A stretch of DNA of 64,000 nucleotides. Origin: Escherichia coli. GTDB lineage: Bacteria > Pseudomonadota > Gammaproteobacteria > Enterobacterales > Enterobacteriaceae. Below the pieces are notes generated by a model. That model saw only the letters and a program-made list of their open reading frames with translations. It was not told the DNA's origin and did no database searches. Within the stretch, counting starts at the first letter, position 1, and the number at the start of each line of letters is the position of its first letter. Both the position numbers and the translations under genes were made by a program. The DNA lies in assembly GCF_009931435.1 (NCBI RefSeq), contig NZ_CP043414.1; one strand, written 5' to 3'. This document shows positions 1 to 64,000 of this stretch, one piece after another.

Positions 1-1551
1 CTGTGTGCGATAAGAAAGCGCGGCTGATAACGCTTGTTCCGCCAGATTTCCTCCACCAACGCTACCTGATATTGCATCCCCTGCGGTACCACCACGGTTC
101 AGACCATCGACCTGAATAATCTTAATACCGTCGATAGACTTCATTGGTTCCACAGATTTCTCAATTACCGCAGGGAGCGCCTGCAACAATGCCAGTTTGA
201 ATTTAAGGCTGGTTTGCTCGTCAGAAAGTACGTTGATAGCATCGTTCAGCGCACGTTGCGCTTCTGCTTCCGCCAGGCCTTTTTTACGCGTAGCTTCGGC
301 TAACTCAACGATCGCCGCCGCCTGCATCTCTGCGGCTTCTTTTTCTGCTTTCGCCCGCACGGTCAGTTCAACCGCTTTGGTTTCTGCATCCTGCGCGGCA
401 GCGATTAGGGCAACTTGTTTAGCACGATCGGCTTCTGCGGTCTGGCGAGTGGTTTCTACGTTTTGCTGGGCGCTTACCGCTTCTGCAAGTGCAAGGTTGG
501 CACGCGCTTCCGCTTGTGACTGCTGTTCCGATTTGGCGGCAATAGCGATCGATTTCGTCTGGTTGGCGATTTCGGTGACCTGCTGCTGTTCGATCTCTTT
601 AATGCGAACTTCACGTTCAGCTTCAACTTTTCTGGAACGGACGGCCTGTTCGCGGTCGATTTCCGTTTCCTGAATCTGTCGTTCAGCCAGAATTCGCGTC
701 TGCTCTGCTTCCCGACGACGCTCGGCCTCAAAAGCCGCAATTTTCGCATTCTGCTCAGCGGTACGGGTTTTAACCTGCTGCTCCTGCTCAAGCGTCATAA
801 ACGCTTCTTGCTGTTCAATCTCCAGCTTCCGCGATAGCGCATCACGGTTTTTCTCACGCACCGCAACTTCTACATCTTGTTCAACTTCGTTACGTTCGCG
901 GCGACGGCGCTCCGTCTCCTGCGTCAGCTTGGTTAAACCTTCGGCGTCAAAGGCGTTGTTAGGATTGAAATGTTCTTTCGACGTCTGGTTAAAGTTGGTA
1001 AGTGAAACGCTTTCCAGTTCCAGGCCGTTTTTCGACAGATCTTCAGCAACGGTATTTTGTACGCCCTGCACGAAGTTCTCGCGGGTATCCTGTAACTCAT
1101 GCATGGTCATTTGTGCAGCTGTTGCACGGAGGGCATCGACAAATTTATCTTCAACCAACATACGTAAGTCTTCAGGCGACAGGGTGCGTTGCCCCAGCGT
1201 CTGGGCGGCGGTGGCAATACCTTCCACTGACGGTTTTACCCGCACAAAGAAAGCGACAACGACATCGACGCGCATACGATCTTTCGTAATCAGGCTATCA
1301 ATGGTTGAGCGGCTGACTTCCAGCTTCAGAGTATTCATATTGATGGGGATTATTTCATGAAAGATCGGCATCACGATTGCGCCACCGCTCATTACCACTT
1401 TTTGCCCACCTAAACCAGTACGAACAAAAGCTTGCTCTGCCGAAGCGCGACGATAGAGCCTGGCGAAAATAATTCCAATAATAAACAGAATGCATACGGC
1501 AATAATTGCGGTAAACATCCAGGAGGGCACAGAATTAACAATATCATCCAT
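1..1551 (-). CDS. yqiK: Flotillin/band-7 (SPFH) family inner membrane protein YqiK, partial (C-terminus beyond window start)
   Basis: Minus-strand reading frame starts at ATG 1551 (MDDIVNSVPSW...) with SD aaagga upstream and runs off the window; TM anchor then coiled-coil-rich SPFH-like sequence; follows yqiJ. Confidence 0.8.
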   Translation of the reverse strand, partial: MDDIVNSVPSWMFTAIIAVCILFIIGIIFARLYRRASAEQAFVRTGLGGQKVVMSGGAIVMPIFHEIIPINMNTLKLEVSRSTIDSLITKDRMRVDVVVAFFVRVKPSVEGIATAAQTLGQRTLSPEDLRMLVEDKFVDALRATAAQMTMHELQDTRENFVQGVQNTVAEDLSKNGLELESVSLTNFNQTSKEHFNPNNAFDAEGLTKLTQETERRRRERNEVEQDVEVAVREKNRDALSRKLEIEQQEAFMTLEQEQQVKTRTAEQNAKIAAFEAERRREAEQTRILAERQIQETEIDREQAVRSRKVEAEREVRIKEIEQQQVTEIANQTKSIAIAAKSEQQSQAEARANLALAEAVSAQQNVETTRQTAEADRAKQVALIAAAQDAETKAVELTVRAKAEKEAAEMQAAAIVELAEATRKKGLAEAEAQRALNDAINVLSDEQTSLKFKLALLQALPAVIEKSVEPMKSIDGIKIIQVDGLNRGGTAGDAISGSVGGGNLAEQALSAALSYRTQ

Positions 1552-1577
1552 TATTAAATTTCCTTTTGATTAATAAA

Positions 1578-2207
1578 TTACAATATCTGGGGCCAGGGAT
1601 TGTTTTCCGCCAAATATCGCGTTGCAGAAAGTCGGCAAATAATTAACACTTTGTCTCCTTTAGTGAAAATTTTTCCTTCTTCAGGCTCTAGTAGTAAATA
1701 ATGTATTTGGCCAAATTGATCGGTGAGTTTTCCTTCGCAGGGATTACCTGAAGTGGCCTGATGACCGGTAATGAACGCCATGCTACCAATATATTCTTCT
1801 TCTGTAATAGCTGAACTATGGTCGCGTGGAATCCAGGGCGCAACTATTTTACCGGTATAATGCACCGCAATAATCGTAAACAGTAAACTGACAGGAGCCA
1901 CGAACAGGTTCGAGAGTGGTGATTGCCAAACCATGATGCAGGCATGCTGCAACAGGATGCCAATAAGACCAAAAAAACCAGCCAGTAAACAGAGAACGAC
2001 GAGAGCTGGCAATCTTCCGATATTGAGATAATGAAGTGCCTGGCTAATATGACCTGTGGTTATGGAATCATAATGGTCAAGATGTGCATCAAGAGCACCG
2101 GAGAGCATGTGACCGCAGATAAGCGCAAAAATTTCTAAAAGGCCGATCAACAGTACAAAGGAAATAGCGAAAAGATAAGGGGTGTTATAGTCGGCGAATA
2201 AAATCAT
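1578..2207 (-). CDS. yqiJ: NfeD-like inner membrane protein YqiJ
   Basis: ORF track 209 aa, multi-pass membrane protein; length and position upstream of yqiK match K-12 yqiJ. Confidence 0.8.
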
Positions 2208-2475
2208 ATGTCACTCCAATGTCCATTTAGTGACGCAATATTTACTTTAGGATAGTTTCCTTGCTTACATTTATCTTTGTTAATAATAACACATGTTAGA
2301 GAGGTTCTGGAAGAGAAAGTCTTTTAATATGGTTTTTTATTTTTCACTAAAAAGTGTGATCGGGGACAATATATTTACGCACGTTATGTTTAAAGGCACT
2401 ACACTGATTGGGGAATACTGAAATCAGAAAAAGCATATGGCCTTAAAAGGTATGCGATAACCGGAGGATGTGCTT

Positions 2476-2676
2476 ATGGATCATAGTCTTAATTCTTTAA
2501 ATAATTTCGATTTCCTGGCGCGTAGTTTTGCCAGAATGCACGCAGAAGGTCGCCCGGTCGATATTCTAGCCGTTACTGGTAACATGGATGAAGAACATAG
2601 AACCTGGTTTTGCGCACGTTATGCCTGGTATTGCCAACAGATGATGCAAACCAGAGAACTGGAATTAGAACATTGA
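2476..2676 (+). CDS. glgS: GlgS (surface composition/glycogen regulator), 66 aa
   Basis: Translation [66 protein letters not shown] recognised as GlgS; ATG at 2476. Confidence 0.9.
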
Positions 2677-2680
2677 TATT

Positions 2681-2702
2681 ACGGGCCGTCTGGCCCGTTT
2701 TT
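2681..2702. terminator. Bidirectional stem-loop between convergent glgS and ubiK
   Basis: Inverted repeat acgggccgtctggcccgt followed by T-run. Confidence 0.6.
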
Positions 2703-2710
2703 GTGGTGCT

Positions 2711-3010
2711 TTATTCTGCTTTATCAACCGGCGGGATAGCCGGAGGAGATTGAAGTTCTGCTACCGGATTATTGCGCGCTTCCAGTTCGCTGATGCGTTG
2801 TTCCAGTAACGCCAGTTTTTCACGAGTCCGTAACAGGACTTGCGTCTGAACGTCGAATTCTTCGCGGCTTACCAGATCGAGACGCGTCAACTGCGCTTGT
2901 AGGGTTTGGCGGATTTTTTTCTCCACATCTTCCCCGAACTCCCTGATTCCTTTAGGCATTGATTCGTGAACCTGGCGAGCGATTTGCTCAATTTTTTTCG
3001 GGTCAATCAT
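2711..3010 (-). CDS. ubiK: Ubiquinone biosynthesis accessory factor UbiK (YqiC)
   Basis: ORF track frame; likely start [15 protein letters not shown]...; coiled-coil BMFP-type protein; divergent from ribB as in K-12. Confidence 0.8.
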
Positions 3011-3129
3011 TGTAGTTTCCCTGTACTGATAGGTGTTGAGTGCCATTGTAGTGCGATAAGGGTAAGTCATAAACCAGAATAATGTGAAGCTATGCGTTGC
3101 TGCCGCTAATCATTAGCGTTATAGTGAAT

Positions 3130-3290
3130 CCGCTTATTCTCAGGGCGGGGCGAAATTCCCCACCGGCGGTAAATCAACTCAGTTGAAAGCCCGCGAGCGC
3201 TTTGGGTGCGAACTCAAAGGACAGCAGATCCGGTGTAATTCCGGGGCCGACGGTTAGAGTCCGGATGGGAGAGAGTAACGATTCTGTCGG
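3130..3290 (+). promoter_or_regulatory. FMN riboswitch (RFN element / SroG) in ribB leader
   Basis: Conserved RFN motifs agggcggggcgaaattccccaccggcggtaaat ... cagcagatccggtgtaattccggggccgacggttagagtccggatgggagag directly upstream of ribB. Confidence 0.8.
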
Positions 3291-3383
3291 GCATGGACCC
3301 GCTCACGTTATTTTGGCTATATGCCGCCACTCCTAAGACTGCCCTGATTCTGGTAACCATAATTTTAGTGAGGTTTTTTTACC

Positions 3384-4037
3384 ATGAATCAGACGCTACT
3401 TTCCTCTTTTGGTACGCCTTTCGAACGTGTTGAAAATGCACTGGCTGCGCTGCGTGAAGGACGCGGTGTAATGGTGCTTGATGATGAAGACCGTGAAAAC
3501 GAAGGCGATATGATCTTCCCGGCAGAAACCATGACCGTTGAGCAGATGGCGCTGACCATTCGCCACGGTAGCGGTATTGTTTGCCTGTGCATCACTGAAG
3601 ATCGCCGTAAACAACTCGATCTGCCAATGATGGTAGAAAATAACACCAGCGCCTATGGCACCGGTTTTACCGTGACCATTGAAGCGGCTGAAGGGGTGAC
3701 TACCGGTGTTTCTGCCGCTGACCGTATTACGACCGTTCGTGCTGCGATTGCCGATGGCGCTAAACCTTCTGATCTGAATCGTCCTGGCCACGTTTTCCCA
3801 CTGCGCGCGCAGGCGGGTGGTGTGCTGACGCGTGGCGGCCATACCGAAGCGACTATTGATCTGATGACGCTGGCAGGCTTTAAACCAGCTGGTGTGTTGT
3901 GTGAGCTGACTAATGACGATGGCACGATGGCGCGTGCGCCAGAGTGCATTGAGTTTGCCAAGAAACACAATATGGCGCTCGTGACTATTGAAGACCTGGT
4001 GGCATACCGTCAGGCACATGAGCGTAAAGCTAGCTGA
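3384..4037 (+). CDS. ribB: 3,4-dihydroxy-2-butanone 4-phosphate synthase
   Basis: ORF track 217 aa; sequence recognised as RibB. Confidence 0.95.
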
Positions 4038-4071
4038 AAACCGCTGCTTAATTTACCGCGTTAATCAAGAA

Positions 4072-4104
4072 ACCGAAGCTATTACTGGCTTCGGTTTTTA
4101 TTTT
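4072..4104 (+). terminator. ribB intrinsic terminator
   Basis: Hairpin accgaagct...ggcttcggt followed by tttttatttt. Confidence 0.7.
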
Positions 4105-4299
4105 GCTCTTGTTATGCAAGATGTTAATTCCTCTTCTCTTTCTATGAGAAAATTTCATTAATATCAGGCATTCTTTTCCATTATGATCAAAATCATATAA
4201 TTGTTCCGTTATTATGCGACCATATGAATATATCCGAAAAAGGATATGTGAATTTTATGCGCTAAATGTTTAGTATTGTTAAATATTAAGGGTAAAAGG

Positions 4300-4470
4300 A
4301 TGTTTATCGCCTGGTACTGGATTGTATTGATTGCTCTGGTTGTGGTGGGTTATTTACTGCATTTGAAACGTTATTGTCGGGCGTTTCGTCAGGACAGAGA
4401 CGCACTGCTTGAAGCGCGGAATAAATACTTAAACAGTACGAGAGAAGAGACAGCCGAGAAGGTAGAATAG
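4300..4470 (+). CDS. Candidate small single-pass membrane protein (56 aa)
   Basis: ATG at 4300 preceded by SD aaaagga; hydrophobic helix FIAWYWIVLIALVVVGYLL followed by charged tail; terminator-like hairpin 4487..4517 downstream. Confidence 0.45.
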   Translation: MFIAWYWIVLIALVVVGYLLHLKRYCRAFRQDRDALLEARNKYLNSTREETAEKVE

Positions 4471-4527
4471 GGCTTTAGTGAAGCTGGCAGAAGTTGTCCA
4501 TGCGCTGGACAACTTCTGATGTTGCTT

Positions 4528-5301
4528 TTAACCAATTCCCGCCGTTTGTAGTAGCACTAAACTGAATCCCATCACTGACATTCCACATAGCACGCCATAG
4601 CTGGGGTTATTATTGGGGTCAATCTCTTTAGCTAGCGGCATTAATTCATCAACCGAGAGCGCCACCATAATTCCTGCAACCGCCGCCATGATTGCCGCCA
4701 TGACCACCGGAGAAATCATGCTACCGAGGATTAACCACGCCAGAACACCACCAAGAATTTCTGCCAGCCCAGAAATGCCCGCCCACAAAATTGCGGTGCG
4801 TTTTGACCCCGTTGCCGCGTAAACCGGCCCCGCAACTGCCAGACCTTCAGGAATATTATGCAATGCAACAGCCAGCGCGATGCCAAAGCCCAGCTCCAGG
4901 TTACTGCTCGCCGTGACAAAGGTGGCAATGCCTTCCGGGAAGTTATGCAGACTGATGCCGAGAGTGAGCAGAATGGCTGTGCGCTTGATCGATTTTGGCA
5001 ACGGCTGCACCGATTTTTGCATTAAATCCTGCGGATGCGCATGTGGCAACATGCGGTCCAGACCAAAATAGCCAAGCAGACCGAAGATAAACATTCCATA
5101 ACCCAGCACAGGCGACATTCCTTCGGCGGCTAATGCGGCAGGAAGCATTTCCATTAATGAGATGAGCAACATAATCCCCGCCGCAAATCCTAGCGAAAAC
5201 GCCAGTAAGCGGTTCGAGGGTTTTTGTCCGAGAACGCCGAGAAACGCGCCAATAAACGTGGCTGCCCCCGCCAGTATGGTCAGAATGAGAGGTACTGACA
5301 T
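4528..5301 (-). CDS. zupT: Zinc transporter ZupT (ZIP family), 257 aa
   Basis: ORF track frame; start chosen at [12 protein letters not shown]; processed length matches K-12 ZupT. Confidence 0.9.
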
Positions 5302-5443
5302 CGACAACTCCTTATAAATCTTTACCTTCAGGCAGATCGTCAAAATAACTGATGATCATCATCATTGTTATCCGGGTTCTTACTCCGCCGAACAAGCGTA
5401 TTGTGAGGATATCAAAATGACACCTTTAGTTAAGGATATCATC

Positions 5444-6232
5444 ATGTCTTCAACACGTATGCCAGCATTGTTTTTAGGTCACGGTAGTCCGATGAACGTG
5501 CTGGAAGATAATTTGTATACCCGCAGCTGGCAGAAGTTGGGGATGACATTGCCACGCCCGCAAGCGATTGTGGTGGTTTCGGCTCACTGGTTTACCCGTG
5601 GAACAGGAGTGACCGCGATGGAGACGCCGCCCACGATTCATGATTTTGGCGGTTTTCCGCAGGCGCTGTACGACACCCATTATCCTGCTCCGGGTTCGCC
5701 TGCGCTGGCACAGCGTCTGGTTGAGCTGTTAGCGCCGGTCCCTGTGACGCTGGATAAAGAAGCCTGGGGCTTTGACCACGGTTCCTGGGGCGTGCTGATT
5801 AAGATGTATCCTGACGCCGATATCCCGATGGTGCAGTTGAGTATCGACAGTACCAAACCTGCCGCCTGGCACTTTGAGATGGGGCGTAAACTGGCGGCTC
5901 TGCGAGACGAAGGAATAATGTTGGTCGCCAGCGGTAACGTGGTGCATAACCTGCGTACGGTGAAGTGGCACGGTGATAGTTCACCGTATCCGTGGGCGAC
6001 GTCATTTAATGAGTATGTGAAAGCGAATCTGACGTGGCAAGGACCGGTAGAGCAGCATCCTCTGGTGAATTATCTCGACCATGAAGGTGGCGCGTTATCG
6101 AACCCAACGCCAGAGCACTATCTGCCGTTGTTGTATGTCTTAGGTGCGTGGGATGGGCAGGAGCCAATTACCATTCCGGTCGATGGTATAGAAATGGGCA
6201 GTTTAAGTATGTTGTCGGTGCAGATAGGCTAA
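5444..6232 (+). CDS. ygiD: 4,5-DOPA dioxygenase extradiol-like protein YgiD
   Basis: ORF track frame (5417..6232); start chosen at MSSTRMPALFLGHGSP (262 aa); alternative start at 5417. Confidence 0.85.
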   Translation: MSSTRMPALFLGHGSPMNVLEDNLYTRSWQKLGMTLPRPQAIVVVSAHWFTRGTGVTAMETPPTIHDFGGFPQALYDTHYPAPGSPALAQRLVELLAPVPVTLDKEAWGFDHGSWGVLIKMYPDADIPMVQLSIDSTKPAAWHFEMGRKLAALRDEGIMLVASGNVVHNLRTVKWHGDSSPYPWATSFNEYVKANLTWQGPVEQHPLVNYLDHEGGALSNPTPEHYLPLLYVLGAWDGQEPITIPVDGIEMGSLSMLSVQIG

Positions 6233-6269
6233 TAATTACCGGATGGCGAGTGCCATCCGGTATCATGGC

Positions 6270-7430
6270 TTATTCAACAAAAATATGTGGATAAAACCGA
6301 GACATATCCTGGGTGATCAATGCACGGTCTTCACGAATGCCAATTCCGGCAGGTTGATCGTTCACCAGCCAGCTACCAATCAGCATATAGCTATCGCCGA
6401 ATTTCGGTAACGGGTGGAATTGCTGAACAATCATCCCTTCTTCGCCATACGGACCTTCTGCTGCTTCAATGGTTTTGCCGTTCTCAATGATCGACACGTT
6501 TGCGCCTTCACGGGAGAAGATCGGTTTAACCACATATTTTTCCATTTGCGGATGATCATCTTCCGCAAAATAAGCGGGCAACAGGTTTGGGTGATTCGGG
6601 AACATCTCCCACAGCAGCGGTAGAAGCGCCTTGTTGGAGATAATGCTCTTCCACGCCGGTTCCAGCCAGCGTACGCCTGCATCCTCCAGCTTGGTTGAGA
6701 ACATCTCACGCAGCATAAATTCCCACGGATACAGCTTGAACAGGTTGGAAATCACCTGATCCTGTAAATCCGTGAACTGACCTTTTTCGCCTAAACCGAT
6801 ATCGTCGATGTAGAGGAATTCGGTAGCGATTTCAGCTTCGGTTGCGCAGTCCTGCAAATATTGAATGGTGCCGCGATCTTCCACTGTATCGCGACAGCAG
6901 GTGAGATGTAGCAATTGGAAGCCGAACTGCTCACGCAGCTCGACAAAGCGATCAATAAGCTTTTCTTGCAGACTGTTAAACTGGTCGCTGCCTTCCGGCA
7001 GGTTACCGGCGTTAAGCTGATCTTCCAGCCAGATCCACTGAAAGAATGCGGCTTCATACAGTGACGTTGGCGTATCGGCGTTATTTTCCAGAAGTTTAGG
7101 TTCGCCAGTACCATCCCACGCCAGATCAAGACGCGAATAAAGCGATGGCTGGTGAGTCAGCCATGACTGGCGCACAAAACTCCAGGTGTGTTTTGGAATG
7201 CGGAATTTGGTCATCAGCTCATCGCTGGCGATCACTTTTTCAACCACTTTCAGGCACATCTGGTGCAGTTCGGCGGTGACTTCTTCCAGCTTTTCAACCT
7301 GGGCGAGGGTCAACTTGTAGTAAGCATCTTCACACCAGTACGGTTCGCCGTACATGGTGTGAAAATTGAAACCGTATTCGTGGGCTTTTTCGCGCCAGTC
7401 CGGGCGCTCGGTAATACTGACTCTTTCCAT
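6270..7430 (-). CDS. ygiC: Glutathionylspermidine synthase-like protein YgiC
   Basis: ORF track 386 aa; paralogous to the Gss synthetase domain; in tolC-ygiBC operon context. Confidence 0.9.
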
Positions 7431-7435
7431 CGGTA

Positions 7436-8107
7436 TCAGCCACCCATTGAACGAGAAGAGGTGCCAGTTGCGCTACGCTGCATGGTGCTTTGTTTGGCAA
7501 CAGATTCACCAAAGCCACCGCGGGTAACGGTAGTGGTGGTCGCCGGTTTTGGTGCCATGGCTGTCTTCGGTACGGTCATGGTGCGGCCTGGCTGAGCTGC
7601 GCCATAGTTTTTACCGGTGGCATCAGTATATTTACCGTAAGCCGGGCTGGCTGGGTTTTTCGAGGAGAACAGCGGTTGTTGTGCAAAGCCCGCGCCGCCG
7701 CCCATCAAACGTCCCATCATGTAACCTGCCATCAGCGGCATCCAGAAACTCCCGCTGGATTGCTGGGCCTGCGCCTGATTTTCAGGTGCCATGCCAGCCT
7801 GGGCTGGTGCCTGCTGGCACTGACCTTCACCAAATTCGGCAACACAGTCTTCACGTGTGGCGTATTTCGGCGCAGTACGTTCGGCTTCTTTCAGCGCATT
7901 GTTATACGCAGTGGTACATTCTGCGCTTTTGCCTGGGTTTGCGGCTGAGCAGTCATCAGCATTTTGATACAGAGACACTGTCTCATCACTCTTTTCACAG
8001 CCTGCCAGCATAAAAACAGTGGCAACAGCAAGAGCGACAGGTGTCAGATGGCGTGCGCTCCAGTTTTTGCGGAACGATGCGTGGCGTATGGATTTTGTCC
8101 GTTTCAT
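7436..8107 (-). CDS. ygiB: UPF0441 protein YgiB (lipoprotein-like)
   Basis: ORF track frame; start chosen at [12 protein letters not shown] (223 aa); signal peptide with LAGC lipobox. Confidence 0.85.
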
Positions 8108-8227
8108 TTTTGTCTTCCGGGACCAGTGGTAAATACCCATCAGAATAGAGGATGGCTGGTCGAAATTGAAGCGGGAAGGGGGAAGAATGCGGCAGATAAC
8201 CCGTATCTTTACGTTGCCTTACGTTCA

Positions 8228-8250
8228 GACGGGGCCGAAGCCCCGTCGTC
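8228..8250 (-). terminator. Stem-loop downstream of tolC (possible attenuator before ygiBC)
   Basis: Inverted repeat gacggggccgaagccccgtc just 3' of the tolC stop on the minus strand. Confidence 0.5.
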
Positions 8251-8254
8251 AGCA

Positions 8255-9736
8255 TCAGTTACGGAAAGGGTTATGACCGTTACTGGTAGTCGTGCGTGCG
8301 GATGCTTGCTGAACGGCTGGGGCTGGGCTATCTGGTGCATAACCATCAGCAATAGCATTTTGTTCTGGCGTTTGCGGCGCAACGTTTTCTGGATTAGTGG
8401 AAACCGGTTTGCTCAGCGCATTGTTCAGTGCCAGCAGATCCTGCTCGTTCAACGTACCCAGAGCTGATTTAATATTCAACTGGTTAATCAGGTAGTTATA
8501 ACGCGCATTCGCCAACTCTTGCTTGGCGTTGTACAGCGTGGTGGTCGCATCCAACACATCAACAATGGTACGCGTACCGACCGAGTAGCCCGCTTCCATC
8601 GCGTCTAATGAGCTTTGAGCGGAAACTACGGCTTGTTTGTAGGCGTTAATGCTACTGATAGAAGCATTAATGTTGTTGAATGAGGAACGTACGGTTTGCA
8701 CGACGCTACGATGGGCGCTTTCCAGTTGCTCACTGGCACCAACAAAGTTGTACTGGGCCTGTTTCACCTGCGAGTTAACCATTCCGCCCTGATAAATCGG
8801 CAGCGAGAAGCTCAGGCCAACTTTGTTCTGGCCCATATTGCTATCGTCATACTGGGTACCAGCGGCACCACGGGTTTTCGAACCGCTATATGAGGTGTCA
8901 GAAATCCCGGTAGAAGCCGTTAAATCCAGAGTCGGTAAGTGACCATCCTGCGCCTGGCGAATTTGCTCGCGCGCCAGGTCTTGGCTCAAGCGTGCCTGTA
9001 ACAGCGACAGGTTGCGTTTTTCGGCTTCTTTCAGCAGCGCGTTAACCGGCTGCGGTTTGTCGGTTTTAAAGTTTTCGACATTCAGCGCCGCCAGTTCCGG
9101 ATAATAGTTACCGGTGATCTGACGCAGTTGCTCTACAGCGTTATCGAGGTTATTACGTGCGGTCACTTCATTCGCCAGCACGGTATCGTACTGTGCACGG
9201 GCGTTCTGCACGTCGGTGATCGCCACCAGGCCCACGTTAAAACGTTGAGTGGTTTGATCTAACTGACGGTAGATCGCTTCTTTTTGCGCCTGTGTATAGG
9301 AAAGAACGTCAATCGCATTCAACACGTTGAAATAAGCGGTCGCGGTGTTGAGGATCAAGGTTTGTTGATCGGTCTGATACGTGACGTCCTGAATACCCGC
9401 TGCTTTTTCCTGTAGCGTTAACGCACGCCATTTTGACATATCAAAAATGGATTGAGTTAACTGCAGGGACGCACTGGTCGCGTTAGAGTTGATGCCGTTC
9501 GCGTCGCGGTAGCCGTTGCTATAGGTGTAATCTGCACCTAAACCTAGCTGTGGCAGTAATGGACTGCGCGCTTCATTAATTTTTTCAAAGGCAGCATCAC
9601 GATCGGCGGCAGACTTACGCAATTCCGGGTTACTAAGGCGTGCTTGCTGATAAACTTGCATCAGGTTCTCGGCCTGGCTCAACGTACTGAACCCAGAAAG
9701 GCTCAGGCCGATAAGAATGGGGAGCAATTTCTTCAT
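8255..9736 (-). CDS. tolC: Outer membrane efflux channel TolC, 493 aa precursor
   Basis: ORF track frame; start at MKKLLPILIGLSLSGF; sequence recognised as TolC. Confidence 0.95.
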   Translation of the reverse strand: MKKLLPILIGLSLSGFSTLSQAENLMQVYQQARLSNPELRKSAADRDAAFEKINEARSPLLPQLGLGADYTYSNGYRDANGINSNATSASLQLTQSIFDMSKWRALTLQEKAAGIQDVTYQTDQQTLILNTATAYFNVLNAIDVLSYTQAQKEAIYRQLDQTTQRFNVGLVAITDVQNARAQYDTVLANEVTARNNLDNAVEQLRQITGNYYPELAALNVENFKTDKPQPVNALLKEAEKRNLSLLQARLSQDLAREQIRQAQDGHLPTLDLTASTGISDTSYSGSKTRGAAGTQYDDSNMGQNKVGLSFSLPIYQGGMVNSQVKQAQYNFVGASEQLESAHRSVVQTVRSSFNNINASISSINAYKQAVVSAQSSLDAMEAGYSVGTRTIVDVLDATTTLYNAKQELANARYNYLINQLNIKSALGTLNEQDLLALNNALSKPVSTNPENVAPQTPEQNAIADGYAPDSPAPAVQQASARTTTSNGHNPFRN

Positions 9737-9940
9737 TTGCATTCCTTGTGGTGAAGCAGTATTTAGCGCGATCAAACTGTAAAATTATTGCGGATTCTAG
9801 CAGAAGCCGCTACCGCAAAAGGTTGGCGTTACGTGCCATAGGGCGTTAATGTGCCTCAATTTAACACATGACTGCTCAAACGGCAGTCAAACGTCGCTGA
9901 AATTCACATTTAATTCACTATTAGTGCCAGGACATTAACA

Positions 9941-10570
9941 ATGCTTAAGCCAGACAACCTGCCCGTTACTTTTGGCAAAAACGATGTTGAAATTATTGCA
10001 CGAGAAACACTTTATCGCGGCTTTTTTTCATTAGATCTTTATAGATTTCGTCATCGTCTATTCAACGGGCAAATGAGTCGTGAGGTACGGCGGGAAATTT
10101 TTGAGCGCGGTCACGCCGCAGTCTTGCTACCCTTTGACCCAGTGCGCGATGAAGTTGTGCTGATTGAGCAGATTCGGATTGCCGCGTATGACACCAGCGA
10201 AACCCCCTGGCTACTGGAGATGGTGGCCGGGATGATTGAAGAGGGTGAAAGTGTGGAAGATGTCGCCCGTCGCGAAGCGATTGAAGAGGCGGGACTGATA
10301 GTCAAACGGACCAAACCGGTGTTAAGTTTCCTGGCAAGCCCTGGGGGCACCAGTGAGCGTTCGTCAATTATGGTGGGCGAAGTGGACGCCACGACCGCAA
10401 GCGGTATTCACGGTCTGGCTGATGAAAACGAAGATATTCGCGTTCATGTGGTAAGCCGGGAACAGGCATACCAATGGGTAGAAGAGGGGAAAATCGACAA
10501 CGCAGCGTCGGTCATCGCTTTGCAATGGCTGCAGCTGCATCATCAAGCGTTAAAAAATGAGTGGGCATAA
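9941..10570 (+). CDS. nudF: ADP-ribose pyrophosphatase (Nudix)
   Basis: ORF track 209 aa; Nudix box region [22 protein letters not shown]. Confidence 0.9.
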
Positions 10571-10993
10571 ATGAAGCGTTACACACCTGACTTTCCTGAA
10601 ATGATGCGCCTGTGCGAGATGAACTTTTCACAATTGCGGCGTTTGTTACCGCGCAATGACGCACCCGGCGAAACTGTAAGCTATCAGGTGGCAAACGCAC
10701 AATATCGGCTAACGATTGTGGAATCGACCCGATACACTACCCTGGTGACAATCGAACAGACTGCGCCCGCGATCAGTTACTGGAGCCTTCCGTCAATGAC
10801 GGTGCGTCTGTATCATGACGCGATGGTGGCTGAAGTGTGTTCAAGTCAGCAGATTTTTCGCTTCAAAGCGCGGTATGATTATCCTAATAAAAAGTTGCAT
10901 CAACGCGACGAAAAGCATCAAATTAACCAGTTTTTAGCGGACTGGTTGCGATACTGTTTAGCACATGGAGCGATGGCGATTCCGGTTTATTAG
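10571..10993 (+). CDS. yqiB: DUF1249 protein YqiB
   Basis: ORF track 140 aa; immediately follows nudF as in K-12. Confidence 0.85.
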
Positions 10994-11017
10994 CGTCGTG
11001 AAACCTAAGGACACCAT

Positions 11018-22891: not shown

Positions 22892-23224
22892 ATGTTAAAG
22901 CATAAAATTCAAACAATATTTGAAGCTCTGTTATATATAGTGCTTACTTATTGGTTAATAGATGCTTTTTTTGCATTCAATAAGTATGACTGGATGCTTG
23001 AGTCGGGAGACAATATTTGCAGTATACCTTCCGTTTCAGGCGAAGATCGTATATTGCAAACAATGATTGCAGCATTTTTTCTTCTGACGCCACTTATTAT
23101 TCTTATCTTAAGAAAACTCTTTGTGCGAGAAATCTTTGAGTTTTGGTTATATGTAATCTCGCTCGTTATTTGTTTGGTTTGTGGTTGGTGGCTTTTTTGG
23201 GGACGGTTTATATTTTGCTATTAA
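22892..23224 (+). CDS. ygiZ: Inner membrane protein YgiZ
   Basis: ORF track 110 aa; hydrophobic; strongly AT-rich gene between mdaB and qseC. Confidence 0.75.
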   Translation: MLKHKIQTIFEALLYIVLTYWLIDAFFAFNKYDWMLESGDNICSIPSVSGEDRILQTMIAAFFLLTPLIILILRKLFVREIFEFWLYVISLVICLVCGWWLFWGRFIFCY

Positions 23225-23269
23225 TAAAATCTATGAGAGTCGTTTTAACGGCTCTCATAGACAGAGAAG

Positions 23270-24619
23270 TTACCAGCTTACTTTCGCCTCAAATCCACCT
23301 TGTTCCGCATTCCCAAACTCAACATTCATGCCATGCAGCTTGGCGATTCGCTGGACAATTGAAAGCCCAAGTCCACTGCCGGTAGCGGTTTGTCCGGGTG
23401 GGCGATAGAAGCGTTCGCCAATTCTCGCCAGTGCCTCTGGTGTCACACCGGGGCCGTTATCCCTCACGATGAAATTATCGGCATTCAGCGTGACGTCCAC
23501 CACGCTACCTTGTGGACTGTAGCGCACGGCGTTATCCAGCAAATTTCGCACCAACAAACTTAGCAATAGCGGTTGTCCGGTGCGTTTGATGCCGTGGGCA
23601 TTGAGTGTCAGTCGCACGTCAATTTTTGCCTGCTGCGCCGTGTGGTAAATATCCATCACCGACGATTGCAGGAGATCTTCAAGCGGGATCTCCGCGACGT
23701 CCTGAAGGTTATCCAGTGAGTCCAGCCGCGATAGCGTGAGCAGTTGATCAACCAGACGAGTAGCACGATCGATCCCGGAATGTAATTGGAGCAGCGCTTT
23801 TTTCCGCGCCTGCGGATCATCGTCAGAGAGCTGCGCAACTTCGGTTTGCACTTTCAGCGCCGTTAACGGGCTTCGTAGTTCATGCGCTGCGTCGGAGGTA
23901 AAGCGTCGTTCACGAACCATCATCGCATGTGTGCGGGCGAACAGTTGATTTAGCGACTCAACCAGTGGACGCACTTCGCTGGGTACGCCCGTCGCGTTTA
24001 GTGGTTTTTCCGAGTCAGGGTCACGCATACGTAGTGCCAGCGCCAGTTTGTTCAGCGGCGCGAGTTCACGACCCAGTAGTACCATCATGATGATTAACAT
24101 AATCGGCAGTGCGACAAGCCACGGGATCAATTGCCCGGCAACAATTGCCAGCGCCATGTCTTCGCGGTATTCCCATTCCTGACCAACAACGATGCGATAT
24201 TTGCCATCAGGTGAGGTCATCCAGACAAAACGCCAGGGATCGTCTTCACCGACCAGTTGCCCGTCAGCAAAACCTTCCCGTTGATAGCTATAGGGAATAT
24301 CTTCTCCGTTATCCCCATCATTAAGGACCATTCTGCCGTCGTGGGTAAAGATGGCAAAGGTCAGCGCATCGTCATCAACATGACCGTGTTTTAATTTATT
24401 TGGCGTCTGTGCCATGCGATCCGCCGCGTTGATTTCGTTGAGATCGAGCGTACTTAACCGTTTGGCAAACAGCATCAGTTGGGTGTCGAACAACTCATCG
24501 ACGTTATCCGTTGTTTGTTTCCAGGCGACAAAGCTGGAAAGCAGCCAGGTCACCGAGGCCAGAATTAAAAAGATTAGCGTCAGCCTGACTCGCAGACTAA
24601 GACGTTGGGTAAATTTCAT
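23270..24619 (-). CDS. qseC: Sensor histidine kinase QseC
   Basis: ORF track 449 aa; HisKA motif HELRSPL and HATPase region; overlaps qseB stop. Confidence 0.9.
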
Positions 24620-25275
24620 TTCTCACCTAATGTGTAGCCAATACCATGAACGGTACGAATAAAATCACTGCCGAGTTTGCGTCGCAGATGATGTACATGC
24701 ACTTCAACGGCATTACTGGTGACCTCTTCGTCCCAGGTATACAGTTTCTCTTCAATCAGTTTGCGCGGCAGTACCCGACCAGCGTTACGCATCAGTAATT
24801 CCAGCAGGGCAAATTCTTTTGGTTTCAGCGTTAAGGGTTCGCCAGCCAGCGTGGCGATACGTTTGCCGGGGTCGAGCATGACGTTACCGTGGCGCAGCTC
24901 GTTGCTGGCCTGGCCGTTGGTTCGGCGCATCAGAGCTTCCAGCCTGGCGGCGACTTCTATCAACGCAAAAGGTTTACACAGATAATCGTCAGCTCCCAGA
25001 CGCAGCCCTTCTACACGTTCCGCCAGCGCATCGCGCGCAGTCAGGATTAATACCGGCTCACGCTGACCTTTTTCTCGCCATTCGCGCAAAATATCGCGAC
25101 CATCCATGCCCGGTAAGGTTAAATCCAGGATCACCGCATCATAAGGTGCGCTATATAGCGCCTCTTTTCCCTGACGACCTTGTGTAAACCAGTCGACGCT
25201 AAAACCCATTTTACTAAGGCCCGTTTTGATGCCGTCGCCAATCAGCATGTCATCTTCTATCAGTAAAATTCGCAT
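24616..25275 (-). CDS. qseB: Response regulator QseB (OmpR family)
   Basis: ORF track 219 aa; receiver domain plus winged-helix. Confidence 0.9.
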
Positions 25276-25426
25276 TTTTTCATCCCTGCGATAACCATAT
25301 TTGCTGCCAGTAAACCGTGTTGTAACGCGCTCTGTACAGCACTAAATTTTATTTTTTTCCCTTAAGAAGTTGTTAAGGACTATCTTGTTAAATGCTCGAA
25401 AACAGACATTAAAGGGAGTAATAAAC

Positions 25427-25819
25427 ATGAAAAAATTCGCAGCAGTAATCGCAGTAATGGCCCTGTGCAGTGCACCGGTGATGGCAGCAGAGCAGGGCGG
25501 TTTTTCTGGTCCATCGGCAACACAAAGTCAGGCCGGAGGATTCCAGGGGCCGAATGGCAGCGTAACGACCGTAGAAAGCGCAAAATCCCTGCGTGATGAC
25601 ACTTGGGTCACCCTGCGCGGCAATATCGTTGAACGTATCTCTGACGATCTCTACGTGTTCAAAGATGCCAGCGGTACTATCAATGTTGATATCGACCACA
25701 AACGCTGGAACGGCGTGACGGTGACCCCGAAAGATACCGTTGAGATTCAGGGTGAAGTCGATAAAGACTGGAACTCTGCTGAAATTGACGTCAAACAGAT
25801 CCGCAAAGTAAATCCGTAA
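25427..25819 (+). CDS. ygiW: BOF/OB-fold periplasmic stress protein YgiW (VisP)
   Basis: ORF track frame; start at MKKFAAVIAVMALCSAPVMA (signal peptide), 130 aa. Confidence 0.85.
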   Translation: MKKFAAVIAVMALCSAPVMAAEQGGFSGPSATQSQAGGFQGPNGSVTTVESAKSLRDDTWVTLRGNIVERISDDLYVFKDASGTINVDIDHKRWNGVTVTPKDTVEIQGEVDKDWNSAEIDVKQIRKVNP

Positions 25820-25828
25820 TTGTTAGCG

Positions 25829-25851
25829 CTCCCGGGACACGTTCCCGGGAA
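25829..25851. terminator. Stem-loop between ygiW and ygiV
   Basis: tcccggga-cacgt-tcccggga inverted repeat 10 nt after the ygiW stop; no clear U-run. Confidence 0.35.
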
Positions 25852-25871
25852 TAATTTCGCAGGGAGGCAAA

Positions 25872-26354
25872 ATGAAAAACCTGACACTGGATGTAAATAT
25901 TATCGATTTCCCATCAATCCCTGTGGCGATGTTGCCACATCGCTGTAGCCCTGAATTGCTCAACTACAGCGTGGCGAAATTTATCATGTGGCGTAAAGAA
26001 ACGGGGCTTTCTCCTGTTAACCAAAGCCAGACTTTTGGTGTCGCCTGGGATGACCCTGCCACCACCGTACCGGAAGCGTTTCGCTTTGATATCTGCGGCA
26101 GCGTTAACGAACCGATTCCCGATAATCGTTATGGCGTGAGTAATGGTGAACTTACCGGTGGACGTTATGCCGTGGCCCGCCACGTTGGCGAGCTGGACGA
26201 TATTTCACATACGGTATGGGGCATCATTCGCCACTGGCTGCCTGCAAGCGGCGAGAAAATGCGTAAAGCACCGATTCTGTTTCACTACACCAATCTTGCC
26301 GAAGGGGTAACAGAGCAGCGACTGGAAACGGATGTTTATGTGCCGTTGGCGTGA
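25872..26354 (+). CDS. ygiV: GyrI-like / AraC-effector-binding domain protein YgiV
   Basis: ORF track 160 aa; position downstream of ygiW. Confidence 0.8.
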   Translation: MKNLTLDVNIIDFPSIPVAMLPHRCSPELLNYSVAKFIMWRKETGLSPVNQSQTFGVAWDDPATTVPEAFRFDICGSVNEPIPDNRYGVSNGELTGGRYAVARHVGELDDISHTVWGIIRHWLPASGEKMRKAPILFHYTNLAEGVTEQRLETDVYVPLA

Positions 26355-26462
26355 TGAAGAATCTTTACCGGAGTGTGAGCCAAATCACTCGCGATAAGTT
26401 TGAGCGAACAATGCCACAGGCGTATTGTTGTTGGGCTTATAATTTCTCCGGTAAGGAATACC

Positions 26463-28070
26463 ATGTATACGCGAAATTTATTATGGCTGGTCAGCCTGGT
26501 AAGTGCGGCTCCTCTCTACGCTGCTGACGTTCCCGCCAACACACCGCTCGCCCCGCAACAAGTCTTTCGTTACAACAATCATAGCGACCCAGGTACGCTC
26601 GACCCGCAAAAGGTGGAGGAGAATACTGCCGCGCAGATTGTGCTGGATCTGTTTGAAGGTCTGGTATGGATGGACGGTGAAGGCCAGGTGCAGCCCGCTC
26701 AGGCTGAACGCTGGGAGATACTGGACGGCGGCAAGCGCTATATTTTCCATCTGCGTAGAGGTTTGCAGTGGTCAGACGGTCAGCCTCTGACGGCAGAGGA
26801 TTTTGTCCTCGGCTGGCAGCGCGCGGTTGACCCGAAAACGGCAAGCCCTTTTGCTGGCTATCTGGCACAGGCGCACATTAACAATGCCGCGGCTATTGTT
26901 GCGGGTAAAGCAGATGTTACATCGCTGGGTGTCAAAGCGATGGATGATCGTACTATTGAAGTTACGCTTGAGCAGCCGGTTCCTTGGTTCACGACGATGC
27001 TCGCCTGGCCGACGCTGTTCCCGGTTCCCCATCATGTAATCGCGAAATATGGCGATAGCTGGAGTAAGCCTGCGCATATGGTTTACAACGGTGCCTTTGT
27101 GCTTGATAAATGGGTAGTTAACGAAAAGATTACTGCACGCAAAAATCCAAAGTACCGCGATGCGCAACATACGGTATTGCAACAGGTTGAGTATCTGGCG
27201 CTGGATAATTCGGTCACCGGCTATAACCGCTATCGCGCGGGAGAGGTCGATCTCACCTGGGTTCCGGCACAGCAAATTCCTGCCATTGAAAAATCACTGC
27301 CTGGCGAGCTACGAATTATCCCGCGTCTGAACAGCGAATATTACAACTTTAACCTTGAGAAACCGCCATTTAACGATGTGCGGGTGCGTCGGGCGCTATA
27401 TCTTACGGTTGATCGACAGCTTATTGCGCAAAAGGTACTGGGGTTGAGAACGCCCGCAACCACGCTGACGCCGCCAGAGGTAAAAGGCTTTAGCGCGACG
27501 ACGTTCGATGAACTGCAAAAGCCAATGAGTGAGCGTGTCGCGATGGCAAAAGCCTTGCTGAAACAGGCGGGATACGACGCCTCTCATCCGCTACGCTTTG
27601 AGCTGTTCTACAACAAGTACGATCTGCATGAAAAAACCGCGATAGCGTTGTCTTCCGAATGGAAAAAATGGCTGGGTGCACAGGTGACGCTGCGCACAAT
27701 GGAGTGGAAAACCTATCTTGATGCCCGACGAACCGGTGATTTCATGCTGTCTCGGCAGTCGTGGGATGCGACGTACAATGATGCTTCCAGCTTTCTGAGC
27801 ACGCTCAAAAGCGATAGTGAAGAAAACGTCGGTCACTGGAAAAATGCGCAGTATGACGCCTTACTAAACCAGGCCACGCAGATCACTGATGCGACAAAGC
27901 GTAATGCGTTGTATCAGCAGGCAGAAGTAATCATCAACCAGCAGGCACCGCTGATTCCTATCTACTATCAGCCGTTAATCAAACTGCTTAAACCCTACGT
28001 TGGCGGTTTTCCGCTGCATAATCCCCAGGATTATGTCTACAGCAAAGAGTTGTATATCAAGGCACATTGA
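26463..28070 (+). CDS. ygiS: Periplasmic solute-binding protein YgiS (OppA/DppA family), 535 aa
   Basis: ORF track frame; start at ATG 26463 (MYTRNLLWLVSLVSAAPLYA signal peptide) with SD. Confidence 0.85.
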   Translation: MYTRNLLWLVSLVSAAPLYAADVPANTPLAPQQVFRYNNHSDPGTLDPQKVEENTAAQIVLDLFEGLVWMDGEGQVQPAQAERWEILDGGKRYIFHLRRGLQWSDGQPLTAEDFVLGWQRAVDPKTASPFAGYLAQAHINNAAAIVAGKADVTSLGVKAMDDRTIEVTLEQPVPWFTTMLAWPTLFPVPHHVIAKYGDSWSKPAHMVYNGAFVLDKWVVNEKITARKNPKYRDAQHTVLQQVEYLALDNSVTGYNRYRAGEVDLTWVPAQQIPAIEKSLPGELRIIPRLNSEYYNFNLEKPPFNDVRVRRALYLTVDRQLIAQKVLGLRTPATTLTPPEVKGFSATTFDELQKPMSERVAMAKALLKQAGYDASHPLRFELFYNKYDLHEKTAIALSSEWKKWLGAQVTLRTMEWKTYLDARRTGDFMLSRQSWDATYNDASSFLSTLKSDSEENVGHWKNAQYDALLNQATQITDATKRNALYQQAEVIINQQAPLIPIYYQPLIKLLKPYVGGFPLHNPQDYVYSKELYIKAH

Positions 28071-28207
28071 TGCCTTTATCGCCGTCGGAGCACGTCCGGC
28101 GGCGCTATTCACGCTGATCTCCTGTGACTCGACGCGGCAGATAATGTAGTATCTCCGGCAATATTGCCCCTTTGAAGGCTGGCGAATAAGTTGAGGAATC
28201 AGAATTA

Positions 28208-30466
28208 ATGAGCGATATGGCAGAGCGCCTTGCGCTACATGAATTTACGGAAAACGCCTACTTAAATTACTCCATGTACGTAATCATGGACCGTGCGTTG
28301 CCGTTTATTGGTGATGGTCTGAAACCTGTTCAGCGCCGCATTGTGTATGCGATGTCTGAACTGGGACTAAATGCCAGCGCCAAATTTAAAAAATCGGCCC
28401 GTACCGTCGGTGACGTACTGGGTAAATACCATCCGCACGGCGATAGCGCTTGTTATGAAGCGATGGTCCTGATGGCACAGCCGTTCTCTTACCGTTATCC
28501 GCTGGTTGATGGTCAGGGGAACTGGGGCGCGCCGGACGATCCGAAATCGTTCGCAGCAATGCGTTACACCGAATCCCGGTTGTCGAAATATTCCGAGCTG
28601 CTATTGAGCGAGCTGGGGCAGGGTACGGCTGACTGGGTGCCAAACTTCGACGGTACTTTGCAGGAGCCGAAAATGCTACCTGCCCGTCTGCCAAACATTT
28701 TGCTTAACGGCACCACCGGTATTGCCGTCGGCATGGCGACCGATATTCCACCGCATAACCTGCGTGAAGTGGCTCAGGCGGCAATCGCATTAATCGACCA
28801 GCCGAAAACCACGCTCGACCAGCTGCTGGATATCGTGCAGGGGCCGGATTATCCGACCGAAGCGGAAATCATCACCTCGCGTGCCGAGATCCGTAAAATC
28901 TACGAAAATGGTCGCGGTTCTGTGCGTATGCGCGCGGTGTGGAAGAAAGAAGACGGTGCGGTGGTTATCAGCGCATTGCCGCATCAGGTTTCTGGTGCGC
29001 GCGTACTGGAGCAAATTGCTGCGCAAATGCGCAACAAAAAGCTGCCGATGGTTGACGATCTGCGCGATGAGTCTGACCACGAGAACCCGACCCGTCTGGT
29101 GATTGTGCCGCGTTCCAACCGCGTGGATATGGATCAGGTGATGAACCACCTCTTCGCAACCACCGATCTGGAAAAGAGCTATCGTATTAACCTCAATATG
29201 ATCGGTCTGGATGGGCGTCCGGCGGTGAAAAACCTGCTGGAAATCCTTTCCGAATGGCTGGTGTTCCGCCGTGATACCGTGCGCCGCCGTCTGAACTATC
29301 GTCTGGAGAAAGTCCTCAAGCGCCTGCATATTCTGGAAGGTTTGCTGGTGGCGTTTCTCAATATCGACGAAGTGATTGAGATCATTCGCAATGAAGATGA
29401 ACCGAAACCGGCGCTGATGTCGCGCTTTGGCCTCACGGAAACTCAGGCGGAAGCGATCCTCGAACTGAAACTGCGTCATCTCGCCAAACTGGAAGAGATG
29501 AAGATTCGCGGTGAGCAGAGTGAGCTGGAAAAAGAGCGCGACCAGTTGCAGGGCATTTTGGCTTCCGAGCGTAAAATGAATAACCTGCTGAAGAAAGAAC
29601 TGCAGGCAGACGCGCAAGCCTACGGTGACGATCGTCGTTCGCCGTTGCAGGAACGCGAAGAAGCGAAAGCGATGAGCGAGCACGACATGTTGCCGTCTGA
29701 ACCTGTCACCATTGTGCTGTCGCAGATGGGCTGGGTACGCAGCGCTAAAGGCCATGACATCGACGCGCCGGGCCTGAATTATAAAGCGGGTGATAGTTTC
29801 AAAGCAGCGGTGAAAGGCAAGAGTAACCAACCGGTAGTGTTTGTTGATTCCACCGGTCGTAGCTATGCCATCGACCCGATTACGCTGCCGTCGGCGCGTG
29901 GTCAGGGCGAACCGCTCACCGGCAAATTAACGTTGCCGCCTGGGGCGACCGTTGACCATATGCTGATGGAAAGCGACGATCAGAAACTGCTGATGGCTTC
30001 CGATGCGGGTTACGGTTTCGTCTGTACCTTTAACGATCTGGTGGCGCGTAACCGTGCAGGTAAGGCTTTGATCACCTTACCGGAAAATGCCCATGTTATG
30101 CCGCCGGTGGTGATTGAAGATGCTTCCGATATGCTGCTGGCAATCACTCAGGCAGGCCGTATGTTGATGTTCCCGGTAAGCGATCTGCCGCAGCTGTCGA
30201 AGGGCAAAGGCAACAAGATTATCAACATTCCGTCGGCAGAAGCCGCGCGTGGCGAGGATGGTCTGGCGCAACTGTACGTTCTGCCGCCGCAAAGCACGCT
30301 GACCATTCATGTTGGGAAACGCAAAATTAAACTGCGTCCGGAAGAGCTACAGAAAGTCACTGGCGAACGTGGACGCCGCGGTACGTTGATGCGCGGTTTG
30401 CAGCGTATCGATCGTGTCGAGATCGACTCTCCTCGCCGCGCCAGCAGCGGCGATAGCGAAGAGTAG
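28208..30466 (+). CDS. parC: DNA topoisomerase IV subunit A
   Basis: ORF track 752 aa; GyrA/ParC family sequence. Confidence 0.95.
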
Positions 30467-30699
30467 TATGCCGGGGAGGGTATTGCTTCCTCCCGCTTGC
30501 AAGGAACGCCGGATGAAACGTTAAGTCGTCATCCGGCAGCATATTCAACCCCCGGAAACGATAAAAATTCCCTTGAAACCGTTGTTTATTCATGCGTTGC
30601 GATTAACAATACGCTTTTCCAGAGAGCGGCTTTTAACAATGCCCTAACCTGATTTCAGGTGACGTACAATGCCAGTCTCTCAGACCTTCAGAGGGTGTT

Positions 30700-31437
30700 A
30701 TGCTATATATCTTTCGTCTTATTATTACCGTGATTTACAGCATCTTAGTCTGTGTATTCGGCTCCATTTACTGCCTTTTCAGCCCGCGTAACCCGAAACA
30801 TGTAGCCACCTTTGGGCATATGTTTGGTCGTCTTGCGCCGCTGTTCGGCCTGAAAGTTGAGTGTCGCAAACCTGCAGATGCTGAAAGCTACGGCAATGCT
30901 ATTTATATTGCTAACCACCAGAACAACTATGACATGGTGACAGCATCGAACATTGTGCAACCGCCGACGGTGACGGTAGGTAAAAAGAGTTTGCTGTGGA
31001 TCCCCTTCTTTGGTCAGTTGTACTGGCTAACCGGCAACTTATTGATCGACAGAAATAACCGCACTAAAGCTCACGGCACCATTGCAGAAGTAGTGAATCA
31101 CTTCAAAAAACGCCGTATTTCCATCTGGATGTTCCCGGAAGGTACCCGCAGCCGTGGTCGCGGCCTGCTGCCGTTCAAGACAGGAGCATTTCACGCGGCA
31201 ATTGCGGCGGGCGTCCCGATTATTCCCGTGTGCGTCTCTACAACTTCGAATAAGATTAATCTTAATCGGCTACACAACGGTCTGGTGATTGTCGAAATGC
31301 TGCCGCCAATTGACGTCAGTCAGTATGGCAAAGATCAGGTTCGCGAGTTGGCTGCCCATTGTCGTTCGATAATGGAACAAAAAATCGCTGAGCTCGATAA
31401 AGAAGTCGCAGAACGCGAAGCCGCCGGAAGAGTTTAA
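30700..31437 (+). CDS. plsC: 1-acyl-sn-glycerol-3-phosphate acyltransferase
   Basis: ORF track 245 aa; acyltransferase motifs NHQNNYD and FPEGTRS. Confidence 0.9.
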   Translation: MLYIFRLIITVIYSILVCVFGSIYCLFSPRNPKHVATFGHMFGRLAPLFGLKVECRKPADAESYGNAIYIANHQNNYDMVTASNIVQPPTVTVGKKSLLWIPFFGQLYWLTGNLLIDRNNRTKAHGTIAEVVNHFKKRRISIWMFPEGTRSRGRGLLPFKTGAFHAAIAAGVPIIPVCVSTTSNKINLNRLHNGLVIVEMLPPIDVSQYGKDQVRELAAHCRSIMEQKIAELDKEVAEREAAGRV

Positions 31438-31510
31438 GTCGGCAATCTGTATTTTTGCGGGAACACTTTCCTGCACGGTATTACTTTAGCCAGTTTTACA
31501 TGGAGCAAAT

Positions 31511-32923
31511 ATGTCACTCAGTCGGCGTCAGTTCATTCAGGCATCGGGGATTGCACTTTGTGCAGGCGCTGTTCCCCTGAAGGCCAGCGCAGCCGGGCAA
31601 CAGCAACCGCTACCCGTTCCGCCGCTGCTTGAATCTCGCCGTGGGCAACCGCTGTTTATGACTGTACAACGTGCGCACTGGTCATTTACGCCAGGAACGC
31701 GCGCATCGGTCTGGGGAATCAATGGTCGTTACCTGGGGCCGACTATCCGCGTCTGGAAGGGCGATGATGTTAAGCTGATCTACAGTAACCGCCTGACAGA
31801 AAATGTCTCAATGACGGTGTCTGGTTTACAGGTGCCTGGCCCGCTGATGGGCGGTCCGGCACGGATGATGTCGCCAAACGCTGACTGGGCACCCGTATTA
31901 CCCATTCGCCAGAACGCAGCGACATTGTGGTATCACGCTAATACCCCCAATCGCACGGCTCAGCAGGTCTATAATGGCCTTGCCGGAATGTGGCTGGTGG
32001 AAGATGAAGTCAGCAAGTCGCTGCCTATCCCCAACCATTATGGTGTGGATGATTTTCCGGTCATTATCCAGGATAAACGGCTGGATAATTTTGGTACGCC
32101 AGAATACAACGAACCGGGAAGCGGCGGCTTTGTTGGAGATACGCTGCTGGTCAACGGTGTACAAAGCCCGTACGTTGAAGTCTCGCGTGGCTGGGTGCGC
32201 TTGCGTCTGTTGAACGCGTCGAACTCTCGTCGCTATCAACTACAGATGAGCGATGGTCGCCCGTTACATGTGATTTCTGGCGATCAGGGATTCTTGCCTG
32301 CTCCTGTATCGGTGAAGCAACTTTCGCTGGCACCGGGCGAGCGCCGCGAGATTCTGGTGGATATGAGCAACGGTGATGAAGTGTCGATCACCTGTGGCGA
32401 AGCGGCGAGCATTGTTGATCGTATTCGTGGCTTCTTTGAGCCATCCAGCATTCTGGTTTCTACGCTGGTGCTCACGTTGCGCCCGACCGGGCTACTGCCG
32501 CTGGTTACTGACAGCCTGCCGATGCGCCTGCTGCCAACTGAAATTATGGCCGGTTCGCCGATTCGCAGTCGCGATATCAGTCTGGGTGATGACCCGGGTA
32601 TCAATGGGCAGCTGTGGGACGTCAACCGTATTGATGTCACCGCGCAGCAAGGAACGTGGGAACGCTGGACGGTACGCGCGGACGAGCCGCAAGCGTTCCA
32701 TATTGAAGGCGTGATGTTCCAGATCCGTAACGTGAATGGCGCGATGCCGTTCCCGGAAGACAGAGGCTGGAAAGATACCGTTTGGGTTGACGGACAAGTG
32801 GAGCTGCTTGTTTATTTCGGTCAGCCTTCCTGGGCGCACTTCCCGTTCTACTTCAACAGTCAGACGCTGGAAATGGCGGACCGTGGCTCGATTGGGCAAT
32901 TGTTGGTCAATCCGGTACCGTAA
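31511..32923 (+). CDS. ftsP: Cell division protein FtsP (SufI), multicopper-oxidase fold
   Basis: ORF track 470 aa; Tat signal SRRQFIQASG. Confidence 0.9.
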   Translation: MSLSRRQFIQASGIALCAGAVPLKASAAGQQQPLPVPPLLESRRGQPLFMTVQRAHWSFTPGTRASVWGINGRYLGPTIRVWKGDDVKLIYSNRLTENVSMTVSGLQVPGPLMGGPARMMSPNADWAPVLPIRQNAATLWYHANTPNRTAQQVYNGLAGMWLVEDEVSKSLPIPNHYGVDDFPVIIQDKRLDNFGTPEYNEPGSGGFVGDTLLVNGVQSPYVEVSRGWVRLRLLNASNSRRYQLQMSDGRPLHVISGDQGFLPAPVSVKQLSLAPGERREILVDMSNGDEVSITCGEAASIVDRIRGFFEPSSILVSTLVLTLRPTGLLPLVTDSLPMRLLPTEIMAGSPIRSRDISLGDDPGINGQLWDVNRIDVTAQQGTWERWTVRADEPQAFHIEGVMFQIRNVNGAMPFPEDRGWKDTVWVDGQVELLVYFGQPSWAHFPFYFNSQTLEMADRGSIGQLLVNPVP

Positions 32924-32926
32924 TCG

Positions 32927-32960
32927 CCATACTCGCCCGAGTGGGCGAGTATGGAATACT
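32927..32960 (+). terminator. ftsP intrinsic terminator
   Basis: Long perfect hairpin ccatactcgcccgagtgggcgagtatgg followed by T-rich tract. Confidence 0.7.
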
Positions 32961-33032
32961 TTTCGATTTCTCTTTCGTTCCGGCTTATAATCCCCGGCCT
33001 TTGATTATTTTTTTATCATTTCTGGAAGCAAA

Positions 33033-35252
33033 ATGAGCTCTATCTCCCTGATCCAACCGGATCGCGACCTGTTCTCCTGGCCGCAGTACTGGGCCGCCTG
33101 TTTTGGACCGGCACCGTTTTTGCCGATGTCTCGTGAAGAGATGGATCAACTTGGCTGGGATAGCTGCGACATCATTTTGGTTACTGGCGACGCGTATGTC
33201 GATCACCCCAGCTTCGGGATGGCGATTTGCGGTCGTATGCTTGAAGCGCAGGGCTTTCGCGTCGGGATCATCGCCCAGCCAGACTGGAGCAGCAAAGACG
33301 ATTTCATGCGTCTGGGTAAACCGAATCTGTTTTTCGGTGTTACTGCTGGCAACATGGACTCGATGATCAACCGCTATACTGCCGATCGCCGTTTACGTCA
33401 TGACGATGCCTACACGCCGGATAACGTCGCGGGTAAGCGACCGGATCGCGCCACACTGGTTTATACCCAGCGTTGTAAAGAGGCGTGGAAAGATGTACCG
33501 GTAATCCTCGGCGGTATTGAGGCTAGTTTGCGTCGTACCGCGCATTATGATTACTGGTCTGATACCGTGCGCCGTTCCGTGCTGGTGGATTCCAAAGCCG
33601 ACATGCTGATGTTCGGTAACGGTGAGCGTCCGCTGGTGGAAGTGGCGCATCGTCTGGCGATGGGTGAGCCGATTAGTGAAATCCGCGATGTGCGTAATAC
33701 CGCGATTATCGTAAAAGAGGCGTTGCCAGGCTGGAGCGGTGTGGATTCCACCCGTCTTGATACTCCTGGGAAAATCGACCCGATCCCGCATCCGTATGGC
33801 GAAGATTTGCCGTGCGCGGATAACAAACCGGTGGCCCCGAAAAAGCAGGAAGCGAAAGCCGTAACCGTGCAGCCACCACGCCCGAAACCGTGGGAAAAAA
33901 CTTACGTATTGCTGCCTTCTTTCGAGAAAGTGAAGGGCGATAAAGTGCTGTACGCTCATGCTTCGCGTATTCTGCACCACGAAACCAACCCAGGCTGCGC
34001 GCGTGCGCTGATGCAAAAACATGGCGACCGCTATGTATGGATCAACCCGCCTGCCATCCCGCTTTCTACCGAAGAGATGGACAGCGTCTTTGCGCTGCCG
34101 TACAAGCGCGTACCGCATCCGGCTTACGGTAATGCCCGAATTCCGGCTTACGAAATGATCCGTTTCTCGGTCAACATTATGCGCGGCTGCTTTGGCGGCT
34201 GCTCTTTCTGTTCTATCACCGAGCACGAAGGGCGCATTATTCAGAGCCGTTCGGAAGATTCGATCATTAATGAGATCGAAGCGATCCGCGACACCGTTCC
34301 AGGTTTTACGGGCGTAATTTCCGATCTCGGTGGGCCAACTGCCAACATGTATATGTTGCGCTGCAAATCGCCACGCGCTGAGCAAACCTGCCGTCGTTTG
34401 TCGTGCGTTTATCCGGATATTTGTCCGCACATGGACACTAACCACGAACCGACGATCAACCTCTATCGCCGCGCGCGTGATCTGAAAGGCATTAAAAAGA
34501 TCCTCATCGCTTCCGGCGTGCGTTATGACATCGCCGTGGAAGATCCGCGCTATATCAAAGAGCTGGCGACCCATCACGTTGGCGGTTATCTGAAGATTGC
34601 CCCGGAACATACCGAAGAAGGGCCGTTGTCGAAGATGATGAAGCCGGGCATGGGCAGCTATGACCGCTTTAAAGAGCTGTTCGATACCTACTCGAAACAG
34701 GCAGGTAAAGAGCAGTATCTGATCCCGTATTTCATCTCTGCGCACCCCGGTACGCGTGATGAAGATATGGTGAATCTGGCGCTGTGGCTGAAAAAGCATC
34801 GCTTCCGTCTCGACCAGGTACAGAACTTCTACCCGTCGCCGTTGGCTAACTCCACCACCATGTATTACACCGGGAAAAACCCGCTGGCGAAGATTGGTTA
34901 CAAGAGTGAAGACGTCTTCGTACCGAAGGGCGACAAACAGCGTCGTTTGCATAAAGCGTTGTTGCGTTACCACGATCCGGCAAACTGGCCGTTAATCCGT
35001 CAGGCGCTGGAAGCGATGGGTAAAAAGCATCTGATTGGCAGCCGTCGTGATTGCTTAGTGCCTGCGCCAACCATTGAAGAGATGCGCGAAGCCCGCCGTC
35101 AGAACCGCAATACCCGTCCGGCGTTGACTAAACATACGCCGATGGCGACCCAGCGTCAGACACCTGCTACGGCAAAAAAAGCGTCGTCTACGCCATCTCG
35201 CCCGGTGAATGCTGGCGCGAAGAAACGCCCTAAAGCGGTGGCAGGTCGTTAA
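33033..35252 (+). CDS. ygiQ: Radical SAM protein YgiQ (UPF0313)
   Basis: ORF track 739 aa; cysteine motif CFGGCSFC. Confidence 0.85.
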
Positions 35253-35290
35253 GTGAAATGTGCCCGGCAGCAATGATGCTGCCGGGAAAT

Positions 35291-35521
35291 TTATAACCTT
35301 GGTTTATAAGGACTGTTACGAACGTCTAAGCGGTAATGCGCTCTTGCTGTTTCGTCTTTAACTTGCTGAATTTCCGGACGCAGGGCGTCAATATCCTGTT
35401 GCAGTTGATTAATTTTGTTATTCAATGCCTGAATATCATGTTCCAGGTGTTCAATTTTGGCATTGCTGGTACAGCCAGCAAGACACAGCGCCAGCGGAAT
35501 GGATAAGATAAGTTTGTTCAT
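35291..35521 (-). CDS. Lpp-like coiled-coil lipoprotein (second copy)
   Basis: Start at MNKLILSIPLALCLAGC (lipobox LAGC) then Lpp-like heptad region; begins 17 nt after yqhH stop. Confidence 0.55.
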   Translation of the reverse strand: MNKLILSIPLALCLAGCTSNAKIEHLEHDIQALNNKINQLQQDIDALRPEIQQVKDETARAHYRLDVRNSPYKPRL

Positions 35522-35538
35522 TATGAATTCCAGAACCG

Positions 35539-35796
35539 TCATTCCGCATACATACGCAAGCAGCGCAGGCAATCAAAATAGTCCTGAGCATCAAGACGCG
35601 TATTGGCTCTGTTAGCGTCGGATTTGGCAGCATAGATTTGTGGGCGTAATGCTTTCATATCCTGCTCAAGCCGGGCGATTTTGGCATTTAATGTTTGCAC
35701 ATTGCTCGCCAGCTGATTGACCTTTTGCTCATTGACGCAGCCACTGAGCAAGCAGGTTGCCAGAACAACAGCCCCCACGGTGAAAATCGTTTTCAT
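35539..35796 (-). CDS. yqhH: Lpp-like outer membrane lipoprotein YqhH
   Basis: ORF track 85 aa; [20 protein letters not shown] lipobox; Lpp-like coiled coil. Confidence 0.8.
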
Positions 35797-35846
35797 ATAG
35801 TGTTCCCTTTTATTTATTGTTCCGGCTAATTGTTATTTAATTCAGC

Positions 35847-36773
35847 TCATTGCTTTAATCTGGCGGCGGTTTTTGCCTCAATCTGCTTAAGTAGGCTGCC
35901 GCTATTCGGGCGGATAAAATCAGCGATTTCCCACTTACCTTCGCGCCGCTGTAAAACCAGTTCTTGCTCTTCATTGTTGCCATTGGTCAGCGTAAAACGA
36001 ACATGAATGCGGGCGGAATCGGCGGTTTTCTCCAGGACACGGATTTCATCAACGCGTGAAAATAGCGACTCTTCGCCAAAACAGATCGGATTGTCGTAAA
36101 TAAATTGCCGTTCTATTTGCATATCTTCATCGGGATTGTTGGCAGTCTTGAAGGTGGTTTTATAGAAGGCATTGACCGCCTGGCGGTAAGAGTCGGAAAC
36201 CACCCACGTCCACGGCCAGCTATAATCAGCAATATGTTCAAAGAGTTCGGCAACAAAGGCTTCCGGCTGTTCTTTTTGCAACGAAGCTATAGCGGCCAGC
36301 GTTTTTTCATTCTCGCTATTAACTGCTTGTAAGACGCTGCCATGATTGCTGACAATATCGTCAATGATCCAACGACCATTTTCCGCCACCATTTTCAGTG
36401 TCTGCGTGGTCTTTTCTTTATCGTCTTTAAAGATACGAAAGCGCACAACGGCATCGGCATGATCGGCGTCAGGTTGGGTTATCGCTACGCTTTCTAACAC
36501 CAGATCGCCAAAATCCTGACAATCACAAACCGGATCATAATCCAGCCAGCCAATATTGCCCGGTAGTGTAAGATTGTCGTTCAGGGTAAGCGCCTGTTGA
36601 ATACGCGCTGAAGTTATCGCCCGCTCTCCGGTTTCACCGAAATAAGGCGTACTGGCATCTGATTTATAGTTCTGATAAATCTGCCGGACTGTTTGTTCTA
36701 CGGTCTGTGAAGGAGGCTGCGCGTGTACGGTAAAACTTGCCAGGGCTGCTAAAAACAGAAGTATTATTTTCAT
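35847..36773 (-). CDS. yqhG: DUF3828 periplasmic protein YqhG
   Basis: ORF track 308 aa; signal peptide; synteny. Confidence 0.8.
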   Translation of the reverse strand: MKIILLFLAALASFTVHAQPPSQTVEQTVRQIYQNYKSDASTPYFGETGERAITSARIQQALTLNDNLTLPGNIGWLDYDPVCDCQDFGDLVLESVAITQPDADHADAVVRFRIFKDDKEKTTQTLKMVAENGRWIIDDIVSNHGSVLQAVNSENEKTLAAIASLQKEQPEAFVAELFEHIADYSWPWTWVVSDSYRQAVNAFYKTTFKTANNPDEDMQIERQFIYDNPICFGEESLFSRVDEIRVLEKTADSARIHVRFTLTNGNNEEQELVLQRREGKWEIADFIRPNSGSLLKQIEAKTAARLKQ

Positions 36774-36972
36774 CTGTTTTTCACCTCTCCGTTGCGTTTA
36801 TCCCGGGTGTAGATGAGTTGTTCCTTTAAGAGCTTCCGGCTCTGCATGATGATGTCCTTATATTTGGCATTCCTGAACAAGGAAGAGTAACAATGGGCAG
36901 GACGCGAGGGGAATAAATGATTTCTGAAAAGTCCGGTAGCGGAACATTACCGCCACCGGGAGAATTTGCACG

Positions 36973-37800
36973 TTAGCCGCCAAACTGGTCAGGATCGGGG
37001 CCGAGGCGTTTGCCCTGGTCGAGTTTGGCAATTTCACCTAGCTCGTCTTTGTCGAGACGGAAATCCCAGACATCAAAGTTTTCGGCAATACGTGAAGGTG
37101 TGACCGATTTCGGGATCACCACCAGGCCGCTATCCAGATGCCAGCGGATAACAATCTGCGCCGGGGTTTTGCCGTATTTATCTGCCAGATCGCGAATGAC
37201 TTTCTGATCGAAAACGCCTTTCCCTCCTTGCGCTAATGGGCTCCAGGATTCGGTCTGGATTTTGTGTGTCGCGTTCCAGGCGTGAAGCTGGCGTTGCTGC
37301 ATCAGCGGGTGGAGTTCAATCTGGTTTATCACCGGCGTCACGCCAGTTTCATCAATCAGGCGTTGCAAGTGATGGATCTGGAAGTTGCACACGCCGATGC
37401 TTTTGATTAAGCCCTCTTTTTGCAATTCGATCATGCCCTTCCATGCTTCGACATAATGGTCGATAGCAGGAACGGGCCAGTGCATTAAGTAAAGGTCGAC
37501 ATAATCAAGCTGGAGTTTTTTCAGGCTGTCGAGCAGGGCTTCGCGGGGGCGCTTGTGGTCGTCGTTCCACAGTTTAGTGGTGATGAACAGTTCTTCTCTG
37601 TTGACTGAGGCATTTTTCAGGGCTTTGCCGACACCTTCTTCGTTCTTATAGGCCGCGGCGGTATCAATCGAGCGATAACCCACGTCTAACGCTTTTTGAA
37701 TGGCGGTGATTACTTCCTCATTACTTGCTTGCCAGACGCCCAGTCCCAACTGGGGCATGACATTGCCATCCTGTAGCTTAATAACGGTTGGATTAGCCAT
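36973..37800 (-). CDS. dkgA: 2,5-diketo-D-gluconate/methylglyoxal reductase A (aldo-keto reductase)
   Basis: ORF track 275 aa; AKR family sequence. Confidence 0.9.
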   Translation of the reverse strand: MANPTVIKLQDGNVMPQLGLGVWQASNEEVITAIQKALDVGYRSIDTAAAYKNEEGVGKALKNASVNREELFITTKLWNDDHKRPREALLDSLKKLQLDYVDLYLMHWPVPAIDHYVEAWKGMIELQKEGLIKSIGVCNFQIHHLQRLIDETGVTPVINQIELHPLMQQRQLHAWNATHKIQTESWSPLAQGGKGVFDQKVIRDLADKYGKTPAQIVIRWHLDSGLVVIPKSVTPSRIAENFDVWDFRLDKDELGEIAKLDQGKRLGPDPDQFGG

Positions 37801-37904
37801 ACGTTCCTCCTTTATATGAACTCACCGGAGCAGGCTCCGGTGAGGTGTTGTGAACTTAAGTCTGGACGAAATGCCCGAAAACGAAAGTTTGAGGCGTAAA
37901 AAGC

Positions 37905-39068
37905 TTAGCGGGCGGCTTCGTATATGCGGCGGCTGACATCCAGCGTAATGTCATGATTTTCGCCCAGTTGGGTCATGCCGTGTTCTTCCAGTTTTTTCAG
38001 CAATGCCGGGATGGAGCTGCCGTCCAGACCGTAGTCGGAGAGGTGGGTCGGCACGCCTAATTGCTCAAAGAAATTGCGGGTTGCGGCAATCGCGGCGTCA
38101 ATACGCTCATCGTCAGAACCTTCTGTGATGTTCCAGACGCGTTCAGCATATTGCAGCAGTTTAGCGCGTTTAGTGTCGCGTTTTTCATTCCACAGTGCAG
38201 GCAGGACGATAGCCAGTGTTTGCGCGTGATCCAGACCGTGCATCGCAGTCAGTTCGTGGCCTAGCATATGCGTTGCCCAGTCCTGCGGTACGCCAGCGCC
38301 GATCAAACCATTCAGCGCCTGAGTCGCCGCCCACATAACGTTGGCGCGTACATCGTAGTTTTCTGGCTCTTTCAGGGCTTTTGGACCATCTTCGATCAGC
38401 GTCAGCAAAATGCCTTCTGCGAAACGGTCCTGAATTTTGGCATCAACCGGTTTGGTAACATACTGTTCCACGGTGTGCACAAAGGCATCCACTACACCGT
38501 TAGCCACCTGACGCGGCGGCAGAGTGTAGGTATAAACCGGATCGAGCACGGCAAATACCGGCTGAACATGGGCAGAATGGAACGCCTGCTTGTCGCCTGT
38601 GGTTTTACGGGAGATGACCGCACCTGCGTTGGATTCTGAACCGGTCGCTGGCAGCGTCAGCACACAGCCCATCGGGATAGCGCTTTTAATCTCTTTACCG
38701 CCCGTTTGTAGAATGCGCCACGGATCGATATTTTCTGGATAGTTAGCCGCCGCAGCGATAAATTTGGTGCCGTCCAGTACAGAACCGCCGCCAACCGCCA
38801 GCAGGAAGGTTACTTTCTGTTCGCGAACCAGTTTCACGGCATTCATCAGCGTTTCATAAGCCGGGTTTGGCTCAATACCGCCAAATTCCAGCACGTCCAT
38901 GCCTTTCAGGGCATCCAGAACTTGATCGAGAACGCCGGTTTTTTTCACGCTGCCGCCGCCGTAGGTAATCAATACGCGAGCATCGTGAGGAATTTGTTCG
39001 CGTAAACCAGCGATTGCGCCTTTACCAAAAAGAATGCGGGTTGGGGTGTGCAGATTAAAGTTGTTCAT
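37905..39068 (-). CDS. yqhD: NADPH-dependent aldehyde reductase YqhD (Fe-ADH family), 387 aa
   Basis: ORF track frame; start at [17 protein letters not shown]. Confidence 0.9.
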
Positions 39069-39204
39069 TACTTGCTCCCTTTGCTGGGTCAATATGAGGG
39101 CAGAGATCGGTCTGCCTGATATTTTTCATTGTGGTCGCCAGCGCCGTACCTCTCAATGCTCATTTCTGCCAATGTCTTGCCTATTTCTCCAGAGTGCTGG
39201 AGAA

Positions 39205-40161
39205 ATGCGACAAAATTGCGCACAATCAAATTGCCGCATTATTCCTAAGAAATTACGCGATATGAAACGTGAAGAGATTTGCCGCTTGCTAGCGGGTAAA
39301 GTTAATAAACTGAAAAATAAAGAAAATAGTTTATCAGAGCTATTGCCCGATGTGCGTTTGTTGTATGGCGAGACGCCTTTCGCACGTACGCCGGTGATGT
39401 ACGAGCCTGGCATCATAATTCTCTTTTCTGGGCATAAAATCGGTTATATCAATGAACGCGTGTTTCGTTATGATGCCAATGAATATCTGCTGCTGACGGT
39501 GCCGTTGCCGTTTGAGTGCGAAACTTATGCCACGTCAGAGGTACCGCTGGCAGGGTTGCGTCTCAATGTCGATGTTTTGCAGTTACAAGAGCTGTTGATG
39601 GACATTGGCGAAGATGAGCATTTTCGTCCGTCGATGGCAGCCAGCGGGATTAACTCTGCCACGTTATCAGAAGAGATTTTATGTGCGGCGGAGCGGTTAC
39701 TCGACGTGATGGAGCGACCGCTGGATGCGCGTATTCTCGGCAAACAGATCATCCGCGAAATTCTGTACTACGTGCTGACCGGACCTTGCGGTGGCGCGTT
39801 ACTGGCGCTGGTCAGCCGTCAGACCCACTTCAGCCTGATTAGTCGTGTGCTGAAACGAATTGAGAATAAATACACCGAAAACCTGAGCGTCGAGCAACTG
39901 GCGGCAGAAGCCAACATGAGCGTATCGGCGTTCCACCATAATTTTAAGTCTGTCACTAGCACCTCGCCGTTGCAGTATTTGAAGAATTACCGTCTGCATA
40001 AGGCGCGGATGATGATTATCCACGACGGCATGAAGGCCAGTGCAGCAGCGATGCGCGTCGGCTACGAAAGCGCGTCGCAATTTAGCCGTGAGTTTAAACG
40101 TTACTTTGGTGTGACACCGGGGGAGGATGCGGCAAGAATGCGGGCGATGCAGGGGAGTTAA
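39205..40161 (+). CDS. yqhC: AraC-family transcriptional activator YqhC, 318 aa
   Basis: ORF track frame; start chosen at [10 protein letters not shown] to match length; divergent from yqhD; C-terminal AraC HTH. Confidence 0.8.
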
Positions 40162-40200
40162 ATGCGTTCCCGGTACCGCAACCGGGAACGGGGGAAATTG

Positions 40201-40860
40201 TCAGGCGTTACAGTATTTCTTTTTAATCACCACAAACAGCGTGCCTAACAAGCCTGCAGTTAACAAGGCAATCGGCAGGATCATCAGGAACGTCATTACC
40301 TGATCTTCATGGCGTTTAACGAACGGAATCATACTTAAGGCATAGCCGAAACTGGTTACCACGCTGACCCACAGCAATCCGCTTAACCAGTTGAAAAACT
40401 GGAAGCGGCGGTTTGGCAGACCGGAAATTCCCGCCATGGTTGGCAGCAACGTACGGACAAATGCAAGAAAACGTCCAGCCAGCAGCGCCAGCAGACCGTG
40501 GCGGTCAAACATGCAGGTGGCGCGCTGGTGATATTTAGCGGGAAGCTGTGCCAGCCAGCCTTTCACCGTTTTGGTATTCCCTAACCAGCGCCCCTGAATA
40601 TAACTTAACCAGCAGCCCAAACTTGCTGCGGCGGTCAGAATCGCAATCGTTGGCAGAAAATCCATAACCCCCTGGGCAATCAATGCGCCTGCCAGTATCA
40701 ACAAGCTGTCGCCTGGCAAAAATGAGGCGGGCAGCAGGCCGTTTTCTAAAAACAGCGTGGCAAACATGACAAAGTAAACAACGCTAACAATATGAGGATC
40801 CGCCAGCGCGGCAAAGTCGTGTTGCCAGAGCGCAGCGATGATATCTTGAATAACAGCCAT
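40201..40860 (-). CDS. yghB: DedA-family inner membrane protein YghB
   Basis: ORF track 219 aa; polytopic membrane protein. Confidence 0.85.
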
Positions 40861-40998
40861 GGACTTTCCTGTGGAACAGCGTTTAAGCCTTTATCTGCCT
40901 ATTGTACTCCTGAATCACCCGGGACGCCTTGATCCCGGACGCAACAATTTAAGACTTTTCACAATTAAATGTCTGCAAATTTGTCCAAACTGGCAACA

Positions 40999-42186
40999 TT
41001 ACACAATTCGCGTAAAACCGGCGTCCAGATCGGCAATCAAATCATCGACATCTTCCAGACCAATATGCAGGCGAATCAAGGTCCCGCTAAAATCGATCTC
41101 GCCTTGTGGGCGAATGGCGGCGATATGTTCCGGTTGATTTGCCAGGATCAACGATTCATACCCGCCCCACGAATAGGCCATGCTGAATAAACTGAAGTTA
41201 TCCAGATAGTTCGCCAGCTCTTCATCATTGAGTTTTTTCTTAAGCACAAAGGAAAATAGCCCGCTGCTGCCTGTAAAGTCTCGTTTCCAGAATTCGTAGC
41301 CTTTACTGCCAGGCAGAGCAGGGTGGTTAACTCGCGCTACTTGCGGATGCTCTGCCAGCCATTCAGCCACTTTCAGACTGCTTTCATGATGTTGACGCAG
41401 GCGAACACCCAAAGTGCGTAGGCCACGGCTGGTTATATAGGCGGTATCGGCATCGACCATCTGCCCCATCAGATAGGCATTCTCCCGCAGCTGCTCCCAG
41501 CAACGGGCATTGCATACGGCAGTACCAATCATCGCATCTGAATGCCCCACCAGATATTTGGTGGCTGCCTGAATGGAAACATCGATGCCAAAATCCAGCG
41601 CCTTAAACAGCACACCGGCCGCCCAGGTGTTATCGATCATAATGATGGCATCTGGCACCACACTGCGCACGGCGGCAACAATCGCCGGAACGTCGTGGAC
41701 TTCCATGGTGATGGAGCCTGGCGATTCCAGAAACACGATTTTAGTGTTTGGCTGCACATGTTTAACGATATCTGCGCCAATCAGCGGATCAAACCACGAT
41801 GTCGTTACGCCCAGTTTGCTGAGGATTTTGCTACAGAAATCCTGACTCGGTTCATAGGCGGTGTTGGTCATCAACACATGATCGCCCTGTTCGACAAAAG
41901 CAAGAATGGAATTAGCAACCGCTGCTGCTCCGCAGGGGAACAGCACGCAGCCTGCGCCACCTTCCAGTTCGCACATCGCTTCTTGTAAGGAGAAATGGGT
42001 TAACGTTCCACGCCGTCCATAAAACAACTCGCCATTGGCGCGATTGCGTGTCGCGTGTTTTTTGGCTTCCACACTGTCAAAGACCAGCGAAGACGCGCGC
42101 TGAATCACGCTATTTACCGCGCCGAGAGTGTATTTTTTGCTGCGTCCTGCGTTCACCAGTTGAGTATCAAGCTTTTTGTCCGCCAT
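40999..42186 (-). CDS. metC: Cystathionine beta-lyase MetC, 395 aa
   Basis: ORF track frame; start at [18 protein letters not shown]-dependent enzyme. Confidence 0.9.
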
Positions 42187-42204
42187 GTCGGGATTCCTGT
42201 TTTT

Positions 42205-42228
42205 ATACGTCTGGATGTCTAAACTAGC
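42205..42228 (-). promoter_or_regulatory. Candidate tandem MetJ boxes upstream of metC
   Basis: atacgtct-ggatgtct-aaactagc, tandem 8-mers resembling the met-box AGACGTCT. Confidence 0.45.
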
Positions 42229-42350
42229 ATGAATATTCGCGGGCGCATCCTGAAGAATTAGCATAAAGCAGAAAATTTTCGCAAATGGCGTGCTGGTGAC
42301 TTTTTTACTGCGTAAACGCAAGGAAAAGAAAGCAAAGGTACGGCAGTATG

Positions 42351-42379
42351 CAAATAGTAATGAGAACGACTATCAATTC
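42351..42379 (+). promoter_or_regulatory. Candidate Fur box in exbB promoter
   Basis: caaatagtaatgagaacgactatcaattc, Fur-box-like AT-rich dyad upstream of exbB. Confidence 0.45.
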
Positions 42380-42437
42380 GACGTCGTTTTGATATTATTA
42401 TGCGCAGATTTTGTGACTTGCGTCCTGGAGATACACA

Positions 42438-43172
42438 GTGGGTAATAATTTAATGCAGACGGACCTTTCCGTCTGGGGTATGTATCAGCACGCCGATATT
42501 GTCGTTAAGTGCGTGATGATTGGGCTTATTTTGGCCTCCGTAGTCACTTGGGCAATCTTCTTCAGTAAGAGCGTTGAGTTCTTCAATCAGAAGCGTCGCC
42601 TGAAACGCGAACAGCAACTGCTGGCCCAAGCGCGTTCCTTGAACCAGGCCAACGATATCGCCGCTGATTTTGGTAGCAAAAGCTTAAGCCTGCATTTGCT
42701 CAATGAAGCGCAGGATGAGCTGGAACTGTCAGAAGGCAGCGACGATAACGAAGGTATTAAAGAACGTACCAGCTTCCGTCTGGAGCGTCGGGTCGCCGCC
42801 GTGGGGCGTCAAATGGGCCGCGGTAACGGCTACCTTGCAACCATCGGCGCGATTTCGCCGTTTGTGGGCCTCTTTGGTACGGTCTGGGGCATCATGAACA
42901 GCTTTATCGGTATTGCGCAAACGCAGACCACTAATCTGGCTGTCGTTGCGCCGGGTATCGCAGAAGCTCTGTTAGCAACGGCAATCGGCCTCGTGGCAGC
43001 GATTCCGGCGGTCGTTATCTATAACGTATTTGCACGTCAGATTGGCGGCTTTAAAGCGATGCTGGGTGATGTCGCAGCGCAGGTATTATTGCTGCAAAGT
43101 CGTGACCTGGATCTGGAAGCCAGCGCCGCTGCGCATCCGGTTCGTGTCGCCCAAAAATTACGCGCAGGATAA
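42438..43172 (+). CDS. exbB: TonB-system energiser ExbB
   Basis: ORF track 244 aa; MotA/TolQ/ExbB family. Confidence 0.9.
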   Translation: MGNNLMQTDLSVWGMYQHADIVVKCVMIGLILASVVTWAIFFSKSVEFFNQKRRLKREQQLLAQARSLNQANDIAADFGSKSLSLHLLNEAQDELELSEGSDDNEGIKERTSFRLERRVAAVGRQMGRGNGYLATIGAISPFVGLFGTVWGIMNSFIGIAQTQTTNLAVVAPGIAEALLATAIGLVAAIPAVVIYNVFARQIGGFKAMLGDVAAQVLLLQSRDLDLEASAAAHPVRVAQKLRAG

Positions 43173-43178
43173 TGTCCG

Positions 43179-43604
43179 ATGGCAATGCATCTTAACGAAA
43201 ACCTCGACGATAACGGCGAAATGCATGATATCAACGTGACGCCGTTTATCGACGTGATGTTGGTTCTGCTGATTATCTTTATGGTGGCAGCGCCGTTAGC
43301 GACGGTAGATGTGAAGGTGAACTTGCCTGCTTCTACCAGCACGCCGCAGCCTCGTCCGGAAAAACCGGTTTATCTGTCGGTGAAGGCGGACAACTCGATG
43401 TTTATCGGTAACGATCCGGTCACCGATGAAACAATGGTTACAGCGCTGAATGCGTTAACCGAAGGTAAGAAAGATACCACTATCTTCTTCCGTGCGGATA
43501 AAACTGTCGATTACGAGACGTTGATGAAGGTAATGGATACGCTGCATCAGGCGGGTTACCTGAAGATAGGTCTGGTCGGCGAAGAAACAGCCAAAGCGAA
43601 GTAA
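43179..43604 (+). CDS. exbD: TonB-system protein ExbD
   Basis: ORF track 141 aa; follows exbB. Confidence 0.9.
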   Translation: MAMHLNENLDDNGEMHDINVTPFIDVMLVLLIIFMVAAPLATVDVKVNLPASTSTPQPRPEKPVYLSVKADNSMFIGNDPVTDETMVTALNALTEGKKDTTIFFRADKTVDYETLMKVMDTLHQAGYLKIGLVGEETAKAK

Positions 43605-43611
43605 AGAGAAT

Positions 43612-43712
43612 TGCCTGATGCGCTACGCTTATCAGGCCTACAAAATCTATCGCAAGGTATTGAATTTGCATGAATTTGTAGGCCGGATAAGGCGTTCACG
43701 CCGCATCCGGCA
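43612..43712. repeat. REP/BIME palindromic units downstream of exbD
   Basis: gcctgatgcgctacgcttatcaggcctac and tgtaggccggataaggcgttcacgccgcatccggca, typical REP sequences. Confidence 0.75.
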
Positions 43713-43729
43713 AGAGTTATAAAGTACGA

Positions 43730-43766
43730 TGATGCCCGGTTGCTTTTCACAACCGGGCATTTTTTT
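43730..43766. terminator. Hairpin plus T-run between convergent exbD and yghA
   Basis: gcccggttgcttttcacaaccgggc followed by attttttt. Confidence 0.65.
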
Positions 43767-44649
43767 AGCCTAAATGCTCGCCGCCGCACACGCCGTGCAC
43801 TTCTGCGGTGACATAGCTCGACTCCTGACTTGCCAGATAAACATACACTGGGGCCAGCTCCGCCGGTTGTCCTGCACGTTTCATTGGTGTTTGCTGTCCA
43901 AACTGCGGGATCTTATCCTGCGTCTGTCCACCGGAAATTTGCAGTGCCGTCCAGATAGGGCCTGGTGCGACAATGTTCACTCGAATGCCTTTTTCTGCAA
44001 CCTGTTTTGCCAGGCCACGGCTGTAGTTCAGAATCGCCGCCTTCGTAGCCGCATAGTCCAGCAAATGTGGGCTTGGCTGGTACGCCTGGATTGACGAAGT
44101 GGTGATGATACTGGCACCTTTCGGTAGCAGGGGGATCGCTTCCTGGGTTAGCCAGAACAGCGCGAAAACGTTAATGGCAAAGGTCTTTTGAAACTGTTCG
44201 CTGGTGAGGTCTGCAATATCAGGAATGGCAACCTGTTTCCCGGCGACCAGCGCCATAATATCCAGCCCGCCTAACGCCTTGTGCGCTTCGTGAACCAGCG
44301 AACGGGCGAATTTCTCATCGCTTAAATCGCCTGGCAGCAGGACGGCTTTGCGTCCGCATTCTTCAATGATCTTTTTCACATCCTGAGCGTCTTCTTCTTC
44401 CACGGGAAGATAACTGATCGCTACGTCAGCGCCTTCACGCGCGTAAGCGATGGCGGCAGCACGACCGATTCCGGAATCGCCCCCTGTCACCAGTGCTTTA
44501 CGATCTTTCAGGCGACCGCTACCAACATAGGTTTTCTCGCCGCAATCCGGCACCGGTGTCATTTTCGCCTGGATGCCTGGCGTCGGTTGTTTCTGTTTGG
44601 GATATTCACCAGTGTAATACTGCGTGGTCGGGTCTTTTAAATGAGATAT
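43765..44649 (-). CDS. yghA: Short-chain dehydrogenase/reductase YghA (conserved N-terminal extension lacks ATG)
   Basis: ORF track 43765..44562 (265 aa, TGGDSGIG Rossmann motif); in-frame upstream 29 codons encode [29 protein letters not shown], with ATA where an ATG start is expected (44647..44649). Confidence 0.8.
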
Positions 44650-44770
44650 TGTTTTTCTCCCTTCAGGTTCAACGTCCTTTAAGGGTAGACGCTCTCGATG
44701 CGTTGATAAGGGAACCAGGAAGATCCCTAAACCTCGGATTTATGCGACAAAGGTTTAACGGATATGTTGA

Positions 44771-45334
<564 letters not shown>

Positions 45335-45341
45335 TCTGATT

Positions 45342-45361
45342 CGGGCGCGGTTCTCGCGCCC
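45342..45361. terminator. Bidirectional hairpin between convergent yqhA and gpr
   Basis: gggcgcggttctcgcgccc inverted repeat. Confidence 0.55.
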
Positions 45362-45373
45362 GTTATTAACAGG

Positions 45374-46414
45374 TCATTTATCGGAAGACGCCTGCCACAG
45401 ATTCAGCTCGCCATCGGCGATATGCTGATCAATCTGCGCCAGCTCCTCGGTGCTAAATGTCAGATTATTCAGCGCCTGGACATTCTCTTCCAGTTGCTCT
45501 GCACGGCTGGCACCGATCAATACCGACGTCACTCGCTCATCTTTCAGCAACCAGCTTAACGCCATTTGTGCCATTGATTGTCCACGCTGCTGTGCCATTT
45601 CATTCAATAACCGCAGGCTGTTGAGGTTGGCTTCGGTGAGCATTTTCGGCGTCAGACCACGAACTTTATTCCCTTCACGATGCATCCGTGAATCTTGCGG
45701 AATACCGTTGAGATATTTTCCGGTCAGCAATCCCTGAGCCAGAGGAGTAAAGGCAATGCAGCCCACGCCGTTATGTTGCAGGGTATCCAGCAGGCCGCTT
45801 TTATCCACCCAGCGGTTCAGCAAATTGTACGAAGGTTGATGAATTAACAGCGGAATTTTCCACTCGCGCAGCAACTCGACCATTTTTTGCGTCCGCTCTG
45901 GCGAGTAAGAGGAGATCCCGACATAAAGCGCCTTACCGCTTTGTACCGCATGAGCCAGCGCAGAGGCGGTTTCTTCCATCGGCGTATTTTCATCGACGCG
46001 ATGAGAGTAAAAGATATCGACATACTCAAGCCCCATCCGCTTCAGGCTTTGGTCGAGGCTGGCGAGCAGGTATTTACGTGAGCCGCCAGAGCCGTACGGG
46101 CCGGGCCACATATCGTATCCGGCTTTGGTAGAGATAATCAGTTCATCGCGATAAGCGGCAAAATCCTCCCGCAGCAGGCGACCAAAGTTCTCTTCTGCGC
46201 TTCCTGGAGGCGGCCCGTAATTGTTGGCTAAATCAAAGTGCGTAATGCCCAAATCAAACGCTTTGCGCAGGATCGCACGCTGTGATTCCAGTGCGTTAAC
46301 GTGACCGAAATTGTGCCATAAACCGAGCGATAACGCGGGCAGGCGTAAACCGCTTTTTCCGCAATAGCGGTATTGCATCTGCCCGTAACGTTCGGGATTC
46401 GCTAACCAGACCAT
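45374..46414 (-). CDS. gpr: L-glyceraldehyde 3-phosphate reductase (aldo-keto reductase), 346 aa
   Basis: ORF track frame; start at MVWLANPERYGQMQYRYCGKSGL. Confidence 0.9.
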   Translation of the reverse strand: MVWLANPERYGQMQYRYCGKSGLRLPALSLGLWHNFGHVNALESQRAILRKAFDLGITHFDLANNYGPPPGSAEENFGRLLREDFAAYRDELIISTKAGYDMWPGPYGSGGSRKYLLASLDQSLKRMGLEYVDIFYSHRVDENTPMEETASALAHAVQSGKALYVGISSYSPERTQKMVELLREWKIPLLIHQPSYNLLNRWVDKSGLLDTLQHNGVGCIAFTPLAQGLLTGKYLNGIPQDSRMHREGNKVRGLTPKMLTEANLNSLRLLNEMAQQRGQSMAQMALSWLLKDERVTSVLIGASRAEQLEENVQALNNLTFSTEELAQIDQHIADGELNLWQASSDK

Positions 46415-46567
46415 GACCTCTCCTTTCCACCATTCAATTTCGAAACAATGTTTCCAGTTTAGCGATTTACCAGGGGGGATCCCGTAGCATCGCTCACAGT
46501 GTGACGAAAAACTGGGCAAAAACACGTGCTTATGCTTTGCTTAAAAAAACACCAATTGAGGAGTGCA

Positions 46568-47458
46568 ATGATGCCGCGTCTGACCGCTAAAGATTTCCCA
46601 CAAGAGTTGCTGGATTACTACGACTATTACGCTCACGGGAAAATTTCGAAACGTGAGTTCCTCAACCTTGCGGCGAAGTATGCGGTGGGCGGGATGACGG
46701 CATTAGCGTTGTTTGATTTGCTCAAGCCAAATTATGCGCTGGCGACTCAGGTAGAGTTTACCGACCCGGAAATTGTTGCTGAGTACATCACGTATTCTTC
46801 GCCAAATGGTCACGGCGAGGTACGGGGTTATCTGGTGAAGCCCGCAAAGATGAGCGGCAAAACGCCAGCCGTGGTGGTGGTGCATGAGAATCGTGGACTG
46901 AATCCGTATATCGAAGATGTGGCACGGCGAGTAGCGAAGGCGGGGTATATCGCCCTGGCACCTGACGGCTTAAGTTCCGTTGGAGGTTATCCGGGTAATG
47001 ATGATAAAGGTCGTGAGCTGCAACAGCAGGTTGATCCAACCAAACTGATGAATGATTTCTTTGCCGCAATTGAGTTTATGCAACGCTATCCGCAAGCGAC
47101 AGGCAAAGTGGGTATTACCGGATTTTGCTATGGCGGTGGTGTATCGAACGCGGCGGCTGTCGCGTATCCGGAAATGGCCTGCGCGGTGCCGTTTTATGGT
47201 CGTCAGGCACCCACTGCCGATGTGGCGAAGATTGAAGCGCCTTTACTGCTCCACTACGCGGAACTGGATACCCGAATCAACGAGGGCTGGCCCGCTTACG
47301 AGGCGGCGTTGAAAGCCAATAATAAGGTCTATGAGGCGTATATCTATCCGGGGGTTAATCACGGATTCCATAATGATTCCACGCCCCGTTATGACAAATC
47401 TGCCGCCGATCTTGCCTGGCAAAGGACGCTGAAATGGTTCGATAAATATCTCTCCTGA
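46568..47458 (+). CDS. yghX: Dienelactone hydrolase-family protein YghX (intact)
   Basis: ORF track frame; start at ATG 46568 (MMPRLTAKDF) with SD gagga; uninterrupted 296 aa. Confidence 0.7.
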   Translation: MMPRLTAKDFPQELLDYYDYYAHGKISKREFLNLAAKYAVGGMTALALFDLLKPNYALATQVEFTDPEIVAEYITYSSPNGHGEVRGYLVKPAKMSGKTPAVVVVHENRGLNPYIEDVARRVAKAGYIALAPDGLSSVGGYPGNDDKGRELQQQVDPTKLMNDFFAAIEFMQRYPQATGKVGITGFCYGGGVSNAAAVAYPEMACAVPFYGRQAPTADVAKIEAPLLLHYAELDTRINEGWPAYEAALKANNKVYEAYIYPGVNHGFHNDSTPRYDKSAADLAWQRTLKWFDKYLS

Positions 47459-47576
47459 TAGGTTTATCTCTTACGGGATTACGTCTTAAACAAGCATGAA
47501 AAAATAGCGTGCGCAAAAGTCGTTCTTTGCCTAAAATATCGCTATATATGACAATATATAGCGAATGAGGTGAACG

Positions 47577-47864
47577 ATGAATAACCATTTTGGTAAAGGC
47601 TTAATGGCGGGATTAAAAGCAACGCATGCCGACAGTGCGGTTAATGTGACAAAATACTGTGCCGATTATAAACGCGGTTTTGTATTAGGCTACTCACACC
47701 GGATGTACGAAAAGACCGGAGATCGCCAGCTTAGCGCCTGGGAAGCGGGGATTCTGACGCGCCGCTATGGACTGGATAAAGAGATGGTAATGGATTTCTT
47801 TCGTGAGAATAATTCCTGTTCTACGTTGCGCTTTTTTATGGCCGGTTATCGCCTCGAAAATTGA
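47577..47864 (+). CDS. yghW: DUF2623 protein YghW
   Basis: ORF track 95 aa; position upstream of the hyb operon. Confidence 0.75.
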
Positions 47865-48052
47865 TCAAACATACGTATTATCTTGCTTTAATTAATTACA
47901 CTAATGCTTATTCCCTTCGTTTTAGTGCCCCGCCGCAGTATCATGATATCGATAACCATAATAAATGTGTGGTAAATGGCGCATCGATCGCATTATTGAT
48001 TTTGCGATTGAGGCAAAATATATGCCAGATCTTCGCAACGGAATAACTATAA

Positions 48053-49171
48053 ATGACTGGAGATAACACCCTCATCCATTCTCACGGCATTAACCGTCGT
48101 GATTTCATGAAGCTTTGTGCAGCATTAGCCGCCACCATGGGGTTAAGTAGCAAAGCCGCTGCAGAAATGGCCGAATCGGTTACTAACCCGCAGCGTCCGC
48201 CAGTTATCTGGATTGGCGCGCAGGAGTGCACCGGTTGTACGGAATCTCTGCTTCGTGCAACGCATCCAACGGTAGAAAACCTCGTGCTGGAGACTATCTC
48301 TCTCGAGTATCACGAAGTGCTTTCCGCCGCCTTCGGTCATCAGGTCGAAGAGAACAAACATAACGCTCTCGAGAAGTACAAAGGGCAGTATGTGTTAGTG
48401 GTGGATGGTTCCATCCCATTAAAAGATAACGGTATTTATTGCATGGTTGCCGGTGAGCCGATTGTGGATCACATCCGCAAAGCGGCGGAAGGCGCAGCAG
48501 CCATTATCGCTATCGGTTCCTGCTCTGCGTGGGGCGGTGTTGCCGCAGCTGGAGTTAACCCAACTGGCGCTGTCAGCCTGCAAGAAGTTCTGCCGGGCAA
48601 AACCGTTATCAACATTCCGGGCTGCCCACCGAACCCGCACAACTTCCTCGCGACCGTTGCGCACATCATCACTTACGGCAAACCGCCGAAACTGGATGAC
48701 AAAAACCGTCCGACTTTCGCCTATGGCCGTCTGATTCACGAACACTGCGAACGCCGCCCGCACTTCGATGCTGGTCGTTTTGCCAAAGAGTTCGGTGATG
48801 AAGGCCACCGCGAAGGCTGGTGCCTGTACCACCTCGGCTGTAAAGGGCCAGAAACTTACGGCAACTGCTCAACGCTGCAATTCTGCGATGTTGGTGGTGT
48901 GTGGCCGGTGGCGATTGGTCACCCGTGCTATGGCTGTAACGAAGAAGGTATCGGCTTCCATAAAGGCATCCATCAGCTTGCCAACGTCGAAAACCAGACT
49001 CCGCGTTCGCAGAAACCGGATGTTAACGCTAAAGAGGGCGGCAACGTCTCTGCGGGCGCTATCGGTTTGCTCGGCGGTGTGGTTGGGCTGGTTGCCGGTG
49101 TCAGCGTGATGGCGGTGCGTGAACTGGGTCGTCAGCAAAAGAAAGATAACGCTGACTCACGGGGAGAATAA
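48053..49171 (+). CDS. hybO: Hydrogenase 2 small subunit
   Basis: ORF track 372 aa; Tat signal RRDFMK; [NiFe] hydrogenase small-subunit cysteine clusters. Confidence 0.95.
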
Positions 49172-49173
49172 CC

Positions 49174-50160
49174 GTGAACAGACGTAATTTTATTAAAGCA
49201 GCCTCCTGCGGGGCATTGCTGACGGGCGCGTTGCCGTCTGTCAGTCATGCGGCTGCTGAAAACCGCCCGCCAATTCCGGGATCGCTGGGGATGTTGTACG
49301 ACTCGACGCTGTGCGTAGGCTGCCAGGCTTGCGTCACTAAGTGTCAGGATATCAACTTCCCTGAACGTAACCCACAAGGGGAACAGACCTGGTCGAACAA
49401 CGACAAACTGTCGCCGTACACCAATAACATCATTCAGGTGTGGACCAGCGGCACGGGAGTCAACAAAGACCAGGAAGAGAACGGCTATGCGTACATTAAG
49501 AAACAGTGTATGCACTGCGTCGATCCGAACTGTGTCTCAGTGTGCCCGGTTTCTGCGCTGAAAAAAGATCCGAAAACCGGCATTGTCCATTACGACAAAG
49601 ATGTGTGCACCGGCTGCCGTTACTGCATGGTTGCCTGTCCGTACAACGTGCCGAAGTACGACTACAACAACCCGTTTGGTGCGCTGCATAAGTGTGAGCT
49701 TTGCAACCAGAAAGGTGTGGAACGTCTCGATAAAGGCGGTCTGCCTGGCTGCGTAGAAGTGTGCCCGGCGGGCGCGGTGATTTTTGGTACGCGTGAAGAG
49801 CTGATGGCGGAGGCGAAAAAACGTCTGGCGCTGAAGCCTGGCAGCGAATACCACTATCCGCGTCAGACGCTGAAATCTGGCGACACTTACCTGCATACGG
49901 TGCCGAAATATTATCCGCATCTGTACGGCGAGAAAGAGGGCGGCGGTACTCAGGTACTGGTACTGACGGGTGTGCCTTATGAAAATCTCGACCTGCCGAA
50001 ACTGGACGATCTTTCTACTGGTGCGCGTTCCGAACATGTTCAACACACCCTGTATAAAGGCATGATGCTACCACTGGCTGTGCTGGCGGGCTTAACCGTG
50101 CTGGTTCGTCGCAACACCAAAAACGACCATCACGACGGAGGAGACGATCATGAGTCATGA
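49174..50160 (+). CDS. hybA: Hydrogenase 2 4Fe-4S ferredoxin-type component
   Basis: ORF track 328 aa; multiple CxxCxxC motifs; Tat-like signal. Confidence 0.9.
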
Positions 50161-51328
50161 TCCACAACCGCTGGGCGGCAAAATCATCAGTAAACCGGTC
50201 ATGATTTTTGGACCGTTAATCGTCATCTGTATGCTCCTGATTGTGAAGCGTCTGGTGTTCGGTCTGGGCTCTGTCTCTGACCTGAACGGCGGCTTCCCGT
50301 GGGGCGTGTGGATCGCGTTTGACCTGTTGATCGGCACCGGCTTTGCCTGTGGCGGCTGGGCGCTGGCGTGGGCGGTATACGTCTTTAATCGTGGGCAATA
50401 CCATCCGCTGGTGCGTCCGGCACTGTTGGCAAGTCTGTTTGGTTACTCACTGGGTGGCTTGTCGATCACTATCGACGTTGGTCGCTACTGGAACCTGCCG
50501 TACTTCTACATTCCGGGTCACTTCAACGTGAACTCGGTACTGTTCGAGACGGCGGTCTGTATGACCATCTACATCGGCGTGATGGCACTGGAGTTTGCTC
50601 CGGCACTGTTTGAACGTCTGGGCTGGAAAGTGTCGCTACAGCGTCTGAACAAGGTGATGTTCTTCATCATCGCGCTCGGTGCGCTGCTGCCAACTATGCA
50701 CCAGTCTTCAATGGGGTCGCTGATGATCTCGGCGGGCTACAAGGTGCATCCACTGTGGCAAAGCTATGAAATGTTGCCGCTGTTCTCGCTGCTGACGGCG
50801 TTCATCATGGGCTTCTCGATTGTCATCTTTGAAGGTTCGCTGGTGCAGGCGGGTCTGCGTGGCAACGGTCCGGATGAAAAGAGCCTGTTCGTCAAGCTGA
50901 CCAACACTATCAGCGTGCTGCTGGCGATTTTTATCGTGCTGCGCTTTGGCGAGCTGATCTATCGCGACAAGCTGTCGTTAGCGTTTGCCGGTGACTTCTA
51001 CTCCGTGATGTTCTGGATTGAAGTCCTGCTGATGCTCTTCCCGCTGGTTGTTCTGCGTGTGGCGAAGCTGCGTAATGATTCCCGCATGCTGTTCCTGTCA
51101 GCACTGAGCGCACTGTTAGGTTGTGCAACCTGGCGTCTGACCTATTCGCTGGTGGCATTCAACCCGGGCGGCGGTTACGCCTACTTCCCGACCTGGGAAG
51201 AACTGTTGATTTCTATTGGTTTTGTGGCTATTGAGATTTGCGCTTACATCGTACTCATTCGTCTACTGCCGATACTTCCTCCTTTAAAACAAAACGATCA
51301 TAATCGTCATGAGGCGAGCAAAGCATGA
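50150..51328 (+). CDS. hybB: Hydrogenase 2 integral membrane subunit
   Basis: ORF track 392 aa; polytopic. Confidence 0.9.
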
Positions 51329-53028
51329 GCCAGAGAATTACTATTGATCCGGTAACCCGAATTGAAGGGCATTTACGCATCGATTGCGAAATCGAAAATG
51401 GCGTCGTTTCGAAAGCATGGGCTTCCGGTACCATGTGGCGCGGCATGGAAGAGATCGTGAAAAACCGCGATCCGCGCGATGCATGGATGATTGTGCAACG
51501 TATCTGTGGCGTATGCACCACCACTCACGCGCTCTCTTCCGTTCGTGCGGCAGAGAGTGCGCTGAATGTCGACGTTCCGGTTAACGCGCAATACATCCGT
51601 AACATCATTCTGGCTGCGCACACCACGCATGACCATATCGTTCATTTCTATCAGCTTTCGGCGCTGGACTGGGTGGACATCACTTCTGCACTGCAAGCTG
51701 ATCCAACCAAAGCCTCCGAAATGCTGAAAGGCGTTTCGACCTGGCATCTGAACAGCCCGGAAGAGTTCACCAAAGTTCAGAACAAGATCAAAGATCTGGT
51801 TGCCAGCGGTCAGTTGGGTATTTTCGCCAATGGCTACTGGGGTCACCCGGCAATGAAACTGCCGCCGGAAGTGAACCTGATTGCGGTAGCGCACTACCTG
51901 CAAGCGCTGGAGTGCCAGCGTGACGCTAACCGCGTCGTGGCGCTGCTGGGCGGTAAAACGCCGCACATTCAGAACCTGGCGGTAGGTGGTGTCGCGAACC
52001 CAATCAACCTCGACGGTTTGGGCGTGCTGAACCTTGAGCGCCTGATGTACATCAAGTCTTTCATCGACAAACTGAGCGACTTTGTTGAGCAGGTTTACAA
52101 GGTTGATACCGCGGTTATCGCCGCGTTCTATCCGGAATGGCTGGAGCGTGGTAAAGGTGCGGTGAACTACCTGAGCGTGCCGGAATTCCCGACCGACAGC
52201 AAAAACGGTAGCTTCCTGTTCCCGGGCGGCTACATTGAGAATGCGGATCTGTCCTCGTATCGTCCGATCACTTCCCATTCCGATGAATATCTGATCAAAG
52301 GGATTCAGGAAAGTGCGAAGCACTCCTGGTATAAAGACGAAGCGCCGCAGGCACCGTGGGAAGGTACCACCATTCCGGCTTACGACGGTTGGTCTGACGA
52401 CGGCAAATATTCCTGGGTGAAATCACCGACTTTCTACGGCAAAACGGTAGAAGTGGGTCCGCTGGCTAACATGCTGGTGAAACTGGCGTCAGGACGCGAG
52501 TCTACCCAGAACAAACTGAATGAAATCGTTGCGATTTATCAGAAACTGACTGGCAACACGCTGGAAGTGGCGCAGCTGCACTCCACGCTGGGCCGTATCA
52601 TTGGTCGTACCGTTCACTGCTGCGAATTGCAGGATATCCTGCAAAACCAATACAGTGCGCTGATCACCAATATCGGCAAAGGCGATCACACCACCTTTGT
52701 GAAACCGAACATTCCGGCAACGGGTGAGTTCAAAGGTGTTGGCTTCCTTGAAGCACCGCGCGGTATGCTCTCTCACTGGATGGTGATTAAAGACGGTATC
52801 ATCAGCAACTATCAGGCAGTTGTTCCATCAACCTGGAACTCTGGCCCGCGTAACTTCAATGATGACGTTGGTCCTTACGAGCAGTCGCTGGTGGGTACAC
52901 CGGTTGCCGATCCGAATAAACCGCTGGAAGTGGTGCGTACCATTCACTCCTTCGACCCGTGCATGGCCTGTGCGGTACACGTAGTGGATGCCGACGGCAA
53001 CGAAGTGGTTTCAGTGAAGGTTCTGTAA
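51325..53028 (+). CDS. hybC: Hydrogenase 2 large subunit
   Basis: ORF track 567 aa; N-terminal RICGVCTTTH and C-terminal DPCMACAVH Ni-binding motifs. Confidence 0.95.
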   Translation: MSQRITIDPVTRIEGHLRIDCEIENGVVSKAWASGTMWRGMEEIVKNRDPRDAWMIVQRICGVCTTTHALSSVRAAESALNVDVPVNAQYIRNIILAAHTTHDHIVHFYQLSALDWVDITSALQADPTKASEMLKGVSTWHLNSPEEFTKVQNKIKDLVASGQLGIFANGYWGHPAMKLPPEVNLIAVAHYLQALECQRDANRVVALLGGKTPHIQNLAVGGVANPINLDGLGVLNLERLMYIKSFIDKLSDFVEQVYKVDTAVIAAFYPEWLERGKGAVNYLSVPEFPTDSKNGSFLFPGGYIENADLSSYRPITSHSDEYLIKGIQESAKHSWYKDEAPQAPWEGTTIPAYDGWSDDGKYSWVKSPTFYGKTVEVGPLANMLVKLASGRESTQNKLNEIVAIYQKLTGNTLEVAQLHSTLGRIIGRTVHCCELQDILQNQYSALITNIGKGDHTTFVKPNIPATGEFKGVGFLEAPRGMLSHWMVIKDGIISNYQAVVPSTWNSGPRNFNDDVGPYEQSLVGTPVADPNKPLEVVRTIHSFDPCMACAVHVVDADGNEVVSVKVL

Positions 53029-53522
53029 TGCGTATTTTAGTCTTAGGGGTTGGCAATATTTTGCTGACCGATGAAGCCATCGGTGTGCGGATTGTCGAAG
53101 CATTAGAGCAACGATACATTCTGCCGGATTATGTTGAGATCCTCGATGGCGGCACGGCGGGAATGGAGCTGCTTGGCGACATGGCAAATCGCGATCATCT
53201 GATTATCGCCGATGCCATTGTGTCGAAAAAGAACGCGCCGGGAACGATGATGATCCTGCGGGATGAAGAAGTTCCGGCGTTGTTTACCAACAAAATCTCT
53301 CCGCATCAGCTTGGCCTGGCCGACGTATTGTCGGCCCTGCGCTTCACCGGCGAGTTTCCGAAAAAGCTGACCCTGGTCGGCGTGATCCCGGAATCGCTGG
53401 AGCCGCACATCGGCTTGACACCAACGGTTGAAGCGATGATTGAACCTGCGCTTGAGCAGGTTCTGGTTGCGCTGCGCGAATCAGGCGTGGAAGCCATCCC
53501 ACGGGAGGCGACTCATGAATGA
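53028..53522 (+). CDS. hybD: Hydrogenase 2 maturation endopeptidase, 164 aa
   Basis: Start at MRILVLGVGNILLTDE; ATG overlaps the hybC stop. Confidence 0.9.
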   Translation: MRILVLGVGNILLTDEAIGVRIVEALEQRYILPDYVEILDGGTAGMELLGDMANRDHLIIADAIVSKKNAPGTMMILRDEEVPALFTNKISPHQLGLADVLSALRFTGEFPKKLTLVGVIPESLEPHIGLTPTVEAMIEPALEQVLVALRESGVEAIPREATHE

Positions 53523-54003
53523 AGAGATAGCAGGTTTTCAGACCTCCCCGAAGGCGCAAGTACAGGCAGCGTTTGAAGAAATTGCCCGGCGTTCGATGCA
53601 CGATCTCTCTTTTCTGCATCCTTCAATGCCGGTGTACGTTTCCGACTTTACGTTGTTCGAAGGTCAGTGGACGGGGTGTGTAATCACCCCATGGATGCTG
53701 AGTGCAGTTATCTTCCCCGGCCCGGATCAACTCTGGCCGCTGCGCAAAGTGAGTGAAAAAATTGGTCTGCAACTGCCGTATGGCACTATGACCTTTACTG
53801 TTGGTGAACTGGACGGTGTTTCGCAATACCTCTCCTGCTCGCTGATGTCGCCGCTTTCGCATAGCATGTCGATTGAAGAGGGCCAACGGCTGACGGATGA
53901 CTGCGCGCGGATGATCCTTTCGCTGCCGGTCACCAATCCGGATGTACCACACGCAGGGCGTCGCGCCCTGCTGTTTGGCCGCAGGAGTGGCGAAAATGCA
54001 TGA
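53515..54003 (+). CDS. hybE: Hydrogenase 2-specific chaperone, 162 aa
   Basis: Start at MNEEIAGFQTSPKAQ; overlaps hybD end. Confidence 0.85.
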   Translation: MNEEIAGFQTSPKAQVQAAFEEIARRSMHDLSFLHPSMPVYVSDFTLFEGQWTGCVITPWMLSAVIFPGPDQLWPLRKVSEKIGLQLPYGTMTFTVGELDGVSQYLSCSLMSPLSHSMSIEEGQRLTDDCARMILSLPVTNPDVPHAGRRALLFGRRSGENA

Positions 54004-54337
54004 GTTGTCGCTTTGCCAGAGCGCCGTTGAAATTATCCAACGGCAGGCGGAGCAGCATGATGTTAAGCGCGTCACCGCCGTGTGGCTGGAAATTGGCGCG
54101 CTCTCCTGCGTTGAGGAGAGCGCCGTCCGTTTTAGTTTTGAAATTGTCTGCCACGGAACGGTGGCGCAAGGGTGCGATTTACATATCGTCTATAAACCCG
54201 CCCAGGCCTGGTGCTGGGATTGCAGCCAGGTGGTGGAGATTCATCAGCACGATGCGCAATGCCCGCTCTGTCATGGCGAGCGGTTGCGTGTCGATACCGG
54301 CGATTCGCTGATCGTCAAAAGTATTGAAGTTGAATAA
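53996..54337 (+). CDS. hybF: Hydrogenase nickel incorporation protein (HypA paralogue), 113 aa
   Basis: Start at MHELSLCQSAVEII; CxxC ... CPLC zinc motif. Confidence 0.85.
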   Translation: MHELSLCQSAVEIIQRQAEQHDVKRVTAVWLEIGALSCVEESAVRFSFEIVCHGTVAQGCDLHIVYKPAQAWCWDCSQVVEIHQHDAQCPLCHGERLRVDTGDSLIVKSIEVE

Positions 54338-54349
54338 CCGGAGTTAACA

Positions 54350-54598
54350 ATGTGTATTGGCGTTCCAGGCCAGGTGCTGGCTGTCGGTGAAGATATTCAC
54401 CAGCTTGCGCAGGTTGAAGTATGTGGTATCAAGCGCGACGTGAATATCGCCCTGATTTGCGAAGGTAACCCTGCCGATCTGCTGGGCCAGTGGGTGCTGG
54501 TGCACGTCGGATTTGCCATGAGCATCATCGACGAAGATGAAGCCAAAGCCACATTAGACGCGCTGCGCCAGATGGATTACGACATTACCAGCGCGTGA
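54350..54598 (+). CDS. hybG: Hydrogenase maturation factor (HypC paralogue)
   Basis: ORF track 82 aa; N-terminal MCIGVPGQV. Confidence 0.9.
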
Positions 54599-54609
54599 TG
54601 ATTAGCTTT

Positions 54610-54691
<82 letters not shown>

Positions 54692-54730
54692 GGATCGGCC
54701 TGGATGGCTTGCTGCGACGAACACCAACCC

Positions 54731-55597
54731 TTACCCCTGACGCTTATCTTCCGTATTCGTCTCGAAATCACTGGCGTCATGGCGCTCATGCAACTGCTCA
54801 TTCAGCGGTCCGTTGGTGCGGTTAACAATACGCCCACGCTTCACCGCCGGACGTTCGCCTACTTCTTTCGCCCAGCGTTGTACATGCTTATAACTGCCCG
54901 CATCAAGAAACTCTGCGGCATCATACACACCACCTAACACCACGTTGCCAAACCACGGCCAAATCGCCATATCTGCAATGGTGTACTCATCGCCCGCAAC
55001 AAACTTATGCTGCGCCAGTTGCTTATCCAGCACGTCGAGCAGGCGCTTGGCTTCCATGGTAAAGCGGTTGATGGCGTATTCAATTTTCACCGGCGCGTAA
55101 TGGTAAAAGTGACCAAAACCACCGCCGAGGAACGGCGCGGCACCCTGTAACCAGAACAGCCAGTTCATTGCTTCAGTACGTTTCGCCAGATCCTGCGGCA
55201 GGAAGTAGCCAAATTTCTCCGCCAGATAAAGCAGAATCGATCCAGACTCAAACACGCGGATCGGCGGAGTATGGGTATGATCGCGCAGCGCCGGGATCTT
55301 CGAGTTTGGGTTCACTTCGACAAAGCCGCTGGAGAATTGATCGCCATCGCCAATACGAATCAGCCAGGCGTCGTACTCTGCACCAGTAACGCCCAGCGCC
55401 AGCAGCTCCTCAAGCATAATCGTTACTTTCTGTCCGTTTGGCGTTCCCAGCGAATAGAGTTGCAGCGGATGTTTGCCCACCGGCAGCGTTTTTTCATGCG
55501 TCGGACCAGAAACCGGGCGATTGATATTGGCGAACGCGCCGCCAGCGGATTTATCCCACGTCCAGACTTTCGCGGGCTGATAAGTATTGTCTGTCAT
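54731..55597 (-). CDS. yghU: Glutathione S-transferase-family disulfide reductase YghU, 288 aa
   Basis: ORF track frame; start at MTDNTYQPAKVWTWDK. Confidence 0.85.
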   Translation of the reverse strand: MTDNTYQPAKVWTWDKSAGGAFANINRPVSGPTHEKTLPVGKHPLQLYSLGTPNGQKVTIMLEELLALGVTGAEYDAWLIRIGDGDQFSSGFVEVNPNSKIPALRDHTHTPPIRVFESGSILLYLAEKFGYFLPQDLAKRTEAMNWLFWLQGAAPFLGGGFGHFYHYAPVKIEYAINRFTMEAKRLLDVLDKQLAQHKFVAGDEYTIADMAIWPWFGNVVLGGVYDAAEFLDAGSYKHVQRWAKEVGERPAVKRGRIVNRTNGPLNEQLHERHDASDFETNTEDKRQG

Positions 55598-55801
55598 AGT
55601 GAGTTGCCTTCTGAGTGGTAGTGTTGAAGCAGTGTAGCAGGTCACTTGCTGTACAGAATGTGAATTTTTTAACCCTTTGCGCCAGCCGCTGCGATGAGGT
55701 GTATGATTAGTCTGACCTCTGTCCGGTTAATGTCGCTGAGCAGGTAATCAGAGCACAACAATTACGCCAACTGCTTAGGTTGTATTGTTAAAGGTAAAGT
55801 G

Positions 55802-57661
55802 ATGAGCAAAGGAACGACCAGCCAGGATGCCCCGTTCGGGACATTATTGGGCTACGCCCCAGGTGGGGTAGCAATCTACTCTTCAGATTACAGTTCTCTC
55901 GATCCGCAGGAATACGAAGATGACGCCGTATTCCGTAGCTATATCGACGACGAATATATGGGCCACAAATGGCAATGCGTTGAATTTGCTCGCCGTTTTC
56001 TCTTTCTGAATTACGGTGTGGTCTTCACTGACGTGGGTATGGCGTGGGAGATTTTCTCGCTGCGCTTCCTGCGTGAAGTGGTTAATGACAACATCCTGCC
56101 ATTGCAGGCATTTCCTAACGGCTCGCCGCGTGCGCCGGTCGCGGGTGCGCTTCTTATCTGGGATAAAGGCGGTGAATTTAAAGACACTGGCCATGTCGCC
56201 ATCATTACCCAATTGCATGGCAACAAAGTCCGTATTGCGGAACAGAACGTGATTCATTCCCCGTTACCGCAAGGGCAACAGTGGACACGCGAGCTGGAGA
56301 TGGTGGTCGAAAACGGCTGCTATACCCTTAAAGACACGTTTGATGACACCACCATTCTGGGCTGGATGATCCAGACGGAAGATACCGACTACAGCTTACC
56401 GCAGCCGGAAATTGCAGGCGAGCTGCTGAAAATCAGCGGAGCGCGTCTGGAAAACAAAGGCCAATTTGATGGTAAATGGCTGGATGAAAAAGATCCGCTG
56501 CAAAACGCCTACGTGCAGGCGAACGGTCAAGTGATCAATCAGGATCCGTATCATTTTTACACCATTACCGAGAGTGCCGAACAGGAGCTGATTAAAGCCA
56601 CCAACGAGCTGCACTTGATGTATCTTCACGCTACCGACAAGGTGCTAAAAGATGACAATCTGCTGGCGCTGTTCGACATTCCGAAAATCCTCTGGCCGCG
56701 TTTGCGCCTCTCCTGGCAGCGTCGCCGTCACCATATGATCACCGGTCGTATGGATTTCTGCATGGACGAACGTGGCCTGAAGGTCTACGAATACAACGCC
56801 GATTCCGCCTCCTGTCATACCGAAGCGGGCTTGATCCTCGAACGTTGGGCGGAGCAGGGCTATAAAGGCAACGGCTTCAATCCTGCGGAAGGGCTGATTA
56901 ACGAACTGGCTGGTGCCTGGAAACACAGTCGTGCACGTCCGTTTGTCCATATCATGCAGGACAAAGATATCGAGGAAAACTATCACGCGCAGTTTATGGA
57001 GCAGGCGCTGCACCAGGCGGGCTTTGAAACGCGTATCTTGCGTGGGTTGGATGAACTGGGCTGGGATGCTGCCGGGCAACTGATTGATGGGGAAGGGCGA
57101 CTGGTTAACTGCGTGTGGAAAACCTGGGCGTGGGAAACCGCGTTTGATCAGATTCGTGAAGTTAGCGACCGTGAGTTTGCTGCGGTGCCGATCCGTACCG
57201 GTCATCCGCAAAATGAAGTGCGTTTAATTGACGTATTGCTGCGCCCGGAAGTGCTGGTCTTTGAGCCGCTGTGGACGGTGATCCCCGGCAACAAAGCGAT
57301 TCTGCCGATCCTCTGGTCGCTGTTCCCGCACCATCGTTACCTACTGGATACCGATTTCACTGTTAATGATGAACTGGTAAAAACAGGTTACGCAGTGAAA
57401 CCGATCGCCGGTCGCTGTGGCAGTAACATCGACCTCGTCAGCCATCATGAAGAGGTGCTGGACAAAACCAGCGGTAAATTTGCCGAGCAGAAAAACATTT
57501 ACCAGCAACTGTGGTGCTTGCCGAAAGTGGACGGTAAATACATCCAGGTATGTACTTTCACCGTTGGCGGCAACTACGGTGGGACGTGTTTGCGCGGTGA
57601 TGAATCACTGGTCATCAAAAAAGAGAGTGATATTGAACCGTTAATTGTCGTGAAAGAGTAA
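55802..57661 (+). CDS. gss: Bifunctional glutathionylspermidine synthetase/amidase, 619 aa
   Basis: ORF track frame; start at ATG 55802 (MSKGTTSQDAPF); CHAP amidase N-domain and synthetase C-domain. Confidence 0.9.
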   Translation: MSKGTTSQDAPFGTLLGYAPGGVAIYSSDYSSLDPQEYEDDAVFRSYIDDEYMGHKWQCVEFARRFLFLNYGVVFTDVGMAWEIFSLRFLREVVNDNILPLQAFPNGSPRAPVAGALLIWDKGGEFKDTGHVAIITQLHGNKVRIAEQNVIHSPLPQGQQWTRELEMVVENGCYTLKDTFDDTTILGWMIQTEDTDYSLPQPEIAGELLKISGARLENKGQFDGKWLDEKDPLQNAYVQANGQVINQDPYHFYTITESAEQELIKATNELHLMYLHATDKVLKDDNLLALFDIPKILWPRLRLSWQRRRHHMITGRMDFCMDERGLKVYEYNADSASCHTEAGLILERWAEQGYKGNGFNPAEGLINELAGAWKHSRARPFVHIMQDKDIEENYHAQFMEQALHQAGFETRILRGLDELGWDAAGQLIDGEGRLVNCVWKTWAWETAFDQIREVSDREFAAVPIRTGHPQNEVRLIDVLLRPEVLVFEPLWTVIPGNKAILPILWSLFPHHRYLLDTDFTVNDELVKTGYAVKPIAGRCGSNIDLVSHHEEVLDKTSGKFAEQKNIYQQLWCLPKVDGKYIQVCTFTVGGNYGGTCLRGDESLVIKKESDIEPLIVVKE

Positions 57662-57676
57662 TAGATGTTGTAGCAA

Positions 57677-57711
57677 CCCCGTACTGATTATGAAGAATAA
57701 TCAGTGCGGGG
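57677..57711 (+). terminator. Hairpin downstream of gss
   Basis: ccccgtactgattatgaagaataatcagtgcgggg long inverted repeat; weak U-tract. Confidence 0.5.
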
Positions 57712-57952
57712 ATTAATCAAAATATTCAATATTTATATATTTCAATGTCTATTCATTTTATATGTGAATATATTAACCAGCAGAATACCTGTGTTCTAAT
57801 TATTTTTAAATATTTTGAATGAATGCTTATTGTTTGATACCCAAGAAATAACTCTCTTTTTATCGTTAAAAGATGATATTTCACTTTGCCCGCGCCGTGA
57901 AAGTCACTGATAATGCGTTCGTTCGTAAATTCAAAATGGCGTAATCTAATAT

Positions 57953-59452
57953 ATGCTAAATTTATTTGTTGGCCTTGATATATACACAGGGCTTTTGTTA
58001 TTACTTGCTCTGGCATTTGTGTTGTTCTACGAAGCAATCAATGGTTTTCATGACACGGCGAATGCGGTGGCAACCGTTATTTATACTCGTGCCATGCAGC
58101 CACAGCTTGCCGTGGTGATGGCGGCATTTTTTAACTTTTTTGGCGTATTGCTAGGCGGACTTAGCGTTGCCTATGCCATTGTCCATATGTTGCCAACCGA
58201 TTTGTTGCTGAATATGGGGTCAACTCACGGCCTGGCGATGGTCTTTTCCATGCTGCTGGCGGCGATTATCTGGAACCTGGGAACGTGGTTCTTTGGTTTA
58301 CCGGCCTCCAGTTCGCATACCTTGATTGGTGCGATTATCGGCATCGGTTTAACCAACGCGCTTTTAACCGGCTCATCGGTGATGGATGCGTTAAACCTGC
58401 GTGAAGTGACCAAAATTTTCTCCTCGCTGATTGTTTCCCCTATCGTCGGCCTGGTCATTGCGGGAGGCCTGATATTCCTGCTGCGCCGCTACTGGAGCGG
58501 GACGAAAAAGCGTGACCGTATTCACCGCATTCCGGAAGATCGCAAAAAGAAAAAAGGCAAACGTAAGCCACCATTCTGGACGCGTATTGCGCTGATTGTT
58601 TCCGCTGCGGGCGTGGCGTTTTCGCACGGCGCGAACGACGGACAGAAAGGGATCGGCTTGGTGATGCTGGTACTGGTGGGGATTGCTCCTGCTGGTTTCG
58701 TCGTCAATATGAATGCGTCCGGCTATGAAATTACCCGTACCCGCGATGCCGTCACCAACTTTGAACACTATCTGCAACAGCATCCTGAACTGCCGCAGAA
58801 GTTGATTGCGATGGAACCTCCATTGCCTGCGGCATCGACTGATGGCACGCAAGTAACGGAGTTTCATTGTCATCCGGCAAATACCTTTGATGCGATTGCG
58901 CGCGTTAAAACGATGTTGCCAGGTAATATGGAAAGCTACGAACCGTTAAGCGTGAGTCAGCGCAGCCAGCTGCGCCGCATTATGCTGTGCATCTCTGATA
59001 CCTCTGCGAAGCTGGCGAAACTGCCAGGCGTCAGTAAAGAAGATCAGAACCTGTTGAAAAAACTGCGCAGTGATATGTTAAGCACCATTGAGTACGCTCC
59101 GGTGTGGATCATCATGGCGGTAGCACTGGCGCTCGGCATTGGCACCATGATTGGCTGGCGTCGTGTAGCGATGACCATCGGTGAGAAGATTGGTAAGCGC
59201 GGCATGACGTATGCGCAAGGCATGGCGGCACAAATGACGGCGGCAGTGTCTATCGGCCTTGCCAGTTATATTGGGATGCCCGTCTCCACAACGCACGTAC
59301 TCTCATCTGCGGTAGCAGGGACGATGGTGGTGGACGGCGGTGGGTTACAGCGTAAAACGGTAACCAGCATCCTGATGGCGTGGGTGTTTACTTTACCGGC
59401 GGCGATTTTTCTGTCCGGTGGGTTGTACTGGATAGCATTGCAGTTGATTTAA
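57953..59452 (+). CDS. pitB: Low-affinity inorganic phosphate transporter (Pit family)
   Basis: ORF track 499 aa; PiT family; position relative to gss as in K-12. Confidence 0.85.
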
Positions 59453-59500
59453 CCTTCCTGAAAATGCCCGGTCCTGACGATCGGGCATTTCCATTTTTGA

Positions 59501-60193
59501 CTAGTGATAACCACACGCGGTCATAAAATCCGTAATCGCTTTTTCTGCATCAACCAGCACCTTTTCCAGTGGCTGATTGGCGTCGATATCAACCAGTTGT
59601 GCACCACCAAAGGTTAACTGTGGCGTTATGGCAATCTTTCTCGCCAGCGATTCCCGTTTATGGTCGGGTTTACGCGCGCAGGCAACTTCAAGGTCAACAT
59701 TGAGTTTGATAACCAGATCAGGCTTATGGCTCGCCATCCAGTGAAATGCTTTACGTTCCTGGCTTGCCAGCCATGAGACAAACCGGCCGCCTTCAACGTT
59801 AGGTGGGAACACCGTACCATCGTAAGCGCCAGGAATTTGGTCCTGAGGATAACGATCGGTTAAGACAATCAGCCCGCGACGACGGCAGGCGAGCATATGA
59901 CGAAAGCGTAACAGTCGGCGGGCGACGAAAGCGGTGATCACCAGGGCCGGAACCGGACCCGGCAATTTTTTTGCCGTTTTCACTTCATTTTTTTCAATAG
60001 TCTTGTGCAGAGACTTTCCCATCAACGGTAATTTTGTCACTGCACGACCGACATTTCCGGCCTGTTTTCCTAAATGAACTCTTTCGGCAGCACCATATTT
60101 TTCGACAACGGTAATAAGATGTTCACACACCGTTGACTTGCCTGAACCATCGCTACCAATAACGGCAATTAATGGAGGTGTTATTGACTGCAT
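59501..60193 (-). CDS. yghT: P-loop nucleotide-kinase-like protein YghT
   Basis: ORF track 230 aa; Walker [10 protein letters not shown] and DRYP motif; convergent with pitB. Confidence 0.7.
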
Positions 60194-60366
60194 GAATATA
60201 TCCTTAAATTTAAATATCCATCCAAAATATTTATTTGGTTAATATGTTTTTATGAAAGCGTAATTCAGGTCAATGTCACAATTAACCATTGTCACAATAA
60301 GGTTGAACGGATATTCTGAGCACGGACCACGTAATATTCAATACATTATTTGCTGCCGGGTTTTTC

Positions 60367-61080
60367 GTGAATCAACGTAATATGTCAATAATTAATTCCA
60401 CGCCAGTGCGTGTTATTGCCATTGTAGGATGTGATGGTTCAGGTAAATCGACCCTCACGGCAAGCCTGGTAAATGAACTGGCAGCAACAATGCCAACAGA
60501 ACACATTTATCTCGGGCAATCGTCCGGGCGAATTGGCGAATGGATTTCACAGCTCCCTGTTATTGGCGCACCTTTTGGGCGTTATCTGCGAAGTAAAGCG
60601 GCACATGTGCACGAAAAGCCCTCCACACCGCCTGGCAATATTACTGCGCTGGTTATTTATCTGCTTTCCTGCTGGCGGGCGTATAAGTTTCGCAAAATGT
60701 TGTGTAAAAGCCAGCAAGGCTATCTGCTCATCACCGACCGCTACCCGCAGGTTGAAGTGCCGGGTTTTCGCTTTGATGGCCCGCAACTGGCAAAAAACAC
60801 GGGCGGTAACGGCTGGATAAAAATGTTAAGACAGCGCGAGCTCAAACTTTACCAATGGATGGCGTCTTATTTGCCCGTATTGTTGATTCGTCTTGGCATT
60901 GATGAACAAACCGCGTTTGCGCGTAAACCTGACCACCAACTGGCGGCGTTACAGGAAAAAATCGCTGTTACGCCGCAACTGACATTCAATGGCGCAAAGA
61001 TCCTTGAACTGGATGGTCGGCAACCAGCCGATGAAATTCTGCAAGCGTCACTACGCGCAATTCACGCCGCGCTTTCCTGA
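60367..61080 (+). CDS. yghS: P-loop nucleotide-kinase-like protein YghS (paralogue of YghT/YghR)
   Basis: ORF track 237 aa; GCDGSGKST and DRYPQVEVPGFRFDGP motifs. Confidence 0.7.
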   Translation: MNQRNMSIINSTPVRVIAIVGCDGSGKSTLTASLVNELAATMPTEHIYLGQSSGRIGEWISQLPVIGAPFGRYLRSKAAHVHEKPSTPPGNITALVIYLLSCWRAYKFRKMLCKSQQGYLLITDRYPQVEVPGFRFDGPQLAKNTGGNGWIKMLRQRELKLYQWMASYLPVLLIRLGIDEQTAFARKPDHQLAALQEKIAVTPQLTFNGAKILELDGRQPADEILQASLRAIHAALS

Positions 61081-61110
61081 TCACCAAATGGATAGGGGAT
61101 GATTTAACGA

Positions 61111-61869
61111 ATGGATGCACTACAAACACAAACTGTTAATAGTACAACCGCGCCGCAGCCCAACTACATTCCGGGGCTGATTGCGGTGGTCGGGTGTGAT
61201 GGCACCGGTAAATCCACACTGACCACTGACCTGGTGAAATCGCTGCAACAACACTGGCAAACCGAGCGCCGCTATCTGGGGCTGCTCTCCGGCGAAGACG
61301 GCGACAAAATCAAACGGTTGCCGCTCGTTGGCGTCTGGCTGGAACGGCGACTGGCGGCCAAATCCTCGAAAACCCAAAGCATGAAAACCAAATCTCCGGC
61401 GCTATGGGCGGCGGTGATTATGTACTGCTTCTCGCTGCGAAGAATGGCGAATCTACGCAAGGTTCAGCGACTGGCGCAAAGTGGCGTTCTGGTGGTCAGC
61501 GATCGCTTCCCGCAGGCTGAAATTTCGGGCTTTTATTATGACGGACCGGGGATTGGCGTCGAGCGTGCGACCGGGAAAATCAGCATGTTTCTGGCACAGC
61601 GCGAACGGCGTTTATACCAAAAAATGGCGCAATACCGTCCTGAATTAATTATTCGTTTGGGGATTGATATTGATACTGCCATCTCCCGCAAGCCTGACCA
61701 TGACTATGCCGAGCTGCAGGACAAAATCGGTGTCATGTCGACGATTGGCTATAACGGCACAAAAATTCTTGAGATTGATTCCAGAGCGCCCTACAGCGAA
61801 GTGCTGGAACAGGCACAGAAGGCGGTTTCTCTGGTTGCAATCGTTTCTGACCGCCGAAGTTTAACTTAA
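61111..61869 (+). CDS. yghR: P-loop nucleotide-kinase-like protein YghR (paralogue)
   Basis: ORF track 252 aa; GCDGTGKST and DRFPQAEISGFYYDGP motifs. Confidence 0.7.
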   Translation: MDALQTQTVNSTTAPQPNYIPGLIAVVGCDGTGKSTLTTDLVKSLQQHWQTERRYLGLLSGEDGDKIKRLPLVGVWLERRLAAKSSKTQSMKTKSPALWAAVIMYCFSLRRMANLRKVQRLAQSGVLVVSDRFPQAEISGFYYDGPGIGVERATGKISMFLAQRERRLYQKMAQYRPELIIRLGIDIDTAISRKPDHDYAELQDKIGVMSTIGYNGTKILEIDSRAPYSEVLEQAQKAVSLVAIVSDRRSLT

Positions 61870-61914
61870 GGTTGGCGGGATACTTTTTACTATCAACGAT
61901 AAGGTCAGGCTGAA

Positions 61915-63270
61915 TTGGCGGGGTTTAACATCAAACATTGGTTTGCAGATGGCGCGTTTCGCACCATTATTCGCAATAGCGCCTGGTTAGGCTCCAGTAA
62001 TGTCGTGAGCGCTTTGCTGGGTCTGTTGGCGCTCTCGTGTGCCGGTAAAGGGATGACGCCCGCCATGTTTGGCGTACTGGTGATTGTGCAATCGTACGCC
62101 AAGTCGATCAGCGATTTTATTAAGTTTCAGACATGGCAGCTGGTGGTTCAGTACGGAACGCCAGCCTTGACCAATAATAATCCGCAGCAATTTCGCAATG
62201 TCGTCTCATTTTCCTTCTCGTTGGATATCGTCAGCGGCGCGGTGGCGATTGTCGGCGGCATTGCCTTACTCCCTTTTCTTTCCCATTCATTAGGTCTGGA
62301 TGACCAAAGCTTTTGGCTGGCAGCGCTGTATTGCACGCTCATTCCTTCAATGGCTTCCTCCACACCGACCGGCATTCTGCGTGCGGTAGATCGCTTCGAT
62401 TTGATTGCTGTACAGCAGGCGACGAAACCTTTTCTGCGCGCAGCGGGGAGCGTCGTAGCCTGGTATTTTGATTTTGATTTTGGTTTTGCGGGTTTTGTTA
62501 TTGCCTGGTACGCATCGAATCTGGTTGGCGGCACCATGTACTGGTGGTTTGCCGCGCGCGAATTACGCCGCAGAAATATCCATAACGCCTTCAAATTGAA
62601 TTTGTTTGAGTCTGCCCGACACATTAAAGGCGCGTGGAGTTTTGTCTGGTCAACCAACATTGCCCACTCCATCTGGTCGGCACGTAACTCGTGCAGCACA
62701 GTGTTGGTGGGGATCGTGTTAGGACCCGCTGCCGCCGGGTTATTTAAAATCGCCATGACATTCTTCGATGCCGCCGGAACGCCAGCGGGTTTACTGGGCA
62801 AAAGTTTTTACCCAGAGGTGATGCGTTTAGATCCGCGCACCACCAGACCGTGGTTGTTAGGCGTGAAGTCCGGTTTACTGGCGGGCGGAATCGGTATTCT
62901 GGTGGCGCTCGCGGTGTTGATCGTCGGCAAGCCGCTCATTTCGCTGGTGTTTGGCGTTAAGTATCTCGAAGCGTATGACCTGATTCAGGTGATGCTTGGC
63001 GCAATTGTGATTTCGATGCTGGGCTTCCCACAGGAGTCATTGCTATTGATGGCGGGAAAACAGCGCGCTTTTCTCGTGGCGCAAACCATCGCCTCAATCG
63101 GCTACATCGTATTGCTGTTCATGTTCTGTCATCTGTTTGGCGTGCTGGGGGCTGCATTTGCTTACTTCGGTGGGCAATGTCTGGATGTGGTGCTCTCGTT
63201 AATTCCAACCTTAAAGGCATTTTTTCAGCGCCATTCCTTGCTTTATAACGCAGCCGGAGAGAAATCCTGA
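61915..63270 (+). CDS. yghQ: Polytopic inner membrane protein YghQ (flippase/MOP-like)
   Basis: ORF track 451 aa from TTG; many TM helices; actual start codon uncertain. Confidence 0.65.
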   Translation: MAGFNIKHWFADGAFRTIIRNSAWLGSSNVVSALLGLLALSCAGKGMTPAMFGVLVIVQSYAKSISDFIKFQTWQLVVQYGTPALTNNNPQQFRNVVSFSFSLDIVSGAVAIVGGIALLPFLSHSLGLDDQSFWLAALYCTLIPSMASSTPTGILRAVDRFDLIAVQQATKPFLRAAGSVVAWYFDFDFGFAGFVIAWYASNLVGGTMYWWFAARELRRRNIHNAFKLNLFESARHIKGAWSFVWSTNIAHSIWSARNSCSTVLVGIVLGPAAAGLFKIAMTFFDAAGTPAGLLGKSFYPEVMRLDPRTTRPWLLGVKSGLLAGGIGILVALAVLIVGKPLISLVFGVKYLEAYDLIQVMLGAIVISMLGFPQESLLLMAGKQRAFLVAQTIASIGYIVLLFMFCHLFGVLGAAFAYFGGQCLDVVLSLIPTLKAFFQRHSLLYNAAGEKS

Positions 63271-64000
63271 TGATGAGAAAATATTTCCCGCTTGAGGCGA
63301 GCGAGCGTCTATTTATTGCAGTTGAAGAAGATGATGTCGTTGATGCGCAGGTCAGTTTACCGCCGACTATCGCAACAGGTTGTACCACCGAAATCATTCA
63401 TGATAATTACGCGTTATGCCTGCAATTCTGGCTGAATGGCGTTGATCGTCAGGAATTACTGCGTTTAATCCACAAACAAGCCAAAGGCGAGGGGCTTACG
63501 GCTGACGAGCGTAAACAGTTTAAATATATGCGGGCGCGTTATAAGCATCTACGTTTTGCCCAACGGTTGTATTTAAAAAAGCATCAGGCCGGATTTTTAT
63601 TTGGCAAAACGACCGTTTTTCTTGGACGTTTTCAGGACGGCTTTCGTAACGGTAAGAAAAATATTGTGTCGTTTTACGGCAACCTTTTACGGATTTATTT
63701 AAGCTCTCCGGTCTGGTTGTTGGTGAACTATTCATTACGCCATAGCCAGTTAGAAAGCGTAAGCGGTTTTATTGCCTATCGGCAAAAGCAAATGCACCTC
63801 CTGAAAGAGATTATTGCCAAACCACGGCTAACTGGCAGGGAATTTCATGATGTACGAAAAATAATCAGCCAGCAGGTTTCTTATTACGACACCCTAAGAT
63901 CGCTTGATCCTGAAAATAAAGAAGCGTTACAGATTTCCCGCTTCCTCGCCGCCATTAATGGCCTGATGGGGGATAAACACGACGACATGGTGGCGGATGA
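63270..64000 (+). CDS. Conserved hypothetical protein, partial (continues beyond window end)
   Basis: Open frame from ATG 63270 (overlaps yghQ stop in tgATG, SD ggagag) with no stop to position 64000; begins MMRKYFPLEASERLFIAVEEDD. Confidence 0.55.
   Translation, partial: MMRKYFPLEASERLFIAVEEDDVVDAQVSLPPTIATGCTTEIIHDNYALCLQFWLNGVDRQELLRLIHKQAKGEGLTADERKQFKYMRARYKHLRFAQRLYLKKHQAGFLFGKTTVFLGRFQDGFRNGKKNIVSFYGNLLRIYLSSPVWLLVNYSLRHSQLESVSGFIAYRQKQMHLLKEIIAKPRLTGREFHDVRKIISQQVSYYDTLRSLDPENKEALQISRFLAAINGLMGDKHDDMVAD

Follow-up and report, generated by a model that had tools for sequence, protein, structure and literature searches.

The 64-kb stretch of DNA analysed here (the window) is a segment of the Escherichia coli chromosome; a 10-kb query taken from it (44000-54000) matches 5,425 complete E. 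coli genomes, with an identity of 95-99 % to every one of them, and the best of these matches reaches 98.9 %. In the closest annotated genome the genes follow each other as parC, plsC … metC, exbB, exbD and the convergent yghA, and further on as yqhA, gpr, yghX, yghW, hybOABCDE-hypA-hybG, the convergent yghU and gss. The two junctions considered here, exbD-yghA (site 1) and hybG-yghU (site 2), are bounded by the following features:

43179-43604 (+): exbD open reading frame, its orthologue annotated exbD
43602-43604 (+): exbD stop codon TAA; the y REP hairpin starts to pair 8 nt downstream of it
43765-43767 (-): yghA stop codon, from the list of open reading frames
54350-54598 (+): hybG open reading frame, from the same list
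54596-54598 (+): hybG stop codon TGA, 12 nt from the GTAG foot and 16 nt from the stem of the y REP
54731-54733 (-): yghU stop codon, from the same list

Since exbD and hybG are read on the + strand and yghA and yghU on the - strand, both REP sites lie between convergent genes. Elsewhere in the window, an FMN riboswitch (RF00050) was found at 3132-3280 (+) with 120.9 bits, presumably the ribB leader, and the Rfam ES173 sRNA model matches 37839-37902 (-) with 99 bits against a gathering score of 90. As regards exbB, its product is named 'tol-pal system-associated acyl-CoA thioesterase' in PGAP-annotated genomes and 'Ton complex subunit ExbB' in MG1655; the PGAP name appears to be mis-assigned and describes YbgC.

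REP palindromes were sought over the whole window with the pattern GATGCG N4-20 TTATCMGGCCT, which gave exactly four sites, at 43617-43639 (+), 43680-43707 (-), 54613-54642 (-) and 54664-54691 (+), all within the two junctions flagged beforehand; 100 dinucleotide-preserving shuffles gave none. Additionally, the 34-nt z consensus GCCGGATGCGGCGTGAACGCCTTATCCGGCCTAC matched twice, with 0 expected, at 43678-43711 (-) without a mismatch and at 54660-54693 (+) with three mismatches, and looser half-site and fuzzy searches of the 64-kb window returned no REP beyond these four. Each of the four folds as a stem, an internal mismatch bubble and a second stem, in the manner typical of REPs, whose definition is an imperfect palindrome (30-40 nt) with a bubble, at energies between -13.2 and -23.3 kcal/mol and z-scores between -4.3 and -5.4. 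The GTAG/CTAC foot is present in three of them (43638-43641, 43678-43681 and 54611-54614), and the fourth carries CTGG in its place (54690-54693). Durrant et al. give three 'known REP sequences', GCCTGATGCGCTACGCTTATCAGGCCTACG, GCCTGATGCGACGCTGGCGCGTCTTATCAGGCCTACG and TGCCGGATGCGGCGTAAACGCCTTATCCGGCCTAC (PMC11208160), and the REPs of the window differ from these queries at zero to three positions. As expected of an extragenic element dispersed in high copy number, both sites are intergenic, and REP-containing queries are found at no fewer than 39 places (median) per E. coli genome. Both sites are members of the E. coli REP/BIME family. The claim of an earlier note that typical enterobacterial REP palindromes follow exbD and hybG at convergent gene ends is borne out on both counts, and the contrary outcome, a formal search without any match to the REP consensus, is excluded by the alignment of all four palindromes. 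Of the interval under which it had listed the first cluster (43612-43766), the part at 43613-43711 stands as a BIME and the part at 43731-43766 is a terminator hairpin, not a REP. A further palindrome at 30508-30537, GCCGGATG…CATCCGGC, was considered as a fifth REP and ruled out, as it has neither the TTATC nor the GTAG motif; the hairpin at this position (GCCGGATGA…TCATCCGGC) is found some 40 nt 3' of the stop codon of parC, contains the z-REP head GCCGGATG and is not followed by a T run.

The junction after exbD comprises three parts of a BIME and a separate hairpin:

43613-43641 (+): short y-type REP, GCCTGATGCGCTACGCTTATCAGGCCTAC, recognised by the pattern, its hairpin and a query of PMC11208160
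43642-43677 (no strand): L-type linker of 36 nt, read from the sequence and the family consensus
43678-43711 (-): z1-type REP, inverted with respect to the y REP, its GTAG foot at 43678-43681 on the + strand, without mismatch to the z consensus
43731-43766 (+): intrinsic terminator of exbBD, a hairpin at 43731-43761 followed by seven T, from inverted-repeat and fold analysis

BIME-1 elements consist of y and z1 REPs separated by a long, well-conserved L linker that often carries an IHF site, and they occur as a single unit per locus (Ton-Hoang et al., PMC3333891). Site 1 (43613-43711) is such an element, also known as RIP or RIB: y and z1 REPs stand in inverse orientation around a long conserved L linker, in a single unit inserted after the stop codon of exbD and ahead of the pre-existing exbBD/yghA terminator. 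The complete order is the exbD stop codon, an 8-nt gap, the y REP, the linker, the z1 REP, a 19-nt gap and the terminator hairpin, with the CTAC and GTAG feet of the two REPs pointing toward the linker. The y REP is identical over its 29 nt to GCCTGATGCGCTACGCTTATCAGGCCTACG, the sole difference being the base that follows it, an A in the window where the query has G; it is at least 90 % conserved across 112 family copies, and of the four hairpins its own is the least stable (-13.2 kcal/mol). The hairpin of the z1 REP reaches -20.9 kcal/mol (z = -4.95). Compared with the consensus of the 112 copies, which come from Escherichia and Pseudocitrobacter, the BIME-1 of the window is identical at 97 of 107 positions, and the linker core TGCAATATATTGAATTTGCATGA is conserved in these copies even at positions left free in the search pattern. 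Non-orthologous copies with the same y-L-z1 architecture lie directly 3' of gyrB and gldA; site 1 shares with these BIME-1/RIP/RIB elements the three parts, their order and orientation and the 3'UTR position just after a stop codon, without any structural difference in the window. In each E. coli genome a 52-mer centred on the linker recurs at 12 places (median); it is covered to at least 80 % at one place in 4,984 genomes, compared with the 3,575 that hold the element at exbD, which indicates that the L linker is itself a dispersed repeat.

The exact y-L-z1 architecture was also scanned as a pattern over a collection of genomes from 100,044 species. It was found in 101 stretches, belonging to E. 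coli, E. albertii, E. whittamii, two further Escherichia species and three Pseudocitrobacter genomes, with copy numbers between about 4 and at least 20 in the genomes of these two genera, and it was absent from the Salmonella, Citrobacter and Klebsiella representatives of the collection. An orthologue of the exbD-yghA junction, which would serve to polarise gain versus loss, was sought among the 101 stretches and none was present. Stray matches on contigs of 261-3,920 bp assigned to Desulfosporosinus, Methylobacterium, Alkalicoccobacillus and a Collinsella MAG have the appearance of E. coli contamination in these assemblies. In a Pseudocitrobacter MAG, a BIME-1 unit (1069-1442 of the extracted stretch) lies a few tens of bases 3' of a hybG homologue that is 82 % identical, so the hybG gene end carries there a REP cluster of a different class than in E. 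coli. Escherichia sp. MOD1-EC7003 contains two BIME-1 matches 130 bp apart on one strand (9458-9646 of the extracted stretch), a tandem y-L-z1 pair at another locus that resembles the exbD-yghA allele of MG1655.

The hairpin between the BIME and yghA is a terminator and not a REP. Its stem is perfect over 11/12 bp, with seven G-C among 12 pairs and a loop of 7 nt; an A-run precedes it, and the T-run that follows overlaps the yghA stop codon. A G+C-rich hairpin followed by a T run, the structure of an intrinsic terminator, is thereby present on the + strand, and the - strand has no T run. The terminator is near-invariant across alleles with zero, one and two BIME units: four of five aligned sequences are identical, and that of strain 2020CK-00188 has three different positions. 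Its orthologue in MG1655 is bidirectional terminator no. 250, 'exbB:exbD:yghA', listed as convergent and adjoining REP222 (Harris et al., supplementary table, bioRxiv 10.64898/2026.03.23.713779). The window hairpin thus has its counterpart, no. 250, among the bidirectional intrinsic terminators between convergent genes, outside the REP family. With the terminator on its 3' side, the BIME is part of the exbBD 3'UTR; should this hairpin stop yghA transcription too, the BIME is beyond the end of the yghA transcripts.

Folding of the whole 3'UTR joins the y REP to the z1 REP in a single long hairpin, after which comes that of the terminator (-69.3 kcal/mol, z = -5.5). This fold bears on the possibility that the y REP mainly lowers the translation of ExbD through ribosome stalling, mRNA cleavage and trans-translation. 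According to the account of Liang et al. 2015 given via PMC12306157, REPs located less than 16 nt from a stop codon can lower the translation of the upstream gene, and at exbD, where 8 nt separate the stop codon from the start of pairing in the y REP, the spacing is within this distance and is common to the one-unit and two-unit alleles. Such an effect would nevertheless depend on the short y hairpin, which is the weakest of the four, and in the fold of the full 3'UTR the y REP is paired with the z1 REP instead. At hybG the stem begins 16 nt after the stop codon, outside the rule, although the case is borderline with 12 nt to the foot. Overall, lowered ExbD translation is an unlikely main function of the y REP at exbD.

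The junction after hybG is organised differently from the first and comprises the following features:

54611-54646 (-): long y-type REP, GCCTGATGCGACGCTGCCGCGTCTTATCAGGCCTAC, recognised by the pattern and its hairpin, with the IS621 target inside
54647-54659 (no strand): short head-to-head linker of 11-13 nt, ATTGTGCTCGATT, within the naRNA4 match at 54614-54690
54660-54693 (+): z-type REP, GCCGGATGCGGCGTAAACGCCTTATCCGGCCTGG, its foot CTGG instead of CTAC, with three mismatches to the z consensus
54686-54705 (+): 10-mer CGGCCTGGAT duplicated in tandem, at the z REP tail, from the direct-repeat list and alignment

Here the hybG stop codon is followed by a 12-nt gap, the y REP (GTAG foot first), the linker, the z REP, the duplication, 25 nt and the yghU stop codon. 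The y REP differs from GCCTGATGCGACGCTGGCGCGTCTTATCAGGCCTACG at two positions, the z REP differs from TGCCGGATGCGGCGTAAACGCCTTATCCGGCCTAC in its last two bases alone, and the z hairpin has an energy of -23.3 kcal/mol. Strains of the MG1655 type have one copy of CGGCCTGGAT, and the span is accordingly 351 bp, compared with 361 bp in the window. Site 2 (54611-54693) is a single BIME-2-like pair, known by its parts (y REP, linker of 11-13 nt, z REP) and not by tandem repetition, and the tentative assignment of the z REP to z2 rests on the type of linker and on the naRNA4 model. BIME-2 occurs as multiple tandem copies (PMC3333891); the window and all the hybG-yghU alleles examined contain a single pair, and tandem repetition is the one feature of the BIME-2/naRNA4 kind that is plainly missing from site 2. 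Compared with the y + z2 pair of REP325 on which naRNA4 is based, the window has a full-length match and the long form of y REP that gyrase prefers, and it differs by its one pair, the CTGG foot and the 10-bp tandem duplication on the 3' side. The two clusters therefore belong to different BIME classes, which refines the earlier description. Between hybG and yghU (54300-55000) no terminator-like or promoter-like site was found, and the REP pair is the sole strong structure there.

The Rfam models raise another explanation, namely that the clusters are genes for trans-acting sRNAs (naRNA4-like at site 2 and ES036-like at site 1) that would organise the nucleoid together with HU. The naRNA4 model (RF02564) matches 54614-54690 over its full length, with 92.7 bits on the - strand and 59.7 bits on the + strand (gathering score 59.5), and ES036 (CssrF) matches the L linker of site 1 below threshold, at 43634-43677 (-), with 33.5 bits where the gathering score is 37.6. 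The naRNA4 model, however, is simply a y + z2 REP pair, so any such pair matches it, and 54300-55000 is without a promoter-like site. On these grounds trans-acting sRNAs are ruled out as the main explanation, and we consider it highly improbable that the clusters are sRNA genes. The z1 REP of site 1 also has a partial naRNA4 match (40.8 bits), and the Rfam 'sRNA' families ES036 and naRNA4 appear to model parts of BIMEs.

A function exerted chiefly on DNA has also to be considered, in which IHF would bend the L linker of site 1 and gyrase, acting at the y REP of site 2, would remove positive supercoils. The IHF consensus is YAANNNNTTGATW, and an IHF-like core, CAAGGTATTGAAT, is located in the linker at 43653-43665, where it agrees with eight of the nine specified positions (the mismatch being TTGAAT against TTGATW). 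This core is kept in the paralogous BIME-1 copies, and the linker that contains it is conserved in the 112 copies at pattern-free positions too. From what is known of the family, in which the L linker of BIME-1 often carries an IHF site (PMC3333891), the linker of site 1 would be bound and bent by IHF. Likewise, BIME-2 is enriched in gyrase cleavage sites, with a preference for y REPs (PMC6379681), by which the y REP of site 2 would be a preferred gyrase site, and each of the two junctions separates convergent genes, a setting in which positive supercoils build up. Against this, no more than 'a subset' of BIME-2 act as gyrase sites, and many tandem units are present in the strongest (PMC6379681), whereas site 2 has one pair; the genes of the exbD-yghA and hybG-yghU junctions do not appear in the text-form supplementary tables that accompany the gyrase Topo-seq paper, a search of supplements gave no direct gyrase or BIME data for these genes, and many strains are without these elements. 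A chiefly DNA-based function is in our opinion possible and rather doubtful, and IHF and gyrase binding are better seen as properties that accompany membership of the family.

Both y REPs also contain a landing site for a mobile element. The natural target of IS621, an 11-nt sequence ATCAGGCCTAC with a CT core, lies inside a REP (PMC11208160), and it is intact in the two y REPs of the window, at 43631-43641 (+) and 54611-54621 (-). Occupied counterparts exist at both junctions. In E24377A, IS621 is inserted exactly at GT|AG|GCC of the hybG-yghU y REP and is flanked at either end by the AG (CT) core (380-1670 of the extracted stretch), and in EC15 it lies inside the exbD-yghA BIME, in the y REP, again with the AG/CT core at either end (2606-4155 of the extracted stretch). 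These are the target and the junctions of the REP attachment sites of IS621 (IS110 family, bridge-RNA recombinase), the copies of the window being unoccupied, and the y REPs of both sites would serve as IS621 attachment sites.

The copy number of both elements varies among strains. The exbD-yghA element was counted by contiguous matches covering at least 80 % of a query of which the BIME makes up one third, a coverage that implies at least one intact unit, and such matches were obtained in 3,575 of the 5,426 complete E. coli genomes. Allele classes were read from 59 chromosomal rows taken at even steps down the ranking of the 5,426 genomes (a quantile sample). Two tandem units (four REPs, the MG1655 type, with a spacer of 271 bp) are present in 36 of the 59, about 61 %; a single unit as in the window (two REPs, spacer of 158-160 bp) in three, about 5 %; and an empty site, with no REP and a 38-bp spacer containing the terminator only, in 18, about 31 %. 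The remaining two (about 3 %) are interrupted, and in the one genome of these that was examined, EC15, the insert is IS621. The copies of the MG1655 type show decay, their z REP having lost 1 nt and acquired several substitutions; REP222, as the element of MG1655 is named in the supplementary table of bioRxiv 10.64898/2026.03.23.713779, consists of two tandem units with a decayed distal z REP and would be an 'atypical BIME' by the published definition, in contrast to the one intact unit of the window. At hybG-yghU, the REP pair is found in 3,839 of the 5,426 complete genomes. The sample shows the y + z pair in 42 of 59, a single z REP in nine, the hybG side separated from the rest in seven (about 12 %; the insert of E24377A is IS621) and another arrangement in one. 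Most of the sampled pairs do not have the 10-bp repeat and two have an extra 9 bp; at least one REP is present in all four intact alleles that were aligned. The cross-strain comparison, with zero, two or four REPs at exbD-yghA and one or two at hybG-yghU, verifies the earlier statement that copy number varies between strains, and the description of the palindromes as recombination sites is supported by tandem amplification and by site-specific IS insertion. The sites were further called ordinary, and so they are: family members throughout, they do not depart from the known features of the family and can therefore be regarded as already known.

These alleles give weight to the view that the palindromes are neutral or selfish repeats, hitch-hikers of the REPIN/RAYT type that have no local function and persist only because they do no harm where convergent genes meet or in the interval from a stop codon to a terminator. 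About 31 % of the sampled E. coli have an empty exbD-yghA site with the terminator intact, the MG1655-type copies at this junction are decayed, the interruption by IS621 is tolerated at both sites, and terminal REPs had no global effect on half-life in one report (bioRxiv 10.64898/2026.03.23.713779). The same report nonetheless describes REPs as context-dependent mRNA stabilisers and partial terminators and finds convergent gene pairs with REPs more highly expressed, and the hybG-yghU junction has no other terminator-like structure and keeps at least one REP in the four aligned intact alleles. Neutrality is to our mind a tenable account of limited probability. It is all the same a serious rival to a local role as 3'UTR hairpins, which we rank as the most likely role, since 31 % of the sampled genomes have an empty exbD-yghA site.

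Judged by analogy with the family, the role of both sites is likely that of dispensable 3'-UTR hairpin elements, with IHF and gyrase binding as known family properties. Their spread and amplification would be due to the REP-associated tyrosine transposase (TnpA-REP/RAYT) and to recombination between copies; the REP-associated Y1 transposase binds, cleaves and recombines REPs and BIMEs (PMC3333891), which explains both the dispersal and the changes in tandem copy number. REPs in a 3'UTR are expected to be transcribed, by which site 1 would become part of the exbBD mRNA, and the resulting RNA hairpins would impede 3'-exonucleases and partly stop read-through. For the hyb operon and yghU, site 2 would be an end structure that works in both directions. 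The effects on the neighbouring genes are expected to be slight and dispensable, given that the exbD element is missing altogether from about 31 % of E. coli genomes. Taken as a whole, the reading of these sites as ordinary REP/BIME palindromes, dispersed by the means of their family, with a local 3'-UTR hairpin role and with IHF and gyrase binding as accompanying family properties, is one in which we have high confidence. A more far-reaching proposal is that the polymorphism of zero, one or two BIME-1 units after exbD is a heritable, strain-specific dial on the level of ExbD, set through ribosome stalling and 3'UTR stability, and hence on TonB-dependent iron uptake and on sensitivity to colicins and phages, with IS621 as a further state of the switch; we consider this quite improbable.

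The importance of these sites beyond correct annotation is small. Their recognition as REP/BIME elements prevents them from being mistaken for sRNA genes, given the Rfam naRNA4 and ES036 matches, or for terminators, and it explains the length polymorphism and the local alignment noise at the two intergenic regions. Of mild practical use is the fact that both y REPs are exact natural targets of the bridge recombinase of IS621 and are occupied in some strains, and the natural exbD-yghA alleles with zero, two and four REPs could be a test bed for the effects of REPs on a 3'UTR. A 701-bp query at the exbD-yghA junction has an identity of about 92 % to most E. coli, a low value that is due to the diverged BIME and to a divergent yghA 3' end. 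An origin of the window in another Escherichia species, which this value had suggested, is ruled out by the 95-99 % identity of the 10-kb query to the E. coli genomes. The yghA 3' end (43768-44100) is about 92.5 % identical to most E. coli alleles, as against 99.7 % to strain 2020CK-00188; exbD, which adjoins this region, is 95-98 % identical, and the divergence from MG1655 peaks at about 10 % in 43600-44000. The divergent yghA 3' end may be a recombined allele adjoining the BIME.

Follow-up and report, generated by a model that had tools for sequence, protein, structure and literature searches.

A very recent ATG-to-ATA change at the start codon of yghA in an Escherichia coli clone

In the 64,000-nt stretch of E. 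coli DNA analyzed here (the window), the yghA gene carries ATA at the position where its relatives have the ATG start codon. The change from ATG to ATA is one G-to-A transition at the third base of the codon. We consider it probable, at about 75%, that this ATA is a real and very recent mutation of the clone and that it results in a hypomorphic-to-null yghA allele that is tolerated. Three features of a start loss were found: the relatives have a canonical start at this position, ATA is the derived state, and no replacement start is present upstream. No further damage was observed in the remaining 293 codons.

The yghA gene is located on the minus strand. The ATA occupies positions 44649..44647, and the substituted base is at 44647 (A on the coding strand and T on the plus strand). 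Read 5' to 3' on the minus strand, the sequence across the start is GAAGGGAGAAAAACA-ATA-TCT-CAT-TTA-AAA-GAC. A Shine-Dalgarno (SD) sequence, AAGGGAG, the same as in the relatives, is present at 44663..44657 with a spacing of 7 nt to the ATA, and its duplex with the 3' end of the 16S rRNA was computed as -8.4 kcal/mol. Codons 2 to 294 and the stop codon (43765..44646, with the stop at 43765-43767) are intact, and the encoded protein is identical to K-12 YghA. Upstream, the frame is bounded by an in-frame TAA at 44742..44740; downstream, it is open from the ATA through Met30 as far as the stop at 43767..43765. The ATG of Met30 (44562..44560) is the first canonical in-frame start and opens the 265-aa ORF listed by the program, and the 59 codons between this TAA and Met30 include no ATG, GTG, or TTG. 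Two other upstream in-frame codons, CTG at 44718 and ATC at 44724, both with SD-like matches of -6.6 kcal/mol, were also considered as starts and were rejected, as they are no better initiation codons than ATA and are unchanged from the relatives. A consensus promoter scan of the spacer between yqhA and yghA gave no match on the yghA strand.

When Met was restored at position 1, the translated sequence exactly matched the database entry YGHA_ECOLI, residues 2 to 294 being identical. In the annotation of K-12 MG1655, yghA (b3003) is 885 nt long and begins at the homologous ATG. Pfam analysis detected adh_short_C2 (PF13561, E = 3.9e-57) at residues 58-291 and adh_short (PF00106, E = 4.2e-44) at residues 51-239, and the closest solved structure was that of Salmonella YghA (3R3S, E = 3e-184). 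On sequence grounds, the product is thus classed as a classical short-chain dehydrogenase/reductase (SDR) and as the orthologue of YghA. The K-12 gene (UniProt P0AG84), which encodes an NAD(P)H-dependent short-chain aldehyde reductase, is found in the same context of gpr-yqhA, yghA, and exbD-exbB-metC. Its SD sequence and 5' region are the same as those of the window except for two polymorphisms, whereas codon 1 is ATG in K-12 and ATA in the window. These results agree with a sequence-only reading of the window, which had placed the expected start at 44647..44649 on the basis of a length of 294 aa for K-12 YghA; the position is homologous to the annotated K-12 ATG, and the length is that of the exact YGHA_ECOLI match with Met1 restored. 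The same reading had described ATA at this position with no ATG, GTG, or TTG upstream, with which the explicit codon check was in agreement, and an SD-like motif ahead of the ATA, which corresponds to the AAGGGAG with its 7-nt spacing and -8.4 kcal/mol duplex.

We examined the upstream ATG as the ancestral start in other species. A pattern back-translated from residues 6-17 was used as a query and matched 19 loci in species of Enterobacteriaceae. In all 19 loci, an ATG preceded by GGAG or GGGAG was found, either at the homologous site or, in a second sequence type, four codons further upstream. When the codons from 6 to 30 were compared with those of K-12, 7-15 synonymous and 2-3 non-synonymous codon differences were counted per comparison; the search pattern constrained codons 6-17 and left codons 18-30 free. 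In an alignment of 10 Enterobacteriaceae proteins, the region from D6 to E38 was almost entirely invariant. The N-terminal segment also aligned to Salmonella 3R3S over its full length, to the Burkholderia SDR 5JYD from residue 4, and to the Bacillus SDR 3I3O from residue 20. YghA and these PDB homologues have the motif QPG-x4-M-x-P-x-P in common, and Met30 occupies a conserved internal position in it. Together, the alignments indicate that the annotated ATG is the true ancestral start of yghA. If Met30 were instead the real start in all strains, the substitution would be a harmless change in the 5' untranslated region. Apart from the existence of Met30 itself, no support for this was found, and the mostly synonymous differences between genera in codons 6-30, the conservation of an ATG with an SD sequence at the upstream position, and the alignment of the N-terminal segment in distant homologues with solved structures make it barely credible.

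We next examined how widely the ATA is distributed. Over the 501 bp centered on the codon, the window differs from 11 complete E. coli genomes at this base and nowhere else, and the two of these genomes that were aligned have ATG at codon 1 and an annotated 294-aa product (WP_000018760.1). Because it is a single-base difference in an otherwise identical 501-bp stretch of 11 genomes, the ATA is not a chance pattern. None of 5,420 complete RefSeq E. coli genomes contained an exact match to the ATA-bearing 61-mer on the background of the window. A version of this 61-mer with the most common E. coli background (AACGATA) was likewise absent from 5,390 genomes, so that the two counts cover two of three backgrounds, the third being the rarer AAAAGCG. 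The exact ATA pattern was not detected in a set of one genome per species from 100,044 species, nor were the ATA patterns detected in two scans of JGI metagenome contigs, the second of which was degenerate for all three backgrounds; the copy number of the ATG form is uncontrolled in both of these collections. The exact Gpr and ExbB variants of the window are widespread, being found in 4,982 and 1,378 index blocks, respectively. The loci reached through them were relatives at ~97-98% identity, all with a full-length 294-aa yghA, and the ATG was read directly in 12 of them. ATG was thus present at codon 1 in K-12 MG1655 and in every close relative inspected. The sequence-only reading had proposed a comparison in which reference strains might also carry ATA, and no reference strain does.

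Exact matches to the 265-aa product were found in 270 index blocks, corresponding to 200 contigs in public assemblies, and the loci from 24 of the 270 blocks were read. One of the retrieved loci, in GCA_037230235.1 (contig JAXUWE010000002.1), carries the same ATA. This assembly was identical to the window at 20,797 of 20,798 bases. The only difference is at 47556, where GCA_037230235.1 has a private C and the window and 11 other loci have T. Through the MetC variant of the window, a sister genome, GCA_009899265.1, was also found, which has ATG at codon 1 and a 294-aa gene call, with 3 mismatches to the window in 9,177 bases. Across the 5.4 kb shared by the three sequences, they vary only at the start-codon base. 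The remaining two differences between the sister and the window are at sites where the allele of the sister is private and that of the window is common. Since a sister three SNPs away has ATG and the window holds the common allele at the other variable sites, the ATA is derived. It is also very recent, having arisen after the split from a sister that differs at ~3 in 10,000 bases. The ATA is shared by descent in two mutually distinguishable genomes. It is confined to one clone, and the allele may occur in more than the two assemblies, as 24 of 270 blocks were read.

These comparisons also bear on the accuracy of the base itself. A base-call or assembly error, with ATG as the true codon, could account for one deviating base in a sequence otherwise identical to its relatives, and the two ATA assemblies are so nearly identical that data or method might be common to both. 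However, the same A is present in the second assembly, which has a private SNP of its own, and the surrounding sequence, CAATATCTC, forms no homopolymer or repeat and is not error-prone. In addition, alignment of the two over 20.8 kb showed no indel and no surplus of differences. An error is therefore very unlikely. The sequence-only reading had left three options, namely a base-call error, a non-canonical start at ATA, and truncation to a 265-aa protein beginning at Met30. The first is unlikely in view of the shared A, and the other two stand only as possible trace products, neither of which resembles functional expression at a normal level. The reading considered most likely here, a recent reduction or loss of function restricted to the clone, was not among the three.

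We then considered the consequence of a real ATG-to-ATA mutation for expression. The mutation leaves the SD sequence, the spacer, the 5' region, and the other 293 codons as they were, so that 30S subunits and ribosomes would still be expected to bind and to meet AUA in the P site. IF3 discriminates against near-cognate start codons such as AUA. Initiator tRNA would be expected to read the near-cognate AUA poorly, and IF3 to reject it. In the reporter genes of Hecht et al. (bioRxiv 10.1101/063800), AUA, together with AUC, AUU, and CUG, supported 1-2% of the expression from AUG when the reporter was high-copy and 0.02-3% when it was low-copy or single-copy. In those reporters, AUA stood behind a functional ribosome-binding site, as in yghA, but the constructs were synthetic and were carried on plasmids or a BAC, not in the native yghA context. 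Production of full-length YghA is predicted to be no more than about one percent of the normal level, a size of drop that we infer by extrapolation from these reporter genes. A little 265-aa protein lacking the conserved N-terminal segment may be made from Met30. Traces of both full-length YghA from AUA and truncated YghA from Met30 are possible. The undamaged state of the remainder of the gene would fit a very young lesion and would fit equally well with continued selection on a useful product. The ATA allele may be a first step towards a pseudogene.

The ATA might instead be an adequate start, possibly tuned by IF3, that provides a sufficient and deliberately low level of full-length YghA. 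The retention of a strong and correctly spaced SD sequence, the place of AUA among the four best near-cognate start codons, and the undamaged rest of yghA are in line with this. Programmed near-cognate starts exist in E. coli in the form of the AUU codons of infC and pcnB, which are conserved across strains and species and are part of a regulatory loop. The ATA of yghA is similar to these in being a near-cognate A-U-N codon behind a good SD sequence, but it lacks their conservation: it is absent from the other E. coli examined, and all 19 loci of other species have ATG. Not even the sister three SNPs away has it. Moreover, the measured efficiency of AUA is at most 3% of that of AUG, and an undamaged gene would be expected anyway for so young a mutation. 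On balance, an adequate ATA start is quite unlikely. An adaptive change in this clone, in which an AUA start giving very low, IF3-sensitive YghA is retained or production is switched to a Met30 isoform, is highly improbable. The ATA of yghA is an ordinary strain-level start-loss polymorphism, not a new mechanism of translation.

The main product could also be an active 265-aa YghA made from Met30 in useful amounts, in which case the mutation would have changed the isoform and not silenced the gene. Met30 is the first canonical in-frame start and is the one selected by gene callers, an AGG is located 5 nt upstream of it, and with upstream translation gone, even an AUG with a weak SD sequence could outcompete AUA. 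The Rossmann and catalytic domains begin after residue 30 (adh_short at 51-239 and adh_short_C2 at 58-291), so that a Met30 product would retain the Pfam SDR domains (residues 51-291). However, the SD duplex at Met30 is only -3.4 kcal/mol compared with -8.4 kcal/mol for the ancestral start. The 71 nt around Met30, in which the AGG is base-paired, fold at -16.1 kcal/mol, compared with -8.2 kcal/mol at the native site, and Met30 would thus be a weak but conceivable initiation site. A product beginning at Met30 would also lose D6-K29, a segment that is invariant in Enterobacteriaceae, is conserved as far as Burkholderia, and is preserved in the PDB homologues 5JYD and 3I3O. Met30 itself is part of the PG-x4-M-x-P-x-P motif, and its conservation is consequently no proof of a role as a start. 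In a preprint that modeled the YghA tetramer on 3R3S, Pro24 was placed among the flexible residues of the binding cavity (bioRxiv 10.1101/2025.06.05.657471); this modeled placement hints that the N-terminal segment may not be dispensable. An AlphaFold2 model that we computed for full-length YghA from 10 aligned sequences was poor (mean pLDDT of 58, with residues 1-38 below 50) and was uninformative on residues 1-29. Taken together, useful production of an active Met30 isoform is unlikely, and a strong reduction of YghA remains the preferred consequence of the ATA.

Tolerance of such a reduction was examined from the occurrence of other yghA lesions. The aldehyde reductase YghA is non-essential and overlaps in substrates with YqhD and DkgA, and yqhD and dkgA are found a few kb from yghA in the same window. 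Among the loci with the 265-aa product (L003-L012 and L055-L064), at least six other independent lesions were found in the first 29 codons of yghA in other lineages, all leading to the same 265-aa gene call. They comprise four different 1-bp insertions, a change of Gln27 from CAG to TAG, and an insertion combined with a T-to-C change in a low-quality contig. One of the lesion-bearing strains is E. coli O28ac:NM 02-3404, which is of the enteroinvasive type. Because at least six other N-terminal lesions have occurred in other lineages, we consider that yghA tolerates disruption, and we infer that the ATA allele carries no fitness cost. These other alleles have the same intact 265-aa ORF from Met30 but preclude any full-length protein, whereas the ATA allele, unlike the insertion and nonsense alleles, could still yield traces of full-length YghA. 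By our own estimate, ~4,500 start codons present a target of ~13.5 kb per genome. At a divergence of ~3 in 10,000, about four start-codon changes would be expected per genome if they were unconstrained, and fewer under selection. The loss of one start codon, in yghA, is not surprising. In several of the lesion-bearing contigs, many neighboring genes were also split, which points to either Shigella/EIEC-like decay or low-quality assemblies.

For annotation, the result means that gene callers report a 265-aa "SDR oxidoreductase" for the ATA allele and for the unrelated frameshift and nonsense alleles, which hides the lost start. The ATA strain is a natural ATG-to-ATA mutant in the native chromosomal setting and is usable for the study of near-cognate initiation in vivo. 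The same ATG-to-ATA test is also easily engineered, and the finding matters little beyond annotation and opens no long-standing question.

Several observations were made in the sequence around yghA. No close relative of the lineage was found among 5,426 complete RefSeq E. coli genomes, the highest identity to positions 32001-57000 of the window being 98.5% over 25 kb, yet the 501 bp at the start of yghA matched 11 of these genomes except for the ATA. This points to a mosaic, recombined region. The MetC protein encoded by metC (40999-42186, minus strand) is identical to that of five genomes of 4.4-4.7 Mb outside the RefSeq E. coli collection (L021-L025). In DNA, metC of these five genomes was 98.1-98.9% identical to that of the window, while the flanks were 80-91% identical on the exbD-dkgA side and ~96-98% identical on the gpr-yghA side. 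The metC gene of a typical E. coli genome (L046) differed from that of the window by 36 nt and 7 aa. The pattern suggests a tract of recombination at metC, in one direction or the other, between species or with a cryptic clade.

In the spacer between exbD and yghA, a REP-like insert of ~123 bp (gccggatgcggcg...ccggcctac) is located at 43606-43728 of the window and is polymorphic for presence or absence. The exbD-yghA gap is 158-160 bp in the window, in both the second ATA assembly and the ATG sister (L059 and L026), and in one further locus (L001), compared with 38 bp in many other strains, and a third group of strains has a differently arranged insert between the two genes. On the other side of yghA, a gene of the dienelactone hydrolase family on the plus strand (46571-47458) is an intact 295-aa ORF in the window and in many strains, and in K-12 it is annotated as the pseudogene yghX and the small CDS yqhI. 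Position 47556, the SNP between the window and GCA_037230235.1, is just beyond the high-coordinate end of this ORF.

Follow-up and report, generated by a model that had tools for sequence, protein, structure and literature searches.

An Intact yghX Gene for a Dienelactone Hydrolase-Family Protein in Escherichia coli, and the Deletions That Disrupt It in K-12

The window analyzed here, a stretch of 64,000 nucleotides of Escherichia coli DNA (contig NZ_CP043414.1 of assembly GCF_009931435.1), carries the gene yghX on its plus strand, with gpr (yghZ) on the minus strand to one side and yghW and hybO on the plus strand to the other (Table 1). The reading frame runs unbroken to a TGA stop codon at 47456–47458, and the original prediction of a single uninterrupted open reading frame behind a good Shine-Dalgarno sequence is borne out on both points. 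That prediction had placed the gene at 46568–47458 and given its product about 296 amino acids; the 3′ end stands, and the 5′ end belongs 3 nt further in. The gene begins with tandem ATG codons (CAATGATG), the first of which opens a frame of 296 codons and the second, at 46571, a frame of 295. The second is favored, and the first rejected as the probable start, because four lines of information concur: in the five E. coli lineages compared, ATG occurs at 46568 only in the window and in strain RMDEC465, the codon being ACG in K-12, ST131, and O157; the Shine-Dalgarno sequence GAGGAG lies 7 nt from the ATG at 46571 and only 4 nt from the one at 46568; in the PGAP annotation of RMDEC465 the orthologue has its start at the position corresponding to 46571; and YqhI, the chromosomally epitope-tagged K-12 product of the same start, begins MPRL (PMC6001520). 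The true start is almost certainly 46571. The tandem arrangement itself is a change of ACG to ATG, gained in the lineage of the window and RMDEC465 directly ahead of the conserved start. A longer frame of 310 amino acids with a GTG start at 46526, taken from a mechanical list of open reading frames, is an over-extension that runs into the divergent promoter region. The mechanical frame for gpr (45374–46525, minus strand) likewise has a GTG start, at 46525, and would give 383 amino acids; since the annotated gpr start corresponds to position 46414 (346 amino acids), the region upstream of yghX is intergenic and does not overlap gpr.

Table 1. Features of the yghX locus, with positions in the 64,000-nucleotide window
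Feature	Position	Strand	Basis or remarks
Shine-Dalgarno sequence GAGGAG	46558..46563	+	Sequence itself; invariant in 5 E. coli lineages
Extra in-frame upstream ATG, lineage-specific, probably not the start	46568..46570	+	5-lineage comparison
yghX coding sequence, YghX family hydrolase (295 codons plus TGA)	46571..47458	+	Open reading frame; NF041440; Pfam DLH and YqhI-like
YqhI-like segment, residues 1–36 (the in-frame part of K-12 YqhI)	46571..46678	+	Pfam PF23678, E = 1.5e-21
Tat-signal-like segment, residues 24–58 (putative)	46640..46744	+	38-sequence alignment; inferred
AT deleted in K-12, first frameshift, after codon 36	46680..46681	+	Pairwise alignment
Dienelactone-hydrolase-family alpha/beta-hydrolase domain, residues 84–294	46820..47452	+	Pfam PF01738; AlphaFold2 model against 4ZV9
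C deleted in K-12, second frameshift, near codon 157	47041	+	Placement arbitrary within a CC run
Predicted nucleophile Cys186 (TGC), in G-F-C-Y-G	47126..47128	+	Aligns with ClcD Cys123; Cys in 35 of 38 homologues
Predicted triad acid Asp233 (GAT)	47267..47269	+	Aligns with ClcD Asp171; invariant, 38 of 38
Predicted triad base His264 (CAC)	47360..47362	+	Aligns with ClcD His202; His in 35 of 38

A scan of 46300–47700 for promoters and terminators gave nothing on the plus strand upstream of yghX above the expectation from shuffled sequence, and no Rfam family matched anywhere in 40000–52000. The divergent intergenic region between gpr and yghX, 156 bp long and otherwise almost invariant, contains a cluster of nine nucleotide differences within 33 bp (46468–46500) that sets the lineage of the window and RMDEC465 apart from K-12, ST131, and O157. 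The cluster has the appearance of a short patch that is alternative or was acquired by recombination; examined for RNA structure on both strands, it yielded none that was significant. On the other side of the gene, a perfect 11-bp inverted repeat, TCGCTATATAT-GACA-ATATATAGCGA, occupies 47539–47564, 12 nt ahead of the point where yghW starts (47577), and K-12 has exactly the same sequence there. The loop and the right arm of the repeat overlap the −10 element (GACAAT) of a constitutive promoter that Shimada et al. (2014) list for yghW, and RNA of the segment 47450–47580 folds with a z-score of −4.35, pairing the segment around the yghW Shine-Dalgarno sequence. The repeat might serve as an operator for a repressor, or it might form a hairpin in the 5′ untranslated region.

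The product belongs to a named family. It matches the NCBIfam model NF041440 (YghX family hydrolase) over the whole of the profile (positions 1–292 of 292) with 585.3 bits against a cutoff of 460 (E = 1.8e-176), and the Pfam DLH model PF01738, also over its full length (1–217 of 217), with 164 bits against a 21-bit cutoff (E = 5e-48). Together with the low ratio of non-synonymous to synonymous change described below, these matches show yghX to be a genuine gene and not a frame left open by chance. An AlphaFold2 model of the protein (pLDDT 96 overall, pTM 0.93) superposes on PDB 4ZV9, from E. coli O157:H7 Sakai, with a TM score of 0.99 and an rmsd of 1.0 Å, and on the dienelactone hydrolase ClcD of Pseudomonas (PDB 1DIN) with a TM score of about 0.84 on the target. 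The 4ZV9 sequence is 97%–98% identical to the window protein over residues 59–294.

Residues equivalent to those of ClcD were identified in a HMMER alignment to 4U2C, a C123S variant, and are given in 1DIN numbering; conservation was read from 38 full-length representatives of the family that share 35%–98% identity. The catalytic triad so predicted is Cys186–Asp233–His264, as in the DLH family. It had been suggested that the sequence be checked for a conserved Ser-Asp-His triad: a conserved triad is indeed present, but its nucleophile is cysteine rather than serine. A serine hydrolase of the G-x-S-x-G type was thus considered and rejected, the nucleophile position being occupied by the TGC codon of Cys186. 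YghX shares with ClcD the alpha/beta-hydrolase fold, the Cys-His-Asp triad, and equivalents of Glu36 (Glu106) and Arg81 (Arg148). The two proteins are only about 25% identical, however; ClcD lacks the 60-residue N-terminal extension of YghX, and the substrate-binding Arg206 of ClcD is lost, its place being taken by Asn268, a residue that is Asn in 32 of the 38 homologues.

That E. coli can carry an intact yghX is already known, since thousands of genome annotations include the intact allele and a crystal structure has been solved; the observation is correct but routine. The exact 295-residue protein is present in the NCBI collection as "MULTISPECIES: YghX family hydrolase [Escherichia]" on 10 contigs, and the cluster formed around it at 90% identity has 5,276 member sequences. 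In strain RMDEC465 the same gene (product WP_001360974.1) occupies the same locus, in the order gpr (−), yghX (+), yghW (+), hybO (+), and its protein is one residue apart from that of the window (Leu in place of Met202). Set against the known YghX family, the window allele differs in nothing of substance: it has Ser76, Met202, and, 3 nt ahead of the start, the additional in-frame ATG. Across the 1.2-kb yghX segment, identity to RMDEC465 is 99.9%. Over the larger segment 40000–52000, the best identity found among 5,426 complete E. coli genomes is 98.6%, so that the lineage, or mosaic, to which the window belongs is not closely represented in that collection. Matches to the same 12-kb query had a median of 38 per genome, and the query therefore contains short dispersed repeats, probably of the REP type.

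K-12 is different. The original prediction described yghX as a disrupted pseudogene there, which is right, and named an identical intact frame in K-12 as the finding that would overturn it; K-12 has no such frame. The annotation of MG1655 has, between gpr and yghW, a pseudogene yghX (b4658, formerly yghX/yghY) and a small-protein gene, yqhI (b4755). Pairwise alignment of window positions 46400–47600 with K-12 gave 97% nucleotide identity and exactly two gaps, both of them frameshifting deletions in K-12, of 2 bp and 1 bp, that lie about 360 nt apart. The orthologous loci have in common the promoter-proximal region, the Shine-Dalgarno sequence, and the first 36 codons; past that point about 120 codons of K-12 are out of frame, with 10 stop codons among them, and since the net change is −3 the frame is restored after the second deletion. 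The restoration is a coincidence. Translation from the shared start ends in K-12 after 47 amino acids, and this product, the only one made from the locus, is YqhI. Apart from the deletions, only three substitutions that alter an amino acid separate the K-12 pseudogene from the window, and this implies a recent inactivation. The promoter and start that K-12 has in common with intact strains are active: YqhI is made, as seen by chromosomal tagging (PMC6001520), and ribosome profiling and RNA-seq have shown that starvation for Mg2+ induces yqhI without a need for PhoQP (PMC11429745). By analogy, we infer that full-length YghX would be produced at low Mg2+ in strains like the source of the window.

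K-12 is not alone in carrying the broken allele. The locus is part of the E. coli core genome, being present in 5,415 of the 5,426 complete genomes (coverage of at least 80% of a 1.2-kb query), and exact 80-mers spanning the K-12 junctions were found in 1,247 of the 5,426 (23%) for the 2-bp deletion and in 1,197 (22%) for the 1-bp deletion. Among the carriers are laboratory derivatives of K-12 and also natural isolates, whose sources were humans, pigs, sheep, and river water. In a sample of 39 full-length matches drawn at even steps from the ranking of genome matches, 10 were 2–3 bp shorter than the window. In one natural isolate, strain 2018-02-2CC, the gene (472–1357 of its sequence) shares the 2-bp deletion exactly but lacks the 1-bp deletion, and is annotated as frameshifted; the decay was therefore stepwise, and the 2-bp event came first. 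Loss of the gene in K-12 and in approximately 22%–23% of genomes accordingly began with the 2-bp deletion after codon 36 and continued with the 1-bp deletion, leaving YqhI as the expressed remainder. Since the deletion alleles account for only about 22%–23% of genomes, most E. coli have the intact gene; the intact 295-codon form occurs in ST131 (phylogroup B2), O157:H7, and RMDEC465.

The intact gene is the ancestral form. Citrobacter koseri has an orthologue of 295 amino acids with 91% identity, in the order metC-exbBD-...-gpr(−)-yghX(+)-[MCP]-yghW-hybOA, and collinear orthologues of 294–298 amino acids with 85%–88% identity are found in Pseudescherichia, Enterobacter, Kosakonia, and Leclercia. 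The same neighbors, gpr on one side and yghW and the hyb genes on the other, flank yghX in the window, K-12, RMDEC465, ST131, O157, and C. koseri. C. koseri also has a gene for a methyl-accepting chemotaxis protein between yghX and yghW (6105–7745 of its contig), which is missing from E. coli. Substitutions counted by the method of Nei and Gojobori are largely silent: 35 synonymous and 6 non-synonymous between the window and ST131 (pN/pS 0.05), 22 and 5 between the window and O157 (0.07), and 160 and 43 between the window and C. koseri (0.08, at a saturated pS of 0.77). Ratios of 0.05–0.08 mean that yghX is under strong purifying selection. The proposal that this strain retains the functional ancestral gene is thus supported by synteny with C. 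koseri, by purifying selection, and by the presence of the predicted catalytic residues.

We are confident that 46571–47458 is best explained as an intact ancestral yghX, coding for a 295-residue alpha/beta hydrolase of the DLH branch, and other readings of the gene and of its chemistry have to be weighed against this one. The frame might be open and the gene dead or dispensable all the same, an early-stage pseudogene not yet hit. Loss of yghX has carried no obvious cost in K-12 and in more than 1,200 other genomes, the K-12 locus routinely serves as a neutral site for integration (e.g., PMC7677707), the literature gave no phenotype or activity for YghX, and the window allele carries both Ser76, shared with RMDEC465 where the other E. 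coli alleles compared have Pro, and Met202, where all other alleles compared have Leu. Against these points stand the low pN/pS, which holds among the intact alleles as well as toward C. koseri, the completeness of the catalytic residues, the conservation of the Shine-Dalgarno sequence and start, the recurrence of the identical protein on several contigs, and the persistence of the locus in nearly every complete genome; we regard a dead gene as improbable. Nor does YghX look like a true dienelactone hydrolase (carboxymethylenebutenolidase, EC 3.1.1.45) of chloroaromatic or beta-ketoadipate catabolism, an assignment that the Pfam match, the fold and triad held in common with ClcD, and the name carboxymethylenebutenolidase given by some sources to its homologues would invite. 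The low identity to ClcD and the Asn268 at the position of Arg206 speak against it, even though the equivalent of Arg81 is kept, and so does the setting: no catechol or muconate genes are nearby, the neighbors being gpr, yqhA, yghA, exbBD, yghW, and hybOA, and yghX, unlike ClcD, has no setting in a catabolic operon. E. coli is not known to have a chlorocatechol pathway, and a periplasmic location of YghX, if it has one, would part the enzyme from a cytoplasmic pathway. We therefore judge such a role very improbable. The description of the gene as one for a dienelactone hydrolase holds for the family and fails for the ClcD-type Arg206 and the catabolic cluster, and the physiological substrate is probably something other than dienelactone.

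A further and older proposal, made by Rychlewski et al. solely from a GXCXG motif and cited in a review by Reusch (PMC3709699), is that YghX is a polymerase of short-chain conjugated poly-(R)-3-hydroxybutyrate (cPHB); a depolymerase of the same polymer may be considered with it. The motif is present (GFCYG), 19 of the 38 family members weakly resemble the catalytic domain of an extracellular scl-PHA depolymerase in NCBIfam (E = 4.7e-5, 23 bits, for YghX), and a periplasmic location would fit cPHB-synthesizing activity that is reported to be mostly periplasmic (PMC3709699). The depolymerase score is nevertheless far under the family cutoff of 150 and is of a kind generic to alpha/beta hydrolases, and K-12, the organism of the cPHB studies, is without a functional YghX; we consider it just as improbable as the catabolic role. 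In our search of the literature we found no published enzymatic activity of YghX. When 12 DLH enzymes were assayed side by side, the purified 4ZV9 protein (EcoDLH) did not detectably act on paraoxon or FDDEP, two phosphotriesters that are non-native substrates (bioRxiv 10.1101/2025.10.30.685675), and the genomic context (gpr, yghW, hyb) offered no clue to a pathway. If YghX works as its homologues do, catalysis would depend on the Cys186–His264–Asp233 triad, in which the cysteine thiolate would attack the carbonyl of an ester, lactone, or thioester to form an acyl-thioenzyme that water then hydrolyzes, with Glu106, in the position of ClcD Glu36, placed to hold the resting cysteine.

The N-terminal extension may supply the one mildly novel point beyond existing annotation, a possible Tat signal of a KR type. 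Residues 24–58 resemble Tat signals such as that of the neighboring HybO in having a motif that partly matches S/T-R-R-x-F-L-K, a weakly to moderately hydrophobic h-region rich in Gly, Ala, and Thr (residues 31–51, mean Kyte-Doolittle hydropathy 1.29), a basic residue in the c-region, and an AxA sequence. In E. coli the motif reads S-K27-R28-E-F-L-N, against a homologue consensus of R-R-x-F-L; the columns of K27 and R28 hold RR in 29 of the 38 representatives and the second Arg in 35, and Phe is found at the position of F30 in 33. The c-region contains Pro and Lys52 and is followed by A56-L-A58 directly before the catalytic domain (A58 in 29 of 38). E. coli YghX departs from ordinary Tat signals in having KR for RR, in the approximately 25 conserved residues that precede the motif, and in the confidence with which AlphaFold2 models the segment. 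The combination of this confident fold with conserved residues ahead of the motif is not accounted for by a simple model of a cleaved signal.

Two readings of this extension stand close together. In one, residues 24–58 are a Tat signal in a natural variant of the Enterobacteriaceae and YghX is periplasmic, for which we would put the chances at nearly even. The Tat system of E. coli accepts signals with KR in place of RR. The fuller form of the proposal, somewhat short of an even chance in our estimation, is that non-K-12 YghX is an overlooked periplasmic Tat substrate with a KR signal, whose conserved pre-segment would serve in chaperone binding or docking and whose orphaned n-region would be YqhI; residues 1–58 would then export the folded enzyme to the periplasm. 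In the other reading, to which we give about the same weight as to that fuller proposal, YghX is functional but cytoplasmic, its first 60 residues are a folded extension, perhaps a helical cap or lid, and the likeness to Tat signals is vestigial or coincidental. The predicted structure is in keeping with a folded extension, residues 1–60 forming three short helices at pLDDT 89–95 in a model whose pTM is high, and so is the nature of residues 1–36, a conserved Pfam family (PF23678, YqhI-like) present in 30 of the 38 representatives; conservation of some 25 residues ahead of the KR/RR motif across the family is unusual for a signal n-region. The KR of the enterobacterial sequences points the same way, as does the result that none of the Pfam and NCBIfam Tat models matched the N-terminus of E. 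coli YghX. Yet most distant homologues combine RRxFL with AxA and with a hydrophobic stretch some 18 residues long, the Tat-signal model TIGR01409 matches 6 of the 38, and the Rieske (UCR_Fe-S_N) and formate dehydrogenase (formate_TAT) Tat models match a few further members. The 4ZV9 chain, moreover, begins to match YghX at residue 59, and since the catalytic domain was crystallized without residues 1–59, the extension is dispensable for folding. In the literature library searched, no paper connects the Tat system with YghX or with a similar DLH. Should YghX prove to be exported by Tat, its absence from the classical lists of E. coli Tat substrates would be explained by their having been drawn from K-12, in which the gene is broken.

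It follows that K-12 is not the reference state at this locus, and that most E. coli encode a conserved and constrained YghX. Catalogues of enzymes that are based on K-12 miss this protein, as would catalogues of Tat substrates if it is exported. YqhI, which has been studied as a stress-induced small protein, is the expressed stump of yghX.

Follow-up and report, generated by a model that had tools for sequence, protein, structure and literature searches.

The window analysed here, a stretch of 64,000 nucleotides of Escherichia coli DNA (contig NZ_CP043414.1), ends in the genes yghT, yghS, yghR and yghQ and the 5' part of a conserved orphan gene, designated H274. The yghT gene (59501-60193, -; 230 aa) is divergent from yghS (60367-61080, +; 237 aa, GTG start), and the two are separated by an intergenic region of 173 bp (60194-60366). 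The yghR gene (61111-61869, +; 252 aa) lies 30 bp 3' of yghS and is followed by a full-length yghQ (61915-63270, +; 451 aa, TTG start). This layout agrees with an earlier note on this DNA, which placed a divergent yghT beside yghS and yghR co-directional with a membrane protein gene. The coupled downstream open reading frame of that note is H274 (63270-64000, +), whose ATG at 63270 shares one base with the yghQ stop codon TGA at 63268-63270 (TGATG) and which is cut by the window end at 64000 after 243 of its 274 codons. Upstream, pitB ends at 59452 and is convergent with yghT, whose 3' end is at 59501; between them is a terminator-like hairpin (59462-59490) with a 12-bp stem containing 6 GC pairs and then a T run, recognised by consensus match only. 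A weak promoter-like site was seen in the yghT-yghS gap (60289-60317, +; 9 of 12 consensus matches), such sites being no more numerous than in shuffled sequence. The window stretch was found in 4745 of 5426 complete E. coli genomes.

YghT, YghS and YghR, already described as three proteins of about 230-250 aa carrying Walker A and DR(Y/F)P motifs, were confirmed as paralogues of 33-36% identity, aligned end to end, and represent the T, S and R lineages of a P-loop kinase family. Four motifs were invariant across the trio, namely G[SC]DG[ST]GKST (Walker A), DR[YF]PQ, DG[PT] and RKPDH. The family included 2169 representatives at E≤1e-3; the Walker A lysine was present in 160 of 161 family domains, and the DR, DG, E and RKPDH residues were essentially invariant in all lineages. 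The kinases are predicted to be catalytically competent, as all three proteins, and every lineage, preserve these residues; missing catalytic residues, which the earlier note had named as grounds for giving up its view, were looked for in this same set and not found. The suggested likeness to the thymidylate/nucleoside-monophosphate kinase fold was upheld by an AF2 model of YghT (pLDDT 72), for which the top Foldseek matches were thymidylate kinases (E 2e-8). The dN/dS values against a divergent E. coli were 0.057 for yghT, 0.082 for yghS and 0.041 for yghR, and all three genes are under strong purifying selection. Given these values, the 4745 genomes with the stretch and the size of the family, the trio is not a chance pattern. 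The T lineage is retained across Proteobacteria. Where a locus has both an S and an R gene, the two are almost always neighbours, and in Nitrotoga (L019) they are fused; among the kinase fusions are both S-R and T-R types. The earlier note had offered phosphorylation or nucleotidylation of a membrane-translocated substrate. Phosphorylation is the best reading. For nucleotidylation no support was found; by its fold and motifs the trio belongs with the phosphotransferases and not with the nucleotidyltransferases.

None of the three kinases contained a strongly hydrophobic 19-mer at the strict threshold used, and no membrane segment was predicted in them; known enzymes of the thymidylate kinase fold act on soluble nucleotides, and both observations speak against a lipid such as ceramide as the substrate. 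YghQ had at least six such 19-mers and matched Pfam Polysacc_synt_3 (E 1.3e-5, residues 75-285), in line with its previous description as a flippase-like polytopic membrane protein. It also matched the NCBIfam MOP flippase family (E 2.7e-7) at 30 bits, which is below the cut-off of 273. From these matches, YghQ is probably a distant MOP family member and is the equivalog of no named flippase. In K-12, yghQ is cut to 355 aa beside IS5. A functional tie between the kinases and the flippase, as previously proposed, is supported by the adjacency of YghQ in 36 of 72 kinase-family loci of other species, which were recovered by scanning 100,044 species genomes, and by the natural fusion P0214 (MOP flippase, unknown domain and kinase). 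H274, complete at 12764-13588 of locus L001, occurred in 43 of these 72 loci and has 20 invariant residues. Searches of H274 against Pfam and of PDB sequences gave no match; its window-truncated form contained no strongly hydrophobic 19-mer at the same threshold, and the protein is predicted to be cytoplasmic.

As the window ends inside H274, the genes beyond it were read from a genome 99.6% identical to the window. There, yghQ is followed by H274, a YtfJ-like gene, lptF, lptG, spt, and genes for an ACP, an epimerase/dehydratase and a fatty acyl-AMP ligase, and then yghO; the names for this stretch are lptF2, lptG2, spt, acpR, cerR, aasR and yghO, and the adjacency to spt-acpR-aasR-cerR-cerS (yghO) is that of this genome. 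Of 5426 complete E. coli genomes, 4066 (~75%) carried the downstream stretch, and yghT, yghS, yghR and yghQ make up the edge, visible in the window, of a sphingolipid synthesis and transport cluster of E. coli. Overexpressed Spt, AcpR and AasR of E. coli BL21 yield 3-oxo-sphinganine, the sole published E. coli product, and yghO has been listed as an N-acyltransferase homologue (PMC9386255). In Caulobacter, LptF2/G2 are required for sphingolipid transport, and lptF2/G2 can be deleted only when spt or cpgB, and thus the anionic lipid, is absent; the E. coli UTI89 locus was drawn as homologous to that of Caulobacter (bioRxiv 10.64898/2026.04.12.717747). The earlier note, which called the function of the cluster unknown, missed this continuation because it lies past the window end. 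The pathway context is known, since parts of the sphingolipid locus there have been characterised experimentally (PMC9386255; bioRxiv 10.64898/2026.04.12.717747), and a likely substrate can be named. The literature found gives the head-group step to no gene. No paper linking yghRST to sphingolipid head-group phosphorylation and no report of a native sphingolipid from E. coli was found. In K-12, most of the sphingolipid locus is deleted next to IS5 and the spt genes are gone, though yghRST are intact, an observation that weighs against a ceramide substrate.

The co-occurrence analysis proposed in the earlier note was carried out on the 72 loci and placed the kinase family beside spt, cerR, aasR, H274 and yghQ. 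Within 10 kb of the kinase, Spt was encoded in 24 loci, CerR in 23 and AasR in 22, and H274 and YghQ in the 43 and 36 given above, among them loci of gamma- and beta-Proteobacteria (Enterobacterales, Luteibacter/Dyella, Pseudomonas, Rhodocyclaceae and Methylotenera); by our own estimate, a single-copy gene would fall within 20 kb by chance in ~0.4% of cases in a genome of 5 Mb. The hosts of loci without a nearby spt were mostly Sphingomonadaceae and Acetobacteraceae, and in their representative genera Sphingomonas, Zymomonas and Gluconobacter spt is present and the sphingolipid genes are scattered around the genome (PMC9386255). In 12 loci the kinase gene was directly adjoined by one for an LmtA-like lipid A 1-phosphate O-methyltransferase. 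Genes for PAP2 phosphatases lay nearby in 10 and 8 loci, and in Pseudomonas and Azomonas the gene right after the kinase pair encodes a phosphoethanolamine transferase of the CptA type; an MsbA-like exporter and an OlsC/LpxO-like hydroxylase were other neighbours. These accessory neighbours are predicted to act on lipid phosphates. Orthologues of the CpgB pathway, to which the known ceramide kinase of Caulobacter belongs, occur in Sphingomonas, Zymomonas and Azotobacter (PMC11324152, section 9). Relatives of these organisms also carry YghRST-like kinases, so the YghRST family is not a simple replacement for the known ceramide kinase, and this coexistence counts against a ceramide-kinase role.

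No counterpart of CpgA-D, the Caulobacter head-group enzymes, was found in the E. coli locus, and a GGDG-type lipid kinase was present in only 2 of the 72 loci, which leaves the three kinases and H274 as the sole candidates for the head-group step in E. coli. YegS, a further E. coli lipid kinase encoded elsewhere in the genome, could be the ceramide kinase in place of the trio. On balance, it is probable that YghS, YghR and YghT phosphorylate the ceramide head group, after which YghQ would flip the lipid and LptB-F2G2 would export it. This reading is supported by the E. coli context, the Spt, CerR and AasR neighbours, the lipid-phosphate modifiers, the intact motifs and the flippase fusions, and the best explanation of yghT, yghS, yghR, yghQ and H274 is that they form the head-group and flipping module of the sphingolipid locus. 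We infer a pathway in which dihydroceramide would be made at the cytoplasmic face of the inner membrane by AasR, AcpR, Spt, YghO (a bacterial ceramide synthase homologue) and CerR. The soluble or peripheral kinases would then use ATP to place a phosphate onto the ceramide head, either on a hydroxyl or, as NMP kinases do, on an attached phosphate, giving an anionic lipid. The three lineages probably perform non-redundant steps or form hetero-oligomers. The product would be moved to the periplasmic leaflet by YghQ and extracted for the outer membrane by LptF2/LptG2 with LptB.

A more ambitious version of this proposal is put forward tentatively. YghS, YghR and YghT may constitute a new lipid-kinase class on the thymidylate-kinase fold, a hetero-oligomeric set adding more than one phosphate to ceramide (e.g. 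ceramide 1,3-bisphosphate or ceramide pyrophosphate). The resulting lipid-A-like anionic sphingolipid might occur in most E. coli and many other Proteobacteria, be decorated by methyl groups, phosphoethanolamine or dephosphorylation, and be flipped by YghQ and exported by a dedicated LptF2G2, with H274 as a new head-group enzyme.

It is unlikely that the kinases act instead on a lipid-linked sugar or glycan, or on a polyprenol carrier, flipped by a Wzx-type YghQ, with the sphingolipid genes adjacent through a shared envelope island and not through a shared substrate. Membership of YghQ in the Polysacc_synt/MOP family would fit such a role, as would the natural fusion of a GT4 glycosyltransferase to a kinase (P0251) and the location of the kinase-YghQ-H274 module away from spt in sphingomonads and Acetobacteraceae. 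A distant family branch of ~500 aa belongs to a Wzx/Wzy polysaccharide cluster, where it is flanked by a Polysacc_synt flippase on one side and GT4/Wzy_C genes on the other and has sulfation genes close by; this branch also weighs against the ceramide-kinase reading, and the ancestral substrate may have been a lipid-linked glycan. However, the E. coli-type locus has no glycosyltransferase, initiating phosphotransferase or polymerase, kinases lie beside spt even where YghQ is absent (L008, L046, L052, L063 and L068), the close-family taxa match the proteobacterial spt distribution, and the Caulobacter sphingolipid locus also holds a MOP flippase.

RefSeq names yghS and yghT dTMP kinase (TIGR00041/PF02223), and thymidylate kinases are the closest fold and the only sequence relatives of the trio, which has the TMK-type P-loop with its acidic residue, the DRY/H motif, the lid arginine and the P-loop NMP-kinase fold. 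True nucleotide or nucleoside-monophosphate kinases, feeding an NDP/NTP pool or an activated head-group precursor, are nevertheless an improbable identity for these proteins. Their identity to Tmk is 17-23%, far under the family cut-offs: the TIGR00041 scores were 25.7, 24.7 and 31.1 bits against a cut-off of 83.25, and no Pfam match of the trio was significant, the best being Thymidylate_kin (PF02223) at E 0.025-0.29. Tmk DRHDLSTQAYQGGG aligned to DRYPQVEVPGFRFDGP in the trio. With the dTMP contacts as generally described for Tmk, its nucleobase-contacting STQAYQ after DRH corresponds to PQxExPG and the conserved thymine/dTMP-binding segment is lacking, and the NMP-binding region is taken by a family-specific insert of ~13 residues (YLGxxSGxxGxxIxxLPxxG). 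E. coli has its own housekeeping tmk (b1098), located elsewhere, and its sphingolipid locus holds no nucleotidyltransferase or CDP-alcohol transferase to use the product. Unlike Tmk, the trio consists of three conserved paralogues in a lipid locus, which are hard to square with a housekeeping-type reaction. The RefSeq label probably amounts to a systematic mis-annotation.

Comparably doubtful is a role in which the proteins, as partners or regulators of YghQ or LptF2G2, bind ATP to gate or energise these and transfer no phosphate to lipid. The tight and sometimes fused coupling to a MOP flippase is consistent with it, and the existence of three paralogues and of fusions between them points to a hetero-oligomeric assembly. 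ATP does not drive MOP flippases, however, and Caulobacter LptF2G2 use LptB; the acceptor-side residues (DRY arginine, lid arginine, DG and E) are also conserved, and the lipid-phosphate-modifying neighbours imply an installed phosphate. That the kinases are decaying remnants without present function, as the IS5-linked deletion of their K-12 neighbours, the truncated yghQ and the little phenotype of published K-12 yghQRST knock-outs might suggest, is very improbable, being already contradicted by the dN/dS values (0.04-0.08), the retention of all motifs in all lineages and the full locus in ~75% of complete E. coli genomes.

The yghQRST genes are long-standing 'y-genes' of the best-studied bacterium, and K-12, the strain screened, has lost their pathway, which may explain why no function emerged. 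Placement in the sphingolipid locus gives a concrete candidate role to five orphan genes in about three-quarters of E. coli genomes. If ceramide phosphorylation by the trio is correct, it would supply the head-group chemistry that the enterobacterial sphingolipid has been missing, and CpgB would be joined by a second type of bacterial sphingolipid kinase, unrelated to it. It would also point to an anionic outer-membrane lipid with possible effects on how pathogenic and commensal E. coli respond to polymyxin or antiseptics and are recognised by the host.

Among known systems, the role proposed for the trio would be analogous to that of CpgB (CCNA_01218/CC_1160), the Caulobacter ceramide kinase, which performs the first ceramide phosphorylation and is encoded, like the trio, in a sphingolipid locus with a MOP flippase and lptF2/lptG2. 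CpgB is of the LCB5/diacylglycerol-kinase type with a GGDG motif, whereas YghRST are Walker A P-loop kinases of the TMK fold in which no such domain was found, so the two are unrelated; in some taxa both types seem to occur. The Caulobacter crescentus locus (CC_1152-CC_1168) shares with that of E. coli spt, acpR, aasR, cerR, cerS/yghO, a Polysacc_synt-type flippase, lptF2 and lptG2. Missing from the E. coli locus are the CpgA-D, HIT protein, phosphoesterase and LptC2 of Caulobacter, and in their stead it encodes the three P-loop kinases, H274 and a periplasmic protein that is YtfJ-like. LpxK, a P-loop kinase, and WaaP act at the cytoplasmic face and put phosphates on lipid A or the LPS core before flipping, and these phosphates are later modified by EptA and CptA (phosphoethanolamine), LpxE, LpxF and LpxT (PAP2) and LmtA (methylation). 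Homologues of such modifiers adjoin the YghRST family. The likeness is one of role; the substrate of LpxK and WaaP is a glucosamine disaccharide or heptose, and that of YghRST would be ceramide.

The window is E. coli DNA, as its 4.5-kb stretch was matched in 4745 of 5426 complete E. coli genomes, at 90-99.7% identity. Preceded by pitB and gss, the kinase cluster consists of yghT (59501-60193, minus strand) and, on the plus strand, yghS (60367-61080, with a GTG start), yghR (61111-61869), yghQ, which encodes a membrane protein of 451 amino acids (61915-63270), and the 5' part of an orphan ORF, H274, which runs from an ATG at 63270 to the window end at 64000 and is cut by the window edge. The yghQ stop and the H274 start overlap by one base (TGATG). 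These coordinates match the layout described in an earlier note (three small proteins, a membrane protein and a coupled ORF leaving the window). Its description of the small proteins as paralogues with Walker A and DR(Y/F)P motifs also held, as their full-length alignments show 33-36% identity and they share the motifs G[SC]DG[ST]GKST, DR[YF]PQ, DG[PT] and RKPDH. Where pitB and yghT converge, the gap of 48 bp holds a hairpin with a 12-bp stem and T runs (59462-59490), by its sequence a probable bidirectional terminator. In a promoter scan, predicted sites were no commoner than in shuffled sequence. Two extra codons (6 nt) make the yghQ of the window 451 amino acids long, against 449 in the closest RefSeq genomes; the 4500-nt query aligned to 4494 nt of the record of a genome that shares 99.6% identity with the window (L001; yghQ at 11415-12764), and the difference is a small in-frame indel.

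Past the window edge, the same-direction genes of L001 go on as the whole H274 (12764-13588), a second YtfJ-family protein with a signal peptide (13600-14160, between H274 and lptF2; TIGR01626, 209 bits), and paralogues of lptF and lptG. The opposite strand carries spt (serine palmitoyltransferase) and genes for an acyl carrier protein, an NAD-dependent epimerase/dehydratase and a fatty acyl-AMP ligase, and these sphingolipid genes are followed by yghO and then glcC. This stretch is the E. coli sphingolipid locus. When expressed, Spt, AcpR and AasR of E. coli BL21 yield 3-oxo-sphinganine, and yghO has been listed as a ceramide N-acyltransferase homologue (PMC9386255). The Caulobacter lptF2/lptG2 paralogues are needed for sphingolipid transport, bind LptB, and can be deleted only without spt or without the ceramide kinase gene cpgB; the E. 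coli UTI89 locus was shown as a homologue of the Caulobacter one (bioRxiv 10.64898/2026.04.12.717747).

In K-12 MG1655 (L074; NC_000913.3 3124000-3138000), yghO is separated by an IS5 (insH9) from a yghQ that is truncated at its 3' end (355 amino acids), and H274, the ytfJ-like gene, lptF2, lptG2, spt, acpR, cerR and aasR are absent (the window equivalent of about 62980 onward). At least 80% of this 7.7-kb stretch was present in 4066 of the 5426 complete E. coli genomes (about 75%). According to K-12 papers, deletion of yghQ shifted the chlorhexidine MIC 2-fold only, and silkworm virulence was unaffected. Both the y-gene nomenclature and the sparse knock-out literature stem from K-12, a strain that lost the pathway.

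The kinase-family profile gave 2169 cluster representatives, and a scan of one genome from each of 100,044 species yielded 72 kinase loci, in Enterobacterales, Luteibacter and Dyella, Pseudomonas and Azomonas, Nitrotoga, Methylotenera and Rhodocyclaceae, Myxococcales, and many Sphingomonadaceae and Acetobacteraceae. Proteins of the E. coli locus served as queries against these loci (10 kb on either side), and all neighbouring ORFs were clustered. The most frequent neighbours were H274 (43 of the 72 loci) and YghQ (36), followed by Spt (24), CerR (23), AasR (22), LptF2 and AcpR (16 each), the YtfJ-like protein (15), and YghO and LptG2 (14 each); chance co-location of a single-copy gene in this span is roughly estimated at 0.4%. 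The kinases adjoined spt even where YghQ was missing (e.g. L008, L046, L063 and L068), and in sphingomonads and Acetobacteraceae they still adjoined YghQ and H274. Genera that represent these two groups (Sphingomonas, Zymomonas and Gluconobacter) are known to have spt, and their sphingolipid genes lie scattered (PMC9386255; PMC11324152). It is highly probable that the kinase cluster and the sphingolipid locus make up one functional unit. A compact, IS-flanked version was found on the 374-kb Pseudomonas veronii megaplasmid LT599585 (L078, 36828-65514), comprising yghT, an aspartyl beta-hydroxylase-like gene, yghR, yghS, three hypothetical genes, yghO, aasR/cerR/acpR/spt-like genes and an ABC exporter; kinase-like matches on the plasmid number five altogether. 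Its position near IS1162 and transposase genes suggests that the locus moves horizontally.

Several recurrent neighbours resembled the enzymes that decorate phosphates in lipid A and LPS core. A membrane methyltransferase similar to the lipid A 1-phosphate O-methyltransferase LmtA of Leptospira (E 9e-32, below the cut-off) was encoded right next to a kinase in 12 loci (L025, L027-L029, L031, L057, L059, L060, L062, L069, L071 and L072). Two families of PAP2 phosphatases were found near the kinases (10 and 8 loci), and in Pseudomonas and Azomonas the kinase pair was directly followed by a CptA-type phosphoethanolamine transferase. Also recurrent were an MsbA/HepA-like ABC exporter, an OlsC/LpxO-like acyl 2-hydroxylase, a GT4 glycosyltransferase and an outer-membrane efflux protein. 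The phosphate-modifying neighbours imply that a lipid-bound phosphate is present in these loci, with the kinases as its obvious source. The LmtA-like methyltransferase hints that head groups of bacterial sphingolipids may carry methyl-phosphate.

On balance, we favour, with moderate confidence, direct action of the kinases on the sphingolipid head group. Dihydroceramide would be made on the cytoplasmic face, and YghS, YghR and YghT would phosphorylate the ceramide head. Besides phosphorylation of a hydroxyl, a pyrophosphate-forming step is conceivable, since the three share their fold and the DRY arginine with phosphate-phosphorylating kinases. H274 would probably perform a further head-group step, YghQ would flip the phosphorylated product, and LptB-F2G2 would extract it.

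The T, S and R lineages (of yghT, yghS and yghR) are separate orthologous groups that occur jointly in taxa ranging from Enterobacterales to Xanthomonadales, Betaproteobacteria, Halioglobus, Myxococcales and Sphingopyxis; two of the lineages are present in most sphingomonads, Acetobacteraceae and pseudomonads. S and R were adjacent nearly everywhere and fused in Nitrotoga, and T-like and R-like domains were fused in several Acetobacteraceae. One further natural protein fused the kinase to a GT4 glycosyltransferase, and another fused it to a MOP flippase and an uncharacterised domain. From this we infer that the paralogues may act together near the flippase, either as one hetero-oligomeric assembly or by carrying out consecutive steps. 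A distant branch of about 500 amino acids (L075, gene 7223-8731; proteins P0162, P0168 and P0214) joins the kinase to an N-terminal domain with the motif HWKSN..L..G.tDlD.Lvd, which had no match in a Pfam search and is possibly nucleotidyltransferase-like. On the L075 metagenome contig, the gene lies between a Polysacc_synt flippase gene and genes for a second, 249-aa P-loop protein, GT4 and Wzy_C, with ATP-sulfurylase and sulfotransferase genes in the same neighbourhood. That this branch occurs within a polysaccharide cluster of Wzx/Wzy type, together with sulfation genes, would fit a lipid-linked glycan as the kinase substrate, which we nevertheless consider unlikely.

A fold like that of thymidylate or nucleoside-monophosphate kinases, as the earlier note proposed, was borne out when the family profile was compared with that of E. 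coli Tmk (95.8% probability, 193 columns): the alignment took in the DRY/DRH motif, the lid region and the P-loop, whose third residue is acidic. A structure model of YghT, the weaker one, likewise pointed to the thymidylate kinase fold, and at the level of predicted structure the fold is settled. Pfam gave no significant family and NCBIfam none above threshold for the three proteins, which scored 25-31 bits against the NCBIfam dTMP-kinase model (TIGR00041; cut-off 83), and a PDB sequence-profile search returned only weak thymidylate kinase matches (E 2e-3). In Tmk, the segment after DRH contacts the base. Because this segment is replaced in YghT, YghS and YghR, the NMP-binding region is occupied by a family-specific insert (YLGxxSGxxGxxIxxLPxxG), and an ordinary tmk is present elsewhere in the E. 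coli genome, the three are predicted to be TMK-fold phosphotransferases and not dTMP kinases. The RefSeq/PGAP name 'dTMP kinase' for yghS and yghT (25-26 bits against the cut-off of 83), also borne by many UniProt entries of the family, is likely a propagated over-annotation. That the proteins are true nucleotide kinases is improbable, since their scores fell short of the family thresholds, their acceptor region is altered and the locus encodes no enzyme that would use such a product.

The Walker A lysine was kept in 160 of the 161 kinase domains of the 72 loci, the sole exception being a truncated ORF call, and the DR, DG, Glu and RKPDH residues were essentially invariant within each lineage. 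The lack of catalytic residues, which the earlier note would have counted against its reading, was not observed: residues of catalytic type are all retained. A role as ATP-binding, non-transferring transporter partners is improbable, since acceptor-side residues are conserved and the neighbours modify phosphates. None of the three proteins has a hydrophobic segment. Gene decay has next to no probability, being excluded by selection (dN/dS between the window and one divergent E. coli of 0.057 for yghT, 0.082 for yghS and 0.041 for yghR). An anti-phage defence reading was rejected, as PADLOC matches were only P-loop-level noise.

The H274 family (about 390 members, all named 'hypothetical'; 274 amino acids in E. 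coli) has 20 invariant polar residues, including H105, H193, R196, K197 and H237-D238. For H274, no Pfam or NCBIfam family was above threshold and a PDB sequence-profile search gave no match. It did not correspond to a free-standing N-terminal domain of the 500-aa kinase fusions (hhalign 0.4%; no BLAST match), and a CHAD (polyphosphate-binding) domain, indicated by one UniRef label, was not supported (hhalign against E. coli YgiF 0.2%; no Pfam match). Apparent YghQ-H274 fusions in Sphingomonas (728-774 aa) were artefacts of over-extended ORFs in GC-rich DNA, with the YghQ and H274 matches in different reading frames.

The gene names are already known, and the adjoining sphingolipid genes are partly characterised. 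In the literature searched, no paper assigned yghQRST or H274, linked 'thymidylate-kinase-like' proteins to bacterial sphingolipid loci or reported native sphingolipid production by E. coli. The proposed pathway is a specific, testable prediction for five orphan genes found in most E. coli.

Of the Caulobacter head-group enzymes, CpgB is of DAG-kinase type, CpgC is CDP-DAG-synthase-like, CpgA is a CDP-alcohol transferase and CpgD a cytidylyltransferase; no counterparts of CpgA-D were found in the E. coli locus, and a GGDG-type kinase was present in only 2 of the 72 loci. A likeness of YghRST to CpgB proved wrong, as CpgB is a DAG-kinase/LCB5-type enzyme with GGDG, and the family failed the membership tests for both CpgB and dTMP kinase. 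It is not simply a substitute for CpgB, because it also occurs in relatives of organisms with reported CpgB-pathway orthologues (PMC11324152). The family has a P-loop small-molecule kinase fold and probably a lipid substrate, and is alike in concept to LpxK, WaaP and CpgB while a member of none of these families.
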